Part shown: positions 1-64,000 of the stretch, piece by piece
Position numbering within the stretch: position 1 is the first letter of the stretch
Layout: each line of letters starts with the position of its first letter
Assembly: GCA_001724715.1 (NCBI GenBank)
Contig: MEFG01000025.1
Span: forward strand, 4,017 to 68,016
Reading direction: 5' to 3'
From: Sphingomonas sp. SCN 67-18
GTDB lineage: Bacteria > Pseudomonadota > Alphaproteobacteria > Sphingomonadales > Sphingomonadaceae
Length of the DNA stretch: 64,000 nt
Notes under the pieces: generated by a model
Seen by the model: only the letters and a program-made list of their open reading frames with translations
What the model was told of the DNA's origin: nothing
The model's database searches: none
Position numbers and translations under genes: made by a program

Positions 1-301
1 CCGCCTGGCGAAGATGGTTTTCGTTGAGGTTGGTGCCGGCCGATTTCACTTCGGCAAGGTAATAGATCTTGCCCTCCACCCGCACGGCAAGGTCGCAGAA
101 TGTCCCGCGTATCTGCTGCTCGCTGGTCAGCTCGACATATTTGTCATAACCGAAGATGTCGGTCAGCATGTCCTTGATGACGGTCACCGTGTCGGCTTCG
201 GAAATGTCCCGCGCCCTCAGCTTCCCGACGATCGGCTGATAGCGCTTCAGCCCCGCGACGAGACGATCCTGCGCCTTCTTCGGCACCTTTACCGTGGACA
301 T
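1..301 (-). CDS. PD-(D/E)xK-fold / HsdR-N-terminal-like nuclease-domain protein; C-terminus lies beyond the window start
   Basis: Absent from the ORF track because there is no stop in the window. My reverse-complement translation from the ATG at 301 reads MSTVKVPKKAQDRLVAGLKRYQPIVGKLRARDISEADTVTVIKDMLTDIFGYDKYVELTSEQQIRGTFCDLAVRVEGKIYYLAEVKSAGTNLNENHLRQA. D70 ... E84-V-K86 fits a PD-(D/E)xK motif, and third codon positions are GC-rich like the host genes. Confidence 0.55.
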   Translation of the reverse strand, partial: MSTVKVPKKAQDRLVAGLKRYQPIVGKLRARDISEADTVTVIKDMLTDIFGYDKYVELTSEQQIRGTFCDLAVRVEGKIYYLAEVKSAGTNLNENHLRQA

Positions 302-403
302 GATGAGCACCCCCTGCCTGTCTTGCGGCAATGAGCCCGCTCGTCACGCTCGGGTCAAGGGGCGGCTGCTCCATATATATGGAAAGAAGGAATTTTTCTT
401 CCC

Positions 404-1000
404 CTACCCCAGGTCCTCGCGCACGATCTCCATCACCGTCGGCGGCGGCACGAAGTCGGCGAAGCGGGCCAGCATCTCCTCCACCGTCTCGGTGCAGATC
501 AGGTTGCCGCGGTGGCGCTGGCGGATGAACCCCGCCTCGCCCATCTCGTCCACAAAGGCGATCAGCTTGTCATAATAGCCGCCGACGTTCAGCAGCCCGC
601 ACGGCTTGCGGTGATAGCCGAGCACCGCCCAGCTCATCGCCTCGAACAGCTCGTCCATCGTCCCCACCCCGCCGGGCAGCGCGATGAACCCGTCGCACAG
701 GTCGGTCATCATCTGCTTGCGCTGGTGCATGGTGTCCACCACGTGCAGTTCGGTGCAGCCGGTATGGGCCACCTCGGCCTGCACCAGCGTGTCGGGGATC
801 ACGCCGATCACCTCGCCCCCCGCGGCCAGCGCCGCATCCGCCACCAGCCCCATCAGGCCCAGCCTGCCGCCGCCATAGACCACGCCTATGCCCCGCTCGG
901 CCAGCGTCCGCGCCGCCGCGGTCGCCGCCTCGGCATAAGCGGGGTCGGCCCCCATGCTCGATCCGCAATAGATAGCCAGCCTCACCGCGCGTCCCTTCAT
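404..1000 (-). CDS. LOG family protein (cytokinin riboside 5'-monophosphate phosphoribohydrolase / TIGR00730-like)
   Basis: ORF 404..1048. Motifs GGGRLGLMG and PGGVGTMDELFE are present. The likely start is MKGRAVRLAIYCGS at 1000; the upstream extension is Arg-rich junk. Confidence 0.85.
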   Translation of the reverse strand: MKGRAVRLAIYCGSSMGADPAYAEAATAAARTLAERGIGVVYGGGRLGLMGLVADAALAAGGEVIGVIPDTLVQAEVAHTGCTELHVVDTMHQRKQMMTDLCDGFIALPGGVGTMDELFEAMSWAVLGYHRKPCGLLNVGGYYDKLIAFVDEMGEAGFIRQRHRGNLICTETVEEMLARFADFVPPPTVMEIVREDLG

Positions 1001-1060
1001 TTTGCTCTTGTGGGCGCAACGCATCCTCCCGCGCCGCGCAAAAATCAACCGCCCGGCGGT

Positions 1061-1999
1061 TCAGCCCGGCCCGTGCTCGCCGGCCGCTGTCGCCCGCCCG
1101 CCGTCCCCGCGCACCAGCGCCATGGGCACCGCGATGCCGATCAGGATCAGCACCATCCCGGCCAGGTGATAATCGTGCAGCGCCTCGCCCAGCAGCCCGG
1201 CGGCCAGCAGCGCGCCGAACAGCGGCATCAGGCTGATCGTCTGCCCCGCCTTGCCCGCGCCGATCATCCCCACCGCGCCGTTATACAGGAAATAGGCGAC
1301 CACGGAGGGCAGCAACGCCACATAGGCAAAGGCCAGCAACGTCCCGGGGCGGATCGGCATGGCCAGCACCGCGCGCCACTCCGTCGCGGCCAGCGGCAGC
1401 ATCGCCAGCGCGCCGATCGCGAACGTCACCGCCAAAAGGCTCATCGGGTGCACCGCCGGCCGCAGCTTCAGCAGGCTGGTGTACAGCGCCCACGCCACGC
1501 TCGCGATCAGGATCATCACGTCGCCCACGCCGAAATCCAGCGCCAGCACCGTCGCCACCGTGCCGCGAAACACGATGATCGCCACCCCCAGCGTCGAAAG
1601 CGCCACGCCGATGATGGAGGCCCAGCCCGCGCGGATGCCGAAGATCGCCCTGTCCGCCACCAGCACCATGGCGGGGATCGCCGCCTGGATCAGCAGCCCG
1701 TTGGTCGCGGTGGTGTGATGCAGCCCGGTATAGAGCAGCGCGTTGAACGACGCGACGCCCACCAGCCCCAGCGCCAGCACCGGCCGCCACGCCTTCAGCA
1801 ACGCCGCCCGGTCGATGCCCAGCGGCCGCACGGCCATCGGCAGGACGATCAGGAAAGCCCCGGTCCAGCGCACCAGCGCCAGGGTGAAGGGCGGAATATC
1901 CCCCCGCACCGCCCGCCCGACAATGGCGTTCCCGGCCCAGAACAGCATGACCAGCGCCAGCATGGCATAAGCCCGATAATCCCGCCGCGCCGTGGTCAT
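1061..1999 (-). CDS. DMT (EamA/RhaT) family transporter
   Basis: 312-aa polytopic hydrophobic protein of about 10 TM segments. The N-terminus LALVMLFWAGNAIVGR is typical of EamA repeats. Confidence 0.8.
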   Translation of the reverse strand: MTTARRDYRAYAMLALVMLFWAGNAIVGRAVRGDIPPFTLALVRWTGAFLIVLPMAVRPLGIDRAALLKAWRPVLALGLVGVASFNALLYTGLHHTTATNGLLIQAAIPAMVLVADRAIFGIRAGWASIIGVALSTLGVAIIVFRGTVATVLALDFGVGDVMILIASVAWALYTSLLKLRPAVHPMSLLAVTFAIGALAMLPLAATEWRAVLAMPIRPGTLLAFAYVALLPSVVAYFLYNGAVGMIGAGKAGQTISLMPLFGALLAAGLLGEALHDYHLAGMVLILIGIAVPMALVRGDGGRATAAGEHGPG

Positions 2000-2214
2000 C
2001 GCGCGCCCCTACGCCAAGCTGCGGAGGAGCGCGAGGGGTTTTGCGGGCGGCGCAACGGGAATCGCAAATGCTTGCAATATGCCTGCGGTGTGCGCCGCAT
2101 GACCAGCAACCACGGCGCCTCTTGCACACCGCATGCCGCACGCCGCGCGCCCACCATCGACCCCGCGCCTCGGTTGCGTTATGCTACGGAAAATCCAGTC
2201 GAGGAGAGTGAGCG

Positions 2215-2991
2215 ATGGCCACCGCGCTGAAGGCGGAATCGATCCGCGATCAGGTGTCGCCGGAGGAATGGCAGGCCCGGGTCGATCTGGCCGCCGCCTA
2301 CCGGCTGATGGCGCTTTACGGCTGGGATGACCTCATCTTCACCCATCTCTCTGCGCGGGTGCCGGGGCCGGAGCATCATTTCCTCATCAACCCCTACACC
2401 CATATGTTCGAGGAGATGACCGCCTCCGCGCTGGTCAAGATCGATATTGACGGCAATCCCGTCATCCCCACGCCCGCGCCGGTCAACCGCGCCGGTTTCG
2501 TCATCCACAGCGCACTGCATGGCGCGCGGGACGACGCCCATGCCGTGTTCCACCTCCACACGCCCTATGGGCAGGCGGTCGCGGCGATGGCGGACGGGCT
2601 GCTGCCCCACACCCAGACGGCGATGATCGCGGGCCACGACGTCGCCTATCATGATTATGAAGGCATCGCGACCGAGCTTGAGGAGCGCGAGCGGCTGGTC
2701 GCTGACCTGGGCGACAGGCATATGATGATCCTGCGCAACCACGGCACGCTGGCGGTGGGCGCCACGGTGGCGGAGGCGTTCCTGCGCATCTATTTCCTTG
2801 AGCGCGCCTGCGAGGCGCAGGTCCACATGCTCGCCGCCGGGCGCGACGGGCTGAACACGCCGCCGCAGGGCGTGGAAGGCAAGGTGAAGGAACAATCCAC
2901 CGGCCCCGGCATGGCCATGCTGGCGCAGGGACTCGCCTGGCCCGCGCTGCTGCGCAAGCTGGACCGCATCGATCCCGGCTATCGCGACTGA
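2215..2991 (+). CDS. class II aldolase/adducin domain protein
   Basis: 258 aa. AAYRLMALYGWDDLIFTHLSARVP ... HLHTPYG ... LRNHGTLAVG is characteristic of the class II aldolase/adducin N-terminal family. Confidence 0.8.
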   Translation: MATALKAESIRDQVSPEEWQARVDLAAAYRLMALYGWDDLIFTHLSARVPGPEHHFLINPYTHMFEEMTASALVKIDIDGNPVIPTPAPVNRAGFVIHSALHGARDDAHAVFHLHTPYGQAVAAMADGLLPHTQTAMIAGHDVAYHDYEGIATELEERERLVADLGDRHMMILRNHGTLAVGATVAEAFLRIYFLERACEAQVHMLAAGRDGLNTPPQGVEGKVKEQSTGPGMAMLAQGLAWPALLRKLDRIDPGYRD

Positions 2992-3014
2992 ACCGGCCCG
3001 CCCCTCCATGCGTT
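2989..3014 (+). promoter_or_regulatory. possible EcfG-type (general stress response) promoter: TGAAC-N17-CGTT
   Basis: tGAAC at 2989-2993 and CGTT at 3011-3014 are separated by 17 nt. The alphaproteobacterial EcfG consensus is GGAAC-N16-17-CGTT. The element sits ~30 nt upstream of the SD (GGGAGA) and ATG of the small hydrophilic ORF at 3047. Confidence 0.35.
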
Positions 3015-3046
3015 GCCCCCATGCGGGGCATGATGGGAGACTGGCG

Positions 3047-3244
3047 ATGCCGCGAGGCGACAAAAGCGCATATACCGACAAGCAGAAGCGCAAGGCCGCG
3101 CATATCGAGCAAGGCTACGAAGCGCGCGGCCTGCCGGAAAAGGAGGCGCAACGCCGCGCCTGGGCCACGGTGAACAAGGATTCCGGCGGGGGCAATAAAT
3201 TCGGCTCCGGGCGCGGCAGGCCGGACAGGGCGAAACGCGGCTGA
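3047..3244 (+). CDS. small hydrophilic basic protein (conserved MPRGDKS.YTDKQKR...RAWATVNK family; stress-protein-like)
   Basis: This is the in-frame MPRGDKSAYTDKQKRKAAHIEQGYEARGLPEKEAQRRAWATVNKDSGGGNKFGSGRGRPDRAKRG portion of ORF 3008..3244. GGGAGA lies 5-6 nt upstream of the ATG at 3047. Confidence 0.6.
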   Translation: MPRGDKSAYTDKQKRKAAHIEQGYEARGLPEKEAQRRAWATVNKDSGGGNKFGSGRGRPDRAKRG

Positions 3245-3369
3245 ACCGCCCGCCGCCCCGCGCCGCCGCCCTTCCAACGCCCTCCCCCACCCCTCTCCAA
3301 CGCCCCGCCCGTCACCCCCGCCCGCAACCTTTTGCATCCACGGGACGTTGCGTTTCCGGTACGGGCAGA

Positions 3370-4224
3370 ATGAAGGACGAAGGCTTGGCATTGCAGCATT
3401 TTCTGGCCGCCGGCGCGGCGGCGCTCGTCCTCCTCCCCACCGCCGCGCGCGCGCAGGACGCCCCGGCGGATGCGGATCGCGACACCGTCACCATCGGCCT
3501 CGGCGCAGCGGTGGTCCCCACCTATGAAGGGTCGGACAACAGCCGCCTCATCCCGGCCGCCGTCGCGCGCGGTTCCGTCTCCGGTTTCGATTTCACGCTG
3601 GCCGGCACCAACCTTTATGTCGATCTCGTCCGCGAACCCGCCGACGCCGTGGATTTCTCGTTCGGCCCCGTCGTCGGCGTCAATCTCAACCGCACCAGCC
3701 GCAAGGTGGGCGACGCCCGCGTCCGCGCGCTCGGCAAGCTGGATACCGCGGTGGAGCTGGGCGGCTATGTCGGCATCGGCAAGACGGGCATCATCACCAG
3801 CGCCTATGACACGCTGTCCTTCAGCATCGCCTATCAGCGCGACGTGGCGGGCGCGCACGACAGCTATGTCATCACCCCCTCGCTCAGCTACGGCACCCCG
3901 CTCAGCACCCGCACCTATGTCGGCCTGTCGCTGTCCAGCGAATATGTGGGGGACAAATATGCCGATTATTATTTCAGCATCTCGCCCGCCGCGGCCCTCG
4001 CCAGCGGCCTGCCCGCCTACCGCGCCAGGGGCGGGTTCAAGGACGCCAGCATCTCGCTGCTCGGCGCGCAGTCCCTCTCGGGCGATCTGCGCCGCGGCTG
4101 GGGCCTGTTCGGCATCGTCAGCTATTCCCGCCTGCTGGGCGATTTCAGGGACAGCCCCACCGTCTCCGTCGCGGGCAGCCCCAACCAGTGGTTCGGCGCA
4201 TTGGGGGTGAACTACACCTTCTGA
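3370..4224 (+). CDS. MipA/OmpV family outer-membrane protein
   Basis: Signal peptide ending AARAQD. Carries the TIGLGAAVVPTYEGSD motif and an alternating beta-strand pattern, and ends in an aromatic residue (..NYTF). Confidence 0.8.
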   Translation: MKDEGLALQHFLAAGAAALVLLPTAARAQDAPADADRDTVTIGLGAAVVPTYEGSDNSRLIPAAVARGSVSGFDFTLAGTNLYVDLVREPADAVDFSFGPVVGVNLNRTSRKVGDARVRALGKLDTAVELGGYVGIGKTGIITSAYDTLSFSIAYQRDVAGAHDSYVITPSLSYGTPLSTRTYVGLSLSSEYVGDKYADYYFSISPAAALASGLPAYRARGGFKDASISLLGAQSLSGDLRRGWGLFGIVSYSRLLGDFRDSPTVSVAGSPNQWFGALGVNYTF

Positions 4225-4600
4225 TCCGCCGGGCGCGCTGCCCCTCCAGGCCATCCTCCCACCCCTGTCTTCCTCCGCCCCTGCCTCCCGCCGGCCCTGC
4301 CTCCCTCCGACCCCACCCTCCTTCGGGCGCGCCTCCCGTGGGACGCCTCCCTCCGACGCCATTCCCCTTCGGCCCCACCTCCCGCCGGGCCATCCCCCTC
4401 CACCCCCGCGCCGCACCGCGCAGATAGACGCAAAAGACCGAGGCGCGCTTCCCCTCCGGGCCATCCCCCTCCGCCCCTGTCCCCCGCCGCCCCTATCCGC
4501 CCGCCCCCCCAACCTCATCCGCCCCGCCCCGATCCCCCGCGCCTCATCCGTCCCGCCACCAACCCCTTCATCCCCCTTCCCTTCCGCGCCGGGCGGGCCT
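4225..4600 (+). repeat. ~375-nt C-rich/G-poor tract with an internal ~40-nt dispersed repeat
   Basis: The plus strand is dominated by CCCTCC/CCCC runs. GGGCGCGCTGCCCCTCCAGGCCATCCTCCCACCCCTGTC (4231-4269) recurs as GGCGCGCTTCCCCTCCGGGCCATCCCCCTCCGCCCCTGTC (4442-4481). A third partial copy, GGGCCATCCCCCTCCACCCCC, lies at 4387-4407. Confidence 0.7.
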
Positions 4601-4609
4601 ACACCATGC

Positions 4610-6612
<2,003 letters not shown>

Positions 6613-6622
6613 GAACTGTCAC

Positions 6623-6654
6623 GGGAAGGCCACGCTCCAGATGCGGGCCTTCCC
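6623..6654 (+). terminator. hairpin after thiC (GGGAAGGCC - 14 nt loop - GGCCTTCCC) followed by a C-rich tract
   Basis: Perfect 9-bp stem at 6623-6631 / 6646-6654. There is no U-tract; instead a C-rich G-poor run follows at 6649-6710, which may serve as a Rho loading site. Confidence 0.35.
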
Positions 6655-6816
6655 CCACCCCGGCGCAAAAACCCACCCAACCCCAAAACCCCACCCGCCC
6701 CGCTCATCCTGAGGAGGGGCTGAGCCTGCCGAAGCGGAAGCCGAGAACGGGAGTCCGGCGAACAAACCATAAAGTGTCGATGTATTGACCTGAAGTGGGA
6801 AAGTAGGCGGCTGCTA

Positions 6817-7761
6817 TTAACCATAGTCAGCTCTTTCCCGCGAGCGAGCAAGTACGTAATCGCCAAAATTCTGATGGCTGACTGCGTAACTTACCCAACG
6901 ATTGGCGCCCCCGCGATTTTGTGCTGCCTCTAACCCGTGCTTGTAGATTGCCTCTACGGGCGCCCCTTTCGGCTCTCGTCCTATCGCCAGACCAATCATA
7001 TCGTTAACGCTGGCACGCGTCTTGGATCTAAATTCCGGCGGAATCTCAAGGAGTATTTCATTGAGAATACCTCGCCAGTTCCCTAACTCCTTACCCGGAT
7101 CATCGATCGTCTCTCGAATTTGCCACCAGAAGTAAGAGGTATCTGGACCCGGAATCACTTCCGGCTCGTACGCAGCAGGCATCTTGACGTCGCCTATAAA
7201 GACCCCTCCCTTGGGAGGTAGAGAGTGAGTTCCAGGTGTGCGGAAAGAGCGAACTACAAGGCCGTTGCGAACCTCTGCTCCGACAAAGCCATTTCTACCA
7301 TATCTCGCTGCTTTCAAGAAAGCGGCGGGCAGCGAAACATTCGCGATCTGATGTATGGTGTGCATAAGACCAGCGACATGTTCTGAGCGTTCTGATAGGC
7401 CAATCGTCCATGGACTAGGCATCAAGAGCTCAGCCGCAAACCTGTTGGCCTCGGCCTCCATTTCTCTATACCTGTCTCTCTCGCCTGAGCGAGGGACATC
7501 TATGTCATCAATGATAGTTCCTGTATGCCAAGGTATGATTATATGGCCGATCTCATGAGCTACAGTAAATCTTCTTCGTACAGGCGGGCTGGACCTCGAC
7601 ACCCACACTTTCGGACGCTTTCCAAGCACCTTCAAATCTAGGCAGAGTCCATCGATTTCGATCGGAAAATTTTTATAACTAAGCTCAGCAAACCCTCTGC
7701 AGATCGTCTCAACATCAATTGGCGGTGTTAGCTTAAGGCGTTCGATTAAACGAGCCGCCAT
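6817..7761 (-). CDS. ImmA/IrrE (COG2856) family zinc metallopeptidase with an uncharacterised ~190-aa C-terminal domain
   Basis: ORF 6817..7884. Carries HEIGH (FTVAHEIGHIIIPWH) followed by EMEAEANRFAAELLMP, the ImmA/IrrE signature. The ATG at 7761 (MAARLIERL..) is preferred because it is preceded by GGAGGAAAGA, and it avoids a 100-nt overlap with the upstream ORF. Confidence 0.85.
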   Translation of the reverse strand: MAARLIERLKLTPPIDVETICRGFAELSYKNFPIEIDGLCLDLKVLGKRPKVWVSRSSPPVRRRFTVAHEIGHIIIPWHTGTIIDDIDVPRSGERDRYREMEAEANRFAAELLMPSPWTIGLSERSEHVAGLMHTIHQIANVSLPAAFLKAARYGRNGFVGAEVRNGLVVRSFRTPGTHSLPPKGGVFIGDVKMPAAYEPEVIPGPDTSYFWWQIRETIDDPGKELGNWRGILNEILLEIPPEFRSKTRASVNDMIGLAIGREPKGAPVEAIYKHGLEAAQNRGGANRWVSYAVSHQNFGDYVLARSRERADYG

Positions 7762-7783
7762 TCTTTCCTCCGGATGACGCAGA

Positions 7784-8107
7784 TCAGCGATCTCGCTGAG
7801 CAGCGATCCACCGTGCGAGGATAGCGAGTTTTCCAGCTTCATCAGAGCGTGCCGCAATCCGCTCCTGATATTGTAAGTTGTCATTCACCGCCTCTTTGAG
7901 GGGTCGATGATTATGCCGAGCGGTTAGGATAATATCAATCATATCAGCGTCGGACGCCCACAGCGAATACTCCTCGAACGTCATCCCGAGAAATTCATGC
8001 GCCTCCTGCTCCGAATCCGATTTGTGCCAGATCTCGAGGAAATCCTCGATTTCATCCGCCAAAACTCGGCCACTTAGAGCAAGCGACATAAATGAGGAAT
8101 CAGACAT
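7784..8107 (-). CDS. 107-aa protein with acidic N-terminal half; candidate immunity/antitoxin for the upstream rRNase (no recognised family)
   Basis: Its ATG at 8107 overlaps the toxin stop (ATGTCTGA), indicating translational coupling. The N-terminal half is D/E-rich (ADEIEDFLEIWHKSDSEQEAHEFLGMTFEEYSLWASDADMID) and the C-terminal half is basic. Composition matches the islet. Confidence 0.6.
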   Translation of the reverse strand: MSDSSFMSLALSGRVLADEIEDFLEIWHKSDSEQEAHEFLGMTFEEYSLWASDADMIDIILTARHNHRPLKEAVNDNLQYQERIAARSDEAGKLAILARWIAAQRDR

Positions 8108-8447
8108 CGATCGTCCTGCCTTTCACTGGCGGCTTGAAAAGAATGCCCGTGATTGCATCTGCTGCACCGACGTGCATGCCGCGCTTCGTGAAAACCTCAA
8201 TCTCACCATGTAGGTGATCCCAGGTGAAAAGTCGCCGCCCATCAGGACTGCGCCAGCGTCGTTCGCCGCCCACCAAACCAAGCGACTGGCACGCATCTAG
8301 AAAGCATGGAGCCGGCTTGCCTACCATCCTCCAGTATGAGCCACAAACAAGGCCAAACACCCGGAACGATCGAGCACAGACTCCCCCCTTCCAGCGTCCG
8401 TTCCGTTCATCTAACCCTAACTTACAGTCTGAAGACAGAATACTCAA
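8100..8447 (-). CDS. colicin E3-type cytotoxic rRNase domain protein, free-standing (start codon uncertain: TTG 8447 or ATG 8327)
   Basis: The C-terminal segment RWRSPDGRRLFTWDHLHGEIEVFTKRGMHVGAADAITGILFKPPVKGRTIDV aligns by eye to the colicin E3 catalytic segment RWTGDKGRKIYEWDSQHGELEGYRASDGQHLGSFDPKTGNQLKGPDPKRNIKKY, which I recalled from memory. The W-D, H-G-E and E residues and the distal R are conserved. Confidence 0.75.
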   Translation of the reverse strand: MSILSSDCKLGLDERNGRWKGGVCARSFRVFGLVCGSYWRMVGKPAPCFLDACQSLGLVGGERRWRSPDGRRLFTWDHLHGEIEVFTKRGMHVGAADAITGILFKPPVKGRTIDV

Positions 8448-8510
8448 TTCTCTCGCTCGGCAGCGCCTCTACTATCGTCTGACAGACCACCCCGCTAGAG
8501 TCCCACCCTC

Positions 8511-8894
8511 ATGCCCCCAGAACTCGCCATCCGCACCCGCCGCGCCGCCTTCAATCGCGCCATTGCAGACGGTGACGCCACCGCCATCGGGCCGCTCCTC
8601 GCGCGCGATTGCGTGATGGTCACCGGCACGGACAGCGCCGTCATCGCCGGGCGCAACGCGCAGGTGAAGGTGTGGAGCCATGAATTCGCCGCCCCCCGCC
8701 GCCTCGTCTATGTCCGCACGCCGGGCGCGATCACCGTCTCGCCGGTCGAACCCATCGCGCTGGAACAGGGTGAGTGGCAGGGCAGCGAACAGCCCGGCCG
8801 CGCGCCCGCCGCATCGGGCGTCTACACCGCCAAATGGCGCGAAATGGACGGCCAATGGGTCATCGAGGCGGAAATCTTCGTCACGCTCGGCTGA
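8511..8894 (+). CDS. NTF2-like (SnoaL/DUF4440-like) protein
   Basis: 127 aa. The pattern AAFNRAIADGDATAIGPLLARDCVMV ... GVYTAKWREMDGQWVIEAEIFV is typical of DUF4440/SnoaL-like folds. Confidence 0.65.
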   Translation: MPPELAIRTRRAAFNRAIADGDATAIGPLLARDCVMVTGTDSAVIAGRNAQVKVWSHEFAAPRRLVYVRTPGAITVSPVEPIALEQGEWQGSEQPGRAPAASGVYTAKWREMDGQWVIEAEIFVTLG

Positions 8895-8963
8895 TCGCCC
8901 CGCAAAGGCCGCGCCGCCCCCGCCCCCTGTCCTACTCCGCCCAAATCTGATCTACCCTGATGG

Positions 8964-9863
8964 ATGAGCAAGCCCTCCCCCATCCGCACCACAAAGGCCC
9001 GCGCCGCGGCCGCCGGCACGCCGCGCCAGCCCCCGTCCCGCCCCGCCTTCACCCCCGCCGCCCCGCGCGCGCGGCATGACGGCTGGACGCCCGAAAAACA
9101 GGTCGCCTTCATCGATGCGCTGGCGGAATCGGGCTGCGTGGCGGAAGCATGCGCGCGGGTCGGCCAGTCGCCCTCCACCGCCTATCGCCTGCGCCGCCGG
9201 GTCGATGCCTACAGCTTTCGCGCCGCGTGGGACGCCGCGCTGGATTACGCCATTCGCCGCCTGTCGGACGCCGCCTTCTCGCGCGCGCTGCACGGCGTCG
9301 CCCGCCCCGTCTTCTTCCAGGGCGAGCAGGTGGGCGAGCGGCGCTATTATGACGAGCGGCTCACCATGTTCCTGCTGCGCTATCGCGATCCGGACCGCTA
9401 CGGCATGTGGCTTGACCGGCGGGAACCGCGCCGCCGGCCGGACGCGCAGGCGATAATGCTGGATCGCTGGACCGATCATGTCGCCGAGGATGCGTGGAAT
9501 GCCGATGCCGGCGCCCCGGTCATCCGCGCGCGGGCGGCGGACCCGACCCGCTGGCTCACCGATGCGGAGGCCGCCATGGCGGACGCCCCACCCCCCGCGC
9601 CCGCCATCCCCCGCGCCACGCAGGCGGAGACGGACGCCCGGCTCCGCGCGGTGCTCACCGTGTTCGCCCGGCTCCGGCAAGACGACGACCAGCCGGACGA
9701 AGCCACCCTCACCCGCCTGATCGCGGAGGAGGAAGCCCGCCAACCCGCCCCCGCGCCACCCGAGCCGCCACCCACCCCGTCCCGCGCCCCGGCACACCCC
9801 GCCCCGGCATCTCCCGACGCCCCCGGACCGCACGGACGCCGGAGAAGTGGTGAACGCCGCTAA
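8964..9863 (+). CDS. hypothetical protein with N-terminal HTH-like segment (WTPEKQVAFIDALAESGCVAEACARVGQSPSTAYRLRRR) and Pro/Ala-rich tail
   Basis: 299-aa ORF with good GC3 in its first ~170 codons. The motif resembles terminase-small-subunit/Psq-type HTH proteins common in alphaproteobacteria. Function is unknown. Confidence 0.55.
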   Translation: MSKPSPIRTTKARAAAAGTPRQPPSRPAFTPAAPRARHDGWTPEKQVAFIDALAESGCVAEACARVGQSPSTAYRLRRRVDAYSFRAAWDAALDYAIRRLSDAAFSRALHGVARPVFFQGEQVGERRYYDERLTMFLLRYRDPDRYGMWLDRREPRRRPDAQAIMLDRWTDHVAEDAWNADAGAPVIRARAADPTRWLTDAEAAMADAPPPAPAIPRATQAETDARLRAVLTVFARLRQDDDQPDEATLTRLIAEEEARQPAPAPPEPPPTPSRAPAHPAPASPDAPGPHGRRRSGERR

Positions 9864-10142
9864 CCGGCCAGACGCGGGGGAACGAAGGGCCACCGATCGC
9901 GGGGCAGCCAAAGGGAAACGGAGAAGCGCCGATAGCCGTTCAGACAGCGGAGAACGAAGGGACACCGAAGAACAGGGAAACGCCCATGAGTGGACGAACA
10001 CCGGTCGCAGCGCGGACAACGGGAAGCGATGGAATGCTGCAAAGCCGGAAAGCACCGGGAAACAGGGGAACGCCGACAGCCGAACGGACAGCGGGAAACG
10101 CGCTGACGCCAAAGTGCAGGGAAGCGCCGGACAAAGGGGGAC
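9855..10142 (+). repeat. four degenerate tandem units with an exact 72-bp period, purine-rich (GGGAAAC / GGRGAACG motifs)
   Basis: The unit heads align: CGCCGCTAACCGGCCAGACGCGGGGGAACG (9855), CGCCGATAGCCGTTCAGACAGCGGAGAACG (9927), CACCGGTCGCAGCGCGGACAACGGGAAGCG (9999), CGCCGACAGCCGAACGGACAGCGGGAAACG (10071). Confidence 0.75.
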
Positions 10143-10225
10143 GGGCCGTGACCTTCATGACCTTCGCCCGCCCGCGCGAAGCTGCTAGGGCTGCCGCTCG
10201 ACCGCCCCTGCCAAAGGATCCCGCC

Positions 10226-10690
10226 ATGCGCCCCCGCGCCCCCGCCCTCTCCGCCCCCGTCCTCTCCGCCCTCGCCCTCCTCATGCTAGCCGCCTGCCAC
10301 GCGGCCGCGCCGGAAGGGGCGGCAGTGCCGGGGGATCGCGGCGATCAGCATCCCTTCGCGGGCATCGCGCCGGGCGAAACGGTCCAGTTCACCGGCACCG
10401 AGCCCTTTTGGGGCGGCGCGGTGACGGCCACGCAGATGACGTTCAGGACGCCGGAAAAGCCAAACGGGCAAGCGGTCGCGGTGTCGCGCTTCGCCGGGCG
10501 CGGCGGCCTGTCGTTCAGCGGCACGCTGGACGGCGCGGCCTTCACCCTCGCCATCACCCCGGGCGCGTGCAGCGACGGCATGTCGGACCGCGCCTATCCC
10601 CTCGTCGCCACCTTCCAGCGCGGCGGCGAGACGCTGAACGGCTGCGCATGGTCCGCCGCCCACCCCTTCACCGGCCCGGCCGCGCCCTGA
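10226..10690 (+). CDS. lipoprotein (COG3650-like, conserved C-terminal ..SDGMSD..YP....GC motif)
   Basis: Internal ATG of ORF 9986..10690. The product starts MRPRAPALSAPVLSALALLMLAAC with lipobox L-A-A-C, and AAGGA lies 7 nt upstream. The upstream part of the ORF lies in the repeat region. Confidence 0.7.
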   Translation: MRPRAPALSAPVLSALALLMLAACHAAAPEGAAVPGDRGDQHPFAGIAPGETVQFTGTEPFWGGAVTATQMTFRTPEKPNGQAVAVSRFAGRGGLSFSGTLDGAAFTLAITPGACSDGMSDRAYPLVATFQRGGETLNGCAWSAAHPFTGPAAP

Positions 10691-10714
10691 TGCCCCGGCC
10701 GTGCCGCCCGCCGG

Positions 10715-11188
10715 TCAGCGCAGCACACCCCGCCGGCGCATCCGCATCGCATAGACCAGCAGCAGCACCGCGATGATCAGGATCGCCGCTGTCAACATGG
10801 CCGATTCCGGGCCTTTCAGGCTCTCCGGCACCGCGGCGGTCAGCTCGAAAACCACCGTCACCGCCGCCCCGGCCAACGACAGCGCCAGCACCGGCACCGC
10901 CGCGCGCCGCCGCAGCAGGATCAGCAGGCACCCCGCCACCCCGCCCCACACGCCCAGCGCCCATCCCGCCACCGCCCAGGCCGGAAAGCTGTTGAAATAG
11001 GCAAGCTGATCCGCCGTGAACCCCGCCAGATAGGCGGCGTTGCGCGTCTCCGTCATCGTGTAGTCGAAAGCGCCCATGCCGTTCCACAACAGCCCCAGCA
11101 CCCCCACCAGCCAGATATGCCAGGGCCGCCCGGCGCCCTCCGCCGTCCGGCCATCCTCCATCTCGTCCATCATCCCCTCCATCCCCAT
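10715..11188 (-). CDS. hypothetical integral membrane protein (4 predicted TM segments)
   Basis: 157 aa. Hydrophobic segments include WHIWLVGVLGLLWNGMGAF, FPAWAVAGWALGVWGGVAGCLLILL and others, with high GC3. Confidence 0.6.
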   Translation of the reverse strand: MGMEGMMDEMEDGRTAEGAGRPWHIWLVGVLGLLWNGMGAFDYTMTETRNAAYLAGFTADQLAYFNSFPAWAVAGWALGVWGGVAGCLLILLRRRAAVPVLALSLAGAAVTVVFELTAAVPESLKGPESAMLTAAILIIAVLLLVYAMRMRRRGVLR

Positions 11189-11308
11189 GGCAAGACAGGC
11201 TTATATCATGAATTCCGGCCGCCACCCATGCCCGCGCTTCCGCCACGCCCCCGCCGCAACACTCTGTTTACCCATTGCCCATAGCCTGCCGGAATTCGGG
11301 GTTTCGGA

Positions 11309-12487
11309 ATGAAGAACGCAGCAACACCCACCCCCTCCGCCGCACGGCCCGGCTTCTGGCGCCGGATCGCGGACATGCTGTCCGGCTCCCCCGGCGTCGC
11401 CAACCCCTATGTCCGCGAACGGCTGCTCCAGACCATCCTCGATCGCCGCTTCGCCCTGCTTGTCGGCCTGTGCACCAATTCGGTCATCGCGGTCGCCGCG
11501 CTCCATCTGATCGGCGCATGGTGGGCCATGCCATGGCTGCTGTTCGACATCGGCCTCGTCATCGTCCGGCTCGGGCTTATCCGCCGCTCGGTCGGGCAAA
11601 GCGCGGCGGTCAAGGAAGCGATCATCGGCTGGCTGATGCTGCTCGGTTTCCTGTGGAGCCTCGCGCTCGGCATCGTCACCGCGCTCTGCCTGATCAGCGG
11701 CAATGTCGCGCTCATCACCCTCGCCGCGATCACCGCCGCCTCGGCGATCAGCATCGTCACCTCGCGCAACGCCGCCACCCCCCGCCACGGCGCGCTGCTG
11801 ATGCTGTCAATCAGCCTGCCCTTCGCCCTCGGCGCGGCATTCTCCCCTGCCCCCGGCATGTGGATCGTCTCGCTGGTGGTGATGCCCTGGGCGCTCAGCG
11901 CCCTGTCGATGCTCAAGCAGAATTACGACGTCACCATCCGCCACATCCGCGACGAGCTGAACGCCCGCGAAATCGCGGAAACGGACACGCTCACCGGCCT
12001 CAACAGCCGCATGTTCTACACCGCCCACATGCACCGCATCGCCCAGAATGGCGGCATAGCCGGCGCGTCGCTGCTCTGCATCGACCTGGACGGGTTCAAG
12101 GCGGTCAACGACACCCACGGCCATGCCGCCGGGGACCGGCTGCTGGCCGAGGCCGCCCGCCGCATCGGCCTCACCATCCGCCTGCCCGATCTCGCCTTCC
12201 GGCTGGGCGGCGACGAATTCGTCGTGCTGCTGGTCGGCGCCGGCACGGACGGCTGCGACAGCGTGGCGCAAAGGATCATCCGCGCCATGTCCTTCCCCAT
12301 CAAGGTGGAGCCGGGCGTGGCGGTGCGGGTCGGCGTCAGCATCGGCAGCGCCTGCGCCGCCGATGCCGATCCCCCGGGCGATGCCGATGCGCTGTTCAAG
12401 GCGGCGGACCGGGCGCTCTACGTCGCGAAATCGGGCGGCAAGGGCCGCCACGTCCGCGCCATGGACGCCCACCGCGCCGCGGCATGA
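11309..12487 (+). CDS. membrane-anchored diguanylate cyclase (GGDEF domain)
   Basis: N-terminal TM helices are followed by TDTLTGLNSRMF ... LLCIDLDGFKAVNDTHGHAAGDRLL ... FRLGGDEFVVLL. Confidence 0.9.
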   Translation: MKNAATPTPSAARPGFWRRIADMLSGSPGVANPYVRERLLQTILDRRFALLVGLCTNSVIAVAALHLIGAWWAMPWLLFDIGLVIVRLGLIRRSVGQSAAVKEAIIGWLMLLGFLWSLALGIVTALCLISGNVALITLAAITAASAISIVTSRNAATPRHGALLMLSISLPFALGAAFSPAPGMWIVSLVVMPWALSALSMLKQNYDVTIRHIRDELNAREIAETDTLTGLNSRMFYTAHMHRIAQNGGIAGASLLCIDLDGFKAVNDTHGHAAGDRLLAEAARRIGLTIRLPDLAFRLGGDEFVVLLVGAGTDGCDSVAQRIIRAMSFPIKVEPGVAVRVGVSIGSACAADADPPGDADALFKAADRALYVAKSGGKGRHVRAMDAHRAAA

Positions 12488-12537
12488 ACGCGGCAACGGC
12501 TTGCCATGTTGGGAAAGCCCGCCTATGCGGCCAGCCG

Positions 12538-12710
12538 TGATGGGTTCCCGGAGACGGGAACAATAGGGAACGGGGTGCGGCCTTCGGCCAAGGCCCCGGC
12601 TGCCCCCGCAACTGTAACCGGCTAGCCGGTGCTTCATCACGCCACTGGGGACATCCCCGGGAAGGCGAAGCGCCACGGCATCGATCCGGGAGCCAGGAGA
12701 CCTGCCCGTC
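12538..12710 (+). promoter_or_regulatory. cobalamin (B12) riboswitch upstream of btuB
   Basis: Conserved blocks are AATAGGGAACGGGGTG, GCTGCCCCCGCAACTGTAA, GCCACTGGGG..GGGAAGGC, and the B12 box AGCCAGGAGACCTGCC at 12691-12706. Confidence 0.9.
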
Positions 12711-12773
12711 ACGGTCGTTCATCTGGCCGGGCGGGGTGCACCGGGCGGACGAGGATCTTCCTCGCAAGGCGAC

Positions 12774-14693
12774 ATGTCGATGTCGTTTGCGAAAGGAAAG
12801 ATCATGACGACTCCCAACCTCACTCTCGCCACCGCGCTGATCGCGCTCATTGCCGCCCCCGGCGCCCTCCACGCCGAAACCGATGCCGGCGATATCGTCG
12901 TCACCGCCACCAGGTCCGAACAGCCGATCGAGGAAGTCGGCCAGGCCATCACCGTCATCGACAAGGCGCTGATCGTCCAGCGCCAGGCGCAGACGGTGGC
13001 GGACCTACTCTCCACCACGCCCGGCGTCACCGCATCCCGCAACGGCGGCGTCGGCGGCTTCACCGGCCTGCGCATCCGCGGCGCCGAGGGCGAACAGACG
13101 CTGGTGCTGATCGACGGGGTCAGGATCAACGATCCATCCTCGCCCGGCGGCGGCTTCGATTTCGGCAATCTGCTGATCGGCAATATCAACCGCATAGAGG
13201 TGCTGCGCGGCCCCAATTCGGTGCCCTGGGGCAGCCAGGCGATCGGCGGCGTGGTCAACATCATCACCGAAGCGGCAGGCGCGGGCAACAGCATCAACCT
13301 GCGCGCCGAATATGGCTATGCCGACACCGCCCAGGGCGTGGTCAACGCCAGCTTTCGGGCCGGGCCGGTCGCGGCATCGTTCGGCGGCGGCTATTTCCGC
13401 ACCGACGGCATCTCCGCCTTCGCGGGCGGCACGGAACGGGACGGCTATCGCAACCATGGCGCCAACGGCCGGGTAGAGGTGGCGTTGAGCGAAGACATCG
13501 CCGTCGATCTGCGCGGCTTCTATTCGCACGGCCGCAGCGATCTGGACGGTTTTCCCCCGCCCATTTACGCCTTTGGGGACACGCAGGAATATTCGACCAG
13601 CCAGGAACTGCTGGGCTATGCCGGCATCCGGGCAAAGCTGCTCGACGGCCGTTTCTCCAATCGGCTCGCCTTCACCATCACTGACATCAACCGCGACAAT
13701 TATGATCCGTCATTCGGCACGGCGGCATCCTTCCTGTCGCGCGGCCGGGTGGAGCGGTTCGAATATCAGGGCGACCTGCAACTGGCCGATCAGCTACGCG
13801 CGGTGTTCGGCGCGGAGACAGAGAAATCCCGCTTCAGCGACGGCTTTTCGACCCAGAAGACCGGCATCGACAGCGTCTATGGCCAGTTGATCGTGAAGCC
13901 GGTCAGCGCGCTCACCCTCACCGGCGGCCTGCGTTATGACGATCATCGGGATTTCGGCAGCGAGACGACATTGGGCGGCAATGCTGCGTTCAATCTCGCC
14001 GGCGGCACCCTGCTACGCGCCAGCTATGCGGAAGGGTTCAAGGCGCCGACGCTGTACCAGCTGCACAGCGCCTATGGAAATGCCGCGCTGGAGCCGGAAC
14101 GCGCCCGCAGCGTCGATGTCGGCATCGAACAGGCATTGCTTGAGGATCGGCTGACCGCCGCCGTCACCCTGTTCCGGCGCAAGACCCGCAACCAGATAGA
14201 TTTTATTTCCTGCACGGGCGACAGCACGCCGAAATGCGTCGGGCGGCCCTTCGGCACCTATGACAATATCGCCCGCGCCCGCGCCCGCGGCGTCGAGTTC
14301 GAACTGACGGCGAAACCCACCGACACGCTGACGGTCGATGCATCCTACAGCTATATCGACAGCGAGAACCGTTCAGCCGGCTCGCTCAATTTCGGCAATG
14401 CGCTCGCCCGCCGCCCGCACCACAGCGTCAGCCTGTCGGCCGATTATGCACCAGCCGCCGGCCTGTCTTTCGGCGGCACCGTCCAGCATGTCGGCGACAG
14501 CTTCGACAATGCGGCCAACAGCCGCGCGCTTGACGGCTATGTGCTGGTCGGCCTGCGCGCCGCCTGGCGGTTCGATTCCCGGTTCGAGCTTTATGGCCGG
14601 GTCGATAACCTGCTCGACGCCCGCTACCAGACCGTTGCCGATTACGGCACCATCGGCCGGGCCGCCTATGTCGGCGTGAGGGCCGGCTTCTGA
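12774..14693 (+). CDS. btuB: TonB-dependent receptor, vitamin B12 transporter BtuB-like
   Basis: Signal peptide, TonB box DIVVTATR, plug and barrel motifs, and a terminal ..VGVRAGF. A B12 riboswitch precedes it. The ATG at 12804 is an alternative start. Confidence 0.9.
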   Translation: MSMSFAKGKIMTTPNLTLATALIALIAAPGALHAETDAGDIVVTATRSEQPIEEVGQAITVIDKALIVQRQAQTVADLLSTTPGVTASRNGGVGGFTGLRIRGAEGEQTLVLIDGVRINDPSSPGGGFDFGNLLIGNINRIEVLRGPNSVPWGSQAIGGVVNIITEAAGAGNSINLRAEYGYADTAQGVVNASFRAGPVAASFGGGYFRTDGISAFAGGTERDGYRNHGANGRVEVALSEDIAVDLRGFYSHGRSDLDGFPPPIYAFGDTQEYSTSQELLGYAGIRAKLLDGRFSNRLAFTITDINRDNYDPSFGTAASFLSRGRVERFEYQGDLQLADQLRAVFGAETEKSRFSDGFSTQKTGIDSVYGQLIVKPVSALTLTGGLRYDDHRDFGSETTLGGNAAFNLAGGTLLRASYAEGFKAPTLYQLHSAYGNAALEPERARSVDVGIEQALLEDRLTAAVTLFRRKTRNQIDFISCTGDSTPKCVGRPFGTYDNIARARARGVEFELTAKPTDTLTVDASYSYIDSENRSAGSLNFGNALARRPHHSVSLSADYAPAAGLSFGGTVQHVGDSFDNAANSRALDGYVLVGLRAAWRFDSRFELYGRVDNLLDARYQTVADYGTIGRAAYVGVRAGF

Positions 14694-14698
14694 CGGCG

Positions 14699-15520
14699 AT
14701 GCGCTGGCTCCTCCCCCTCCTGCTCGCGGGCTGCGCGCAACCGGCCGTTCCGGTGCAGCAAAGCGCGACGCGGATCGTATCGACCAGTCCCTGCGTCGAT
14801 GCGGTGCTGATGGCGGTGGCGGAGCCGGCGCAGATCCGGGCGATCAGCCATTATTCGGTGCGGGCCGGATCGACATCCAGCCCGCTGGCCCTCGCCCGCC
14901 GGTTCGACAGCGTCAGCGGCACGGCCGAGGAAGTCATCGCCCGCAAGCCCGATCTGGTTTTCGCGGATTCCTTCACCCCGGCGGCGTCGCGCACTGCCTA
15001 TGCCCGCGCCGGCATCCGCACCATCACGGTCGGCGTCCCCGCCACCATCGCGGAAAGCAAGGCGCAACTGATGGAGATCGCCACCGCCGTCGGCGCGCCG
15101 GAGCGGGGGCGGGCGATGGCGGCGCGGATCGACGCCGCCGTCGCCCGCGCGGCCCCGGCGGATGCCACGCGCCCCGCACTATTGATCTGGCATGGCGGCG
15201 GACTGGTTTCAGGCACCGGCACCCTGCTCGACGAGATGATCCGCATCGCCGGATTCCGCAACGCAGCCGCGGATTACGGCGTTACCCAGACCACCATCCT
15301 GCCGCTGGAGCAGATCGCGCTCCACCCGCCCAGAATCATGCTCACGCCGCCGGGATCGGACGACGGATCGCGGGTGGAGACGCTGCGCCGACGCGCGCTG
15401 GCCCACAGCCCCAATACGCTGCAGGCCGATTTCGAACCGCGCCTCACCTTTTGCGGCGGCCCGACCATCGTCGCCGCGCTCGACCGTCTGGCGGCGATCC
15501 GCCGACAAGTGACGCCATGA
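14699..15520 (+). CDS. ABC transporter periplasmic substrate-binding protein (BtuF/FecB-like, cobalamin or Fe-chelate)
   Basis: 273 aa with a lipoprotein-like N-terminus LLLAGC. It sits in a btuB-binding protein-permease-ATPase context. Confidence 0.75.
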   Translation: MRWLLPLLLAGCAQPAVPVQQSATRIVSTSPCVDAVLMAVAEPAQIRAISHYSVRAGSTSSPLALARRFDSVSGTAEEVIARKPDLVFADSFTPAASRTAYARAGIRTITVGVPATIAESKAQLMEIATAVGAPERGRAMAARIDAAVARAAPADATRPALLIWHGGGLVSGTGTLLDEMIRIAGFRNAAADYGVTQTTILPLEQIALHPPRIMLTPPGSDDGSRVETLRRRALAHSPNTLQADFEPRLTFCGGPTIVAALDRLAAIRRQVTP

Positions 15521-16497
15521 GCGGGCGCATCCTCCGCGCCAATCTGCTGCTGGCCATCGCCGCGGTGCTGCTCTTCGGCCTCTCGCTGATGGCGGGCAAG
15601 GCATGGGTGCCCCTCTCCGCATGGCTGGAAGGCGGGCAAGGCTGGTGGATCATCTTCGAACTGCGCCTGCCCCGCGCCATTCTGGCGGCGTCGATCGGCG
15701 CGGTGCTCGGGCTTTCAGGCGCGGTGCTGCAGGGTTATCTCCGCAATCCGCTCGCCGATCCCGCGCTGATCGGCGTGTCGTCGAGCGCCGCGCTGGGCGC
15801 CGTCACCGCGATCTTCCTGGGCTTTGCCGGGTCGTCGGCCATCGTGTTCGGCAGCGCCATGGCAGGCGCGGCGCTCGCCATGGCGCTACTCGCCCTGCTG
15901 GTCGGCCGATCCGGCAGCGCGATCGGCTTCATCCTCGCCGGCATGGTGCTGTCCAGCCTGTCCGGATCGCTCACCGCCTTCCTCATCAGCATCTCGCCCA
16001 ATCCGTTCGCCACCGCAGAGATCGTCAGCTGGCTGATGGGCGCGCTGACCGACCGCAGCTTCGACGATATCCTCCTCGCCCTGCCGTTCATGGCGGCCGG
16101 CGCGCTCATCCTCGCCTTCACCGGCCGCGCGCTCGACCTGCTCAACCTGGGTGAGGAGACGGCACGTTCGCTCGGCCTCAACCTTGGCCGCATCCAGGCG
16201 ATCATCGTCGTCGGCCTCGGGCTGGCGGTGGGGGCGTCGGTGGCGGTCTCCGGCGTGGTCGGTTTCGTCGGGCTGATCGTGCCGCACCTCGTCCGCCCGC
16301 TGGTCGGGCAGAAGCCGTCGGCCCTGCTGCTCCCGTCGGCGCTGGGCGGGGCGGCGCTGCTGCTGGCGGCGGACAGCCTGGTCCGCCTCATCCCCGGCCC
16401 CGGCGAGATCCGGCTGGGCATTGCGATGGCGCTGATCGGCACGCCCTTCTTCTTCGCGCTGCTGATTTCGATGCGGAGGCGCGCATCATGGGGCTGA
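15517..16497 (+). CDS. FecCD-family ABC permease (BtuC-like)
   Basis: Internal start MSGRILRANLLLAIAAVLL in an ATGA overlap with the upstream stop. Typical FecCD motifs are present (LRLPRAILA, GAALAMALL, C-terminal GTPFFFALL). Confidence 0.9.
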   Translation: MSGRILRANLLLAIAAVLLFGLSLMAGKAWVPLSAWLEGGQGWWIIFELRLPRAILAASIGAVLGLSGAVLQGYLRNPLADPALIGVSSSAALGAVTAIFLGFAGSSAIVFGSAMAGAALAMALLALLVGRSGSAIGFILAGMVLSSLSGSLTAFLISISPNPFATAEIVSWLMGALTDRSFDDILLALPFMAAGALILAFTGRALDLLNLGEETARSLGLNLGRIQAIIVVGLGLAVGASVAVSGVVGFVGLIVPHLVRPLVGQKPSALLLPSALGGAALLLAADSLVRLIPGPGEIRLGIAMALIGTPFFFALLISMRRRASWG

Positions 16498-17252
16498 CGG
16501 CGAACGAAATCAGCCTCATCCTTGCCGGGCGCACGGTGCTCGACGGCGTTTCCGCGCAGCTGGAGCGCGGCCGCGTCACCGCGATCCTCGGCCCCAACGG
16601 TGCGGGCAAGACCAGCCTGCTGCGCACGTTGATCGGCCTGACCGCGCCTTCAAGCGGCACCGCCATGCTGGACGACCAGCCGATCGCCGCCATCCCCCCG
16701 GCGCAGCGCGCGCGGCGGATCGGCTATCTCGCGCAGAACGCGCCGCTGGCATGGAATGTCATCGCGCGCGATGTCGTGGCGCTGGGCCGCAGCCCCTATC
16801 GCGCGCCGTTCGCGGCTGCCGGCGCGGATGACCGGGCCGCCATCGATGCCGCCATCGCCGCCACCGATCTCACCCGGCTCGCCGACCGCCCGACCGGCGA
16901 ACTGTCGGGCGGCGAGCGTGCGCGGGTGATGCTGGCGCGGGTGCTCGCGGGCACGCCGGAATGGCTGGTCGCGGACGAACCCCTCGCCAGCCTCGACCCC
17001 GCGCATCAGGTGGATGTGCTACTCCGCCTCCGCGCGGTGGCGGATGCGGGCAGCGGCGTCATCCTCGTCCTCCACGATCTCACCCACGCCGCCCGCATCG
17101 CGGACGATATCGTCCTGATGAGGAATGGCAGGGTCGTGGCGGCGGGCGTCGCCGCATCCGTGCTGACGGGGGACTGGCTGCGGCAGGCTTATGACATCGA
17201 TTTCCGCATCGTCGAGACGGGCCGGGACAGGGTGATCGTCCCGGTGCGTTAG
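16488..17252 (+). CDS. ABC transporter ATP-binding protein (BtuD/FecE-like)
   Basis: Walker A GPNGAGKTSLL, signature LSGGERARV and Walker B LVADEPLASLD are all present. Confidence 0.92.
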   Translation: MGLTANEISLILAGRTVLDGVSAQLERGRVTAILGPNGAGKTSLLRTLIGLTAPSSGTAMLDDQPIAAIPPAQRARRIGYLAQNAPLAWNVIARDVVALGRSPYRAPFAAAGADDRAAIDAAIAATDLTRLADRPTGELSGGERARVMLARVLAGTPEWLVADEPLASLDPAHQVDVLLRLRAVADAGSGVILVLHDLTHAARIADDIVLMRNGRVVAAGVAASVLTGDWLRQAYDIDFRIVETGRDRVIVPVR

Positions 17253-17264
17253 CGCCCGGGCGCT

Positions 17265-18002
17265 TCAGTCCAGCGCGGCGCGCACCTGATCGATATAATC
17301 CGGGGCGCAGATCAGCAGGTCGGGCAACAGCGTATCGGGACCGTTATAGACGAAGGCAGACCCATCCACCCGCGTCGCCACCATGCCCGCAGCCAGCGCC
17401 ACCGCGACCGGCGCGGCATTGTCCCACTGATGCTGCCCGCCGGTATGGAAATAGATGTCGCCCTGCCCCAGCACGACCGCCATCGCCTTGGCCCCCGCAG
17501 ACCCCATCGGCACGATGTCCGCATCCAGCCGCCCGGCCAGTCTGTCACATTCCGCCGGACGCCGGCTGCGGCTGACCAGCAGGCGCGGCCGGGCAGGGCG
17601 CGCCACCGGCGGCGGCGGGGCGTCGGACCGGAGCACCAGCCCCTGGGCGGGCAGCGCCACCGCGCCGATCCGCGCAACGCCGTCGATGCTCAGCGCGACA
17701 TGCACCGCCCAATCGTCGCGCCCCTCGCCATATTCGCGGGTCCCATCCAGCGGATCGACGATCCACACCCGGCTCTTGCCCAGCCGCTCCCGCGTATCCG
17801 CCTGCTCTTCGGACAACAGCCCGTCATCCGGCCGCTGTTCGGCAAGCGCTGCGACAAGGAAGGCATTGGCGGCGGCATCCCCGGCCTTGCCCAAGGCCTT
17901 GCCGGCCAGCAGCCCGCGGTCGCGGATCGCCATCAATATCGCGCCCGCGCCCTCCGCCAGCCGCGCCGCCAGTTCCGCATCGGTCACAGGTCCGGCGCCC
18001 AC
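17265..18002 (-). CDS. cysQ: 3'(2'),5'-bisphosphate nucleotidase CysQ (inositol monophosphatase family)
   Basis: Carries the [12 protein letters not shown] motif and lies immediately downstream of cysD-cysNC on the same strand. Confidence 0.85.
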
Positions 18003-19906
18003 ACGCCCAGCACCCGCTCGACGATCAGCTCTGCGGCCTCCTCCGGCGACAGGCGGGTCGTATCGATGCGGATCTCGGGCTTTTCGGGCGCCTCATAAGG
18101 ACTGTCTATGCCGGTGAAATTCTCGAGCGCACCGCTCCGCGCCTTGGCGTACAAGCCCTTCACGTCGCGCCGTTCCGCTTCCTCCAGCGGCGTATCGACA
18201 TGGATTTCGATGAAGCCACCGTCGGGTATCATGGCGCGCACCATGTCACGTTCGGCGCGGAAGGGCGAGATGAAGGCGGTCAGCACGATCAGCCCCGCAT
18301 CCGTCATCAGCCTGGCGACCTCACCCACCCGGCGGATATTCTCCACCCGGTCGGCGTCGGTGAAACCCAGATCGCGGTTCAGCCCGTGGCGGACATTGTC
18401 GCCGTCGAGCAGGAAACTGTGCTTGCCGAGCGCGTGCAGCCGCTTTTCGACCAGATTGGCGATGGTCGATTTGCCCGCGCCGGACAGGCCGGTGAACCAC
18501 AGCAGCCGCGCAACCTGGTTCTTCTGCCGGGCATGGGCGTCACGATCGATGTCGATCGACTGCCAGTGGACGTTCTGGCTGCGCCTCAGCGCGAAACGGA
18601 TCATCCCCGCGCCCACCGTGGCGTTGGTCATCCGGTCGATCAGGATGAAACCACCCAGCTCGGGCGACTCCTCATAGGGTGCGAACGGCACCCGCCGATC
18701 CAGCGAGATGTTGCACACGCCGATCGCGTTCAGGCCAAGCGTCCGGCCCGGGCGCTGCTCGAGCGTGTTGACGTCTATCTGATATTTCTGGTCGGTGATC
18801 GTCGCGGCCGCGGTCACCGTACCGATCTTGAGCAGGTAGGACCGGCCGGGCAGCATCGGCTCGTCGGCCATCCACACCAGCGTCGCCTCGAACTGGTCCG
18901 CCGCCTCCAGCGGGCTGTCCGCCGCCACGATCACGTCGCCGCGCGAACAATCGATCTCGTCGGTCAACGTCAGCGTGACCGACTGGCCGGCCACCGCGCG
19001 CGGCAAGTCCCCGTCCAGCGTCACGATCCGCTCCACGCGCGACGTCTTGCCGGACGGCAGCACCCGCACCGCATCCCCCGGCGCAATGCCGCCGCCCGCG
19101 ATCATCCCGGAAAATCCCCGGAAATCCAGGTTGGGGCGGTTCACCCACTGCACCGGCATCCTGAGCGGCCCGGCCGCCCGGCGATCCACGTCGATCTCCA
19201 CCGTTTCCAGATGATCGAGCAGCGCCGGCCCGTCATACCAGGGGGTGTTGGGCGACGGGCCGGTGATATTGTCGCCCTTGAACCCGGATATCGGAATATT
19301 GGTGACGGCGGTTATGCCGATCCCCGCCGCAAAGGCCGCGTAATCGGCGACGATGGCATCGAACACCGCCTGGTCATAACCCACCAGATCCATCTTGTTC
19401 ACGGCCAGCACGACATGACGGATGCCGATCAGCTTCACCAGATAGCTGTGCCGCCGCGTCTGGGTGAGCACGCCCTTGCGCGCGTCGATCAGGATCACGG
19501 CCAGGTCGGCGGTGGACGCGCCGGTCACCATGTTGCGGGTATATTGTTCATGCCCCGGCGTGTCGACGACGATGAACTTGCGCTTCTCGGTCGCGAAGAA
19601 GCGGTAGGCGACGTCGATGGTGATGCCCTGCTCCCGCTCCGCCGCCAGTCCGTCGACGAGCAGCGCGAAATCGATCTCCTGCCCCTGCGTCCCCACTCGC
19701 TTGCTGTCGGCTTCCAGGCTGGCGAGCTGGTCCTCGAAGATCTGCTTGCTGTCATAGAGCAGCCGCCCGATCAGCGTCGACTTGCCGTCGTCCACCGATC
19801 CGCAGGTGATGAAGCGCAGCATGGATTTGCGCCGATGACGCTCCAGATAGGCATCGATGTCCGCGCCGATCAGCGTATCGGCGACATAGGAGGACGCATC
19901 GGCCAT
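17984..19906 (-). CDS. cysN: bifunctional sulfate adenylyltransferase subunit 1 / adenylylsulfate kinase (CysNC)
   Basis: GTPase G1 motif GSVDDGKST and DTPGHEQY are followed by a C-terminal APS kinase P-loop, [11 protein letters not shown]. Confidence 0.95.
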
Positions 19907-20811
19907 CAGAAATAGCCCTCCTGCTTCTTCTTCTCCATGCTCGCGGCTTGGTCATGGTCGATCGCCCGGCCCTGCCGCTCGCTGGTGGTGGTCAGCAGCA
20001 TCTCCTGGATGACTTCGGACAGGGTGGCCGCCTCGCTCTCCACCGCGCCGGTCAGCGGATAGCAGCCCAGCGTGCGGAAACGGATGGAGCGTTCCACCGG
20101 CGTCTCGCCCTCGCGCAGCGGGAAGCGATCGTCATCCACCATCAGGATCAGCCCGTCGCGCACCACCGTCGGGCGCGGCGCCGCGAAGTAGAGCGGCACG
20201 ATGGGAATCTCCTCGATCTGGATATATTGCCAGATGTCCAGCTCGGTCCAGTTGGAGATGGGGAAGACGCGGATGCTCTCGCCCTTCGCCTTGCGGGCGT
20301 TGTAGAGGTTCCACAATTCCGGCCGCTGGTTCTTCGGGTCCCAGCGGTGATTGGCGGACCGGAAACTGAAGATGCGCTCCTTGGCGCGGCTCTTTTCCTC
20401 GTCGCGCCGTGCGCCGCCGAATGCCGCGTCGAACCCATATTGATCCAGCGCCTGCTTCAGCCCCTCGGTCTTCCACATGTCGGTATGAAGCGAGCCATGG
20501 TCGAACGGGTTGATGCCCCGCGCCAGCGCCTCGGGGTTGCGGTAGACCAGCAATTCCATGCCGCTTTCGCGGGCCATCCGGTCGCGCAGCTCATACATCG
20601 CCCGGAATTTCCAGGTGGTGTCGACATGCAACAGCGGGAAGGGCGGCGGCGAAGGATAGAAGGCCTTGCGCGCCAGATGCAGCATCACCGCCGAATCCTT
20701 GCCCACCGAATAGAGCATCACCGGCCGGTCCACCTCGGACACCACCTCGCGCATGATCTGGATGCTCTCGGCCTCCAGGCGTTCCAGATGGGTGAGCGTG
20801 GCAACAGTCAT
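19906..20811 (-). CDS. cysD: sulfate adenylyltransferase subunit 2 CysD
   Basis: Starts [23 protein letters not shown] at 20811, inside ORF 19906..21165. It is PAPS-reductase-like ([13 protein letters not shown]). Its stop shares one base with the cysN start. Confidence 0.93.
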
Positions 20812-20926
20812 GGGACGATCGGTTTCCTCGGCCTTCGCGGAATCGTGGCGCGGGGTCGCGATTGAAGCATCGTGGCCAGCATCACAAACGCGATCATCTT
20901 TGCGCCGGCCAAGTTTTACATCGCGT

Positions 20927-21541
20927 TCACGCGCCCTCGACTGGCCCGGTGAAGGTGATCGACGGCGCGCGCTTGTGCAAGCGGGCAAACTCCACCACCT
21001 GCCGCCCGACCAGCTGAAGCTGCTCGAGCGCGCTCTGGTCGGCCCCTTCGGCGAAGTTCCCGTCCGCGGCGCGGATCGCCGCGCCCAGCGGCGTCGGCCA
21101 GCCGCGCAGCGCGTGGACGATGGAGCGCAACGTCGCCAATGTGCTGCCCATCGCCTGCCAGCCATGGGCGGTGACGATCAGCCCGACAGGCAGGCCGTCC
21201 AGATACACCCGGTCGTCCCGCGCAGTTTCCTCGATGAAATCGATGGCGTTCTTGACCAGCCCGGAAACCGAACCATGATAGCCCGGACTGGCGATGACCA
21301 GCCCATCGGCCCCCCGCACCGCCTCCACCAGAGCGCGTGCCTCGGGCAGGTCGGCAAGCAGCCCGCGCGCATAATGGGGCAGCCGGCCCAGCGCCTCGCC
21401 CCCGAACAGCATGGTTTTGGCCCCGCCCGCCTCGGCGGCGGCCAGCGCCAGCGCCAGCGCCTGCTCGGTCGACGATCCCGGCACGGTGGTCCCCCCGATA
21501 CCGACGATCGACAAAGGCCTGTTCGCACCGTGGCGGCTCAT
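20927..21541 (-). CDS. NADPH-dependent FMN reductase (SsuE/MsuE-like)
   Basis: This is the C-terminal 204 aa of ORF 20927..22453, starting [24 protein letters not shown] ... [19 protein letters not shown]. The upstream part is antisense to the CitE-like gene. Confidence 0.8.
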
Positions 21542-21595
21542 CCCGACTCCACTTCCAGCTTGCATCGTCCACCGCCTAGGGGGAGAGGACGCGCT

Positions 21596-22465
21596 ATGCA
21601 AAACAATCTCCGCCCCCGCCGGTCGATGCTCTATATGCCGGGCGCCAACCCCCGCGCGCTGGAAAAGGCGCGGACCTTGCCAGCCGACGGATTGATCTTC
21701 GATCTGGAAGACGCGGTGATGGCCGATGCGAAGGCGGATGCACGCGCCGCCATCGCAGCCGCGCTGCGGCAGGGGGGCTATGGCGCGCGTGAACTGATCC
21801 TGCGGGTCAACGGCCTGTCGACGCCATGGGGCGCGGACGACCTTGCCTTCGCCACCACCCTGCCCATCCACGGCGTGCTGCTGCCCAAGGTGGAAAGCGC
21901 CGGCGACGTCCACGCGGCGCAGGCGCTGATCGACGCGGCCGGCGCCGCTCTGGACATCTGGTGCATGATCGAAACGCCGCTGGGCGTGCTGCGCGCGGGC
22001 GAGATCGCGGCTGCGGGCGGGCGACTGGCGGGTTTCGTCATGGGCACCAACGATCTGGTGAAAGACCTCCATGCCCGGCACACGCCGGACCGGCTGCCGA
22101 TCATGACCGCGCTTGGGCTCAGCCTGCTGGCCGCCCGCGCCCACGGACTCGCCATCATCGACGGCGTCCATATCGATCTGGACGACGACGAGGGTTTCGC
22201 GCGCGCCTGCGCACAAGGTGTCGAACTCGGCTTCGACGGCAAGAGCCTGGTCCACCCGCGCACCATCGAAGCGGCGAACCGCATCTTCGCGCCGACGGCG
22301 GAGGAGATCGCGGCGGCGCAACGCATGATCGCCGGGTTCGAGGCCGCCAGGGCAGACGGCAAGGGCGTCGCCCGGATCGACGGCAAGCTGGTCGAGCAAC
22401 TCCACGTCGACAATGCCCGGCGCCTGCTGGACATGGTCGCGGCGATCGAACACCTGTCCCGCTAG
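21596..22465 (+). CDS. HpcH/HpaI aldolase / citrate lyase beta (CitE)-like acyl-CoA lyase
   Basis: Starts MQNNLRPRRSMLYMPGANPRALEKARTLPADGLIFDLEDAV, with the characteristic CitE/malyl-CoA lyase N-terminus. It is the in-frame part of ORF 20753..22465. Confidence 0.85.
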   Translation: MQNNLRPRRSMLYMPGANPRALEKARTLPADGLIFDLEDAVMADAKADARAAIAAALRQGGYGARELILRVNGLSTPWGADDLAFATTLPIHGVLLPKVESAGDVHAAQALIDAAGAALDIWCMIETPLGVLRAGEIAAAGGRLAGFVMGTNDLVKDLHARHTPDRLPIMTALGLSLLAARAHGLAIIDGVHIDLDDDEGFARACAQGVELGFDGKSLVHPRTIEAANRIFAPTAEEIAAAQRMIAGFEAARADGKGVARIDGKLVEQLHVDNARRLLDMVAAIEHLSR

Positions 22466-24333
22466 GCGGCGACCCCGCTTGCCGGCGGCTCGATCCGCAC
22501 CAGCACGGTCCCCTCGCTCACCTGAGCGCCGACCGTCGCGTTCAGCCCGGCCACCACGCCGTCAAATGGCGCGGTCAGCCCGTGCTCCATCTTCATGGCC
22601 TCCAGCGTCACCAGCTTCTGGCCCTTGGAGACCGCCTGCCCGTCCGAGACATCGACGGCGATGATCCGCCCCGGCATCGGTGACAGGATGGTCCCGTCCG
22701 ACGCCGCGCCCGCCGCCTTTCCGCGCGGGACATGCAGCCGGAATTCACGCCCTTCGCCAAGATGGAAGAGCAGCACCGCCTCCTGCGCCGGCCCGCCCAC
22801 CGGACCCGACAGATCGGCGCTGCGTACCACCCCGCCATCATCGATCATCCGCACCGCGGCCGCGGCCGGCGCGTTCAGCCGCAGGCCCACCGCCTGATGC
22901 CACGGCCCGTCGCCACCGCCGACCAGCGCCGCCGCCACATCAGCCAGCTGTTCGGCATCCGGCTCGGGCGGCTGCGCCAGCGCATCGCCGCGCCGCGCGA
23001 TCAGCCCGGTATCGACGTCGCCGGCGCAGAACGCCTCATCCGCGCATAATCTGCCCAGAAACCCGGCATTGGTCCGCACCGGCCAGACCTCGACATCGGT
23101 GACGGCATCCCACAGCCGGGCGATCGCCGCATCGCGATCCTCGCCATGGACGATGATCTTCGCGATCATCGGGTCGTAAAATGGGGAAATCTCCGCGCCC
23201 TCGACCACGCCGGTATCGATCCGGGCCAGTCCCTCGGGCAGCACCAGATGCTCCAGCGTCCCGGTCGACGGCAGGAACCCCGTCGCCGGATTTTCCGCGT
23301 AAAGCCGCGCTTCCATCGCCCAGCCCTCAATGACCAGCTCATCCTGGTCGAGCGGCAGCGGTTCGCCCGCTGCGACGCGGAGCTGCCACTCCACGAGATC
23401 CTGCCCGGTGATCGCCTCCGTCACCGGATGCTCCACCTGCAGCCGGGTGTTCATTTCCATGAACCAGATGCGGTCGGCGCGCAGCCCTTCGCTGGCGTCC
23501 GCGATAAACTCGATCGTCCCCGCGCCGACATAATCGACCGCACGGGCCGCCTTCACCGCCGCCGCGCAGATCGCCGCGCGCGTCTCGGCGTCCATGCCCG
23601 GCGCAGGCGCTTCCTCGATCACTTTCTGGTGGCGGCGCTGCAATGAGCAGTCCCGCTCGAACAGGTGGACGATATTGCCGTGGCTGTCGCCGAAAACCTG
23701 CACCTCGATATGACGCGGGGAGAGGATATATTTCTCGATCAGCACATGATCGTCGCCGAATGACGCCGCGGCCTCGCGCTTGCAGCTGGCCAGCGCATCG
23801 GCGAATTCGCCGGCCGCACCCACCCGCCTCATGCCCTTGCCGCCGCCGCCTGCAACAGCCTTGATCAGCACCGGATAGCCGATGGAATCCGCCTCGCGCT
23901 GCAATCGCGCCGGATCCTGATCGTCACCCAGATAGCCGGGCGTGGTCGGCACGCCCGCTTCCTGCATCAGCTTCTTGGCGGCGTCCTTCAACCCCATGGC
24001 GACGATCGACGCCGGCTTCGGCCCGACCCAGACCAGCCCGGCATCGATCACCGCCTGCGCGAACTCCGCATTTTCGGAGAGGAAGCCGTAGCCCGGATGA
24101 ATCGCCTGTGCGCCCGATTCCCTAGCGGCGGCGATGATCCTGTCGCCGACCAGATAGGATTCGCGCGCCGCAGACAGGCCGATATGCACCGCTTCATCCG
24201 CCATGCGGACGTGGCGTGCGCCGGCGTCGGCATCGGAATAGACGGCGACCGTGCGAATGCCCATGTCCCGCGCGGTGCGGATGATCCGGCAGGCGATCTC
24301 GCCCCGGTTGGCGATGAGAAGCGATTGGATCAT
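22462..24333 (-). CDS. 3-methylcrotonyl-CoA carboxylase alpha subunit (biotin carboxylase + BCCP)
   Basis: Starts MIQSLLIANRGEIACRIIRTARDMG, has an ATP-grasp domain, and carries the C-terminal biotinylation motif LEAMKMEH. It lies adjacent to the MCC beta gene and ivd. Confidence 0.9.
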   Translation of the reverse strand: MIQSLLIANRGEIACRIIRTARDMGIRTVAVYSDADAGARHVRMADEAVHIGLSAARESYLVGDRIIAAARESGAQAIHPGYGFLSENAEFAQAVIDAGLVWVGPKPASIVAMGLKDAAKKLMQEAGVPTTPGYLGDDQDPARLQREADSIGYPVLIKAVAGGGGKGMRRVGAAGEFADALASCKREAAASFGDDHVLIEKYILSPRHIEVQVFGDSHGNIVHLFERDCSLQRRHQKVIEEAPAPGMDAETRAAICAAAVKAARAVDYVGAGTIEFIADASEGLRADRIWFMEMNTRLQVEHPVTEAITGQDLVEWQLRVAAGEPLPLDQDELVIEGWAMEARLYAENPATGFLPSTGTLEHLVLPEGLARIDTGVVEGAEISPFYDPMIAKIIVHGEDRDAAIARLWDAVTDVEVWPVRTNAGFLGRLCADEAFCAGDVDTGLIARRGDALAQPPEPDAEQLADVAAALVGGGDGPWHQAVGLRLNAPAAAAVRMIDDGGVVRSADLSGPVGGPAQEAVLLFHLGEGREFRLHVPRGKAAGAASDGTILSPMPGRIIAVDVSDGQAVSKGQKLVTLEAMKMEHGLTAPFDGVVAGLNATVGAQVSEGTVLVRIEPPASGVAA

Positions 24334-24338
24334 GGCCG

Positions 24339-25940
24339 TCACATCCTGAACAGGCCGAACGCCGGGCGTTCGGGGATCGGGGCGTTGAGCGTAGCGGCAA
24401 AGGCAAGGCCAAGCACGTCGCGGGTCTGGGCGGGGTCGATCACGCCGTCGTCCCACAACCGCGCGGTCGCATAGTAGGGATTGCCCTCATCCTCATATGT
24501 CTGGCGGATCGGGGCCTTGAACGCTTCCGCTTCCTCCGCCGTCCACGTCTCCGCATCGCGGTGGACGGTGGCGAGCACGCTCGCCGCCTGCTCGCCGCCC
24601 ATCACGCTGATCCGGCTGTTCGGCCAGGTGAACAGGAAGCGGGGCGAATAGGCCCGCCCGCACATGCCGTAATTTCCCGCGCCGAAGCTGCCGCCGATCA
24701 GCACGGTGATCTTCGGCACCGTCGCCGTCGCCACCGCCGTCACCAGCTTCGCGCCATGCTTGGCGATGCCCTCGGCCTCATATTTGCCGCCCACCATGAA
24801 GCCGCTGATGTTCTGCAGGAACAGCAGGGGAATGCGCCGCTGCTGCGCCAGCTCGATGAAATGCGCGCCCTTCACCGCGCTCTCGCTGAACAGCACGCCG
24901 TTATTGGCCAAAATGGCGACCGGCATCCCCCAGATGCGCGCAAAGCCGCAGACCAGCGTGGTCCCGTAAAGCGCCTTGAACTCCTGGAATTCAGACCCGT
25001 CGACGATGCGCGCGATCACCTCATGCACGTCATAGGGCGCGCGCACGTCGTCGGGGACGATGCCGTACAGTTCCTCCGCCGCATATTCGGGCGCGCGCGG
25101 CTCCGCGATATCGATGTCGATCGCCGGCACGCTGTTCAGCGTCGAGACGATATCGCGCACGATGGTCAGCGCATGTTCGTCATTCTCGGCGACATGGTCG
25201 ACCACGCCGGATTTGCGACCATGAGTTTCAGCGCCGCCCAGTTCCTCGGCGGAGATCACCTCGCCCGTCGCCGCCTTCACCAGCGGCGGCCCGGCCAGGA
25301 AGATCGTGCCCTGGTTGCGCACGATCACGCTCTCGTCCGACATGGCCGGCACATAGGCGCCGCCCGCCGTGCAGCTGCCCATCACGCAGGCGATCTGCGG
25401 AATGCCGAGCGCGCTCATATTCGCCTGGTTGAAGAAGATGCGGCCAAAATGCTCGCGGTCGGGAAACACCTCCGCCTGATGCGGCAGGTTGGCCCCGCCG
25501 GAATCGACCAGATAGATGCAGGGCAGCCGGTTCTGCTCGGCGATCTCCTGCGCCCGCAAATGCTTCTTCACCGTCATCGGGAAATAGGCGCCCCCCTTCA
25601 CCGTCGGGTCGTTGGCGACGATCATCGCCTGCCGCCCGGAAACCCGGCCGATGCCGCAGATCATCCCAGCACCCGGCGCCTCGTCGCGGTACATGCCGCC
25701 CGCAGCCAGCTGGCCGATCTCAAGAAAGGGCGATCCGGGATCGATCAGCTGCTCCACCCGGTCGCGCGGCAACAGCTTGCCGCGCGCCACATGGCGGTCG
25801 CGCGCCTTATCGCTGCCGCCGCGCCCCGCCGTCGCCACCCGGGCGCGCAGCTCCTCGGCCAGCGCGCGGTTATGCGCGGCATTGGCGCGAAAAGCCTCGC
25901 TGTCGGGCGATATCCTGCTGTCGAGAACCGGCGCACTCAT
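24339..25940 (-). CDS. methylcrotonoyl-CoA carboxylase beta subunit (carboxyltransferase)
   Basis: 533-aa carboxyl-transferase domain protein located 5 nt upstream of the alpha subunit. Confidence 0.9.
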
Positions 25941-25993
25941 GGCTCAGCCCTGCCCCTTCCTGTCCATCCTGTCCCTGCGGCCCACCCTAGACC

Positions 25994-26028
25994 ATCGATC
26001 ATCATCGTAAAAACTGGATTTGATCGAT
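25994..26028. promoter_or_regulatory. inverted repeat ATCGATCA-N19-TGATCGAT in the divergent MCC / LysR intergenic region (candidate LysR operator)
   Basis: Perfect 8-bp arms at 25994-26001 and 26021-26028 lie in a locally AT-rich spacer. A second imperfect dyad, ATCTGTATAGAT, lies at ~26030-26041. Confidence 0.4.
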
Positions 26029-26048
26029 TATCTGTATAGATTATTCCT

Positions 26049-26912
26049 ATGATCAGCCGCACCCACCTGCGCCAGTTTATTGCCGTCGTGGATGCCGGTA
26101 ACTTCACACGCGCGGCGGCGCAGATCAACGTCACCCAGCCCACATTGTCGGCCGGTATCTCCGAGCTTGAAAAGCGGCTTGGCGCGCAATTGTTCGCACG
26201 CAACAATCGCCGCGTGCAATTGACCGAGGCCGGCAACCGGCTGCTCGCCCATGCCCGCGCGATAGAGCGGGAATTCCGCGATGCTGAGGAAAGCGTCACC
26301 GGCGTCGCCGCGCCGCTGCAACCCATCCGGCTGGGCGTGCTGGCCAGCCTGCCGACCGCGCTGATCGAAGCGGCGCTCGCCGGCTATGACGGACCGGAAC
26401 CGATCGAACTGAGCGAGGGCAACGACCGGGAACTGGCGGGCGCGCTGGCCCATGGCCGCATCGACATTGCCGTCACGCTGATCCATCCGGGCGATGACCG
26501 CCGCGCCGTGCAGCGCCTGTTCGACGAGGATTATCTGCTGGCGATGCCGTCCGCCCACCGGCTTGCCGGGCGGGAGCGGGTGTCGGCGGCGGAAGTGGCG
26601 GGCGAGACGATGATCGCCCGGCGCGCCTGCGAAGTGCTGGGCAAGACGAGCCGCCATTTCACGGAGCGCGGGGTGCGTCCGCCGTTCAGCTTCCGCTCCG
26701 CCAATGATGACCGGGCGATGGCGATGGTCCGCGCCGGGCTGGGCATCACCGTCGCGCCCCGATCGCTTGCCGGCCCGGGCATCGCCATGGCGCGGCTGGA
26801 TGGCTTTGACGAGCGGCGCGAGATCGGCCTCGCCTTTTCGCCGCAGGCGCGCGGCGGGCTGATGGCGGGCAAGCCGCTGGCCGACCGGTTGACCGCCGCT
26901 ATGCGCCGATGA
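26049..26912 (+). CDS. LysR family transcriptional regulator
   Basis: The N-terminal HTH is [39 protein letters not shown]. It is divergent from the MCC genes. Confidence 0.92.
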
Positions 26913-28041
26913 GTTCGCGGCCGATCAGGAACCGCCTGATCTCGTTGGTTCCCGCGCCAATATCGTACAGCTTGGCGTCGCGCAGGAAGCGTTCCACCGG
27001 CCATTCCTTGGTATAGCCCGCGCCGCCCAGCGCCTGGATCGCCTCCAGCGACGTCTTCACCGCATTCTCGCTGGCCAGCAGGATCGCCCCCGCCGCGTCG
27101 AACCGCGTGGTGCGGCCGGCATCGCAGGCCCGCGCCACCGCATAGACATAGGCCCGCGCCGAATTCAGCGCGACATACATGTCCGCCACCTTGCCCTGCA
27201 TCAGCTGGAAACTGCCGATCGGCGTGCCGAACTGCTTGCGTTCGCGCACATAGGGAAGGACGACGTCCAGACAGGCCTGCATGATGCCGATCGGCCCCGC
27301 CGCCAGCACCGCGCGTTCATAATCCAGCCCGGACATCAGCACGCCCACGCCGCCGCCCACCGGGCCCATCACATTCTCTTCGGGCACTTCGCAATCCTCG
27401 AACACCAGCTCGGCGGTGTCGGATCCGCGCATCCCCATCTTGTCCAGCTTCCTGGAAACGGAGAAGCCCTTCATGCCCTTCTCGATCAGGAAGGCGGTGA
27501 TCGCCCGCTCGCCGGTCTTGGCATAGACGACCAGCACATCGGCGGTCGGCGCGTTGGTGATCCAGAATTTCGTGCCGTTCAGCACATAGCGGTCGCCCCT
27601 GTGCTCCGCCTTCAGCTTCATCGAAACGACGTCGGAACCTGATCCCGCTTCCGACATGGCAAGGCTGCCCAGATGCTCGCCGGAAATCAGCCGGGGCAGA
27701 TAACGGCGCTTCTGATCCTCATTCGCCCAGCGGCGGATCTGGTTGACGCACAAATTGCTGTGCGCGCCATAGCTGAGGCCGATAGAGGCCGAGGCGCGCG
27801 ACACCTCCTCCATCGCCACGACATGCTCCAGATAGCCGAGGCCAAGCCCGCCCCATTCCTCTTCCACGGTGATGCCGTGCAGGCCGAGTTCGCCCATTTC
27901 GGGCCAAAGATCGCGCTTGAACTTGTTCTCCGCGTCAATTTCCGCCGCGAAGGGCGCGATGCGGTCGGCCGCGAAACGGCACGTGGTCTCGCGGATCATG
28001 TCCGCGGTTTCACCCAGGGCGAAATCGAAATCAGGGGTCAT
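26899..28041 (-). CDS. isovaleryl-CoA dehydrogenase
   Basis: 380-aa acyl-CoA dehydrogenase ending ..[20 protein letters not shown]. It is clustered with the MCC subunits. Confidence 0.88.
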
Positions 28042-28143
28042 GAGGCACCTCTCCTGCCCGGTCCGCTATCGCCAGAGCATCGCCAATGTAAAGACCTATC
28101 GATGATCTGCGCCGTCGCCCCCTGTTGCTGTGCGGAACGGCGG

Positions 28144-28410
28144 CTACTCTTTTTCCGATGCGGGATTCGCGCGCGACATCTGGAGGATATTGGTTAACAG
28201 CGCGAGGCCATCCAGGCCCAGCGCGGCGGCGATATCGACATATTCGATCACGTCCAGGCGCCGCTCGCCAAGCTCGTACCGCGACACGAATTGCTGGGGT
28301 TTGGAAAGGATTACAGCAACGTCCGCCTGCGAAAGACCTGCACTTTTTCGCGCTTCGATAAGCGTCGCGAGCATCTTGCGATAACGGACTTCCGTGATTC
28401 CCTTGGCCAT
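28144..28410 (-). CDS. XRE family HTH transcriptional regulator
   Basis: The internal start MAKGITEVRYRKMLATLIEARKSAGLSQADVAVILSKPQQFVSRYELGERRLDVIEY is the Cro/C1-type HTH portion of ORF 28144..28551. Confidence 0.8.
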   Translation of the reverse strand: MAKGITEVRYRKMLATLIEARKSAGLSQADVAVILSKPQQFVSRYELGERRLDVIEYVDIAAALGLDGLALLTNILQMSRANPASEKE

Positions 28411-28559
28411 CAATCCCGAACCTCTCACGATCGTGAGTGGCAACACACGCTGGTAACGAACAGTACACCAAATTGATGTAGTTTCTGAGTCGTACTTTGG
28501 ATTAGTGCGATTCGTCAAAATGGACGAACCGCAAACCCTTTGTTCTGTCATGTAGATTT

Positions 28560-28690
28560 GGCGCGTTTTTCGTAGAGGAAAACAACCGGGCCGACTTGTT
28601 GAGGACCATTATTATTCGCAATAATATATATAACAAATAGAATTAGATAATAATTTTCAATCTGAATAATCCTCCAGATGAAATGACGGG
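28560..28690. promoter_or_regulatory. extremely AT-rich intergenic region (promoter / nucleoid-protein target) between XRE and PilZ genes
   Basis: 28607-28672 reads CATTATTATTCGCAATAATATATATAACAAATAGAATTAGATAATAATTTTCAATCTGAATAATCC. It contains the dyad ATTATT-CGC-AATAAT and many -10-like hexamers. Confidence 0.5.
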
Positions 28691-28699
28691 AGAGGTCGC

Positions 28700-29146
28700 A
28701 TGAGATTGGAACAGGAAAAAGTCGACGAAGGACCGGAACTCACCATCGTGTCGCTTTCCGGGGAAGTCCCCGGCCCGCGCGCGCGCCGCGCGGATCGTCA
28801 TCACCGGCCCGGCCATCTTCGCACCGGCCAGCTTTTCGGCAGTCGCGGCCAGCTTGTCTGCTACTTCCATATGATTTCCGCCGGCGGCCTGCTGATCGAA
28901 TGCAGCCTGCCCGTCGCCTCTGGCGAGGCGATCAGCGTCGAAATCCGCCCCGGCCACCGCATCGCCGGGCAGGTCGCCTGGACCGACGGCACCTTCTCCG
29001 GCATCCGCTTCGCGGAATGGCTCGATGTCCTGAAAATACTCGGCAATGAAACGCTTGAGGGTTTTCCCGCCCGCCATGCGGAGCATTCGCCGATGCAGCC
29101 AGCCCGGCCGCGCCCGTTGCACCGGGCGGTCAATCGGATCGCATAG
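28700..29146 (+). CDS. PilZ domain protein (degenerate second motif)
   Basis: RxxxR-like RARRADR is present, and HMISAGG stands in for the (D/N)xSxxG motif with Met in place of D/N. The SD GGGAGAGG lies upstream of the ATG. Confidence 0.7.
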   Translation: MRLEQEKVDEGPELTIVSLSGEVPGPRARRADRHHRPGHLRTGQLFGSRGQLVCYFHMISAGGLLIECSLPVASGEAISVEIRPGHRIAGQVAWTDGTFSGIRFAEWLDVLKILGNETLEGFPARHAEHSPMQPARPRPLHRAVNRIA

Positions 29147-29194
29147 CCGCATCCGGCAATCGGATCTTAAGTCGTTTTGGTGACAGGAGGGCAT

Positions 29195-29872
29195 ATGCCA
29201 CCAGATTTCGACAATATCGATATCACGACTGTCTCGCTGTCCGCGGACGTCCCCTACCCGGCCAGCGAGCGCCGGGGGGAACGGCGCCACATGTCGATGT
29301 ATCGATCGGCGGCATTCGTGACCCAGGGCTTCCAGGGCCTGTGCCTCATCCGCAATATTTCCGCCGGCGGCCTGATGGGCAAGGTGCACGTCCAGCTGCC
29401 GATCAGCGCGCCCATATCCATAGAGATACTCCCCGGCCACCCGACGACCGGACAGATCGTTTGGACCGCCGACCGGCTGGTGGGCATCCAGTTCGATGAG
29501 CGCATCGACGTGATGCAGGTCATCCATTCATCGCCGGAACCGGACGCAGTCGGCCTGCCGCGCCGCATGCCGCGCCTCAGCATTCCGTGCCGCGCCACAT
29601 TGCTGGTCGACAATGTCTATCACCACACGGTGCCGGTCATCGACGTGTCGCAGGGCGGCGTGAAGGTGGATGCCGATTTCCTGAAGCTGGGCGAACAGGT
29701 GGTCGTGACGATCGAGGGGATGGAGCCGATTCCCGGGTCCGTCGCCTGGAAAAGCGACGGGCGCATGGGCATCGCCTTCTATTTCCGCGTGCCGTTCGAC
29801 ACGCTCGCGGAATGGGCGGTGGAGCGCCAGCGGCTCGCCGGCATATTGGACGAGCTGATCGACGGGAAATAG
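29195..29872 (+). CDS. tandem PilZ domain protein (c-di-GMP receptor candidate)
   Basis: There are two RxxxR / (D/N)xSxxG pairs: RRGERRH + RNISAGG and RRMPR + IDVSQGG. The ATG at 29195 is preceded by AGGAGGG. Confidence 0.8.
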   Translation: MPPDFDNIDITTVSLSADVPYPASERRGERRHMSMYRSAAFVTQGFQGLCLIRNISAGGLMGKVHVQLPISAPISIEILPGHPTTGQIVWTADRLVGIQFDERIDVMQVIHSSPEPDAVGLPRRMPRLSIPCRATLLVDNVYHHTVPVIDVSQGGVKVDADFLKLGEQVVVTIEGMEPIPGSVAWKSDGRMGIAFYFRVPFDTLAEWAVERQRLAGILDELIDGK

Positions 29873-29883
29873 CCCGCCGGCGA

Positions 29884-30942
29884 TCAGCCTTCGCTCGCCC
29901 CGCCGGCCATGCGGGGCGGCGCGGCGGGCGTCAGCGAAAAACGCGGCGCAGGCGCCGGCTGCAGCACGCCGTCCGCCTCGATAAAGGTGCCGCGCGCCGC
30001 ATTATGGGGATGGCCCGGCGCATCCGCCATCGACAGCACCGGCGCAAAGCAGATGTCGGTCCCCTCCATCAGCGCGCACCATTGCGCCCGCGTCCGCCCG
30101 CGGAACAATGCGGTCAGCTTTTCCCGCTGGGCCGGCCACAGGCGCGGGTCCATGTTGGCCGCGAAATCGGCATCGTCCGCCAGCCCCGTTTTCCCCTTCA
30201 GCAGCGCGAAGAATTGCGGCTCGAGCGAGCCGATCGAGACAAAATGACCGTCGGCGGTTTCATAGCTGTCGTAACAGGCGGCGCCGCCGTCGAGCAGGTT
30301 GACGCCGCGTTCGTCCCGCCAGCTGCCCTGCGCGCGGAAAGACCATGTCATCGCCGCCAGCAGCGCCGCGCCGTCCACCATCGCGCAATCGATCACCTGC
30401 CCCCGCCCGGTGCGCCGGGCGGAAAGGATGCCGGCCAGCATCCCGAACGCCATCATCATGCCGCCGCCGCCGAAATCGCCGACCGCGTTGATCGGCGGCG
30501 TCGGCTTGTCTCCGGCCCGGCCATAGCCGTGCAGATTGCCCGCAAGGGCGATATAATTGATGTCGTGCCCGGCAAGCGGCGCATAAGGCCCATCCTGCCC
30601 CCATCCGGTCATCCGGCCATAAACGAGGCGCGGATTGTCGGCGATCAGCACCTCCGGGCCGACCCCGAGCCGCTCCATCACGCCGGGCCTGAACCCCTCG
30701 ATCAACCCGTCCGCGCCGCGCGCCAGCTCACGAAGCGCGGCCACGCCTGCCGCCGACTTCAGGTCGATCCGCACGAATTCGCGCGACCGCGCCAGCACGT
30801 CCTTCTCCAGTCCGCCGCCGCCCGCCGCCCGCTCCACCCGGATCACCCGCGCGCCATGGTCCGCCAGCATCATGCCCGCAAAGGGCGCTGGGCCAAGCCC
30901 GGCGATCTCGATGATCGTCAGCCCGTCGAGCGCGCCCGCCAT
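29884..30942 (-). CDS. family III CoA-transferase (CaiB/BaiF / alpha-methylacyl-CoA racemase-like)
   Basis: 352 aa. The N-terminus LDGLTIIEIAGLGPAPFAGMMLADHGARVIRVE is typical of family III. Confidence 0.85.
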   Translation of the reverse strand: MAGALDGLTIIEIAGLGPAPFAGMMLADHGARVIRVERAAGGGGLEKDVLARSREFVRIDLKSAAGVAALRELARGADGLIEGFRPGVMERLGVGPEVLIADNPRLVYGRMTGWGQDGPYAPLAGHDINYIALAGNLHGYGRAGDKPTPPINAVGDFGGGGMMMAFGMLAGILSARRTGRGQVIDCAMVDGAALLAAMTWSFRAQGSWRDERGVNLLDGGAACYDSYETADGHFVSIGSLEPQFFALLKGKTGLADDADFAANMDPRLWPAQREKLTALFRGRTRAQWCALMEGTDICFAPVLSMADAPGHPHNAARGTFIEADGVLQPAPAPRFSLTPAAPPRMAGGASEG

Positions 30943-30943
30943 G

Positions 30944-31777
30944 TCAGAGCATCCCCAGCAGGCGCTCGGCCTGCTTCAGGTGCGGCGCGTCGATCATCCG
31001 GCCGTCCAGCGACAGCGCACCCGCGCCGGGGCTCGCCGCGAAGGCCGCGACGACCGCCCGCGCATGGGCGATGTCGGCATCCGATGGGGTGAAGGCGGCG
31101 TTGATCACCGCCACTTGCGCCGGGTGGATCGCCATCATGCCGGTAAAGCCGTCGCGCGCGGCATCGGCCGCATAGCGCGCCAGCCCGTCGAGATCGCGAA
31201 AATCGGGATAGACCGTCTCGATCGGCGCGACCCCCGCCGCCGCCGCACCGAACAGGGTGAGCGACCGGGCCAGTTTGTAAGGCTCCGTATAGCGCCCATC
31301 CGCCTCGCGGGCGCTGCGGGCGCCGATTGCCGCCGGCAGGTCTTCCGCGCCCCAGGTCAGCCCGATCAGCCGTTCGGTGACGCCGCCATATTCGCCCAGC
31401 CGGAACATCGCGGCTGGCGTTTCCGTGGCGATGGGCAGGATGCGCGCATCGCTTGCCCCCAGCAGCGCATCGAGGCCGCGCAGCGACGCGGCGCCCTCCG
31501 CCTTGGGCAGGACGATGCCGTCCGGCCGCCCGGGCAGCACCGCCGCCAGGTCGTCCGCCGCCATGCCGCCGTCGAGCGGGTTGATCCGCACGAACAGCGT
31601 CACCGGCCGCCCGGGCCGGGCGAGGAACGCCGCCACCGCGCCGCGCGCCTCGGCCTTCTTCTCCAGCGAGACGGAATCCTCAAGGTCGAGGATGAGCGCG
31701 TCCGCGCCCAGCCCCAGCGCCTTTTCCATCCGCTCCGGCCGGTCGCCGGGGACGAACAGCAGCGAACGCAGCCTCAT
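30944..31777 (-). CDS. HpcH/HpaI aldolase / CitE-like acyl-CoA lyase (second copy)
   Basis: Starts [36 protein letters not shown]. The start forms an ATGA overlap with the MaoC gene stop. Confidence 0.85.
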
Positions 31778-32226
31778 GCCGGCAACCGCTTCATCAGCGC
31801 GGTGCGCAGGCACTGGCAGACGATCTCGCCGCGCTGGTTGATCATGCGGTGCTCGAAGGTGACGATGCCCGCGCCGGGGCGGGACTTGCTGTCCTTCAAC
31901 GCCACCACCTCGGTCTCGCCGCGCAGCGTGTCGCCGATGAACACCGGCTTCGGCATCACCACCTTGTCATAGCCCAGATTGGCGACCAGCGTCCCAAGCG
32001 TCGTATCCCCCACGGACACGCCCACCATCAGCGCGAAGGTGAAGGTGCCGTTGACGAGAATGCGGCCGAACTCGCTCTCGCCCGCCGCCTCGGCATCTAG
32101 GTGCAGCGGCTGCGGATTGTGGGTCAGCGTGGTGATCAGCAGATTGTCGGCCTCGGTCACGGTCCGGCGGATCTCATGCGCGATCCTGTCGCCGACCGCC
32201 CATTGCTCGAAATAGCGTCCCGCCAT
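31774..32226 (-). CDS. MaoC-like (R-specific) enoyl-CoA hydratase/dehydratase
   Basis: 150-aa hot-dog fold pattern: YFEQWAVGD ... NPQPLHLD ... It is the first gene of the MaoC-CitE-CoA transferase trio. Confidence 0.82.
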
Positions 32227-32325
32227 CGGGTCCTCCCTGTCGAATAGCGTTCGCTTGGGCCTGCCGCCCGACCCTTGTCAATGCAGCCGGGCGTTGCCTT
32301 TTCCCGGCGGGAAGGCAAGAGCGGC

Positions 32326-33504
32326 GCGATGCGGGATCATGACGCGATCATCCTCGGCGCGGGCGCCGCCGGCCTGATGTGCGCGCTGACGGCGGGCCAG
32401 CGCGGCCGCCGCGTGCTGCTGGCCGACCATGCGGACCAGCCGGGCAAGAAGATCCTGATCTCCGGCGGCGGGCGGTGCAATTTCACCAATATCGGCGCCG
32501 CGCCGGATCGCTTCCTGTCCGCCAACCCGCATTTCGCGAAGTCCGCGCTGCGTCGCTACACGCCGCAGGATTTCCTGGCGCTGGTCGAGGGCCATGGCAT
32601 CGCCTGGCATGAAAAGACGCTGGGCCAGCTGTTCTGCGACGGATCGGCCCGCCAGATCGTGGCCATGCTCGTGGACGAATGCGCCAAGGGCGCGGTCGAC
32701 ATGAAATGCGGCGCGCCGGTCGATGCGGTCGACCATGCCGACGGCCGCTTTTCCGTCCGCCTGAACGGCGTGACGCACAGCGCCCCGGCGCTGGTCATCG
32801 CCACCGGCGGGCCTTCCATTCCGAAAATGGGCGCGACCGGCTTCGCCTATGATCTCGCCCGCCGTTTCGGCCTTAAGGTCGTCGAGCCGCGCCCGGCGCT
32901 GGTGCCGCTGACGCTGGGCGGCGCTGACCTGATGTTCCGCGATCTGTCCGGCGTGGCGACAGAGGTGATCGCGCGCTGCAACAAGGCGCAGTTTCGCGAA
33001 GCGGCCCTGCTCACGCACCGGGGCCTGTCCGGTCCGGCGATCCTCCAGATATCCTCCTATTGGCGGCGCGGCGATACTGTGACGCTGGATTTCCTGCCGG
33101 GCCGGGACGCCACGGCACTGCTGCTCGCCGCCAAGCGCGACCGCCCCCGCGCGACGCTGGCGACCGCGCTGGCGGATCATATGCCGCAGCGGCTGGCCGC
33201 CATGCTGGCCGAACGGCTCGCACTGGCGGGCGAGATGGCCGGCCTGACCGACAAGGCCCTGCGCGCCGCCGCCGCCCGCATCGGCGGCTGGGCCTTCACC
33301 CCCAACGGGTCCGAAGGCTATGCCAAGGCGGAGGTGACGGCCGGCGGCGTCGATACCGCCGGATTATCGTCGCAGAGCATGGCCGCGCGCACCGTGCCGG
33401 GCCTGCATGTCATCGGCGAGGCGGTGGACGTGACCGGCTGGCTCGGCGGCTATAATTTTCAATGGGCCTGGGCCAGTGGCAGAGCGGCCGGCGAGGTGCT
33501 ATAG
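32326..33504 (+). CDS. HI0933/BaiN-like NAD(P)/FAD-dependent oxidoreductase
   Basis: Carries the dinucleotide fold DAIILGAGAAGLMCA and the family motif ISGGGRCNFTN. The ATG at 32275 is an alternative start. Confidence 0.85.
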   Translation, partial: AMRDHDAIILGAGAAGLMCALTAGQRGRRVLLADHADQPGKKILISGGGRCNFTNIGAAPDRFLSANPHFAKSALRRYTPQDFLALVEGHGIAWHEKTLGQLFCDGSARQIVAMLVDECAKGAVDMKCGAPVDAVDHADGRFSVRLNGVTHSAPALVIATGGPSIPKMGATGFAYDLARRFGLKVVEPRPALVPLTLGGADLMFRDLSGVATEVIARCNKAQFREAALLTHRGLSGPAILQISSYWRRGDTVTLDFLPGRDATALLLAAKRDRPRATLATALADHMPQRLAAMLAERLALAGEMAGLTDKALRAAAARIGGWAFTPNGSEGYAKAEVTAGGVDTAGLSSQSMAARTVPGLHVIGEAVDVTGWLGGYNFQWAWASGRAAGEVL

Positions 33505-33562
33505 GCGCGTCTTCGTTCCGGCGACGGCCTTCCCGCGCCCTTTCCATATTGGACTTTAAGAC

Positions 33563-35305
33563 ATGACCTTCCCATCGCTGCCGCCCACGCTTGGCGAAGC
33601 GCTCGCCAGGCGCGGCTATGCGTCTTTCACCGCCGTGCAGCAGGCGGTGCTCGAACCCGAAGCCCTCGGCCGCGACCTGATCGTCTCGGCGCAGACCGGG
33701 TCCGGCAAGACGGTGGCGTTCGGGCTGGCGATGGCGGCGGACCTGATGGACGGGCAGGAGCGATTCGGCCCGGTGCGCGATCCGCTGGCGATCATCATCG
33801 CCCCCACGCGCGAACTGGCGCTGCAGGTCCACCGTGAGCTGGAATGGCTCTATGGCGGCAGCGGCGCGCGCGTCGGCGCCTGCGTCGGCGGCATGGACGT
33901 GCGGCGCGAACAGCGGATGCTGGCGCACGGCGTCCATATCGTCGTCGGCACGCCCGGGCGGATCTGCGACCATCTGGAACGCGGCAACCTGAACACCCAT
34001 GCGATCCGCGTCGTCGTGCTCGACGAGGCGGACGAGATGCTCGACATGGGCTTTCGCGAAAATCTTGAGCAGATTCTCGATTCCACCCCCGCCGAGCGGC
34101 GCACCCTGCTGTTTTCGGCCACCATGCCCCGGCCCATCGTCGCGCTCGCCAAATCCTATCAGCGGGGCGCCCTGCGCATCTCCACCGCGGGCGAGGATCG
34201 CGGCCATGGCGACATCGCCTACCAGGCCGTCGCCGTCGCCCCGGCCGATATCGTCCAGGCGGTGGTCAACCTGCTGCGCTACCATGAATCGGGCGGCACC
34301 ATCGTCTTCTGCGCCACGCGCGAGAATGTCCGCCACCTTCACGCCGCGCTGGTCGAACGCGGGTTCGCCGCCGTCGCGCTGTCGGGTGAGCATAGCCAGA
34401 ACGAACGCAATCAGGCGCTCCAGGCGCTGCGCGACCGGCGGGCGCGGGTCTGCGTCGCCACCGACGTCGCGGCGCGCGGCATCGACCTGCCGGACCTGCG
34501 GCTGGTGATCCATGCGGAACTGCCGCGCGATGCGGAAACCCTCCAGCACCGCTCCGGCCGCACCGGCCGCGCGGGCAAGAAGGGCACGGCGGTGCTGATC
34601 GTCCCCTACCCGCGCCGCCGCCGCGTCGAATCGATGCTGCGCGGCGCCAAGATCGCGGCCGAATGGGTGCCGGCGCCGACACCGGACGCCATTCTGGCCC
34701 GGGATCGCGAACGGCTGTTCGAGCAATTGCTGCTCCCCGTCGATGCGGACGAGGATGATCGCGCCCTCGCCCGGCGGCTGCTGGCCGAGCGCAGCGCGGA
34801 GGATATCGCCCTCGCGCTGGTCTGCAGCCACCGCGCCCGCCTGCCGGAACCGGAGGAGCTGATCGACGGCTCGTCGCGGCCGCAACGCGGGCCTGACGAA
34901 CCCCGCCCGGGCTTTGAGGATTCGGTGTGGTTCCGCATGAATATCGGCCGCCGGCAAAAGGCGGATCCGCGCTGGCTGCTGCCGCTGCTGTGCCGGCGCG
35001 GCCACATCACCAAGGGCGATGTCGGGGCGATCCGCATCGGCGACGCGGAAACCATGTTCCAGCTTCCCCGCGCGGTCGCGGCCCGCTTCACCGACGCCGT
35101 GCGCAAGACCGCGACCGACGATCCGGACAGCGACGGCGGCGTGAAGATCGAGGCGGCAAACGGCGCGCCGCCGCCGCACACGCCCCGCGCGCCCCGTCCG
35201 CACAGCTCGACCGCCGGAAGACGCGGCCCGGGCGGCCCGGGCGGCCCTCGCAAGGGCGGCGGCGGCCGCCCGGCGCGCGCGCCCAATAGACCCCGGCCCC
35301 GCTGA
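33563..35305 (+). CDS. DEAD-box ATP-dependent RNA helicase with DbpA-type C-terminal RNA-binding domain and Arg/Gly/Pro tail
   Basis: Motifs AQTGSGKT, VLDEADEML, SAT and HRSGRTGRAG are present, as is the C-terminal WFRMNIGRRQKADPRWLLPLLCRRG. Confidence 0.93.
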   Translation: MTFPSLPPTLGEALARRGYASFTAVQQAVLEPEALGRDLIVSAQTGSGKTVAFGLAMAADLMDGQERFGPVRDPLAIIIAPTRELALQVHRELEWLYGGSGARVGACVGGMDVRREQRMLAHGVHIVVGTPGRICDHLERGNLNTHAIRVVVLDEADEMLDMGFRENLEQILDSTPAERRTLLFSATMPRPIVALAKSYQRGALRISTAGEDRGHGDIAYQAVAVAPADIVQAVVNLLRYHESGGTIVFCATRENVRHLHAALVERGFAAVALSGEHSQNERNQALQALRDRRARVCVATDVAARGIDLPDLRLVIHAELPRDAETLQHRSGRTGRAGKKGTAVLIVPYPRRRRVESMLRGAKIAAEWVPAPTPDAILARDRERLFEQLLLPVDADEDDRALARRLLAERSAEDIALALVCSHRARLPEPEELIDGSSRPQRGPDEPRPGFEDSVWFRMNIGRRQKADPRWLLPLLCRRGHITKGDVGAIRIGDAETMFQLPRAVAARFTDAVRKTATDDPDSDGGVKIEAANGAPPPHTPRAPRPHSSTAGRRGPGGPGGPRKGGGGRPARAPNRPRPR

Positions 35306-35311
35306 CCGCCG

Positions 35312-35343
35312 CCCCGCCATCCCGTCCTCACCGGATGGCGGGG
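35312..35343. terminator. bidirectional hairpin between convergent helicase and tpiA genes
   Basis: Perfect 11-bp stem CCCCGCCATCC (35312-35322) / GGATGGCGGGG (35333-35343) with a 10-nt loop. The T-tract is weak. Confidence 0.5.
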
Positions 35344-35359
35344 CGTCCTTGCGGTCCGA

Positions 35360-36109
35360 TCAGGCGGAGGCTTGCGCCGCAGCTTCGATGATCGGCACGA
35401 AATCCGCCGCCTTCAGGCTCGCGCCGCCCACCAGCGCGCCGTCCACGTCGGCCACGGACAACAGTTCCAGCGCGTTGGAGGCCTTGACCGACCCGCCATA
35501 GAGGATGCGCACCGCAGCGCCTTCGCCGCCCAGCAGCGCGACCAGCCGGCCGCGGATCGCGGCGTGCATCTCGGCCACGTCGGACACCGCCGGGGTGCGG
35601 CCGGTGCCGATCGCCCAGACCGGCTCATAGGCGACGACCAGCGCGCTGGCGGACGCATCGCCGGGCACGGATCCGGCCAGTTGCGCGGACACCACGGCCA
35701 CCGCCTCGCCCGCGTCGCGCTGGGCCTCGGTTTCGCCGACGCAGACGATGGCGGTCAGCCCGGCGGCCATCGCGGCCCGCGCCTTGGCGTTCACGTCCGC
35801 GTCCGTCTCATGATTGTCCTGCCGCCGCTCGCTATGGCCGACGATCGCCAGCGCCGCACCGGCATCGACCAGCATCGGCGCCGAAATGCAGCCGGTATGC
35901 GCGCCGGAGGGCGCGGCATGGCAATCCTGCGCGCCGACCGCCACGTCGCCGCGCCGCGCGGCCGCCGCGATCAGCGTATAGGGCGGGCAGATCGCCACCT
36001 CGACGGCGGGGTTGGCGCGCGCGGCCGGCGCAATCGCATCCAGCTCGGCAAGGGCGGCATGGCTGCCGTTCATCTTCCAGTTTCCGGCGACAAGCTTCTT
36101 CAGGGCCAA
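35360..36109 (-). CDS. tpiA: triose-phosphate isomerase
   Basis: NWKMNG, HSERR and [11 protein letters not shown] motifs are present. Confidence 0.95.
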
Positions 36110-36224
36110 GACGTCATCCTTTCGTTGTGGGCGCGGGCGTCAGCCGCCACCGCCTTGATGGCTTGATGGCGTGTGCCCTCCGCCCTAAAGCGGGTGGCAC
36201 GTTTCCCCGATCGATGGAACCCGC

Positions 36225-38171
36225 ATGTTTTCATTCTTCCGCCGCCTGACCGAATCCAAGATCGGGCTCGTGATCGTTTTCGCCTTTCTCGGGCTGATCG
36301 CCTTCGCCTTTGCGGCGAGCGATCTCAGCAACACGATCAGCGGAACCGGCGGCGCGCCCACCGGATCGACCATCGCGACCGTCGGCAAGCAGAAGATCGA
36401 CAGCGTCGAATTCGGCCAGCGCGTCCAGACGCAGTTCGACAATTTCCGCAATCAGCAGCCTGATTTGACGCTCGCCCGCTTCATCTCGGAAGGCGGGTTC
36501 GACACCGTGCTGGCCCGCACCATAGACGGCGTCGCGCTCGGCGAGTTCGGCCGGATGCAGGGTATGGTGGTCAGCCGCAAGGCCGAGGACGGGCAGATCG
36601 CCAGCGTGCCGGCCTTCGCCGGGCTGAACGGCCAGTTCGACAAGAATAATTTCGCGATGTTCCTGCAGCGCACGCGAATCAGCGAAGCGCAGTTCCGCGC
36701 CGATCTCGCCCGCGATACGCTGGCAGACCAGATGATTCTACCGGTTTCGGGCGCGGTCCGCGCGCCGCTCAGCCTCATCACCCCCTATGCCTCGATGCTG
36801 CTGGAAGGCCGCACCGGCCGCCTCGCCTTCGTGCCCGCCGCCGCAATGCGCGCCGCGCCCGCGCCTACGGACGCCGCGCTGAACAGCTATTACACGGCCA
36901 ATATCGCGCGCTACACCGTGCCGGAACGCCGCGTCGTGCGCTACGCCATCATCGATCGCGATCGGTTCATCGCCTCCAGCAAGGCCACGCCTGCGGAAAT
37001 CCAGAAGGCCTATCAGGACAATAAGGACAGCTATGCCGGCCGCGAAACCCGCACCCTGACCCAGCTGATCACCCCCACCGAGGCCGCGGCCAAGGCGCTT
37101 GCCGCCCGTGTCGTCGCCGGGGCCACCCTGGCGCAGGCCGCCAAAGACGCCGGGCTGGAGCCGACCACGCTGGATAACCAGACCCGCGCCGGCTTTGCCG
37201 AACTCAGCTCGCCTGCCGTCGCCGCCGCCGTCTTCGCCGCCGGGCGCGGCACCGTGGCGCCGCCCGCCCGCTCCGGGCTTGGCTGGCACGTCGTGCGGGT
37301 GGATTCGATCAACATCATCCCGGCGCGCACCCTCGCAGACGTGCAGGGTGAGATCGCCGCCACGCTGGACAAGGAAAAGGCGGACGCCGCGCTGGCCGAT
37401 ATCGTCGCCAAGATGGAAGACGACATCTCCGGCGGCGCGACCTTCGACGAAGTCGTCGCCGCGCAGAAGCTGCAGGCGGTCACCACCCGGCCGATGCTGG
37501 CCAAGGGCGGCGATCCGGATGCACCGCAGGCGGCCGTGACACCGGAAATGACCGCGATCTTCGACGCCACCGGCGGCATGGAGGCGGACGACGACGCCAT
37601 CGTCGCTCAGATCGTCCCCAACCAGCGGTTCGCGCTGGTCGATCTGGACAGCATCATCCCGGCCACGCCCAAGCCGCTCGCCCAGATCCGCGATCAGGTC
37701 ACGAAGGATTTCGCGGCCAACGCCGCGCTGGCGGAAGCGCGCAAGATCGCCAATGCCGTCGCCGCCAAGGTGAGCGGGGGCACGACGCTGGCCCAGGCCG
37801 TCTCCGGCGCGGGCGTGGCGCTGCCCGCGCCCACCGCCATCGGCGGCAAGCGGCAGGAGATCATGCGCAACGGCCGGGCCGACGGCCCCACCGCGATGCT
37901 GTTCAGCATGGTCGAGGGCAAGGCCCGGGTGCTGCAGGCGCCGGACCGCAGCGGCTGGTATGTCGTTCACCTCGAATCGATCCAGCGTGGCGACGCGACC
38001 GGGCGTCCGGACGTCATCGCCGCCGCGCGGGCGGAATTCGCGCCGGTGCTGGGGCAGGAATATGTCGAGCAGTTCGTCGCCGCCGCACGGGCGGAAGTGG
38101 GTTCGTCCCGCAACGCCGCCGCCGTCGCCAAGCTGAAACGCGATCTGACGGGTGGCGACGATTCCCAGTGA
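36225..38171 (+). CDS. PpiD/SurA-like periplasmic peptidyl-prolyl isomerase chaperone
   Basis: An N-terminal TM anchor (IGLVIVFAFLGLIAFAF) is followed by a long periplasmic SurA-like region. The conserved position is between tpiA and trpE. Confidence 0.8.
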   Translation: MFSFFRRLTESKIGLVIVFAFLGLIAFAFAASDLSNTISGTGGAPTGSTIATVGKQKIDSVEFGQRVQTQFDNFRNQQPDLTLARFISEGGFDTVLARTIDGVALGEFGRMQGMVVSRKAEDGQIASVPAFAGLNGQFDKNNFAMFLQRTRISEAQFRADLARDTLADQMILPVSGAVRAPLSLITPYASMLLEGRTGRLAFVPAAAMRAAPAPTDAALNSYYTANIARYTVPERRVVRYAIIDRDRFIASSKATPAEIQKAYQDNKDSYAGRETRTLTQLITPTEAAAKALAARVVAGATLAQAAKDAGLEPTTLDNQTRAGFAELSSPAVAAAVFAAGRGTVAPPARSGLGWHVVRVDSINIIPARTLADVQGEIAATLDKEKADAALADIVAKMEDDISGGATFDEVVAAQKLQAVTTRPMLAKGGDPDAPQAAVTPEMTAIFDATGGMEADDDAIVAQIVPNQRFALVDLDSIIPATPKPLAQIRDQVTKDFAANAALAEARKIANAVAAKVSGGTTLAQAVSGAGVALPAPTAIGGKRQEIMRNGRADGPTAMLFSMVEGKARVLQAPDRSGWYVVHLESIQRGDATGRPDVIAAARAEFAPVLGQEYVEQFVAAARAEVGSSRNAAAVAKLKRDLTGGDDSQ

Positions 38172-38181
38172 CGCGCGCGGC

Positions 38182-39687
38182 ATGAACGGCACCCGCGAGG
38201 CGGCCGAGGCGCTCGCCGCCGGCCGCCCCGCCCTGATCTGGCGCAAGCAGATCGCCGATACCGACACCCCGGTTTCGGCGGCGCTGAAGCTGATCGAGCC
38301 GAATCGCGGTGATTTCCTGCTGGAATCGGTGGAAGGCGGCGAAACGCGGGGGCGCCACAGCCTGATCGGCCTGTCGCCGGACCTGGTGTTCCGCGCCCAT
38401 GGCAGCGCGGCCGAACTGAACCGCGACTGGCTGACCGACCGCAATGCCTTTGCCCCGCTCGCGGGCGGCGCGCTGGACGCGCTGCGCACGCTGGCGGCCG
38501 AATGCCGCATGGACGTGCCCGCCGCGCTGCCCCGAGCGCTGGCCTGCCTGGTCGGCTATTTCGGCTATGAGACGGTCGGCCTGGTGGAAAAGCTGCCCCG
38601 CCCGCCCGCCAATCCCATCGCGCTCCCGGACATGCTGTTCGTCCGCCCGACGCTGATCCTGATCTTCGACCGGCTGACCGACGAACTGCACCTCGTCGCG
38701 CCGCTCTGGCCGGACGACAAGGGCACGGTCGAAGCGCGGATCGCCGCCGCCATCGAGCGGATCGACAACGCCGCCGCGCGCCTTGCCCGGCCGCTTCCCG
38801 CCGCGCGCCGCCCGGCGGAACAGCTCGTCGGCCCGGAACCGCAGCCGGTTCTGCCCGCCGGGCGCTATGGCGAGATGGTCGCGCGCGCCAAGGATTATAT
38901 CGCGGCGGGCGACATCTTTCAGGTCGTGCTGGCCCAGCGCTTCACGGCGCCCTTCCCGCTGCCGCCCTTCGATCTCTATCGCTCGCTGCGCCGGATCAAC
39001 CCCTCGCCCTTCCTCTATTATCTCGATCTGCCCGGCTTCGCGCTGATCGGCTCCAGCCCGGAAATACTGGTCCGCGCCCGCGACGGCGAGGTGACGATCC
39101 GTCCCATCGCCGGCACCCGCCCGCGCGGGCGCACGGCTGCGGAAGACATCGAAAATCGCGACAGCCTGCTCGCGGACCCCAAGGAACGGGCCGAACATCT
39201 GATGCTGCTCGATCTCGGCCGCAACGATGTCGGCCGGGTCGCGGCGGCGGGCAGCGTGCAGGTCACCGACAGCTATACCGTCGAATATTACAGCCACGTC
39301 ATGCACATCGTGTCGAACGTGGTCGGCCGGATCGCGCCGGGCAAGGATGCGCTCGACGCGCTGTTCGCGGGCTTCCCGGCGGGCACCGTCTCGGGCGCGC
39401 CCAAGGTGCGGGCGTGCGAGATCATCGCCGAACTGGAGCCGGAAACGCGCGGCGCCTATGCCGGCGGCGTCGGCTATTTCTCGCCGGACGGATCGATGGA
39501 CAGCTGCATCGTGCTGCGCACGGCGGTGGTGAAGGACGGCACCATGCACGTCCAGGCCGGGGCGGGCATCGTCGCGGATTCCGACGCCGCCTATGAACAG
39601 CGCGAATGCCAGGCAAAGGCCGGCGCGCTCTTCGCCGCCGCAAGGGATGCCGTGGCGCGGGCGGGCGAACCCGGCTTCGGGCAGTAA
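38182..39687 (+). CDS. trpE: anthranilate synthase component I
   Basis: Chorismate-binding domain motifs are present ([29 protein letters not shown]). The ATG at 38182 lies after the ppiD stop; the ATG at 38152 is the alternative. Confidence 0.93.
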
Positions 39688-39749
39688 GCGGGCCGGGGGC
39701 GCACCCAATTGCTTGGCAATCGGCGGCGCGCGCGGCTAAGGCGTCGCGC

Positions 39750-40334
39750 ATGATCCTGGTCATCGACAATTATGACAGCTTCACCTGGAACCTGGTCCAT
39801 TATCTGATGGAATTGGGGGCGGAGGTGGAGGTCGTGCGCAACGACGCGATCTCCGCCGGGCAGGCGCTGTCGTCGGGCGCGGAGGCGTTGCTGATCTCGC
39901 CCGGGCCGTGCACGCCCAACGAGGCCGGCATCTCGCTGGACGTCGTCGCCGCCTGCGCCGCCGAAAAGCGGCCGCTGCTCGGCGTCTGCCTGGGCCATCA
40001 GGCGATCGGCCAGTTTTTCGGCGGCCGCGTGGTGCGAGGCGGGCTGATGCACGGCAAGACTTCGCCGGTGCTGCACGACGGCACCGGCCTGTTCGCGGGC
40101 CTGCCCTCGCCCTTCACCGCGACCCGTTACCATTCGCTGATCGTCGAGGACATCCCCGGCGCGCTGCTGGTCAACGCAACGGCGGACGACGGCAGCGTGA
40201 TGGGTTTCCGGCATGAAAGCCTGCCCATCCATGGCGTCCAGTTCCACCCCGAAAGCATCGCTACTGACCATGGCCACGCGATGATCGCCAATTTCATGCG
40301 GATCGCCGGCATGAAGGTGAAAGAGCCGACATGA
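39750..40334 (+). CDS. trpG: anthranilate synthase component II (glutamine amidotransferase)
   Basis: Starts [19 protein letters not shown], with LGVCLGHQ and GVQFHPES motifs. It is the in-frame part of ORF 39606..40334. Confidence 0.93.
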
Positions 40335-41315
40335 CCGCCCTGCCCGACGCCGCCGTTCCGCTGGACGAGGCGGAAGCCTTCACCGCCTTCGCCGCCATAT
40401 TGGACGGCCTGGTGGCGGATGAGGAGATCGCCGCCTTTCTGAGCACCATGGCCGATCGCGGCGAGACGGGCACGGAGATCGCCGCCGCCGCGCTGGCGAT
40501 GCGGATGCGGATGAAACCGGTCACCGCCCCGCCCGGCGCAATCGACGTCTGCGGCACGGGCGGAGACGGCAGCCACAGCCTCAACGTCTCCACCGCCGTC
40601 GCCATCGTCGTCGCGGCCTGCGGCGTGCCGGTGGCCAAGCATGGCAATCGCGCCGCCTCCAGCAAGGCGGGCGCGGCCGACACGCTGGAGGCGCTCGGCC
40701 TCGATCTCGCCGTTGCCTTCGACAGCGCGGAACGCAGCCTGGCCGATCTCGGCATCGCCTTCCTCTTCGCCCAGAAATATCATCCCGCGCTCGCCCGCAT
40801 CGCGCCGGTGCGCCGCGCCATCGGCCGCCGGACGATCTTCAACCTGCTCGGCCCCATCGCCAATCCGGCCAGCGTTTCCCGCCAGCTGATCGGCATCGCC
40901 TCGCCCGCGCACATGGCCGCCTATGGCGAGGCGCTGACCTTTCTCGCGCCGGAAGCGGCTGGTGGCGGGCGACGAGCCGCTCGACGAACTGTCGATCAGC
41001 GGCCCGAGCACCGCCGTCCGCATCGGCGCGGCAGGCAACCGGCGCGAACGGCTGACCCCGGCCGACGCCGGCCTGCCCAGCCACCCCATCGAGGCGCTGC
41101 GGGGCGGCGATGCCCGCCACAACGCCGCCGCGCTGCACGCGCTGTTGATGGGGGAGCCGGGCGCCTATCGCGACGCCGTGCTGCTCAACGCCTCCGCCGC
41201 GCTTCAGGTCGCCGGGCGGGCCGAAAATTGGGTCGACGGCGTGGAGGAAGCGGGCGAGGTGATCGACAACGGGCTTGCCAAGGCGCTGCTCGACTGCTGG
41301 ATCGCCTATCGATGA
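40331..41315 (+). pseudogene. trpD: anthranilate phosphoribosyltransferase trpD with an apparent frameshift near 40955-40961
   Basis: The N-terminal 2/3 lies in frame 40331 ([19 protein letters not shown], ..[12 protein letters not shown]). The C-terminal 1/3 ([23 protein letters not shown] ... [10 protein letters not shown]) lies in the frame of ORF 40962..41315. GC3 also switches frame at this point. Confidence 0.8.
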
Positions 41316-42094
41316 CCGACATGCTCGCAACCATCTGCGCCACCAAGCGCGACGAAGTGGTCGCCCGCAAGGCCGCCACCGGCCGTGCCGATCTGGATGC
41401 CGCCATCGCCCGGCAGACGCCGCCGCGCGGGTTCCGCGCCGCGCTGGACGCAAAGACCGGCCCGGCGCTGATCGCCGAGATCAAGAAGGCCAGCCCGTCC
41501 AAGGGGTTGATCCGCGCCGATTTCGATCCCGCCGCCCATGCCCGCGCCTATCAGGCGGGGGGTGCTGCCTGCCTCTCCGTGCTCACCGACGCGCCCTATT
41601 TCCAGGGGCATGAGGATTATCTCGTCGCCGCCCGCGCCGCCTGCGCGCTGCCGGTGCTGCGCAAGGACTTCATGGTCGATCCCTGGCAGGTGGCCGAAGC
41701 GCGGGCGATCGGCGCCGATGCAATCCTGATCATCGTCGCCGCGCTCGACGACGGGCAGATGGCGGAGATAGAGGCCGCCGCCATCGAACAGGGCATGGAT
41801 GCGCTGGTCGAGGTGCACGACGCCGATGAGCTGGACCGCGCGCTGCGCCTCCGCTCCCGGCTGATCGGCGTCAACAACCGCAACCTCAAGACCTTCACGG
41901 TCGATTTCGCCCGCACCTATGAGCTGGTCGGCCGCGCCCCGGCCGGCTGCACCTTCGTCGCGGAAAGCGGGCTCGGCTCCAAGGCGGATCTGGACGCCAT
42001 GGCGGCGCACGGCGTCCACTGCTTCTTGGTCGGCGAGGCGCTGATGCGGCAGGCCGATGTCGAGGCGGCGACGCGGCAATTGCTGGCGGCATGA
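41312..42094 (+). CDS. trpC: indole-3-glycerol phosphate synthase
   Basis: Starts [16 protein letters not shown], with the [12 protein letters not shown] motif. Its ATG forms an ATGA overlap with the stop of the trpD C-terminal frame. Confidence 0.93.
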
Positions 42095-42564
42095 GCGGGC
42101 TCACCCATCTCGGCCCCGACGGCGCGGCCCGCATGGTCGATGTCGGCGGCAAGGCGGTGACGGCGCGCGAGGCGGTGGCGACCGGGCGGATCGCGATGAG
42201 CCACGATGCCGCCGCCGCCATCCGGGGCGGGCTGGCCGAAAAGGGCGACGTGCTGGCCGTGGCCCGCGTGGCGGGCATCATGGCGGCGAAGAAGACCAGC
42301 GATCTCATCCCGCTCTGCCACCCCCTGCCGCTCTCCTCGGTCTCCGTCGATCTCACCCTTGACGATGAAGGCGTCACCGCCACCGCCACCGCGCGGACCA
42401 GCGGCCAGACCGGGGTGGAGATGGAAGCGATGACGGCGGTCGGCGTCGCGCTGCTGACGGTGTACGACATGGCGAAGGCGCTCGACCGGGCGATGGTGAT
42501 CGGCCAGGTCCGCCTGCTCGCCAAGAGCGGCGGCAAATCCGGCGACTGGCGCGCCGATCCATGA
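42091..42564 (+). CDS. moaC: cyclic pyranopterin monophosphate synthase MoaC
   Basis: 157 aa. Carries the conserved MVDVGGK ... LIPLCHPL ... TGVEMEA blocks. Confidence 0.93.
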
Positions 42565-43751
42565 GCAAATTGCTGCCGTTCGAGGCCGCGCTGGAAAGGC
42601 TGGTCGCGCTGGCTGACCCCGTTCCTGCCGAAACGGTGGCGATTGCGGAGGCCGGCGGCCGCTGGGCGCGGGCGGACGTGATCGCCCGGGGCGCCCAGCC
42701 CTTTGCCGATCTTTCCGCGATGGACGGCTACGCCATCCGCTTCGCCGACCTGCCCGGCCCGTGGACGGTGATCGGCGAGGCGGCGGCGGGGCTGGCGCTG
42801 GATCGCCCGGTCGGCCCCGGCGAGGCGGCGCGCATCTTCACCGGCGCGCCGGTGCCCGACGGCGCGGATACCGTGCTCATTCAGGAAGAAACGGCGCGCG
42901 ACGGCGCGCGGCTGGCGCTGGCGGGGGAAGGTCCGCCCCATGTCGGACGGCATATCCGCCGGGCGGGATCCAACTTCGCGGACGGCGCCGTGCTGGTCGC
43001 GGCGGGGGAACGGCTCTCCCCGGCGCGCATCGCGCTTTCGGTGCTGGGCGGCCATGGCCGGCTGACCGTCAACCGCCGCATCAAGGCGGTCATCCTGTCG
43101 ACCGGCGACGAGCTGGTGCCACCGGGTGAACCCGCCACCGGCGCGCGGATCAACGCCTCCAACGGCCCGATGCTCGCCGCGATGCTGGCGCACCTGCCGG
43201 TCGATATCGAGGATCGCGGCATCGTGCCCGACGATGCCGATGCGCTGCGAAACGCCTTCGCCGCCGCCGGGGATGCGGACCTGCTGATCACCAGCGGCGG
43301 GGCGTCGGTGGGCGATCATGATCTCGTCCGCCCGGCGCTCGAGGCGGCGGGCGCGGCCATCGATTTCTGGAAGATCGCGATGCGCCCGGGCAAGCCGCTG
43401 ATGGCGGGGCGGATGGGGCAAACGGCGGTGGTCGGCCTGCCCGGCAATCCGGTCTCGGCCTTCGTCACCGCCCGGCTGTTCGTCGAGCCGATGGTCGCCG
43501 CGCTCGCGGGCAGCGCCACCGCCGGGGCGCTGCCCTTCCGCGCCGGCACGCTGGGCGCGGCCATGCCCGCCAACGGCCCGCGCACCAATTTCATCCGCGC
43601 GACGATGCAGGCCAACCGCCTGCACCCCATAGACAATCAGGACAGCGCGGCCCTCTCCGCGCTGGCGCTGGCCGAGGCGCTGATCGTCCGTCCCCCCTCT
43701 GCCCCGCCCGCCGCGCCGGGCGACTCGGTGGAATTCCTGTCCATCGCTTGA
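42561..43751 (+). CDS. moeA: molybdopterin molybdotransferase MoeA
   Basis: 396 aa. Carries [15 protein letters not shown] and [12 protein letters not shown] motifs. Confidence 0.92.
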
Positions 43752-43775
43752 CGAAGCGCATAATGTTGCCTACAC

Positions 43776-43790
43776 GTTCCTCGTTCGTTC
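43776..43790 (+). promoter_or_regulatory. alphaproteobacterial SOS box GTTC-N7-GTTC upstream of lexA
   Basis: GTTCCTCGTTCGTTC lies ~20 nt upstream of the lexA start codon and matches the direct-repeat LexA operator of Alphaproteobacteria. Confidence 0.85.
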
Positions 43791-43811
43791 CCCGGACGGA
43801 GGATGGTCCCG

Positions 43812-44480
43812 ATGCTGACGCGCAAGCAGCATGAACTGGTGTGCTTCATTCATGATCGGCTCGCCGAAACCGGCGTCTCGCCCTCGTTCGAGGAAATGAA
43901 GGAGGCGCTGGACCTGAAATCCAAGTCCGGCGTCCACCGGCTGATCAGCGCGCTGGAAGAACGGGCCTTCATCCGCCGCCTGCCCAATCGCGCCCGCGCG
44001 CTCGAGATTCTGCGGATGCCAGAGCGGGCGGAACAACGCCCCGCGCCCAAGGCCGCGCCGCAGCCCAATGTCGCCCGGCAAACGCCGATCGCCGCCAACG
44101 ACGTGCTGGAAATCCCGCTGCACGGCCGCATCGCCGCCGGCGTGCCGATCGAAGCGCTGGAAGGGCAGAGCATGTTGTCCGTGCCGGCCGCGCTGCTCGG
44201 CTCGGGCGAGCATTATGCGCTGGAAGTCGCCGGCGATTCGATGGTCGAGGCGGGCATATTGGACGGCGACTATGCGCTCATCCGCCGCGCCGACACCGCG
44301 CGCGACGGCCAGATCGTGGTCGCGCTGGTCGACGATCATGAGGCGACGCTCAAATATTTCCGCCGCGAAGGCGCGATGATCCGGCTCGATCCGGCCAACC
44401 GCGCCTATGATCCGCAGCGCTACAGCCCGGCCCAGGTCCGCGTGCAGGGCTGCCTCGCCGGCCTGCTCCGCCGTTACTGA
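43812..44480 (+). CDS. lexA: LexA repressor
   Basis: Starts [17 protein letters not shown] (HTH). The C-terminal S24 peptidase domain carries [18 protein letters not shown] lies 9 nt upstream of the ATG at 43812; the ATG at 43803 is the alternative. Confidence 0.95.
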
Positions 44481-46627
44481 CGCGCCGCGCGGCGCGCGAC
44501 GGCCCAGGGGTGGTCGCCGTCCGGTCCGGCGACGCTGCTGACGCTGGCGGCGGACAGGTCGATCGACAGCCCGCCGGTCCGCGCCAATAATGTCCGGTCC
44601 GCCTTTATCCAGCGCGGCGCGCAGGATCGCAGCAAGCGCCGGTCGCTGACGACGATGTCCGCCTCGCGGCAGGCGCGGGCAAGCGCGTCGATCGGCAGGT
44701 GATAGTCGCTCCGCGTCGCCAGCACCCGCCAGCGCCGTTCGCCCCGCATCAGCTCCACCGCGCACATGTCCGGTCCGCAGCGCGCGCCGTCCAGCCGGTC
44801 GAGCGCGTCGAGCGGCCCGTCGACCCCCGCCGATTCCGCGAGCAGGCCCTGCACATAGTCCCCCGCCCGCGGCCGCAGCAGCGCATAGCCGCCGTCATCG
44901 CCGCGCACCGCCAGATGCTTGCCGTCCCCGGTCACCAGCAGGTCAGGCGCGGGGCTGGCCAGCGCCCAGGCCGCGCCCGCGGCAAGCGGCAGCAGCCCGG
45001 CCATCCGCAAACCGCCTTTCCACAGGCTTATCCACAATCCGCCGCCCACCATCAGCGCAAAGGCGACGCGCGGCATCGACGCCAGCGATGCGACCGCCCC
45101 CGGCGCGTCGGACACCCCGTGCGCCAGCGCCAGCAGCCCGGCCAGCGCCTTGCCGGTCAGCCACCAGAACGGACCGCCCAGCCCCACCCCATCGAACGCC
45201 AGCGCCAGCGCCTCCAGCGGCATGATGACGAAGGTGGTCAGCGGTATGGCGACGATATTGGCAAAAGCGCCGTACAGGCCGGAACGGTGGAAATGGAACA
45301 GCGCGATCGGCGCCAGCGCCACCTCCACCACCAGCCCGGTCAGCAGCAACCCGGTCAGCGCCCGGCCGGCCCGCCACGGCCGGCTCTCATCCCGCCGCGC
45401 GAGCAATGCCTTGATCCGGGGCTGTTCATGCAGCGCGACGATGGCGGTGACGGCGGCAAAGCTCAGCTGGAAGCTCGCGCCGACCAGCGACTCGGGCCAG
45501 AACAGCAGCACCACCAGCGCGCCCGCCGCCACCAGCCGTAGGGTAATCGCCTCCCGGCCCAGCGACAGTCCGGCCAGCACCAGCAGCGCGGCGACGCAGG
45601 AACGGACGGTCGGCACCTCCGCGCCGGTCAGCAAGGTATAACCGATGCCGGTCAGCGCCCCCGCCCCGGCCGCAATCGGCAGCAACGGCCAGCCCAGCGC
45701 CAGCCGGGGGCTGAGCGCGAGCAGGCGCAGCACGATCAGCATCGCGAAACCCACCGCCGCCGTGATGTGCAGGCCGCTGACCGACAGCAGATGCGCCAGC
45801 CCGGCCCGGCGCATCGCCTCCGCATCCGCATCCGGCATCGCGCCCTGGTCCCCCGTCGCCAGCGCGGTGGCGATCGCGCCCGCGCCGCCCGCCAGCCGCT
45901 GCTGGATATGCGCGGCCAGCCGGTCGCGCAGCGACGCCCCCTCCGTTCCGCGCACGACTCGCTCGACCGGCGCAAAGCCCCGCCCGGTCGCGCCGATGCC
46001 CTGGAACCACGCGATCCGCGAAAAATCATAAGCCCCGGGCAGTGCCGCGCCGGGCGGCGGCATCAGCCGCGCGCGCAGCCGGATGCGGTCGCCCGCCGCC
46101 AGGTCCACCGGCGCATCCCCGGCGGCGATGTTGACGCGAACGCGCAGCGGCAGGGCGGGCGCGTCAACCGGGCGCAACAGCACGCGCACACTGTCCCGCG
46201 CCGCCAGCCGCTGCACGCTCACCACATCGGCCGTCATCGAGGCGATCGTGACATGGGGCAGCACCGGGGCCGTCGCCCGAGTCGCCTTCAGCCAGATCAG
46301 CCCGCACCCCGCCGCCAGGGCAAGGCCGAACAGCAGCATCGCCCGCCCCGCCCGCCGCTGTCGCCCCAGCGCGACGCCCAGCGCGGATAGCGCCGCACCT
46401 GTCAGGATCAGCGCCGTCCAGCCCCGGGAATCGGCGAGGATGAACCAGCCCGCAATGCCCATCCCCAGCGCCACCGGCAGCCACAGCGGCAGCTGGTCCC
46501 GCTCCGCCTCCAGCACCGCTTCAAGCCGATCGGCAATCCCGCGCAGGCAGCCCCGCCATTCCCCCAAAGGCGCGGTTTGTCGCGTCTGGGAAGCCATGCT
46601 AGGGGCGTCGCCGGTCATGTTGGCCAT
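44474..46627 (-). CDS. comEC: ComEC/Rec2 family competence/DNA internalisation membrane protein
   Basis: 717-aa polytopic protein with a Competence-domain pattern ([12 protein letters not shown]). It is convergent with lexA and overlaps it by 7 nt. Confidence 0.85.
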
Positions 46628-46654
46628 TCATCCCCAGCCTGGGAGCAACCGCGC

Positions 46655-48118
46655 GTGAGCGCAAGCACCGATCCTCGCCCGGAAAATACGCCGGTCATCA
46701 CCCGTTTCGCCCCGTCCCCCACGGGTTTCCTGCACATTGGCGGCGCGCGCACCGCGCTGTTCAACTGGCTGTTCGCCCGCCACCATGGCGGCCAGTTCAA
46801 GCTCAGGATCGAGGATACGGACAAGGTCCGCTCCACCCAGGCGGCAATCGACGCGATTCTCGATGGAATGAAGTGGCTTGGGCTGGATTGGGATGGGGAA
46901 GCCGTGTTCCAGTCCCAGCGCGCCGCGCGCCATGTCGCGGTGGTCGAGGCCATGCTCGCCAGCGGCGACGCCTATCGCTGCTACGCCACGCCCGAGGAGC
47001 TGGCCGAAATGCGCGAGGCGCAGCGCGCCGCGAAGCAGCCGATGCGCTATGACGGCCGCTGGCGCGATCGCGATCCGGCAGATGCGCCCGCCGGCGCGCC
47101 GGGCGCGCCGTTCAGCGTGCGGCTGCGCGCCGCGCAGGATGGCGAGACCACCATCGTCGATGCCGTGCAAGGCCCGGTCACGGTCCGCAATGCCGAGCTT
47201 GACGATATGGTCCTGCTCCGTTCGGACGGCACGCCCACCTATATGCTGGCGGTGGTGGTGGACGATCATGACATGGGCGTCACCCACGTCATCCGCGGCG
47301 ACGATCATCTGAACAACGCCTTTCGCCAGCTGGGCATCATCCGCGCCATGGGCTGGCCGGAACCGACCTATGCGCACGTCCCGCTCATCCACGGCGCGGA
47401 CGGCGCAAAACTGTCCAAGCGCCACGGCGCGCTGGGCGTGGAGGCCTATCGAGACGATATGGGCGTGCTGCCGGAGGCGCTGACCAACTATCTGCTCCGG
47501 CTGGGCTGGGGGCATGGCGACGATGAGATCATCAGCACCGCCCAGGCGATCAAATGGTTCGACATCGACGCCGTCGGCCGATCGCCGTCGCGTTTCGACC
47601 TGAAAAAGCTTGAGAATCTGAACGGCCACTATCTGCGCGAAGCGGAAGACGCCCGCCTGGCCGGGCTGGTCGCCCCCCGCGTCGCCGCGCTGATCGGCCG
47701 GGACGTAACGGAAAATGAGGCCGCCCTGCTCACCGCCGCCATGGCGTCGCTCAAGCCGCGCGCCAGGACGCTGGACGAAATCGCCGATGGCGCATTGTTC
47801 TTGTTCAGAAAGCGCCCGCTTGATCTCGACGAAAAGGCATCGGCTCTGCTAGATGCCGCTGCCCGAACGCTGATGCAAATGGCCCACCAGGCGTTGTCCG
47901 CCGTGCAGCCATGGGCCGCTGAGCCGCTGGAACAGGCGGTGCGTCGGGTGGCGGAGGATGCCGGGATAGGCCTTGGCAAGGTGGCGCAGCCGTTGCGGGC
48001 GGCGCTGACCGGACGGGCGACTTCGCCCGGGATTTTTGATGTGCTGGTGTTGCTGGGGCGCGATGAATCGCTGGCCCGGCTGGCGGATTGCCAGGCCCCG
48101 GCGCGAGATTTGAAGTAG
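46655..48118 (+). CDS. gltX: glutamate--tRNA ligase
   Basis: [11 protein letters not shown] (HIGH) and KLSKR (KMSKS) motifs are present. The GTG at 46655 has GGGAG upstream. The longer ORF from 46577 would overlap comEC. Confidence 0.92.
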
Positions 48119-48127
48119 GAGCTGAAT

Positions 48128-49414
48128 ATGGGTGACGGAACCGCCAAGCTGGCGCTGAATGGCAAGGATATGGACCTTCCGGTCATGGCCGGATCGGTCG
48201 GGCCCGACGTGGTCGATATCCGAAAGCTCTACGGCCAGTCCGGCGCATTCACCTACGATCCCGGCTTCACCTCCACCGCGAGCTGCGAGTCGAAGATCAC
48301 CTATATCGACGGCGACAAGGGCGTGCTGCTGCACCGCGGATACCCCATCGAGCAGCTGGCCGAACAGTCCAGCTTCATGGAAGTCGCCTATCTGCTGCTG
48401 AACGGCGAGCTGCCCAACAAGGGCACGCTGGACAAGTTCGTCTACACCATCAGCCGCCACACCATGGTGCATGAGCAGCTGGCCCAGTTCTATCGCGGTT
48501 TCCGGCGCGACGCGCACCCGATGGCCATCATGTGCGGCGTCATCGGCGCGCTCAGCGCCTTCTACCATGATTCCACCGACATCACCGACCCGCAGCAGCG
48601 GATGATCGCCAGCCACCGGCTGATCGCCAAGATGCCGACGCTGGCGGCGATGGCCTATAAATATTCGCAGGGCCAGCCCTTCGTCTATCCGCGCAACGAC
48701 CTGAGCTATACCGCTAATTTCCTGCGCATGACCTTCGCGGTCCCGGCCGAGGATTATGTGGTCGATCCGGTCATCGAGGCGGCGATGGACAAGATCTTCA
48801 TCCTCCATGCCGATCATGAGCAGAACGCGTCCACCTCAACCGTCCGCCTGGCCGGTTCGTCGGGGGCCAACCCCTTCGCCTGCATCGCCGCCGGCATCGC
48901 CTGCCTGTGGGGGCCCGCGCATGGCGGCGCCAACGAGGCCGCGCTCAACATGCTGCGCGAAATCGGCACGCCGTCGCGCATCCCGGAATATATCGCCCGC
49001 GCCAAGAACAAGGACGATCCGTTCCGCCTGATGGGTTTCGGCCACCGCGTGTACAAGAATTTCGATCCGCGCGCGAAGGTGCTGTCCAAGGCGGCGAGCG
49101 AGGTGCTGGACAAGCTGGGCATCAGCGATCCGGTGCTGGATACCGCCCGCGAACTGGAGCAGCTGGCGCTCAAGGACCAGTATTTCATCGACAAGAAGCT
49201 GTACCCGAACGTCGATTTCTATTCGGGCGTGATCCTGTCGGCCATCGGCTTCCCGACCTCGATGTTCACCGTGCTGTTCGCCCTCGCCCGCACCGTCGGC
49301 TGGGTCGCGCAGTGGAACGAGATGATCTCCGATCCCGATCAGAAGATCGGCCGTCCGCGCCAGCTCTATGTCGGGGCGACCCAGCGCGATTACGTGCCCT
49401 GCGACAAGCGTTGA
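48128..49414 (+). CDS. gltA: citrate synthase
   Basis: 428 aa. Typical type II citrate synthase blocks are present ([19 protein letters not shown]). Confidence 0.96.
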
Positions 49415-49474
49415 TCCCATCCCGCGCGCGCCCGGCGCCGGCCCGGCCGGCGTCGGCGCGCCGCCGGGGCGCGG

Positions 49475-50827
49475 TCAACCCGCCAGCGGCAATGTGAAGA
49501 CGAAGCGCGCGCCCTGCCCGGCGGCGCTGTCCACCGCAATGTCGCCGCCCATCGCCCGCGCCAGCCGCCGGGCGATGTAGAGGCCAAGGCCGCTGCCTGC
49601 CGAATCGGTCAGGCCCAGCCTCTCGAATTTCTCGAAGATGCGGGCATGGTCGGCCGGGTCGATGCCGCGCCCCTGATCGGCGACGATGACCACCGCCAGA
49701 TCCTCCTCGCGCTCCACCCGCACCCAGATCATCCCGCCATCCGGGGAGTGGCGCACCGCATTGCCGATCAGATTGACCAGAATCTGCAACGCGCGGCGGA
49801 AATCGCCGGTCGCCGGCAGGCTCTCGTCGCTGTCCGGCGCATCGATGGTCACCGCCCGCGCGGCGGCGCGCACCGTCAGCAGGCCGGATGCCCGGCGGGC
49901 AAGGTCGGCCAGGTCCAGCGGTTCGGCGGCCGGGGCGAAATCGGGCCGCTCGATCGCCTGCAGGTCGACCAGATCGTCGACCAGCGCGAGCAGATGCCGC
50001 CCGGCGCTGGCGATGTCGGTCGCATAGTCGGCATAGTCGGCGCGCAACGGCCCGTCGACGCGCGCGCCGATCATCTCCGCGCTGGCGACGATCCGCCCCA
50101 GCGGCTGGCGCAGGGCCGCATCCAGCCGCTCGCCAAATGCGTCGGCGGGGGCTGCCGCCGCCCCGGACTCCAGCGGCGCGGAGGGGACGTCCGCGACCGC
50201 GCTGCCGCGATAGCCGGAAAAGCGGCCGCGCCCGTCGATCAGCGGCACCGCCGCCAGCCGGACGGGCGCGCCGGTCGCCCGCACCTCGGCGGCCTGCCCG
50301 TCGAACCGGCGCTGGGCGGCCAGCGCCTCGAGGATCGGCAGTGCCCCGTCCGCCGATTCGACGAAATGGAACAGCGCGGTCAGCGGCCGTCCCAGCATGT
50401 CGCCCGGCAAGATCTGGTCCTGATCGGCAGAAAGCGCGGTCAGCCGCAGGCCGTCGTCGGTTTCCCACAGCCAGTCGGCGGTCGTCCGCATGAAATCATG
50501 GTCGCGCTCGCGCTGCACCGGCGCGGGCGCGGCGCGGGCCGGGCGGTGGGTCCAGCCGCCAATGGCCAGCGCGATGGCGTCGCCCTCCGGCCGGGCGCGC
50601 ACCCACAGGTCAAGATCATGGTCGCCATCGGCGGCGATGACGCCGCGCGAGACCAGCAGGTTCAGCCGCCGCGCCAGCCGCGCCAGCGCCGCGATCTGCG
50701 GAATGGCGACGACACCCCCCGGCTCCCCGCCGGCGCGGAGATGCAGCGCCAGCAACGGCTCGTCCGCCGCCACCAGCCGCCCGTCGCGGTCGATGACGCC
50801 GCGCACGGTATCGCCCGGGCCGGTCAT
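49475..50827 (-). CDS. PAS-domain histidine-kinase-like protein; ATPase domain intact, H-box His apparently replaced
   Basis: The N, G1 and G2 boxes are present (LIGNAVRHSP, DQGRGI, GSGLGL). The DHp helix reads FGERLDAALRQPLGRIVASAEMI where SHELRTPL is expected. The start MTGPGDTV forms an ATGA overlap with the upstream gene. Confidence 0.75.
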   Translation of the reverse strand: MTGPGDTVRGVIDRDGRLVAADEPLLALHLRAGGEPGGVVAIPQIAALARLARRLNLLVSRGVIAADGDHDLDLWVRARPEGDAIALAIGGWTHRPARAAPAPVQRERDHDFMRTTADWLWETDDGLRLTALSADQDQILPGDMLGRPLTALFHFVESADGALPILEALAAQRRFDGQAAEVRATGAPVRLAAVPLIDGRGRFSGYRGSAVADVPSAPLESGAAAAPADAFGERLDAALRQPLGRIVASAEMIGARVDGPLRADYADYATDIASAGRHLLALVDDLVDLQAIERPDFAPAAEPLDLADLARRASGLLTVRAAARAVTIDAPDSDESLPATGDFRRALQILVNLIGNAVRHSPDGGMIWVRVEREEDLAVVIVADQGRGIDPADHARIFEKFERLGLTDSAGSGLGLYIARRLARAMGGDIAVDSAAGQGARFVFTLPLAG

Positions 50828-51924
50828 CGCGCCGCAGCCAATCCGGCGGCCAGTTCCGCCATCGCGGCGCGATAGCCGTCGTCCAGCCGCCACGGGCGGA
50901 TCGCCTCGCCGGCCGCGTCGGGCGCGATCGCGCGGCAATCCTCGATCCGCTCCGCCAGCCGGTCCTCGGGCAGGCCGTTGATCGCCGCCATTTCGAACAA
51001 TATCCCCGTCGCGGCGTCGTCCGCCACGCCGATGGCGCGCAGCAGCAGGGCAAGCCGCCCGATGCCGGGATCGGTCGCCATCGCGAAGGCCGCGCCATGG
51101 TCTATCCCGGCGCGCACCGCCATCAACGCCACGAACAGTGCGAAACGGCCCAGATGGAGCGCGCGGACCAGCGCCGCATCGTCGGCCCTGCCCGCACCGT
51201 TCAGGTGGCGGGCAAACCGCATCGCCGCCGCCTCGATGGCCTCGCCCTCGTCATGAGCGGAGAGCAGTCGGTTCGCCGCCGCCATCGCCGCGCCGTCGGC
51301 CATGGCCGGGTCGATCCGCTGCACGCGGACCATATAATCGCGCAGCGCCGCCGCCACCCGCCACACCAGCCGGTGTAGCACCTCGGCCGGCAGGTCGCGG
51401 CTGTCGATCACCGGCTCGTGAAAGCGGTCGAACCGGCGGCTTTCGGCATTCAGCAGCGCCGCTTCCTCGGCATCCGCCGCGTCCGCCGCCGCCGCGTCGT
51501 CGATCCGGTCCAGCCCCGCCTCGGCGATGCGGCGCAGGCCGGAGACGATGCGATATTCCTCCGCCCGCGCCAGCAGCAGCGCCACCAGCTCCCGGTCCCG
51601 CAGGATCCGCGCCCGCGCCAGGATCGGCGCGGCGATCTCGGTGCGCGCGCTGTCCAGCGCGGCAACCAGCTCGGGCGCGGCCTCCGCATCGAACATCGGC
51701 GCCAGCGCGTCGCGCAGCGCGCGTTCCACCTGCCGCGCCAGCCCGGCGAGCAACAGGGTCATCACACTCCTCTGCCGATCGGTCGGCCGGTGCGCGTCGG
51801 GCAGGAAAAGGTCGGTCAAAACGGCCGAAAGACGCTCGGGCGCGCCATGCGCGGCGCTTGCCGCGTCGGCAAGCAGCCGCTCACCGCCGGGCGCACTCGA
51901 TCCGTCGTTCATTCTCACCGACAT
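50824..51924 (-). CDS. DUF2336-like hypothetical protein
   Basis: 366-aa Ala/Leu/Arg-rich helical-repeat protein. I recognise it only as resembling the alphaproteobacterial DUF2336 family. It is coupled to the kinase-like gene. Confidence 0.5.
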   Translation of the reverse strand: MSVRMNDGSSAPGGERLLADAASAAHGAPERLSAVLTDLFLPDAHRPTDRQRSVMTLLLAGLARQVERALRDALAPMFDAEAAPELVAALDSARTEIAAPILARARILRDRELVALLLARAEEYRIVSGLRRIAEAGLDRIDDAAAADAADAEEAALLNAESRRFDRFHEPVIDSRDLPAEVLHRLVWRVAAALRDYMVRVQRIDPAMADGAAMAAANRLLSAHDEGEAIEAAAMRFARHLNGAGRADDAALVRALHLGRFALFVALMAVRAGIDHGAAFAMATDPGIGRLALLLRAIGVADDAATGILFEMAAINGLPEDRLAERIEDCRAIAPDAAGEAIRPWRLDDGYRAAMAELAAGLAAAR

Positions 51925-51970
51925 GGAACCGGCTGTAGAACAGACGTCGTGAAGACCGCGTTAAACCTCG

Positions 51971-53191
51971 TCAGGCCCGCATTCCCGCGGCCAGACGGAA
52001 TGTCTTGAGCAGCGATGCAAAGGCATAGGCCGCCATCGCGCCCATGCCGACGGTCGTCGCGCCCGCCATCGCGAAGGGCAGGAACAGCCAGATCAGCCCG
52101 TCCGGCTCGGCCAGCCATTCCGGCCGCTCCGGCGGGCCGGAAAACAGCCGCCGGTGATCCGCGATCGCCGCCATCAGGCCGATCAGCACGATCGCCAGCG
52201 CCCAGCACCCCCATCCACCGCCCGCATCGGCCAGCAGGCGACCGAGCAGCAGCACCGCCACCGCCGATCCCGCCAGCCGCATCCGGTCCCATCTCTGCCC
52301 TTCGGCGGGCGCGCGCCAGCTGAGCGCGGCGATGTGGCGGCCAACCGCATCGACCGGCCCGGCCAGCAGCAGCGCGACCAGCCCCGCCCACAGCCACCCG
52401 GCGGCAAAACAGGCCGCACCCGCCAGGGTCAGCCCCACCGCCCCACCGCGAAACCATGTCGGCGCCACCATCGCCCGCATCGCATGAGGGGCGGCAAGAC
52501 GGGCGATGAAGGTGAAGATGAAGCGGTCCGGCAGGCCGGTGGCGACATGCGCCGCACGGCTCGCCAGCGCGTCGTCCACCGCCGCCGCCGTCTCCCGGTC
52601 CTCGACGATCGCCAGCAACGCGGGCGTCTTGCCGGCCGGCGCGTCGACATAGACGGCCCCGCTCTGCACCGCCCGGCGCAGCAGCGTCGATTGCAGGTCC
52701 CAATCACCCAGCATCGCCGCCGTCCGCCTCAGCAGCGCGCCGTCCAGCATCGCCAGCCCGCCCCAGCGCGCATTGGCGTCGATCCGCTCCCAGCGCGCAT
52801 TTTCGGGCGTGTCGGGCACCACCAGCACGGACACGCCGGATTGCCCCGCCATCAGATCCACCGTCGCCCGGTCCGCCACCAGCGAATCCGCGACCACGAT
52901 CAGTCGTTCGTCCGGGTGGATGCGGTCGGCCGCGTCCTCGACGCTGCGGGCGATGTCGACGGTCAGCCCGTCACGCTTCAGCCTATCTATCGCCGCCAGC
53001 AGCCCGGCCGGCAGCCGCTCGACCAGCACGACGATATGGTCCGCCCCCGCCGACGCCACCAGCCGCGCCTGATGCTCGATCAGGGCCTGGCCCGCCACCG
53101 GCAATTCGGCGCACAGCCCGTTCTCTCCGTCGATCTCGGCGGTTGCGATGATCAGACCGGCCAGCACCCGACAACTCCCTCGCCCCGACAA
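51971..53191 (-). CDS. hypothetical protein: N-terminal nucleotidyltransferase-like domain fused to a polytopic membrane domain
   Basis: The N-terminus LPVAGQALIEHQARLVASAGADHIVVLV resembles an NTP-transferase fold. The C-terminal ~200 aa has 5-6 hydrophobic helices, possibly CDP-alcohol-transferase-like. Confidence 0.5.
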   Translation of the reverse strand: MSGRGSCRVLAGLIIATAEIDGENGLCAELPVAGQALIEHQARLVASAGADHIVVLVERLPAGLLAAIDRLKRDGLTVDIARSVEDAADRIHPDERLIVVADSLVADRATVDLMAGQSGVSVLVVPDTPENARWERIDANARWGGLAMLDGALLRRTAAMLGDWDLQSTLLRRAVQSGAVYVDAPAGKTPALLAIVEDRETAAAVDDALASRAAHVATGLPDRFIFTFIARLAAPHAMRAMVAPTWFRGGAVGLTLAGAACFAAGWLWAGLVALLLAGPVDAVGRHIAALSWRAPAEGQRWDRMRLAGSAVAVLLLGRLLADAGGGWGCWALAIVLIGLMAAIADHRRLFSGPPERPEWLAEPDGLIWLFLPFAMAGATTVGMGAMAAYAFASLLKTFRLAAGMRA

Positions 53192-53242
53192 GGCGATGAT
53201 CGTTAGGCGGTTATCCGCGCCGTTGCAAAATCGGATTGGCGA

Positions 53243-53542
53243 TCAGCCGCACAGGCTGGCGATGGAACGGTCGATTCGGCGCAGCGTATCGGCATCGCCG
53301 GTGCGCGCCTCGGCCGCGCCCTGCGCGACGGCCATCAGCCGGGTCGCGCCGAAACTGGCCGCCACGCCCTTCAACCGCCACGCCGCGGCCTGCCAGTCGG
53401 CGTCCGATCGTGCACGCTTCATCGCATCCGCATGGGCGACGATGCTGCCGACAAAGGCGGCGCGCAGCTCCGTCACCAGCGCGGGATCGTCACCAACCGC
53501 CGCCGCAAGGGCGGATTCCAGCGCTCCGGGGTCATAAGCCAT
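53243..53542 (-). CDS. Hpt-like domain protein with Trp in place of the phospho-accepting His
   Basis: Starts MAYDPGAL, inside ORF 53243..53692. ...DADWQAAAWRLKGVAASFGATRLMAV matches the Hpt signature H-x-L-K-G-xx-x-x-G, except that H is replaced by W (codon at 53378-53380). Confidence 0.6.
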   Translation of the reverse strand: MAYDPGALESALAAAVGDDPALVTELRAAFVGSIVAHADAMKRARSDADWQAAAWRLKGVAASFGATRLMAVAQGAAEARTGDADTLRRIDRSIASLCG

Positions 53543-53627
53543 GGGCCACCGCCTATCATGGCGCCCCTTAACAGCCGGTTTCCCCGGCGCTGTTCTCAAG
53601 CGCGAAAAAGATGATAAACATGCCCCC

Positions 53628-55949
53628 ATGACAGGGGGACCCAAGATCGTCGGACTCTGGAGCGGCAACGACGCTGCGGACGACGACATCATCGAAGCGC
53701 GCGACGAGATCGCGGAGGCCCAACCGATGACCGACGCCGAGCCGGTCGATCCTATTGCCGACGAAGGGGGCTATCAGCCCGCCGAGCCGGGCGTAGCTTG
53801 GCTCGTCCCGGCGCTCTGCCTGCTCGCCGCCGCCGCATGGATCGCCTTCGTCGTCTGGACGGCGTGGACCGGCTTTGCGGGCGTCCGGCCCAGCATGGCG
53901 CAGGTCGGCGCGCTCATCGCCACCACCAGCGCACCTCTGGCGCTGATCGGCGTTCTCTATCTGCTGGCGATGCGGACCAGCCGGCGCGAGGCGCAACGCT
54001 TCGGCCTCACTGCCGCGACGATGCGGGCCGAATCCGCCGCGCTGGAAGCGCGGATCGCTGATCTTTCCGCCCGGCTGGATGCCAACCGCACGGCGATGGC
54101 CGGCCAGGCGGACCAGCTGCTCGCGCTGGGCGAAGACGCGACGCAGCGGATGCAGGGCATCACCGCCGCCATGCGTGACGAAGCCGAGGTGATCGATCGC
54201 AACGCCCATATGCTGCGCAATTCCGCCACCGCCGCCCGGGCCGACATGGCGGTGCTGCTGGCCAGCCTGCCCAAGGCGCAGGTGCAGACGCGCCAGATGG
54301 TCGCCTCGCTGCAAGAGGCCGGGCTGGGCGCGCTGGAACAGGCCGGCGCGCTGGAGGCGCAGCTATCCTCGCTGGTCGTACGCGGGCGCGAGGCGGACGA
54401 TGTCGCCGGCGGCGCGGCGCAGCGGCTGGCCGCGCACCTCGCCCGCATGGAAGGAACCAGCGAAACCGCCGGCGCCCGCATCGAGCAGGCCGCCGGGCAG
54501 ATGACCGAGGCCGTCGACGCCGCCCTGTCGCGCGCGTCGGATGCGGTGGACGAGGCGCGCAAGGGAATGGAGGCGCAAAGCGCGGCCATGCTGGCGATGG
54601 TCGAACAGTCCAAGGCGGCGCTCAGCACCACCGGCGCCGACACGGCGGAAAGCCTCGCCCGGCGGATCGGCGAGATCAACGTCCAGGTGGAGGCGCTGGG
54701 CCAGGCGCTCGCCAGCCATGACGACAGCGGCAAGGCGTTGATCGACCGGCTCGTCGCCGGCCTCGCCGATGTCGAGACGCGGCTCGCCGCGCTGGACGAG
54801 ACGGGCAGCGCCCGCACCGAGCGGCTGGGCGCGGCCATCGCGGCGCTCACCGACCATGCGGCGCGGATGGACAGCACCCTCGCCAATGGCGGCGCGACGG
54901 CGGAAGGGCTGATCGGCCGGGCGGAAACGCTGCTGACCGCGCTCGACGCCAGCGCGCGCGAAATCGACGAGACTTTGCCGGCCGCGCTCGCCCGGCTGGA
55001 CGGCGTCTCGGCGGAAAGCCGGACCCGCATCGGCGCGCTCGCGCCCGATCTTGAGGCGCTCACCGCCAGCGCCAACACCGCGTTCGACCGGCTGGTGCAG
55101 ACCGAAAAGCTGCTCGGCCAGCAGCGCGAGGCGGTCGGCCTGCTCACCCAGGCGGCCAGCGACCAGCTGGAAGCGGGCAAGCGCAATGCGGAAGATCTGA
55201 CCACCGCCATCGGCGTCGCCGACAGCCAGGCGAAGGCGCTGGCCGAAGGCTCCGGCCCGGCGTTGATCGAGGTGATGCTGCGGGTCCGCGACACCGCCGC
55301 GCAGGCCGCCGAGCGCGCCCGCGAATCGCTGAGCCGGATCATCCCGGACGCCGCCCAGGCGCTGGGCGAGGCCAGCGACGATGCGATGGGCAAGGCGATA
55401 TCCAGTCGGGTCGAGGCGCAGATGCGGGCCATCGCCGACGCCGCCCGGCAGGCCGCCGAGGCGGCCGATCACGCATCGGACCGGCTGGCGCGTCAGGCGC
55501 TCTCCATTTCGGAAAGCAGCGCCGCCTTCGCCGCCAGCATGGAGGAAAGCCGCAACGAGGCGGAAGAGGCGAACCGCGAAAGCTTCGCCCGCCGCGTGTC
55601 GCTGCTCATCGAATCGCTCAACTCCACCGCCATAGACGTCACCAAGATCCTCTCCAACGACGTCACCGACAGCGCCTGGGCCGCCTATCTGAAGGGGGAT
55701 CGCGGCGTCTTCACCCGCCGCGCGGTCAAGCTGCTGGATACCGGCGAAAGCCGGGAGGTGCTGCGCCATTATGAGAGCGATGCCGAGTTCCGCGATCAGG
55801 TGAACCGCTACGTCCACGATTTCGAGGCGATGCTGCGCAGCGTGCTCGCCACGCGGGACGGGTCCGCGCTGGGCGTGACCATCCTGTCTTCGGACATGGG
55901 CAAGCTCTACGTCGCGCTGGCCCAGGCGATCGAACGCCTGCGCACCTGA
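53628..55949 (+). CDS. large Ala-rich coiled-coil membrane protein (hypothetical)
   Basis: 773 aa from MTGGPKIV. It has two N-terminal TM helices, then ~600 aa of heptad-like A/L/E/R repeats, then a conserved C-terminal globular part (..VFTRRAVKLLD..YESDAEFRDQVNRYVHDFE..). Confidence 0.7.
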   Translation: MTGGPKIVGLWSGNDAADDDIIEARDEIAEAQPMTDAEPVDPIADEGGYQPAEPGVAWLVPALCLLAAAAWIAFVVWTAWTGFAGVRPSMAQVGALIATTSAPLALIGVLYLLAMRTSRREAQRFGLTAATMRAESAALEARIADLSARLDANRTAMAGQADQLLALGEDATQRMQGITAAMRDEAEVIDRNAHMLRNSATAARADMAVLLASLPKAQVQTRQMVASLQEAGLGALEQAGALEAQLSSLVVRGREADDVAGGAAQRLAAHLARMEGTSETAGARIEQAAGQMTEAVDAALSRASDAVDEARKGMEAQSAAMLAMVEQSKAALSTTGADTAESLARRIGEINVQVEALGQALASHDDSGKALIDRLVAGLADVETRLAALDETGSARTERLGAAIAALTDHAARMDSTLANGGATAEGLIGRAETLLTALDASAREIDETLPAALARLDGVSAESRTRIGALAPDLEALTASANTAFDRLVQTEKLLGQQREAVGLLTQAASDQLEAGKRNAEDLTTAIGVADSQAKALAEGSGPALIEVMLRVRDTAAQAAERARESLSRIIPDAAQALGEASDDAMGKAISSRVEAQMRAIADAARQAAEAADHASDRLARQALSISESSAAFAASMEESRNEAEEANRESFARRVSLLIESLNSTAIDVTKILSNDVTDSAWAAYLKGDRGVFTRRAVKLLDTGESREVLRHYESDAEFRDQVNRYVHDFEAMLRSVLATRDGSALGVTILSSDMGKLYVALAQAIERLRT

Positions 55950-55962
55950 TTCCGCCCGGGGA

Positions 55963-56229
55963 TCAGTGCCGGTCGAGCAGGTTGATGTCCTGCACGCTGA
56001 TCCAGCCGTTGACGTAATTCAGATAATAGAGGCCGAACAGCACCGCCGAGAGGATGGTGGTGCGCAGCACGAACCGGCCGACCAGAAACTGGTGGGGGGA
56101 TCCGTCCATCTGGCCGGGCACCTTCTCCTCGCCCGCTTCCTCGGGTGTGCGCACGCCGAAAGGCAGGACGAGGAACACGCACATCGCCCAGAACAGGAAG
56201 TAGATCGCGACGATCGATGTCCATTTCAT
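55963..56229 (-). CDS. DUF1467 family small membrane protein
   Basis: The 88-aa product MKWTSIVAIYFLFWAMCVFLVLPFGVRTPEE.. occupies the conserved position after rnj in alphaproteobacterial nuo-distal clusters. Confidence 0.75.
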   Translation of the reverse strand: MKWTSIVAIYFLFWAMCVFLVLPFGVRTPEEAGEEKVPGQMDGSPHQFLVGRFVLRTTILSAVLFGLYYLNYVNGWISVQDINLLDRH

Positions 56230-56235
56230 AAGGCG

Positions 56236-57873
56236 TCAGACCCTCAGCAACAGCACGTCGACCACCGGCTTCTTGCCGGTCCATTGCGTCGCGCTGCGGC
56301 GGACGGCAAGGCGAACGGCCTCGCGCAGCCGACCGTCGTCGCGTTCGCCGGAGCCGGCGGCGGCCGCGGCGGCATCGCCCGCGTCGCGCAGGAAGGCGTC
56401 GCGATCCTCCTCCACCGGAATGCCCTGCATGCGGATTTCGGGGTCCGCCGCCACCCGGCCCTTGCCGTCGATGGCGACGGCGACCGAAATCTGGCCGTTG
56501 ATCGCGATCTTGCGCCGCTCGTTGATGGTCGCGCCGTCCGCGGGCAGGATGATGTCGCCGTCCAGCACCAGCCGGCCCACCCGCTCCTGGCCGATCGCCT
56601 CCGGCGCGCCGGGCGCCAGCCGCACCACCGTGCCGTTCTGCTGGACCAGCGCATTGGGCACGCCGCATTCCAGCGCGAAGCGCGCCTGCTCCGCCATGTG
56701 CCGCATCTCGCCATGCACGGGCAACAGCAGCTCCGGGCGGATCCATTTATACATCAGCGCCAGTTCCGGGCGGCCCGGATGGCCGGATACGTGGACATGC
56801 GCCTGCCGGTCGGTGATCATCGCGACGCCCTTGGCGGCCAGCGCATTCTGGATACGGCCGATGGCCATCTCGTTGCCGGGAATCTGCTTGGACGAAAACA
56901 CCACCAGATCGCCCTTCGACAATTTGATGGGATGGCTGTCGAACGCCACCCGCGCCAGCGCGGCGCGGGATTCGCCCTGCCCGCCGGTCGCCACGATCAT
57001 CACCTCGCGCGGGGGTAGGCGCATCGCGGTGTCGAAATCCACCGTCTCGGGAAAATCCTTCATATAGCCGACGCTGCGCGCCACCTTGAGGATGCGGTCC
57101 AGCGATCGGCCGGCCACGCACAGCTTGCGCCCGGTATCGCGCGCCACCCGGCCCAGCGTCTGCAGCCGCGCCGCGTTGGAGGCAAATGTCGTCACCAGCA
57201 CCCGGCCGGTGGCCGCCGCAACGGCATCGTCCAGCCCGGCGCGCACCGACGATTCCGATCCCGACGCCTTTTCGTTGAACACATTGGTGGAATCGCACAC
57301 CAGCGCCAATATGCCGCCGTCGCCGATCGCCTCCAGCTCCGCCGCGGTGGACGGCGTGCCGAGCAGCGGCTCGTCATCCACCTTCCAGTCGCCGGTGTGG
57401 AATATCCGGCCATAGGGCGTGTCGATCAGCAGCGCATTGCCCTCGGGAATGGAATGGGCCAGCGGCACATAACGAAAGCCGAACGGCCCCAGCGCGAAAC
57501 TGCCCTCATTCTCGACGACGTGCAGCTTCACCTTATCGAGCAGCCCCTCCTCCTCCAGCTTGCCCCGGATCAGCCCGGCGGTGAACGGCGTGGCATAGAG
57601 CGGCACGCCCAGATCGGCGGCCAGATAGGGCAGCGCGCCGATATGGTCTTCATGGCCATGGGTCAGCACGATGCCCAGCAGCGCGTCGGCGCGCTCCTCG
57701 ATGAAGCTCAGGTCGGGCAGGATCAGGTCGATGCCGGGATAGGCCGGGTCGGCGAAGGTGATGCCGCAATCCACCATCACCCATTTGCCCTGGGTGCCGT
57801 AGAGATTGACGTTCATGCCGATCTCGCCCGATCCGCCGAGCGCGAGGAAGAGCAGTTCTTTACCGGGTGTCAT
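56236..57873 (-). CDS. rnj: ribonuclease J (MBL-fold RNA-metabolising hydrolase)
   Basis: Carries the HGHEDHIGA metallo-beta-lactamase motif plus beta-CASP and C-terminal domains. 545 aa. Confidence 0.9.
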   Translation of the reverse strand: MTPGKELLFLALGGSGEIGMNVNLYGTQGKWVMVDCGITFADPAYPGIDLILPDLSFIEERADALLGIVLTHGHEDHIGALPYLAADLGVPLYATPFTAGLIRGKLEEEGLLDKVKLHVVENEGSFALGPFGFRYVPLAHSIPEGNALLIDTPYGRIFHTGDWKVDDEPLLGTPSTAAELEAIGDGGILALVCDSTNVFNEKASGSESSVRAGLDDAVAAATGRVLVTTFASNAARLQTLGRVARDTGRKLCVAGRSLDRILKVARSVGYMKDFPETVDFDTAMRLPPREVMIVATGGQGESRAALARVAFDSHPIKLSKGDLVVFSSKQIPGNEMAIGRIQNALAAKGVAMITDRQAHVHVSGHPGRPELALMYKWIRPELLLPVHGEMRHMAEQARFALECGVPNALVQQNGTVVRLAPGAPEAIGQERVGRLVLDGDIILPADGATINERRKIAINGQISVAVAIDGKGRVAADPEIRMQGIPVEEDRDAFLRDAGDAAAAAAGSGERDDGRLREAVRLAVRRSATQWTGKKPVVDVLLLRV

Positions 57874-57936
57874 TCAAATCTTTCGTAAAATCCGGGGCAA
57901 TGAAGCCGCCTGTGGTTCGCGCCCGCGCCCCGCCGA

Positions 57937-58719
57937 TCACCTATGCGCGCGTGCATGCAGCATCGCCAGCCCCTTGATCGTCAGGTCCGGCTCGATGGCG
58001 TCGAAAATCTCCGTATTGCGGTCGAACAGCGTCGCCAGCCCGCCGGTGGCGATCACCTTCACCGGCCGGCCGATCTCCGCCTTCATCTTGCGGGTCAGCC
58101 CCTCCATCATCGCCGCATAGCCCCAATAGATGCCGATATGCATCTGCTCCTCGGTGGTGCGGCCGATGACGGATGTGCTCTCCGGCGCCTCCAGCGCGAC
58201 GCGCGGCAGGCGCGCCGCCGCGGCGACCAGCGCATCCAGCGACAGGTTGATGCCCGGCGCGATGATGCCGCCCTTATAGGCCCCGGTGAAATCGACCACG
58301 TCGAACGTGGTCGCAGTGCCGAAATCGATCACCACCAGGTCGCCGCCATGGATGGCGTGCGCGGCAATCGCGTTGACCACCCGGTCCGCGCCCACCGTCT
58401 CCGGCTCCACCACGTCCAGCTTGATGCCCCACTCCACCGGCGCGCGGCCCGCGACCAGCGGGGTCACGCCAAAATATTTCTCCGCCAGCACCTTCAGATT
58501 GTGCAGCGCGCGCGGCACCACGGTGGCGATGATCACCGCATCAATCGCGGAACGGTCCCGCCCCTCCAGGATCAGCAGCTGGTGCAGCCACACCGCATAT
58601 TCATCCGCCGTGCGGCGCGAATCCGTGGCGATCCGCCAGCGCGCGCGGATCTCCCCATCCTCGACCAGCGCGAAGACGATATTGGTGTTTCCGGCATCGA
58701 TAGCGAGCAGCATCGGCAT
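57937..58719 (-). CDS. coaX: type III pantothenate kinase
   Basis: Starts [16 protein letters not shown], with the [11 protein letters not shown] motif. Confidence 0.92.
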
Positions 58720-58770
58720 CCTCTTACGCCCCTGCCTGCCCGGGAGGAAGGCCAGTCGGCGGCTGAACGG

Positions 58771-59481
58771 TCAGATCATGAACACATCGCCGGCATGGAC
58801 GATGCGGACGGTCCCGTCCGCCAGCTTCAACCGCAACGCGCCGCTTTCGTCCAGCCCGTCGAACAGCCCGTCCACCGGCGCGCCCTCCGGCGCCCGCACC
58901 GACAGCGCCGTGCCGCGCGGGTGCGCCTGCGCCAGCCAGCGGGCGCGCACCGCCGCAATCCCGTCCTGCCGCCACACCGCCAGCCAGCGCGCGAACGCCT
59001 CCGCCAGCCCGATCAGCAGCTCAGCGGGGTCCGGCGCGCCAAATCCGGCGGCGGCAAGGCTGGTGACCACCCGGTCCGGCAACAGCGGATGATGCGCCAG
59101 GTTGACGCCAATGCCGATCACCACCGCATCGCCCGTCCGCTCCAGCAGGATGCCGGACAACTTCGCCCCGTCCAGCATCAGGTCGTTCGGCCATTTCAGC
59201 GCCAGCCGGGCCGGGTCCGCATAAGCGCCGACGATCTCGTCCAGCGCCACCGCCGCGACCAGCGCCAGCGTGGGCGCCGCCGGGTCGCGCGGGCGCAGCC
59301 GCACGATGGTGCTGGCGTAGAGATTGCCCGGCGGCGAAACCCAGTCCCGCCCCTGCCGGCCGCGCCCCGCCGTCTGCGTCCGGGCGCGCAGCCACAGCCC
59401 TTCCCCGGCCCCGGCGGCCGCCAGGGCGATCACGTCCTGATTGGTCGAGGCGGTGGCCGCGACGGTGCGGATCGCGGTCAG
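58771..59481 (-). CDS. birA: biotin--[acetyl-CoA-carboxylase] ligase (group I BirA); start codon non-canonical or unresolved
   Basis: Carries ..ATASTNQDV.. and the TAGRGRQGRDW signature. No ATG, GTG or TTG lies in frame between the nuoN stop and the STN motif. The CTG at 59481-59479 overlaps the nuoN TGA (CTGA). Confidence 0.8.
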   Translation of the reverse strand: MTAIRTVAATASTNQDVIALAAAGAGEGLWLRARTQTAGRGRQGRDWVSPPGNLYASTIVRLRPRDPAAPTLALVAAVALDEIVGAYADPARLALKWPNDLMLDGAKLSGILLERTGDAVVIGIGVNLAHHPLLPDRVVTSLAAAGFGAPDPAELLIGLAEAFARWLAVWRQDGIAAVRARWLAQAHPRGTALSVRAPEGAPVDGLFDGLDESGALRLKLADGTVRIVHAGDVFMI

Positions 59482-60920
59482 AACAGCGCCCGCGCCGCAT
59501 TGGCGCTGGCGATCCCGAGCGCCGGGATCAGGAAATAGCCGAGCGGAGACACCAGCACCGCCGTCAGCGCGATCAGCCCGGTCTCGATCCGGCTGTTCGA
59601 CGGCAGATAACCCTCCGCAGGCTCGTCGAAATACATCGTCTTGACGATCGACAGATAATAATAGGCGCTCAGCACCGACGCGGCGATGCCGATCGCCGCC
59701 AGCGGCCACAGGCCCGCGCCCACCACCGCGTCGAACACCACGAACTTCGCCCAGAAGCCGAAGAGCGGCGGAATGCCGGCAAGCGAGAACATGAAGATGG
59801 CGAATGCCGCGGCCAGCGCCGGGCGGGTCCGCGACATGCCGGCCATGCTGGCGATGCTTTCCACCTGCCGCCCCTCGCCGTCGCGCATCTGCAGCACGCA
59901 CAGGAAACTGCCCAGCGTCATCGCGACATAAATGGCCATATAGGTCATCACGCTCGCCACGCCCGCCGCCGTGCCCGCCGCAAGGCCGAGCAGCGCGAAA
60001 CCGACATTGTTGATCGACGAATAGGCGAGCAGCCGCTTCATGTTCTTCTGGCCCATCGCCGCCACCGCGCCGAGCACGATCGACGCCAGCGCGCAGAAGA
60101 TCACGATCTGCCGCCAGGCGTCGGTCGCCGGGCCCATCGCCTCCACCGCAATGCGGACGATCAGCGCCATCGCCGCCACCTTGGGCGCGCTGGCGAAAAA
60201 GCCGGTGATCGGCGTCGGTGCGCCTTCATACACGTCGGGCGTCCACATGTGGAACGGCACGGCGCTGATCTTCATCGCCATGCCCGCCAGCACGAAGACG
60301 ATGCCAAACAGCTTGCCGGTCGAAAGATCGGCGCCGATGGAGGCCGCCACCCCGTCGAACAGCGTCGTGCCGGTAAAGCCGTAAAGCAGCGAGATGCCGT
60401 AGAGCAGGATGCCGCTGGCCAGCGCGCCCAGCACGAAATATTTCAGCCCCGCCTCGGCCGATCGGTTGTCGCGGCGCATGAAGCTGGCGAGCACATAACC
60501 GGCCAGGTTCTGCAGCTCCAGCCCGACATAAAGGGTCAACAGGTCCACCGCGGACACCATCATCCCCATGCCGACGCATGAGAGCAGGATCAGCACCGGA
60601 TATTCCGCCCGCATCGTGCCGTTATTCTGGCTGAAGAAGCGCGGCCCCATCAGGATGGACACCGCCGCCGCGCCAAAGATCAGCACCTTGGCAAAGGCGG
60701 CGAAGGCGTCCGCGCGGTACAGGCCGTGAAAGGCCGTGCCGCCCTGGCTCGCCGGGCCGCAGAGCGAAAGGCCCGCCGCCGCCAGCACCGCCACCGCGCC
60801 CCAGCCGATCAGCCGCGCCTGCGCGTCGCCGCCAAAGGCCGCGACCATCAACAGGCTCAACGCGCCGAGCGAAAGGATCAGCTCGGGCAGGGTCATCATC
60901 AGGGATGCCGCATAATCCAT
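59478..60920 (-). CDS. nuoN: NADH-quinone oxidoreductase subunit N
   Basis: 480-aa polytopic antiporter-like subunit that follows nuoM. Confidence 0.93.
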   Translation of the reverse strand: MDYAASLMMTLPELILSLGALSLLMVAAFGGDAQARLIGWGAVAVLAAAGLSLCGPASQGGTAFHGLYRADAFAAFAKVLIFGAAAVSILMGPRFFSQNNGTMRAEYPVLILLSCVGMGMMVSAVDLLTLYVGLELQNLAGYVLASFMRRDNRSAEAGLKYFVLGALASGILLYGISLLYGFTGTTLFDGVAASIGADLSTGKLFGIVFVLAGMAMKISAVPFHMWTPDVYEGAPTPITGFFASAPKVAAMALIVRIAVEAMGPATDAWRQIVIFCALASIVLGAVAAMGQKNMKRLLAYSSINNVGFALLGLAAGTAAGVASVMTYMAIYVAMTLGSFLCVLQMRDGEGRQVESIASMAGMSRTRPALAAAFAIFMFSLAGIPPLFGFWAKFVVFDAVVGAGLWPLAAIGIAASVLSAYYYLSIVKTMYFDEPAEGYLPSNSRIETGLIALTAVLVSPLGYFLIPALGIASANAARALF

Positions 60921-62461
60921 CAGTGCGTGCTCCCATGCGCTTCAGCGGCCGGCGCCGCGGGCGCTCCGGCGACAAGATGTGAATCCCCGGCCGGCCTGGC
61001 CCGGTCCACCCGCGCCACCAGCGTGCCGATGTCGGCGCGCATCGGCGCCAGGAAACTTTCGGGATACACGCCCATCCACAGCACCACCGCCGCAATCGGC
61101 GCGAGCAGCCACAGTTCGCGGCGGGACAGGTCCGGCATCGCCGCCACGTCCTCCTTGTCCAGCGCGCCGAACACGACCCGCCGGTAAAGATAGAGCATAT
61201 AGGCCGCACCCAGGATGATGCCGGTGGTGCACAGCAAGGTCGCCAGCGTGCTGACCTGATAGGCCCCCATCAGCGACAGCAGTTCGCCCACGAAGCCGCT
61301 GGTCCCCGGCAGGCCGATGGAGGCCATGGTGAACAGCAGGAACAGCAGCGCATAGCGCGGCATGTTGTTGGCCAGGCCGCCGTAGCGGGCGATCTCGCGG
61401 GTGTGCAGCCGGTCGTAGATCACGCCGACGCACAGGAACAGCGCGCCGGATACCAGCCCGTGCGACAGCATGACGATCATCGCGCCTTCCAGCCCCTGCC
61501 GGTTGAAGGCGAACAGGCCGATGGTGACGATCGCCATATGCGCGACCGATGAATAGGCGATCAGCTTCTTCATGTCGGTCTGCACCAGCGCGACCAGCGA
61601 GGTATAGATCACCGCGACGGCGGAAAGCGCCAGCACCAGCCAGACCAGTTCCGACGACGCCTCGGGGAACATCGGGATGGAAAAGCGGATGAAGCCATAT
61701 CCGCCCAGTTTCAGCAGCACGCCCGCCAGGATCACCGATCCCGCCGTCGGCGCTTCCACGTGCGCGTCGGGCAGCCAGGTGTGCACCGGCCACATCGGCA
61801 CCTTCACCGCAAAGGAAGCGAAGAAGGCCAGCCACAGCCATGTCTGCGCCTGCACCGGGAAATCATGGTTGAGCAGCGTCGGGATGTCGGTGGTGCCCGC
61901 TTCCTGCGCCATCCACAGCATCGCGATCAGCATCAGCACCGATCCGAGCAGCGTGTAGAGGAAGAATTTATAGCTGGCGTAGATCCGCCGCGCCCCGCCC
62001 CACACGCCGATGATCAGGTACATGGGGATCAGCCCGGCTTCGAAGAAGATGTAGAACAGGAACAGGTCCTGCGCCGCGAAGGTGCCGATCATCAGCACCT
62101 CGACCAGCAGGAACGCCGCCATATATTCCGGCACCCGCTTCTCGATCGCCTGCCACGACGCGCCGATGCAGATCGGCATCAGGAACACGGAGAGCATGAT
62201 CAGCATCAGCGAGATGCCGTCTATGCCCAGCGCCCATGCGAATCGGCCGAAAATCGGCACATGCTCGACAAACTGCCACTGCGGCGCGCCTGCGCCCTGG
62301 TCGAAGGCGATCCACAGCAGGATGCCCAGCGCAAGGTCGATCAGCGTCGCGCCCAGCGCGATCCGCCGCGCATTGGCGGCATCGACGAACAGGCACAGCA
62401 GCGCCGCCGCCATCGGCAGCGCCAGCATGATCGAAAGGATGGGAATGCCGGCCATGCTCAT
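60920..62461 (-). CDS. nuoM: NADH-quinone oxidoreductase subunit M
   Basis: 513-aa antiporter-like subunit lying between nuoL and nuoN. Confidence 0.93.
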
Positions 62462-64000
62462 CCCACGATCGCCCAGGTTGTCGCCGCCGCGACGCCCAGC
62501 AGCATCACCAGCGCATAAGTGTAGATATAGCCGGATTGCAGCCGCCCGCTCAGCCGGCTGCCGATCATCGCGACGGCGCTCACCCCGTCAGGGCCGAAAC
62601 GGTCGATGGTCCCCATGTCGCCGCGCTTCCAGAAGAAACGGCCGATGGCGAAGGCGGGTTTCACGAAGATCATGTCGTACAACTCGTCGAAATACCATTT
62701 GTTGAGCAGGAAGTTGTAGAGGTGGCGGAATTCCGCCACGAACTTCGCCGGAATGTCGGTGCTGCGGATATAGGCGAGATAGGCGATCAGCAGGCCGGTG
62801 AGCATCGCCGCCGTCGCCGACAGCTTCACCCACATCGGCACCCCGTGCATCTCGTGCATCAGGTGCGCGTCGAAGGCCAGGCTGCCGTTCCAGAAGGCGA
62901 CGCCGGCCTCCGCATCCAGGAACGCGCCGTGGAACAACAGGCCGGCGAATACCGCGCCCAGGCTCAGCACCACCAGCGGCGCCAGCATCACCGCCGGGCT
63001 TTCATGCGGATGATAGCCGCCGGTGCCGTCGTGCGCGCCGTCATCATGACCATGATGGTCGTGGCCATGATCGTCATGCGCGCCATGGGTGTGATCGCCA
63101 TGATGGGCGTCGTGCAGCGCATGCTGGATATGCTCGCTGTTCGTCCAGCGCGGCTTGCCGTGGAAGGTGAGGAACACCAGCCGCCAGGAATAGAAGCTGG
63201 TCAGCAGCGCCGCGAACACGCCCACGGCAAAGGCGATGCCGCCCATCTCCGTGCCGCTGGCGAAGGCCGCCTCCAGGATCGCGTCCTTGGAATAAAAGCC
63301 CGCAAAGCCGAAAATGCCCGCAATGCCCACGCCGGTGATCGCCAGCGTGCCGGCCATCATCGCCCAATAGGTGATCGGTATGGATTTGCGCAGCCCGCCG
63401 TAGAAACGCATGTCCTGCTCATGGTGCATGGCGTGGATCACCGATCCCGCGCCCAGGAACAGCAACGCCTTGAAGAAGGCGTGGGTGAACAGGTGGAACA
63501 TCGCCGCGCCATAGGCGCCGACGCCTGCCGCGAAGAACATGTAGCCCAGCTGCGAACAGGTGGAATAGGCGATCACCCGCTTGATGTCGGTCTGCACCGT
63601 GCCGACCGTGGCGGCGAACAGCGCGGTCGCCGCGCCGACGGCGGTGACCACGGTCAGCGCGGTCTGGCTGGTCTCGAACATCGGCGACAGGCGGCACACC
63701 ATGAACACGCCCGCCGTCACCATGGTCGCGGCGTGGATCAACGCGGAAACCGGCGTCGGGCCTTCCATCGCGTCGGGCAGCCAGGTGTGCAGGCCCAGCT
63801 GCGCGGACTTGCCCATCGCGCCGACGAACAGCAGCAGGCAGAGCAGGGTCATCACCTCGACGCGATGGCCGAGGAAGCCGATGGTGGATCCCGCCATGCC
63901 CGGCGCGGCGGCCAGTATTTCGGGGATGGAGACGGTGCCGAACACCAGGAAGGTGCCGAAAATGCCCATCATGAAGCCAAGGTCGCCCACCCGGTTGACC
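62458..64000 (-). CDS. nuoL: NADH-quinone oxidoreductase subunit L (N-terminus beyond window end)
   Basis: ORF 62458..63990 is open to the window edge. It has antiporter-like TM helices, a His-rich loop and the C-terminal amphipathic helix region. Confidence 0.9.

Follow-up and report, generated by a model that had tools for sequence, protein, structure and literature searches.

E3-type rRNases are textbook interbacterial weapons. In the window analysed here, a stretch of 64,000 nucleotides from Sphingomonas sp. SCN 67-18, an initial annotation made from the sequence alone had recognized a colicin E3-type rRNase domain encoded as a protein of its own, which raises the question of what such an enzyme does in the cell that makes it. 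The reading favoured here is that the gene probably belongs to a three-gene, horizontally mobile toxin-antitoxin (TA) or abortive-infection module in which a protease releases the toxin. The gene order of this cassette is toxin, then a putative antitoxin (p107), then a CapP/IrrE-like M78 peptidase (p355). The p107 and protease genes, which are the informative part of the locus, had been missed in the initial annotation. The RefSeq family name of the toxin is already known; the three-gene context appears to be new, as the literature searched (colicin E3 with COG2856, IrrE, ImmA or M78, standalone, antitoxin, abortive infection) contained no description of the cassette.

The toxin gene and its family

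The longest open reading frame of the toxin occupies positions 8100..8447 on the reverse strand and encodes 115 aa from a TTG codon. Residues 60-113 of this frame, the C-terminal 54 residues of the toxin, match the Pfam family PF09000 (“Cytotoxic”) with E=2e-10 and 41.3 bits, above the curated cut-off of 22 bits, over profile positions 25-79 of 80; among NCBIfam and PADLOC models, no match was found. A phmmer search of the PDB returned colicin E3 chains only (1e44_B, E=3.2e-7), and the alignment reproduced the E3 sequence that had been quoted in the initial annotation. The AlphaFold2 model of the 75-aa protein has a pLDDT of 95.6, and its top five Foldseek matches in the PDB are all colicin E3 rRNase, with TM-scores on the query of 0.65-0.72; the best is again 1e44_B (E=1.2e-4, probability 1.00, TM-score on query 0.70), and the rank after the E3 structures has E=0.7.

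Eight residues (W36, D37, H40, G41, E42, E44, H52 and R71 in the numbering of the 75-aa protein) are invariant among 21 members of the toxin family; the catalytic core W36-E44 is encoded at 8196-8222, H52 at 8172-8174 and R71 at 8115-8117, all on the reverse strand. The Asp, His, Glu and distal Arg previously singled out by eye correspond to D37, H40, E44 and R71, which align with D55, H58, E62 and R90 of the isolated E3 domain, or D510, H513, E517 and R545 of the full protein; H52 corresponds to the His described as fold-wide (PMC3482391). Judged from the sequence and the model, the toxin is almost certainly an E3-type rRNase. Since it shares the Pfam family, the fold and the catalytic residues of colicin E3, it most likely has the same 16S rRNA target. 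Four divergent PF09000 proteins, termed “E3L”, are toxic in E. coli and cleave 16S rRNA at the E3 site (PMC9304027); their UniProt accessions are A0A2W6YY66, A0A2S3UWT3, A0A132N0E3 and A0A132MI77. RelS-RelI of M. tuberculosis was considered as a relative and rejected: although 16S rRNA is its substrate too, its fold is that of RelE/ParE and it cuts at another site.

The start codon had initially been placed at either TTG 8447 or ATG 8327, and the second of these stands. Nearly all of 54 homologous clusters, with products of 75-77 aa, start at the position of ATG 8327 (MVGKP...), and the RefSeq protein WP_363113221.1, named “colicin E3/pyocin S6 family cytotoxin” (Sphingomonas sp. SCN 67-18), is identical to the 75-aa product. 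TTG 8447, with its 115-aa product, was rejected because homologues and RefSeq begin at ATG 8327 and the 40 residues ahead of this codon lack conservation in the homologue alignment; the extension (8328..8447, reverse strand) is probably a noncoding 5' leader. On this comparison, the true toxin gene is 8100-8327 on the reverse strand, encoding 75 aa from an ATG start. The sequence has a GGAGG directly abutting the ATG, with zero spacer. A promoter/terminator scan found no plausible sigma-70-like promoter upstream of the toxin, and an alignment of the upstream regions of nine Sphingomonadales loci revealed no conserved operator.

The absence of translocation and receptor domains, remarked upon from the outset, is borne out. 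The toxin has relatives in at least 175 species genomes, drawn from many phyla. Among the closest 150 representatives at 50% identity, 128 are 130 aa or shorter. The family, at 75-77 aa in many phyla, has its own conserved N-terminus, of which the first 20 residues are family-specific, and its own conserved start codon. Judging from these homologues, the toxin is a free-standing 75-aa family and not a fragment. The earlier statement that such a protein can only act inside the producing cell is a reading of the genomic context described below, not a consequence of size.

The putative antitoxin and the peptidase

The p107 gene (7784..8107, reverse strand; ODU20706.1/WP_293859218.1, annotated as hypothetical) encodes 107 aa. 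The stop of the toxin gene and the start of p107 share 8 nt, an arrangement that recurs unchanged in 69 of 78 loci. Of the 80 loci or genomes fetched, which span many phyla, 79 have p107 as the next gene after the toxin, and neighbourhoods seeded from p107 itself all (3/3) have the order PF09000, p107, Peptidase_M78. The two genes thus have the layout of type II TA systems, that is, two small adjacent co-oriented genes with a patchy, horizontally transferred distribution. As far as computation shows, this coupling favours the type II TA- or Abi-like interpretation proposed in the initial annotation, and the toxin and p107 very probably form a TA pair.

The p107 protein consists of an acidic N-domain (approximately residues 1-66, net charge -12) followed by a C-terminal tail of two helices; the mean net charge of the N-domain across the p107 family is -9.4, versus +3 for the toxin. 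Its model (pLDDT 79) is all-alpha, with five short helices ahead of the two C-terminal ones. No Pfam, NCBIfam or PADLOC model matches p107, and in the PDB no significant match was obtained by sequence profile and none by Foldseek of the model. When 38 family members were compared with Pfam at E up to 5, scattered single matches were obtained, none of them significant; a given helix-turn-helix family was hit by at most one of the 38, and never significantly, and no significant match to the immunity families Cloacin_immun (Im3) or Imm45 was observed. The protein thus defines a putative new antitoxin family. Phages of Streptomyces and Gordonia, as well as viral contigs of IMG/VR, encode orphan copies of its putative toxin-binding domain with no E3 toxin nearby; Jay2Jay gp33 and ClubL gp111 are such phage orphans, and the new family may explain these related orphan phage genes.

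The third gene, p355, has a longest reading frame of 355 aa (6817..7884, reverse strand); its true start is likely the ATG at 7761 (314 aa), near which most homologues start and which has a GGAGG at 7767-7771, as read from the sequence. The product is a zinc metallopeptidase of the CapP/IrrE/ImmA type, which matches Pfam Peptidase_M78 (PF06114) with E=5e-12 and the PADLOC capP model with E=3.8e-24; the family profile retrieves from the PDB CapP (7t5t, 2e-16) and IrrE (3dte, 2.6e-15). The residues H110, E111 and H114 of the HEXXH motif (HEIGH, 7543-7557, reverse strand) and the downstream third zinc ligand, E143 (7456-7458, reverse strand), are invariant in the family. Peptidases of this class bind ssDNA (single-stranded DNA) through a central helix-turn-helix-like domain and a C-terminal GAF domain. 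The profile alignment to CapP and IrrE covers the middle domain but reaches no further than the first GAF strand, and the last ~150 residues match no known relative, so that sensing of ssDNA by p355 stays putative. The switch residue C113 of CapP aligns with an Asp of p355 (D126 or D127), and 7 of 40 p355-family members have a Cys at this position; the cysteine-switch loop itself is confined to roughly one third of CapPs. The peptidase is found downstream in 51 of the 80 loci and is not adjacent in 28, and is thus accessory to the pair.

The tail of p107 contains a hydrophobic-Ala-Ala-Arg motif (I84-A85-A86-R87; 7847..7858, reverse strand), in which A86 is invariant and A85 and R87 nearly so, and which is proposed from conservation and analogy as a protease site (Ala|Arg). 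It sits in a linker of low model confidence that joins helices 6 and 7, ahead of a conserved amphipathic helix (L..WL..GLW). Every one of the 47 scored loci with a linked peptidase has the Ala-Arg pair, versus 15 of 25 peptidase-less ones, the tail being truncated or the Arg lost in the other 10 (Fisher p=6e-6, a statistic that ignores shared ancestry). The arrangement mirrors that of CapH, which is cut at F82|R83, is left uncleaved when R83 is replaced by Ala, and docks on CapP through its C-terminal helix; DdrO is cut at L106|R107. A corresponding cut in VapB52 occurs at F75|R76 (PMC13273310). Both the sequence conservation and the analogy suggest, with reasonable likelihood, that the protease acts on the p107 tail.

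The three cassette genes, and no others, occupy a low-GC island of ~1.7 kb (6700..8450) detected in the composition profile, with a GC content of about 47-58% versus about 65-75% in the flanks. Pfam matches identify the flanking genes as thiC (4741-6612, forward strand) and a DUF4440/SnoaL-like gene (8511-8894, forward strand). No tRNA gene was found at the island borders, no convincing direct or inverted repeats flank it, and no rhs, cdiA, colicin, lysis or secretion genes were detected within about 8 kb on either side, where the neighbours are housekeeping genes. Elsewhere, the cassette adjoins BrxC/BrxD and a DEAD helicase in one locus (L107) and a transposase in another (L110), and temperate Gordonia phages encode a variant whose neighbours are the integrase gene and two genes for DNA-binding proteins of the helix-turn-helix type. 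In the closest genomic relative (L001), the peptidase gene is fragmented.

Proposed mechanism and alternatives

In the favoured scenario, the toxin would be an active E3-type rRNase in the cytoplasm of the producing cell and, by homology, would cut the decoding centre of 16S rRNA between A1493 and G1494, halting translation. The translationally coupled p107 would neutralize it via the acidic N-domain, probably by masking the basic RNA-binding face of the toxin in the manner of Im3 on colicin E3, with an unrelated all-helical fold. Once activated, p355 would cut the C-terminal tail of p107 at the hydrophobic-Ala-Ala|Arg site, and this cleavage would inactivate or destabilize the antitoxin, setting the toxin free. 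What activates p355 might be ssDNA arising from DNA damage or phage replication, as the analogy with CapP, IrrE and VapB52 suggests; this trigger is proposed tentatively and is somewhat less likely than not. Some peptidase-less loci encode, next to the toxin, short p107-type antitoxins (73-93 aa) in which the tail is missing; the N-domain of p107 alone is therefore presumably sufficient for neutralization, so that the loss of the last helix would not obviously free the toxin and an additional step after the tail cut, namely exposure of a degron, unfolding or loss of oligomerization, has to be assumed. A speculative route is offered by the new C-terminus (...Leu-Ala-Ala), which resembles the ssrA tag and the latent ClpXP degron of LexA, and it seems doubtful that the cut end of p107 acts as a ClpXP degron. 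More doubtful still is the extended scheme in which a CapP-like cut creates the “-LAA” end, ClpXP removes the toxin-binding domain, and phages answer with orphan toxin-binding domains.

The accessory nature of the peptidase bears directly on its role in this scheme. The toxin-p107 pair persists in the loci from which the peptidase is absent, tail-less antitoxins exist whose N-domain seems to be enough, and the C-terminal part of p355 lacks a known relative, all of which would fit a genuine TA pair accompanied by a peptidase that does something other than cleave p107 to release the toxin; such a peptidase could degrade free toxin as a safety measure, cleave a host or phage protein, or serve as a transcriptional or regulatory arm. 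This is unlikely, given that the p107 tail and its Ala-Arg track the peptidase and that the substrates of CapP, IrrE, ImmA and VapB52 are all encoded next to, or fused to, the respective peptidase. Less likely again is that p107 is a CapH- or DdrO-like repressor, with the toxin checked only by repression of the operon and the protease causing de-repression after DNA damage. The gene order and the peptidase family fit the logic of CapH and CapP, the five short and two C-terminal helices of the p107 model resemble CapH, and the segment LHEFLGMT..EY..W is superficially helix-turn-helix-like; yet the strongly acidic N-domain is ill-suited to DNA binding, neither a significant match to a helix-turn-helix Pfam family nor a matching fold was found, and the aligned upstream regions contain no conserved operator. 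Furthermore, the toxin comes first and is coupled to p107, so that both are made together, and repression alone could not guard against a potent E3 rRNase. The repressor function was rejected mainly on the charge and the translational coupling, and the acidic N-domain facing a basic toxin, together with the lack of a helix-turn-helix family match, suggests that p107 is an inhibitor instead.

The history of the toxin family invites a further interpretation, in which the locus is a weapon: an orphan toxin-immunity cassette of a polymorphic toxin (Rhs, CdiA, bacteriocin) or a small exported cargo effector. All characterized PF09000 domains are tips of secreted toxins, and orphan toxin-immunity cassettes are common (PMC3482391), but the surroundings described above are devoid of delivery, lysis and secretion genes, the toxin family has its own N-terminus and start codon across phyla, p107 is neither Cloacin_immun nor Imm45, characterized members of the linked CapP/IrrE-type peptidase family are intracellular, and the cassette is also found in phage lysogeny modules; a function in interbacterial warfare is therefore highly improbable. 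The zero spacer between GGAGG and the toxin ATG, the failure to find a promoter-like site and the fragmented peptidase gene of the closest relative could be taken as signs of a decaying, non-functional remnant. Against this, all three reading frames are intact in the window, every catalytic and zinc-binding residue is kept, and the sequence and gene order are conserved across phyla, which leaves decay with hardly any probability. If the protease-released toxin model is true, cleavage of the 16S rRNA decoding centre joins the mechanisms of TA and abortive infection, in at least as many species genomes as encode relatives of the toxin, and the cassette would be a form of the TA systems long predicted to include a COG2856 protease, one in which sensor, substrate and effector are three distinct, separable proteins.

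Comparison with known systems

The toxin belongs to the same Pfam family as colicin E3, cloacin DF13 and pyocin S6, with the same fold and catalytic residues, and the gene of the inhibitor (a putative one here) is likewise immediately downstream. It differs from these proteins in its length of only 75 aa, with neither a receptor nor a translocation domain; in addition, an all-alpha acidic p107 unrelated to Cloacin_immun or Imm45 takes the place of the Im3-type immunity protein, a protease gene is attached, and the setting is chromosomal or prophage rather than a colicin plasmid. Toxins repeatedly act by cleaving 16S rRNA between A1493 and G1494, a lesion for which a dedicated RtcB2-PrfH repair system exists (PMC9304027). 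Endogenous E3-like toxins could help to explain the spread of RtcB2-PrfH, which repairs exactly that ribosome lesion. The same cut, predicted here, is made by CdiA-CT(ECL), the fold of which is unrelated and which is delivered between cells.

With the modules CapP+CapH (a CBASS regulator), IrrE+DdrO (Deinococcus) and ImmA+ImmR (ICEBs1, phages), the cassette shares the M78 peptidase with HEXXH and Glu and a helical neighbour of ~100 aa that has a conserved Arg just before its final helix. XRE repressors alone have been validated as a substrate class for these peptidases, whereas p107 is not recognizable as an XRE repressor and is instead acidic and coupled to a toxin, so that the output would be the post-translational release of a toxin and not transcriptional de-repression. 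Compared with CapP, p355 has an Asp for the switch cysteine and an extra, unmatched C-terminal region. In VapBC52 of Mycobacterium tuberculosis, a CapP-like peptidase domain within VapB52 cuts itself at an FR motif in the presence of ssDNA, for which the authors propose that VapC52 is released (PMC13273310). The likeness lies in the inactivation of an antitoxin by a CapP-like peptidase with an Arg after the cut, as proposed here; in VapBC52, however, antitoxin and peptidase form one polypeptide, paired with a PIN tRNase as toxin, whereas the cassette encodes them as separate proteins alongside an E3 rRNase.

Makarova et al. predicted in 2009 that some TA systems consist of three components, one of them a COG2856 protease (PMC2701414). 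These COG2856-Xre systems and RosmerTA (RmrT/RmrA) have in common with the cassette a toxin and a COG2856/M78 peptidase in mobile operons, prophages included, but their toxins (PIN, RelE or others) are accompanied by an Xre helix-turn-helix protein that is usually fused to the peptidase. In RosmerTA, RmrT is the toxin and RmrA the antitoxin, with helix-turn-helix and peptidase fused. No PADLOC model matches the toxin or p107, and the models of RmrA align with p355 in its peptidase core only (residues ~76-187, E about 5e-10 or weaker).

A free-standing rRNase of the colicin E3 family

The ORF at 8100..8447 of the minus strand, 115 aa when read from TTG, is present in the window, and the kinship with colicin E3 that the initial annotation had recognized by eye is confirmed by the profile, structural and residue-level comparisons. 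ORF residues 60-113 match the colicin E3 rRNase family of Pfam (PF09000, 'Cytotoxic'; profile positions 25-79 of 80) with E=2e-10 and 41.3 bits, above the curated cut-off of 22 bits. A phmmer search of all PDB chains with this ORF returned colicin E3 entries only (1e44_B, E=3.2e-7), and the E3 sequence given in the initial annotation is the same as the one in this alignment. The AlphaFold2 model of the 75-aa toxin (pLDDT 95.6, pTM 0.84) was compared to the PDB using Foldseek, and the top five matches are without exception to the rRNase domain of colicin E3, whether free, Im3-bound or ribosome-bound (probability 1.00, TM-score on query 0.65-0.72), with the sixth match at E=0.7. Among 21 family members, residues W36, D37, H40, G41, E42, I43, E44, H52, G70 and R71 (75-aa numbering) are invariant; D37, H40, E44 and R71 correspond to D55, H58, E62 and R90, respectively, in the numbering of the isolated E3 domain, so that the Asp, His and Glu of the WD-x-x-HGE-x-E core and the distal Arg are indeed conserved, as proposed. 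H52 is the counterpart of the histidine that Zhang et al. found to be conserved across the whole fold (PMC3482391). Every feature that could be examined places the toxin in the E3 rRNase family, and this identification is firm.

The extent of 115 aa from TTG 8447 is not upheld and, of the two starts initially left open, ATG 8327 is the one supported. Almost all of the 54 homologous clusters are 75-77 aa long, their N-termini (consensus xxxPIPxPCFLDxCxxLG) line up with ATG 8327, and the 40 residues that the window ORF has ahead of this codon are not conserved among homologues. Given these N-termini and the exact identity of the 75-aa sequence to RefSeq WP_363113221.1, 'colicin E3/pyocin S6 family cytotoxin [Sphingomonas sp. 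SCN 67-18]', the toxin gene is placed at 8100..8327 (-); the domain assignment is thus already public annotation. GGAGG abuts ATG 8327 with no spacer, which is poor Shine-Dalgarno spacing, and a good Shine-Dalgarno sequence for the toxin is also missing in related loci.

A search of 1.84 billion representative proteins with the toxin-family HMM yielded 1,536 clusters at E<=0.001, including 421 at E<=1e-10. The best 150 of the 1,536 clusters have a median length of 88.5 aa, with 128 at or below 130 aa and 9 above 200 aa, and in the long proteins only the C-terminal catalytic core is matched, not the family-specific N-terminal 20 residues. The short family members and the 75-aa length of the whole toxin bear out the earlier claim that translocation and receptor domains are missing. 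In a scan with one genome per species, relatives were found in 175 genomes, among them members of the Alpha-, Beta- and Gammaproteobacteria, Planctomycetota, Bacteroidota, Bacillota, Actinomycetota, Spirochaetia, Verrucomicrobiota and Nitrospira.

A two-gene core and its frequent third component

In the window, the toxin gene is followed on the same strand by an ORF for a putative antitoxin of 107 aa (p107; 7784..8107), whose ATG overlaps the toxin stop codon by 8 nt, and then by a third gene (p355; 6817..7884) encoding a peptidase with a HEIGH motif. The three window proteins were used as queries against the ORFs of 80 genomic loci. A p107 homologue directly follows the toxin in 79 of the 80 loci and is in turn directly followed by a p355 homologue in 51; the 8-nt overlap recurs in 69/78 loci. 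Three look-ups that started from distant p107 relatives, and so were not seeded with the toxin, all gave the order PF09000 - p107 - Peptidase_M78. In peptidase-less loci, unrelated genes, several of them housekeeping-like, directly follow the pair; in locus L035 p107 and a remnant of the peptidase are split apart by opposite-strand genes resembling an insertion, and in loci L001 and L022 the peptidase gene is fragmented. The frequencies of the pair and of the peptidase, together with the peptidase-less and remnant loci, define the core as a two-gene pair with the peptidase as a frequent third component. The toxin-antitoxin pairing is strongly supported by this genomic context. Elsewhere, the cassette adjoins BrxC/BrxD and a DEAD helicase (L107, JGI 3300062201) or a DDE transposase (L110), both among the loci reached from distant p107 relatives, or a metallo-beta-lactamase-fold gene matching the Anti-Pycsar Apyc1 family (L113-L115).

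All three genes lie in a 1.7-kb island of ~47-58% GC within a region of ~65-75%, flanked by thiC on one side and a DUF4440 gene on the other; neither a tRNA gene nor a flanking repeat was found at its borders. The further neighbours are housekeeping genes (to one side LOG-like, EamA, aldolase and MipA; to the other GGDEF, a TonB-dependent receptor and ABC uptake), with no Rhs, CdiA, colicin, lysis or secretion genes within about 8 kb of the cassette. The conserved coupled partner gene and the lack of delivery genes nearby favour the initial reading of a toxin acting like those of type II TA or Abi systems. An ordinary TPP riboswitch (Rfam RF00059, 67.3 bits; 4607-4715, plus strand) precedes thiC (4741-6612), and the 1,085-aa ORF antisense to thiC and its neighbours (3115-6372, minus strand) is almost certainly a high-GC artefact, as GC3 favours the plus-strand genes. 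A 299-aa Pro/Ala/Arg-rich ORF with no Pfam match (8964-9863, plus strand) is followed by very strong AT skew (up to 0.65, 9750-10200); the only repeats found around them are short GC-rich tandem repeats at 9021-9068 and 10237-10279.

The product of the third gene is an M78 peptidase (Pfam PF06114, E=5e-12) whose best PADLOC match is capP (3.8e-24, covering 6-173 of 242); the RmrA models match more weakly and in the peptidase core only. A profile of 40 family members matches CapP (7t5t, 2e-16) and IrrE (3dte, 2.6e-15) in the PDB over the peptidase and middle domains and into the first strand of the GAF domain, and H110, E111, H114 and E143 are invariant in the family alignment. Judged by these sequence comparisons, p355 belongs with CapP, IrrE and ImmA. 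Within p355 residues 110-127 (HEIGH at 7543-7557, minus strand), the position aligned with the cysteine-switch residue of CapP (C113) holds Asp in p355 (~7504-7509) and most relatives; Cys occurs in 7/40, which belong to Bacillota, Actinomycetota and Planctomycetota or, in one case, to an uncultured actinomycete. HEXXH is followed by an invariant 'IPWH', which together with the Asp may reflect a different auto-inhibition device. Most p355 homologues begin ~40 residues after ATG 7884, and ATG 7761 has GGAGG five bases upstream, a good Shine-Dalgarno sequence, so a 314-aa product from ATG 7761 is likely. The first 41 codons of the longest ORF (7761-7884, minus strand) share their DNA, in a different reading frame, with the 3' end of p107 and are similar in the closest relatives (L011, L033), a similarity that may reflect nothing but constraint on p107; the ATG 7761 start appears more likely.

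The putative antitoxin and a predicted route of toxin release

The p107 protein is annotated as 'hypothetical' everywhere. Searches of Pfam, NCBIfam and PADLOC gave no significant match, nor did comparison with the PDB by sequence profile or by fold (best Foldseek E=3.4), and the only matches are to PHROG families of unknown function. The p107 model (pLDDT 79) consists of helices throughout: five short ones in residues 6-65, a long one at 70-85 and, after a low-confidence linker, a final one at 91-104. In the family alignment, a conserved N-domain (F..CL.G.AL..EIDD.VD.WH...S...LH.FLGMT..EY.LWV..P..L..I..AR) is followed by a C-terminal tail, in which the motif hydrophobic-Ala-Ala-Arg-(Ser/Ala)-(Asp/Glu) and the helix L..WL...GLW stand out. 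The N-domain is strongly acidic (mean net charge -9.4 in the family, -12 in the window), whereas the toxins are basic (mean +3).

The tail tracks the peptidase. Among the scored loci with an adjacent peptidase, p107 is full length with Ala-Arg at the motif in 47/47, the Arg being preceded mostly by Leu/Met/Ile and then Ala-Ala, whereas in 10/25 peptidase-less loci the Arg or the whole tail is lost and the p107 homologues are 73-93 aa long (Fisher's exact p=6e-6, a test that ignores shared ancestry). In several loci where the motif persists without the peptidase, there are signs that the peptidase was lost recently (L001, L022, L035). The cleavage site of DdrO is L106|R107. CapP cuts CapH at F82|R83, R83A is uncleaved and the last CapH helix docks on CapP; VapB52 is cut at F75|R76 (PMC13273310). 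The characterised relatives cut a neighbour-encoded protein immediately before Arg, and the position and conservation of Ala86|Arg87 make it the obvious candidate cleavage site of p107.

We infer a mechanism in which toxin and antitoxin would be co-produced from the coupled genes, the acidic p107 N-domain would mask the basic rRNase, and the activated peptidase would cut the p107 tail. The activator could be ssDNA from DNA damage or phage replication, as an analogy to CapP, IrrE and VapB52 suggests. Because tail-less antitoxins exist, loss of the last helix would be insufficient alone for toxin release, which leaves one gap in this scheme. After an Ala|Arg cut, p107 would end in -Leu/Met/Ile-Ala-Ala, similar to the ssrA tag and to the latent ClpXP signal exposed by LexA self-cleavage; such an end might bridge the gap by causing antitoxin loss. 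The toxin would then cleave 16S rRNA at the decoding centre, as colicin E3 does and as was seen in E. coli for four divergent proteins of the E3-like kind (PMC9304027).

The family extends to phages. In three temperate Gordonia phages, LitninMcQueen (L081, PP208924, genes 47-45), Phabuloso and Kamaru, a variant cassette lies beside an integrase and two helix-turn-helix DNA-binding genes. It comprises a PF09000 toxin (4.8e-13), a 284-aa second protein whose gene overlaps the toxin gene by 8 nt and which begins with 70 residues of p107 N-domain (hhalign probability 99.1%), and a 140-aa IrrE-like peptidase; the toxin gene and the second gene were deposited as HicA-like toxin and HicB-like antitoxin, names unsupported by the Pfam result. 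The full cassette also occurs on several contigs of IMG/VR and on a faecal phage scaffold that carries no annotation (MT835780). Stand-alone relatives of the N-domain (EIDDFVDxWH...LHEFLGMTxEEYxLWV; 65-110 aa, hhalign probabilities 97.8-98.6%), with no E3 toxin within 3 kb, account for 63/67 matching records of Streptomyces and Gordonia phages and 15/22 IMG/VR loci, examples being Gordonia phage ClubL gp111 (L083:1471-1785), Streptomyces phage Jay2Jay gp33 (L084:1489-1809) and the IMG/VR loci L090 and L092-L106. Hypothetically, they may be antitoxin decoys against this toxin family or a domain with a wider role.

Comparison with known systems

Delivery domains are missing from the toxin and known immunity families from the cassette; the toxin is not a colicin, pyocin or polymorphic toxin. 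The toxin fold, the TA logic and the protease-substrate logic are already known; what appears not to have been described is the way the genes are combined, the family of the antitoxin and the use of an E3 rRNase inside the cell. In the literature searched, no publication connects toxins of the E3 type with TA or abortive-infection systems or with a COG2856 protease, though an earlier description is possible, and the PADLOC v2 models cover none of the cassette except the peptidase. The conserved tripartite cassette is a more interesting result than the toxin alone. In contrast to CapP/IrrE/ImmA modules, the presumed p355 substrate, p107, is not recognisable as a repressor of the XRE type. In 2009, Makarova et al. 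(PMC2701414) predicted TA systems of three components, one of them a COG2856 protease, and the nearest experimental precedent is VapBC52 (2026; PMC13273310), in which the peptidase and the antitoxin are fused in one protein.
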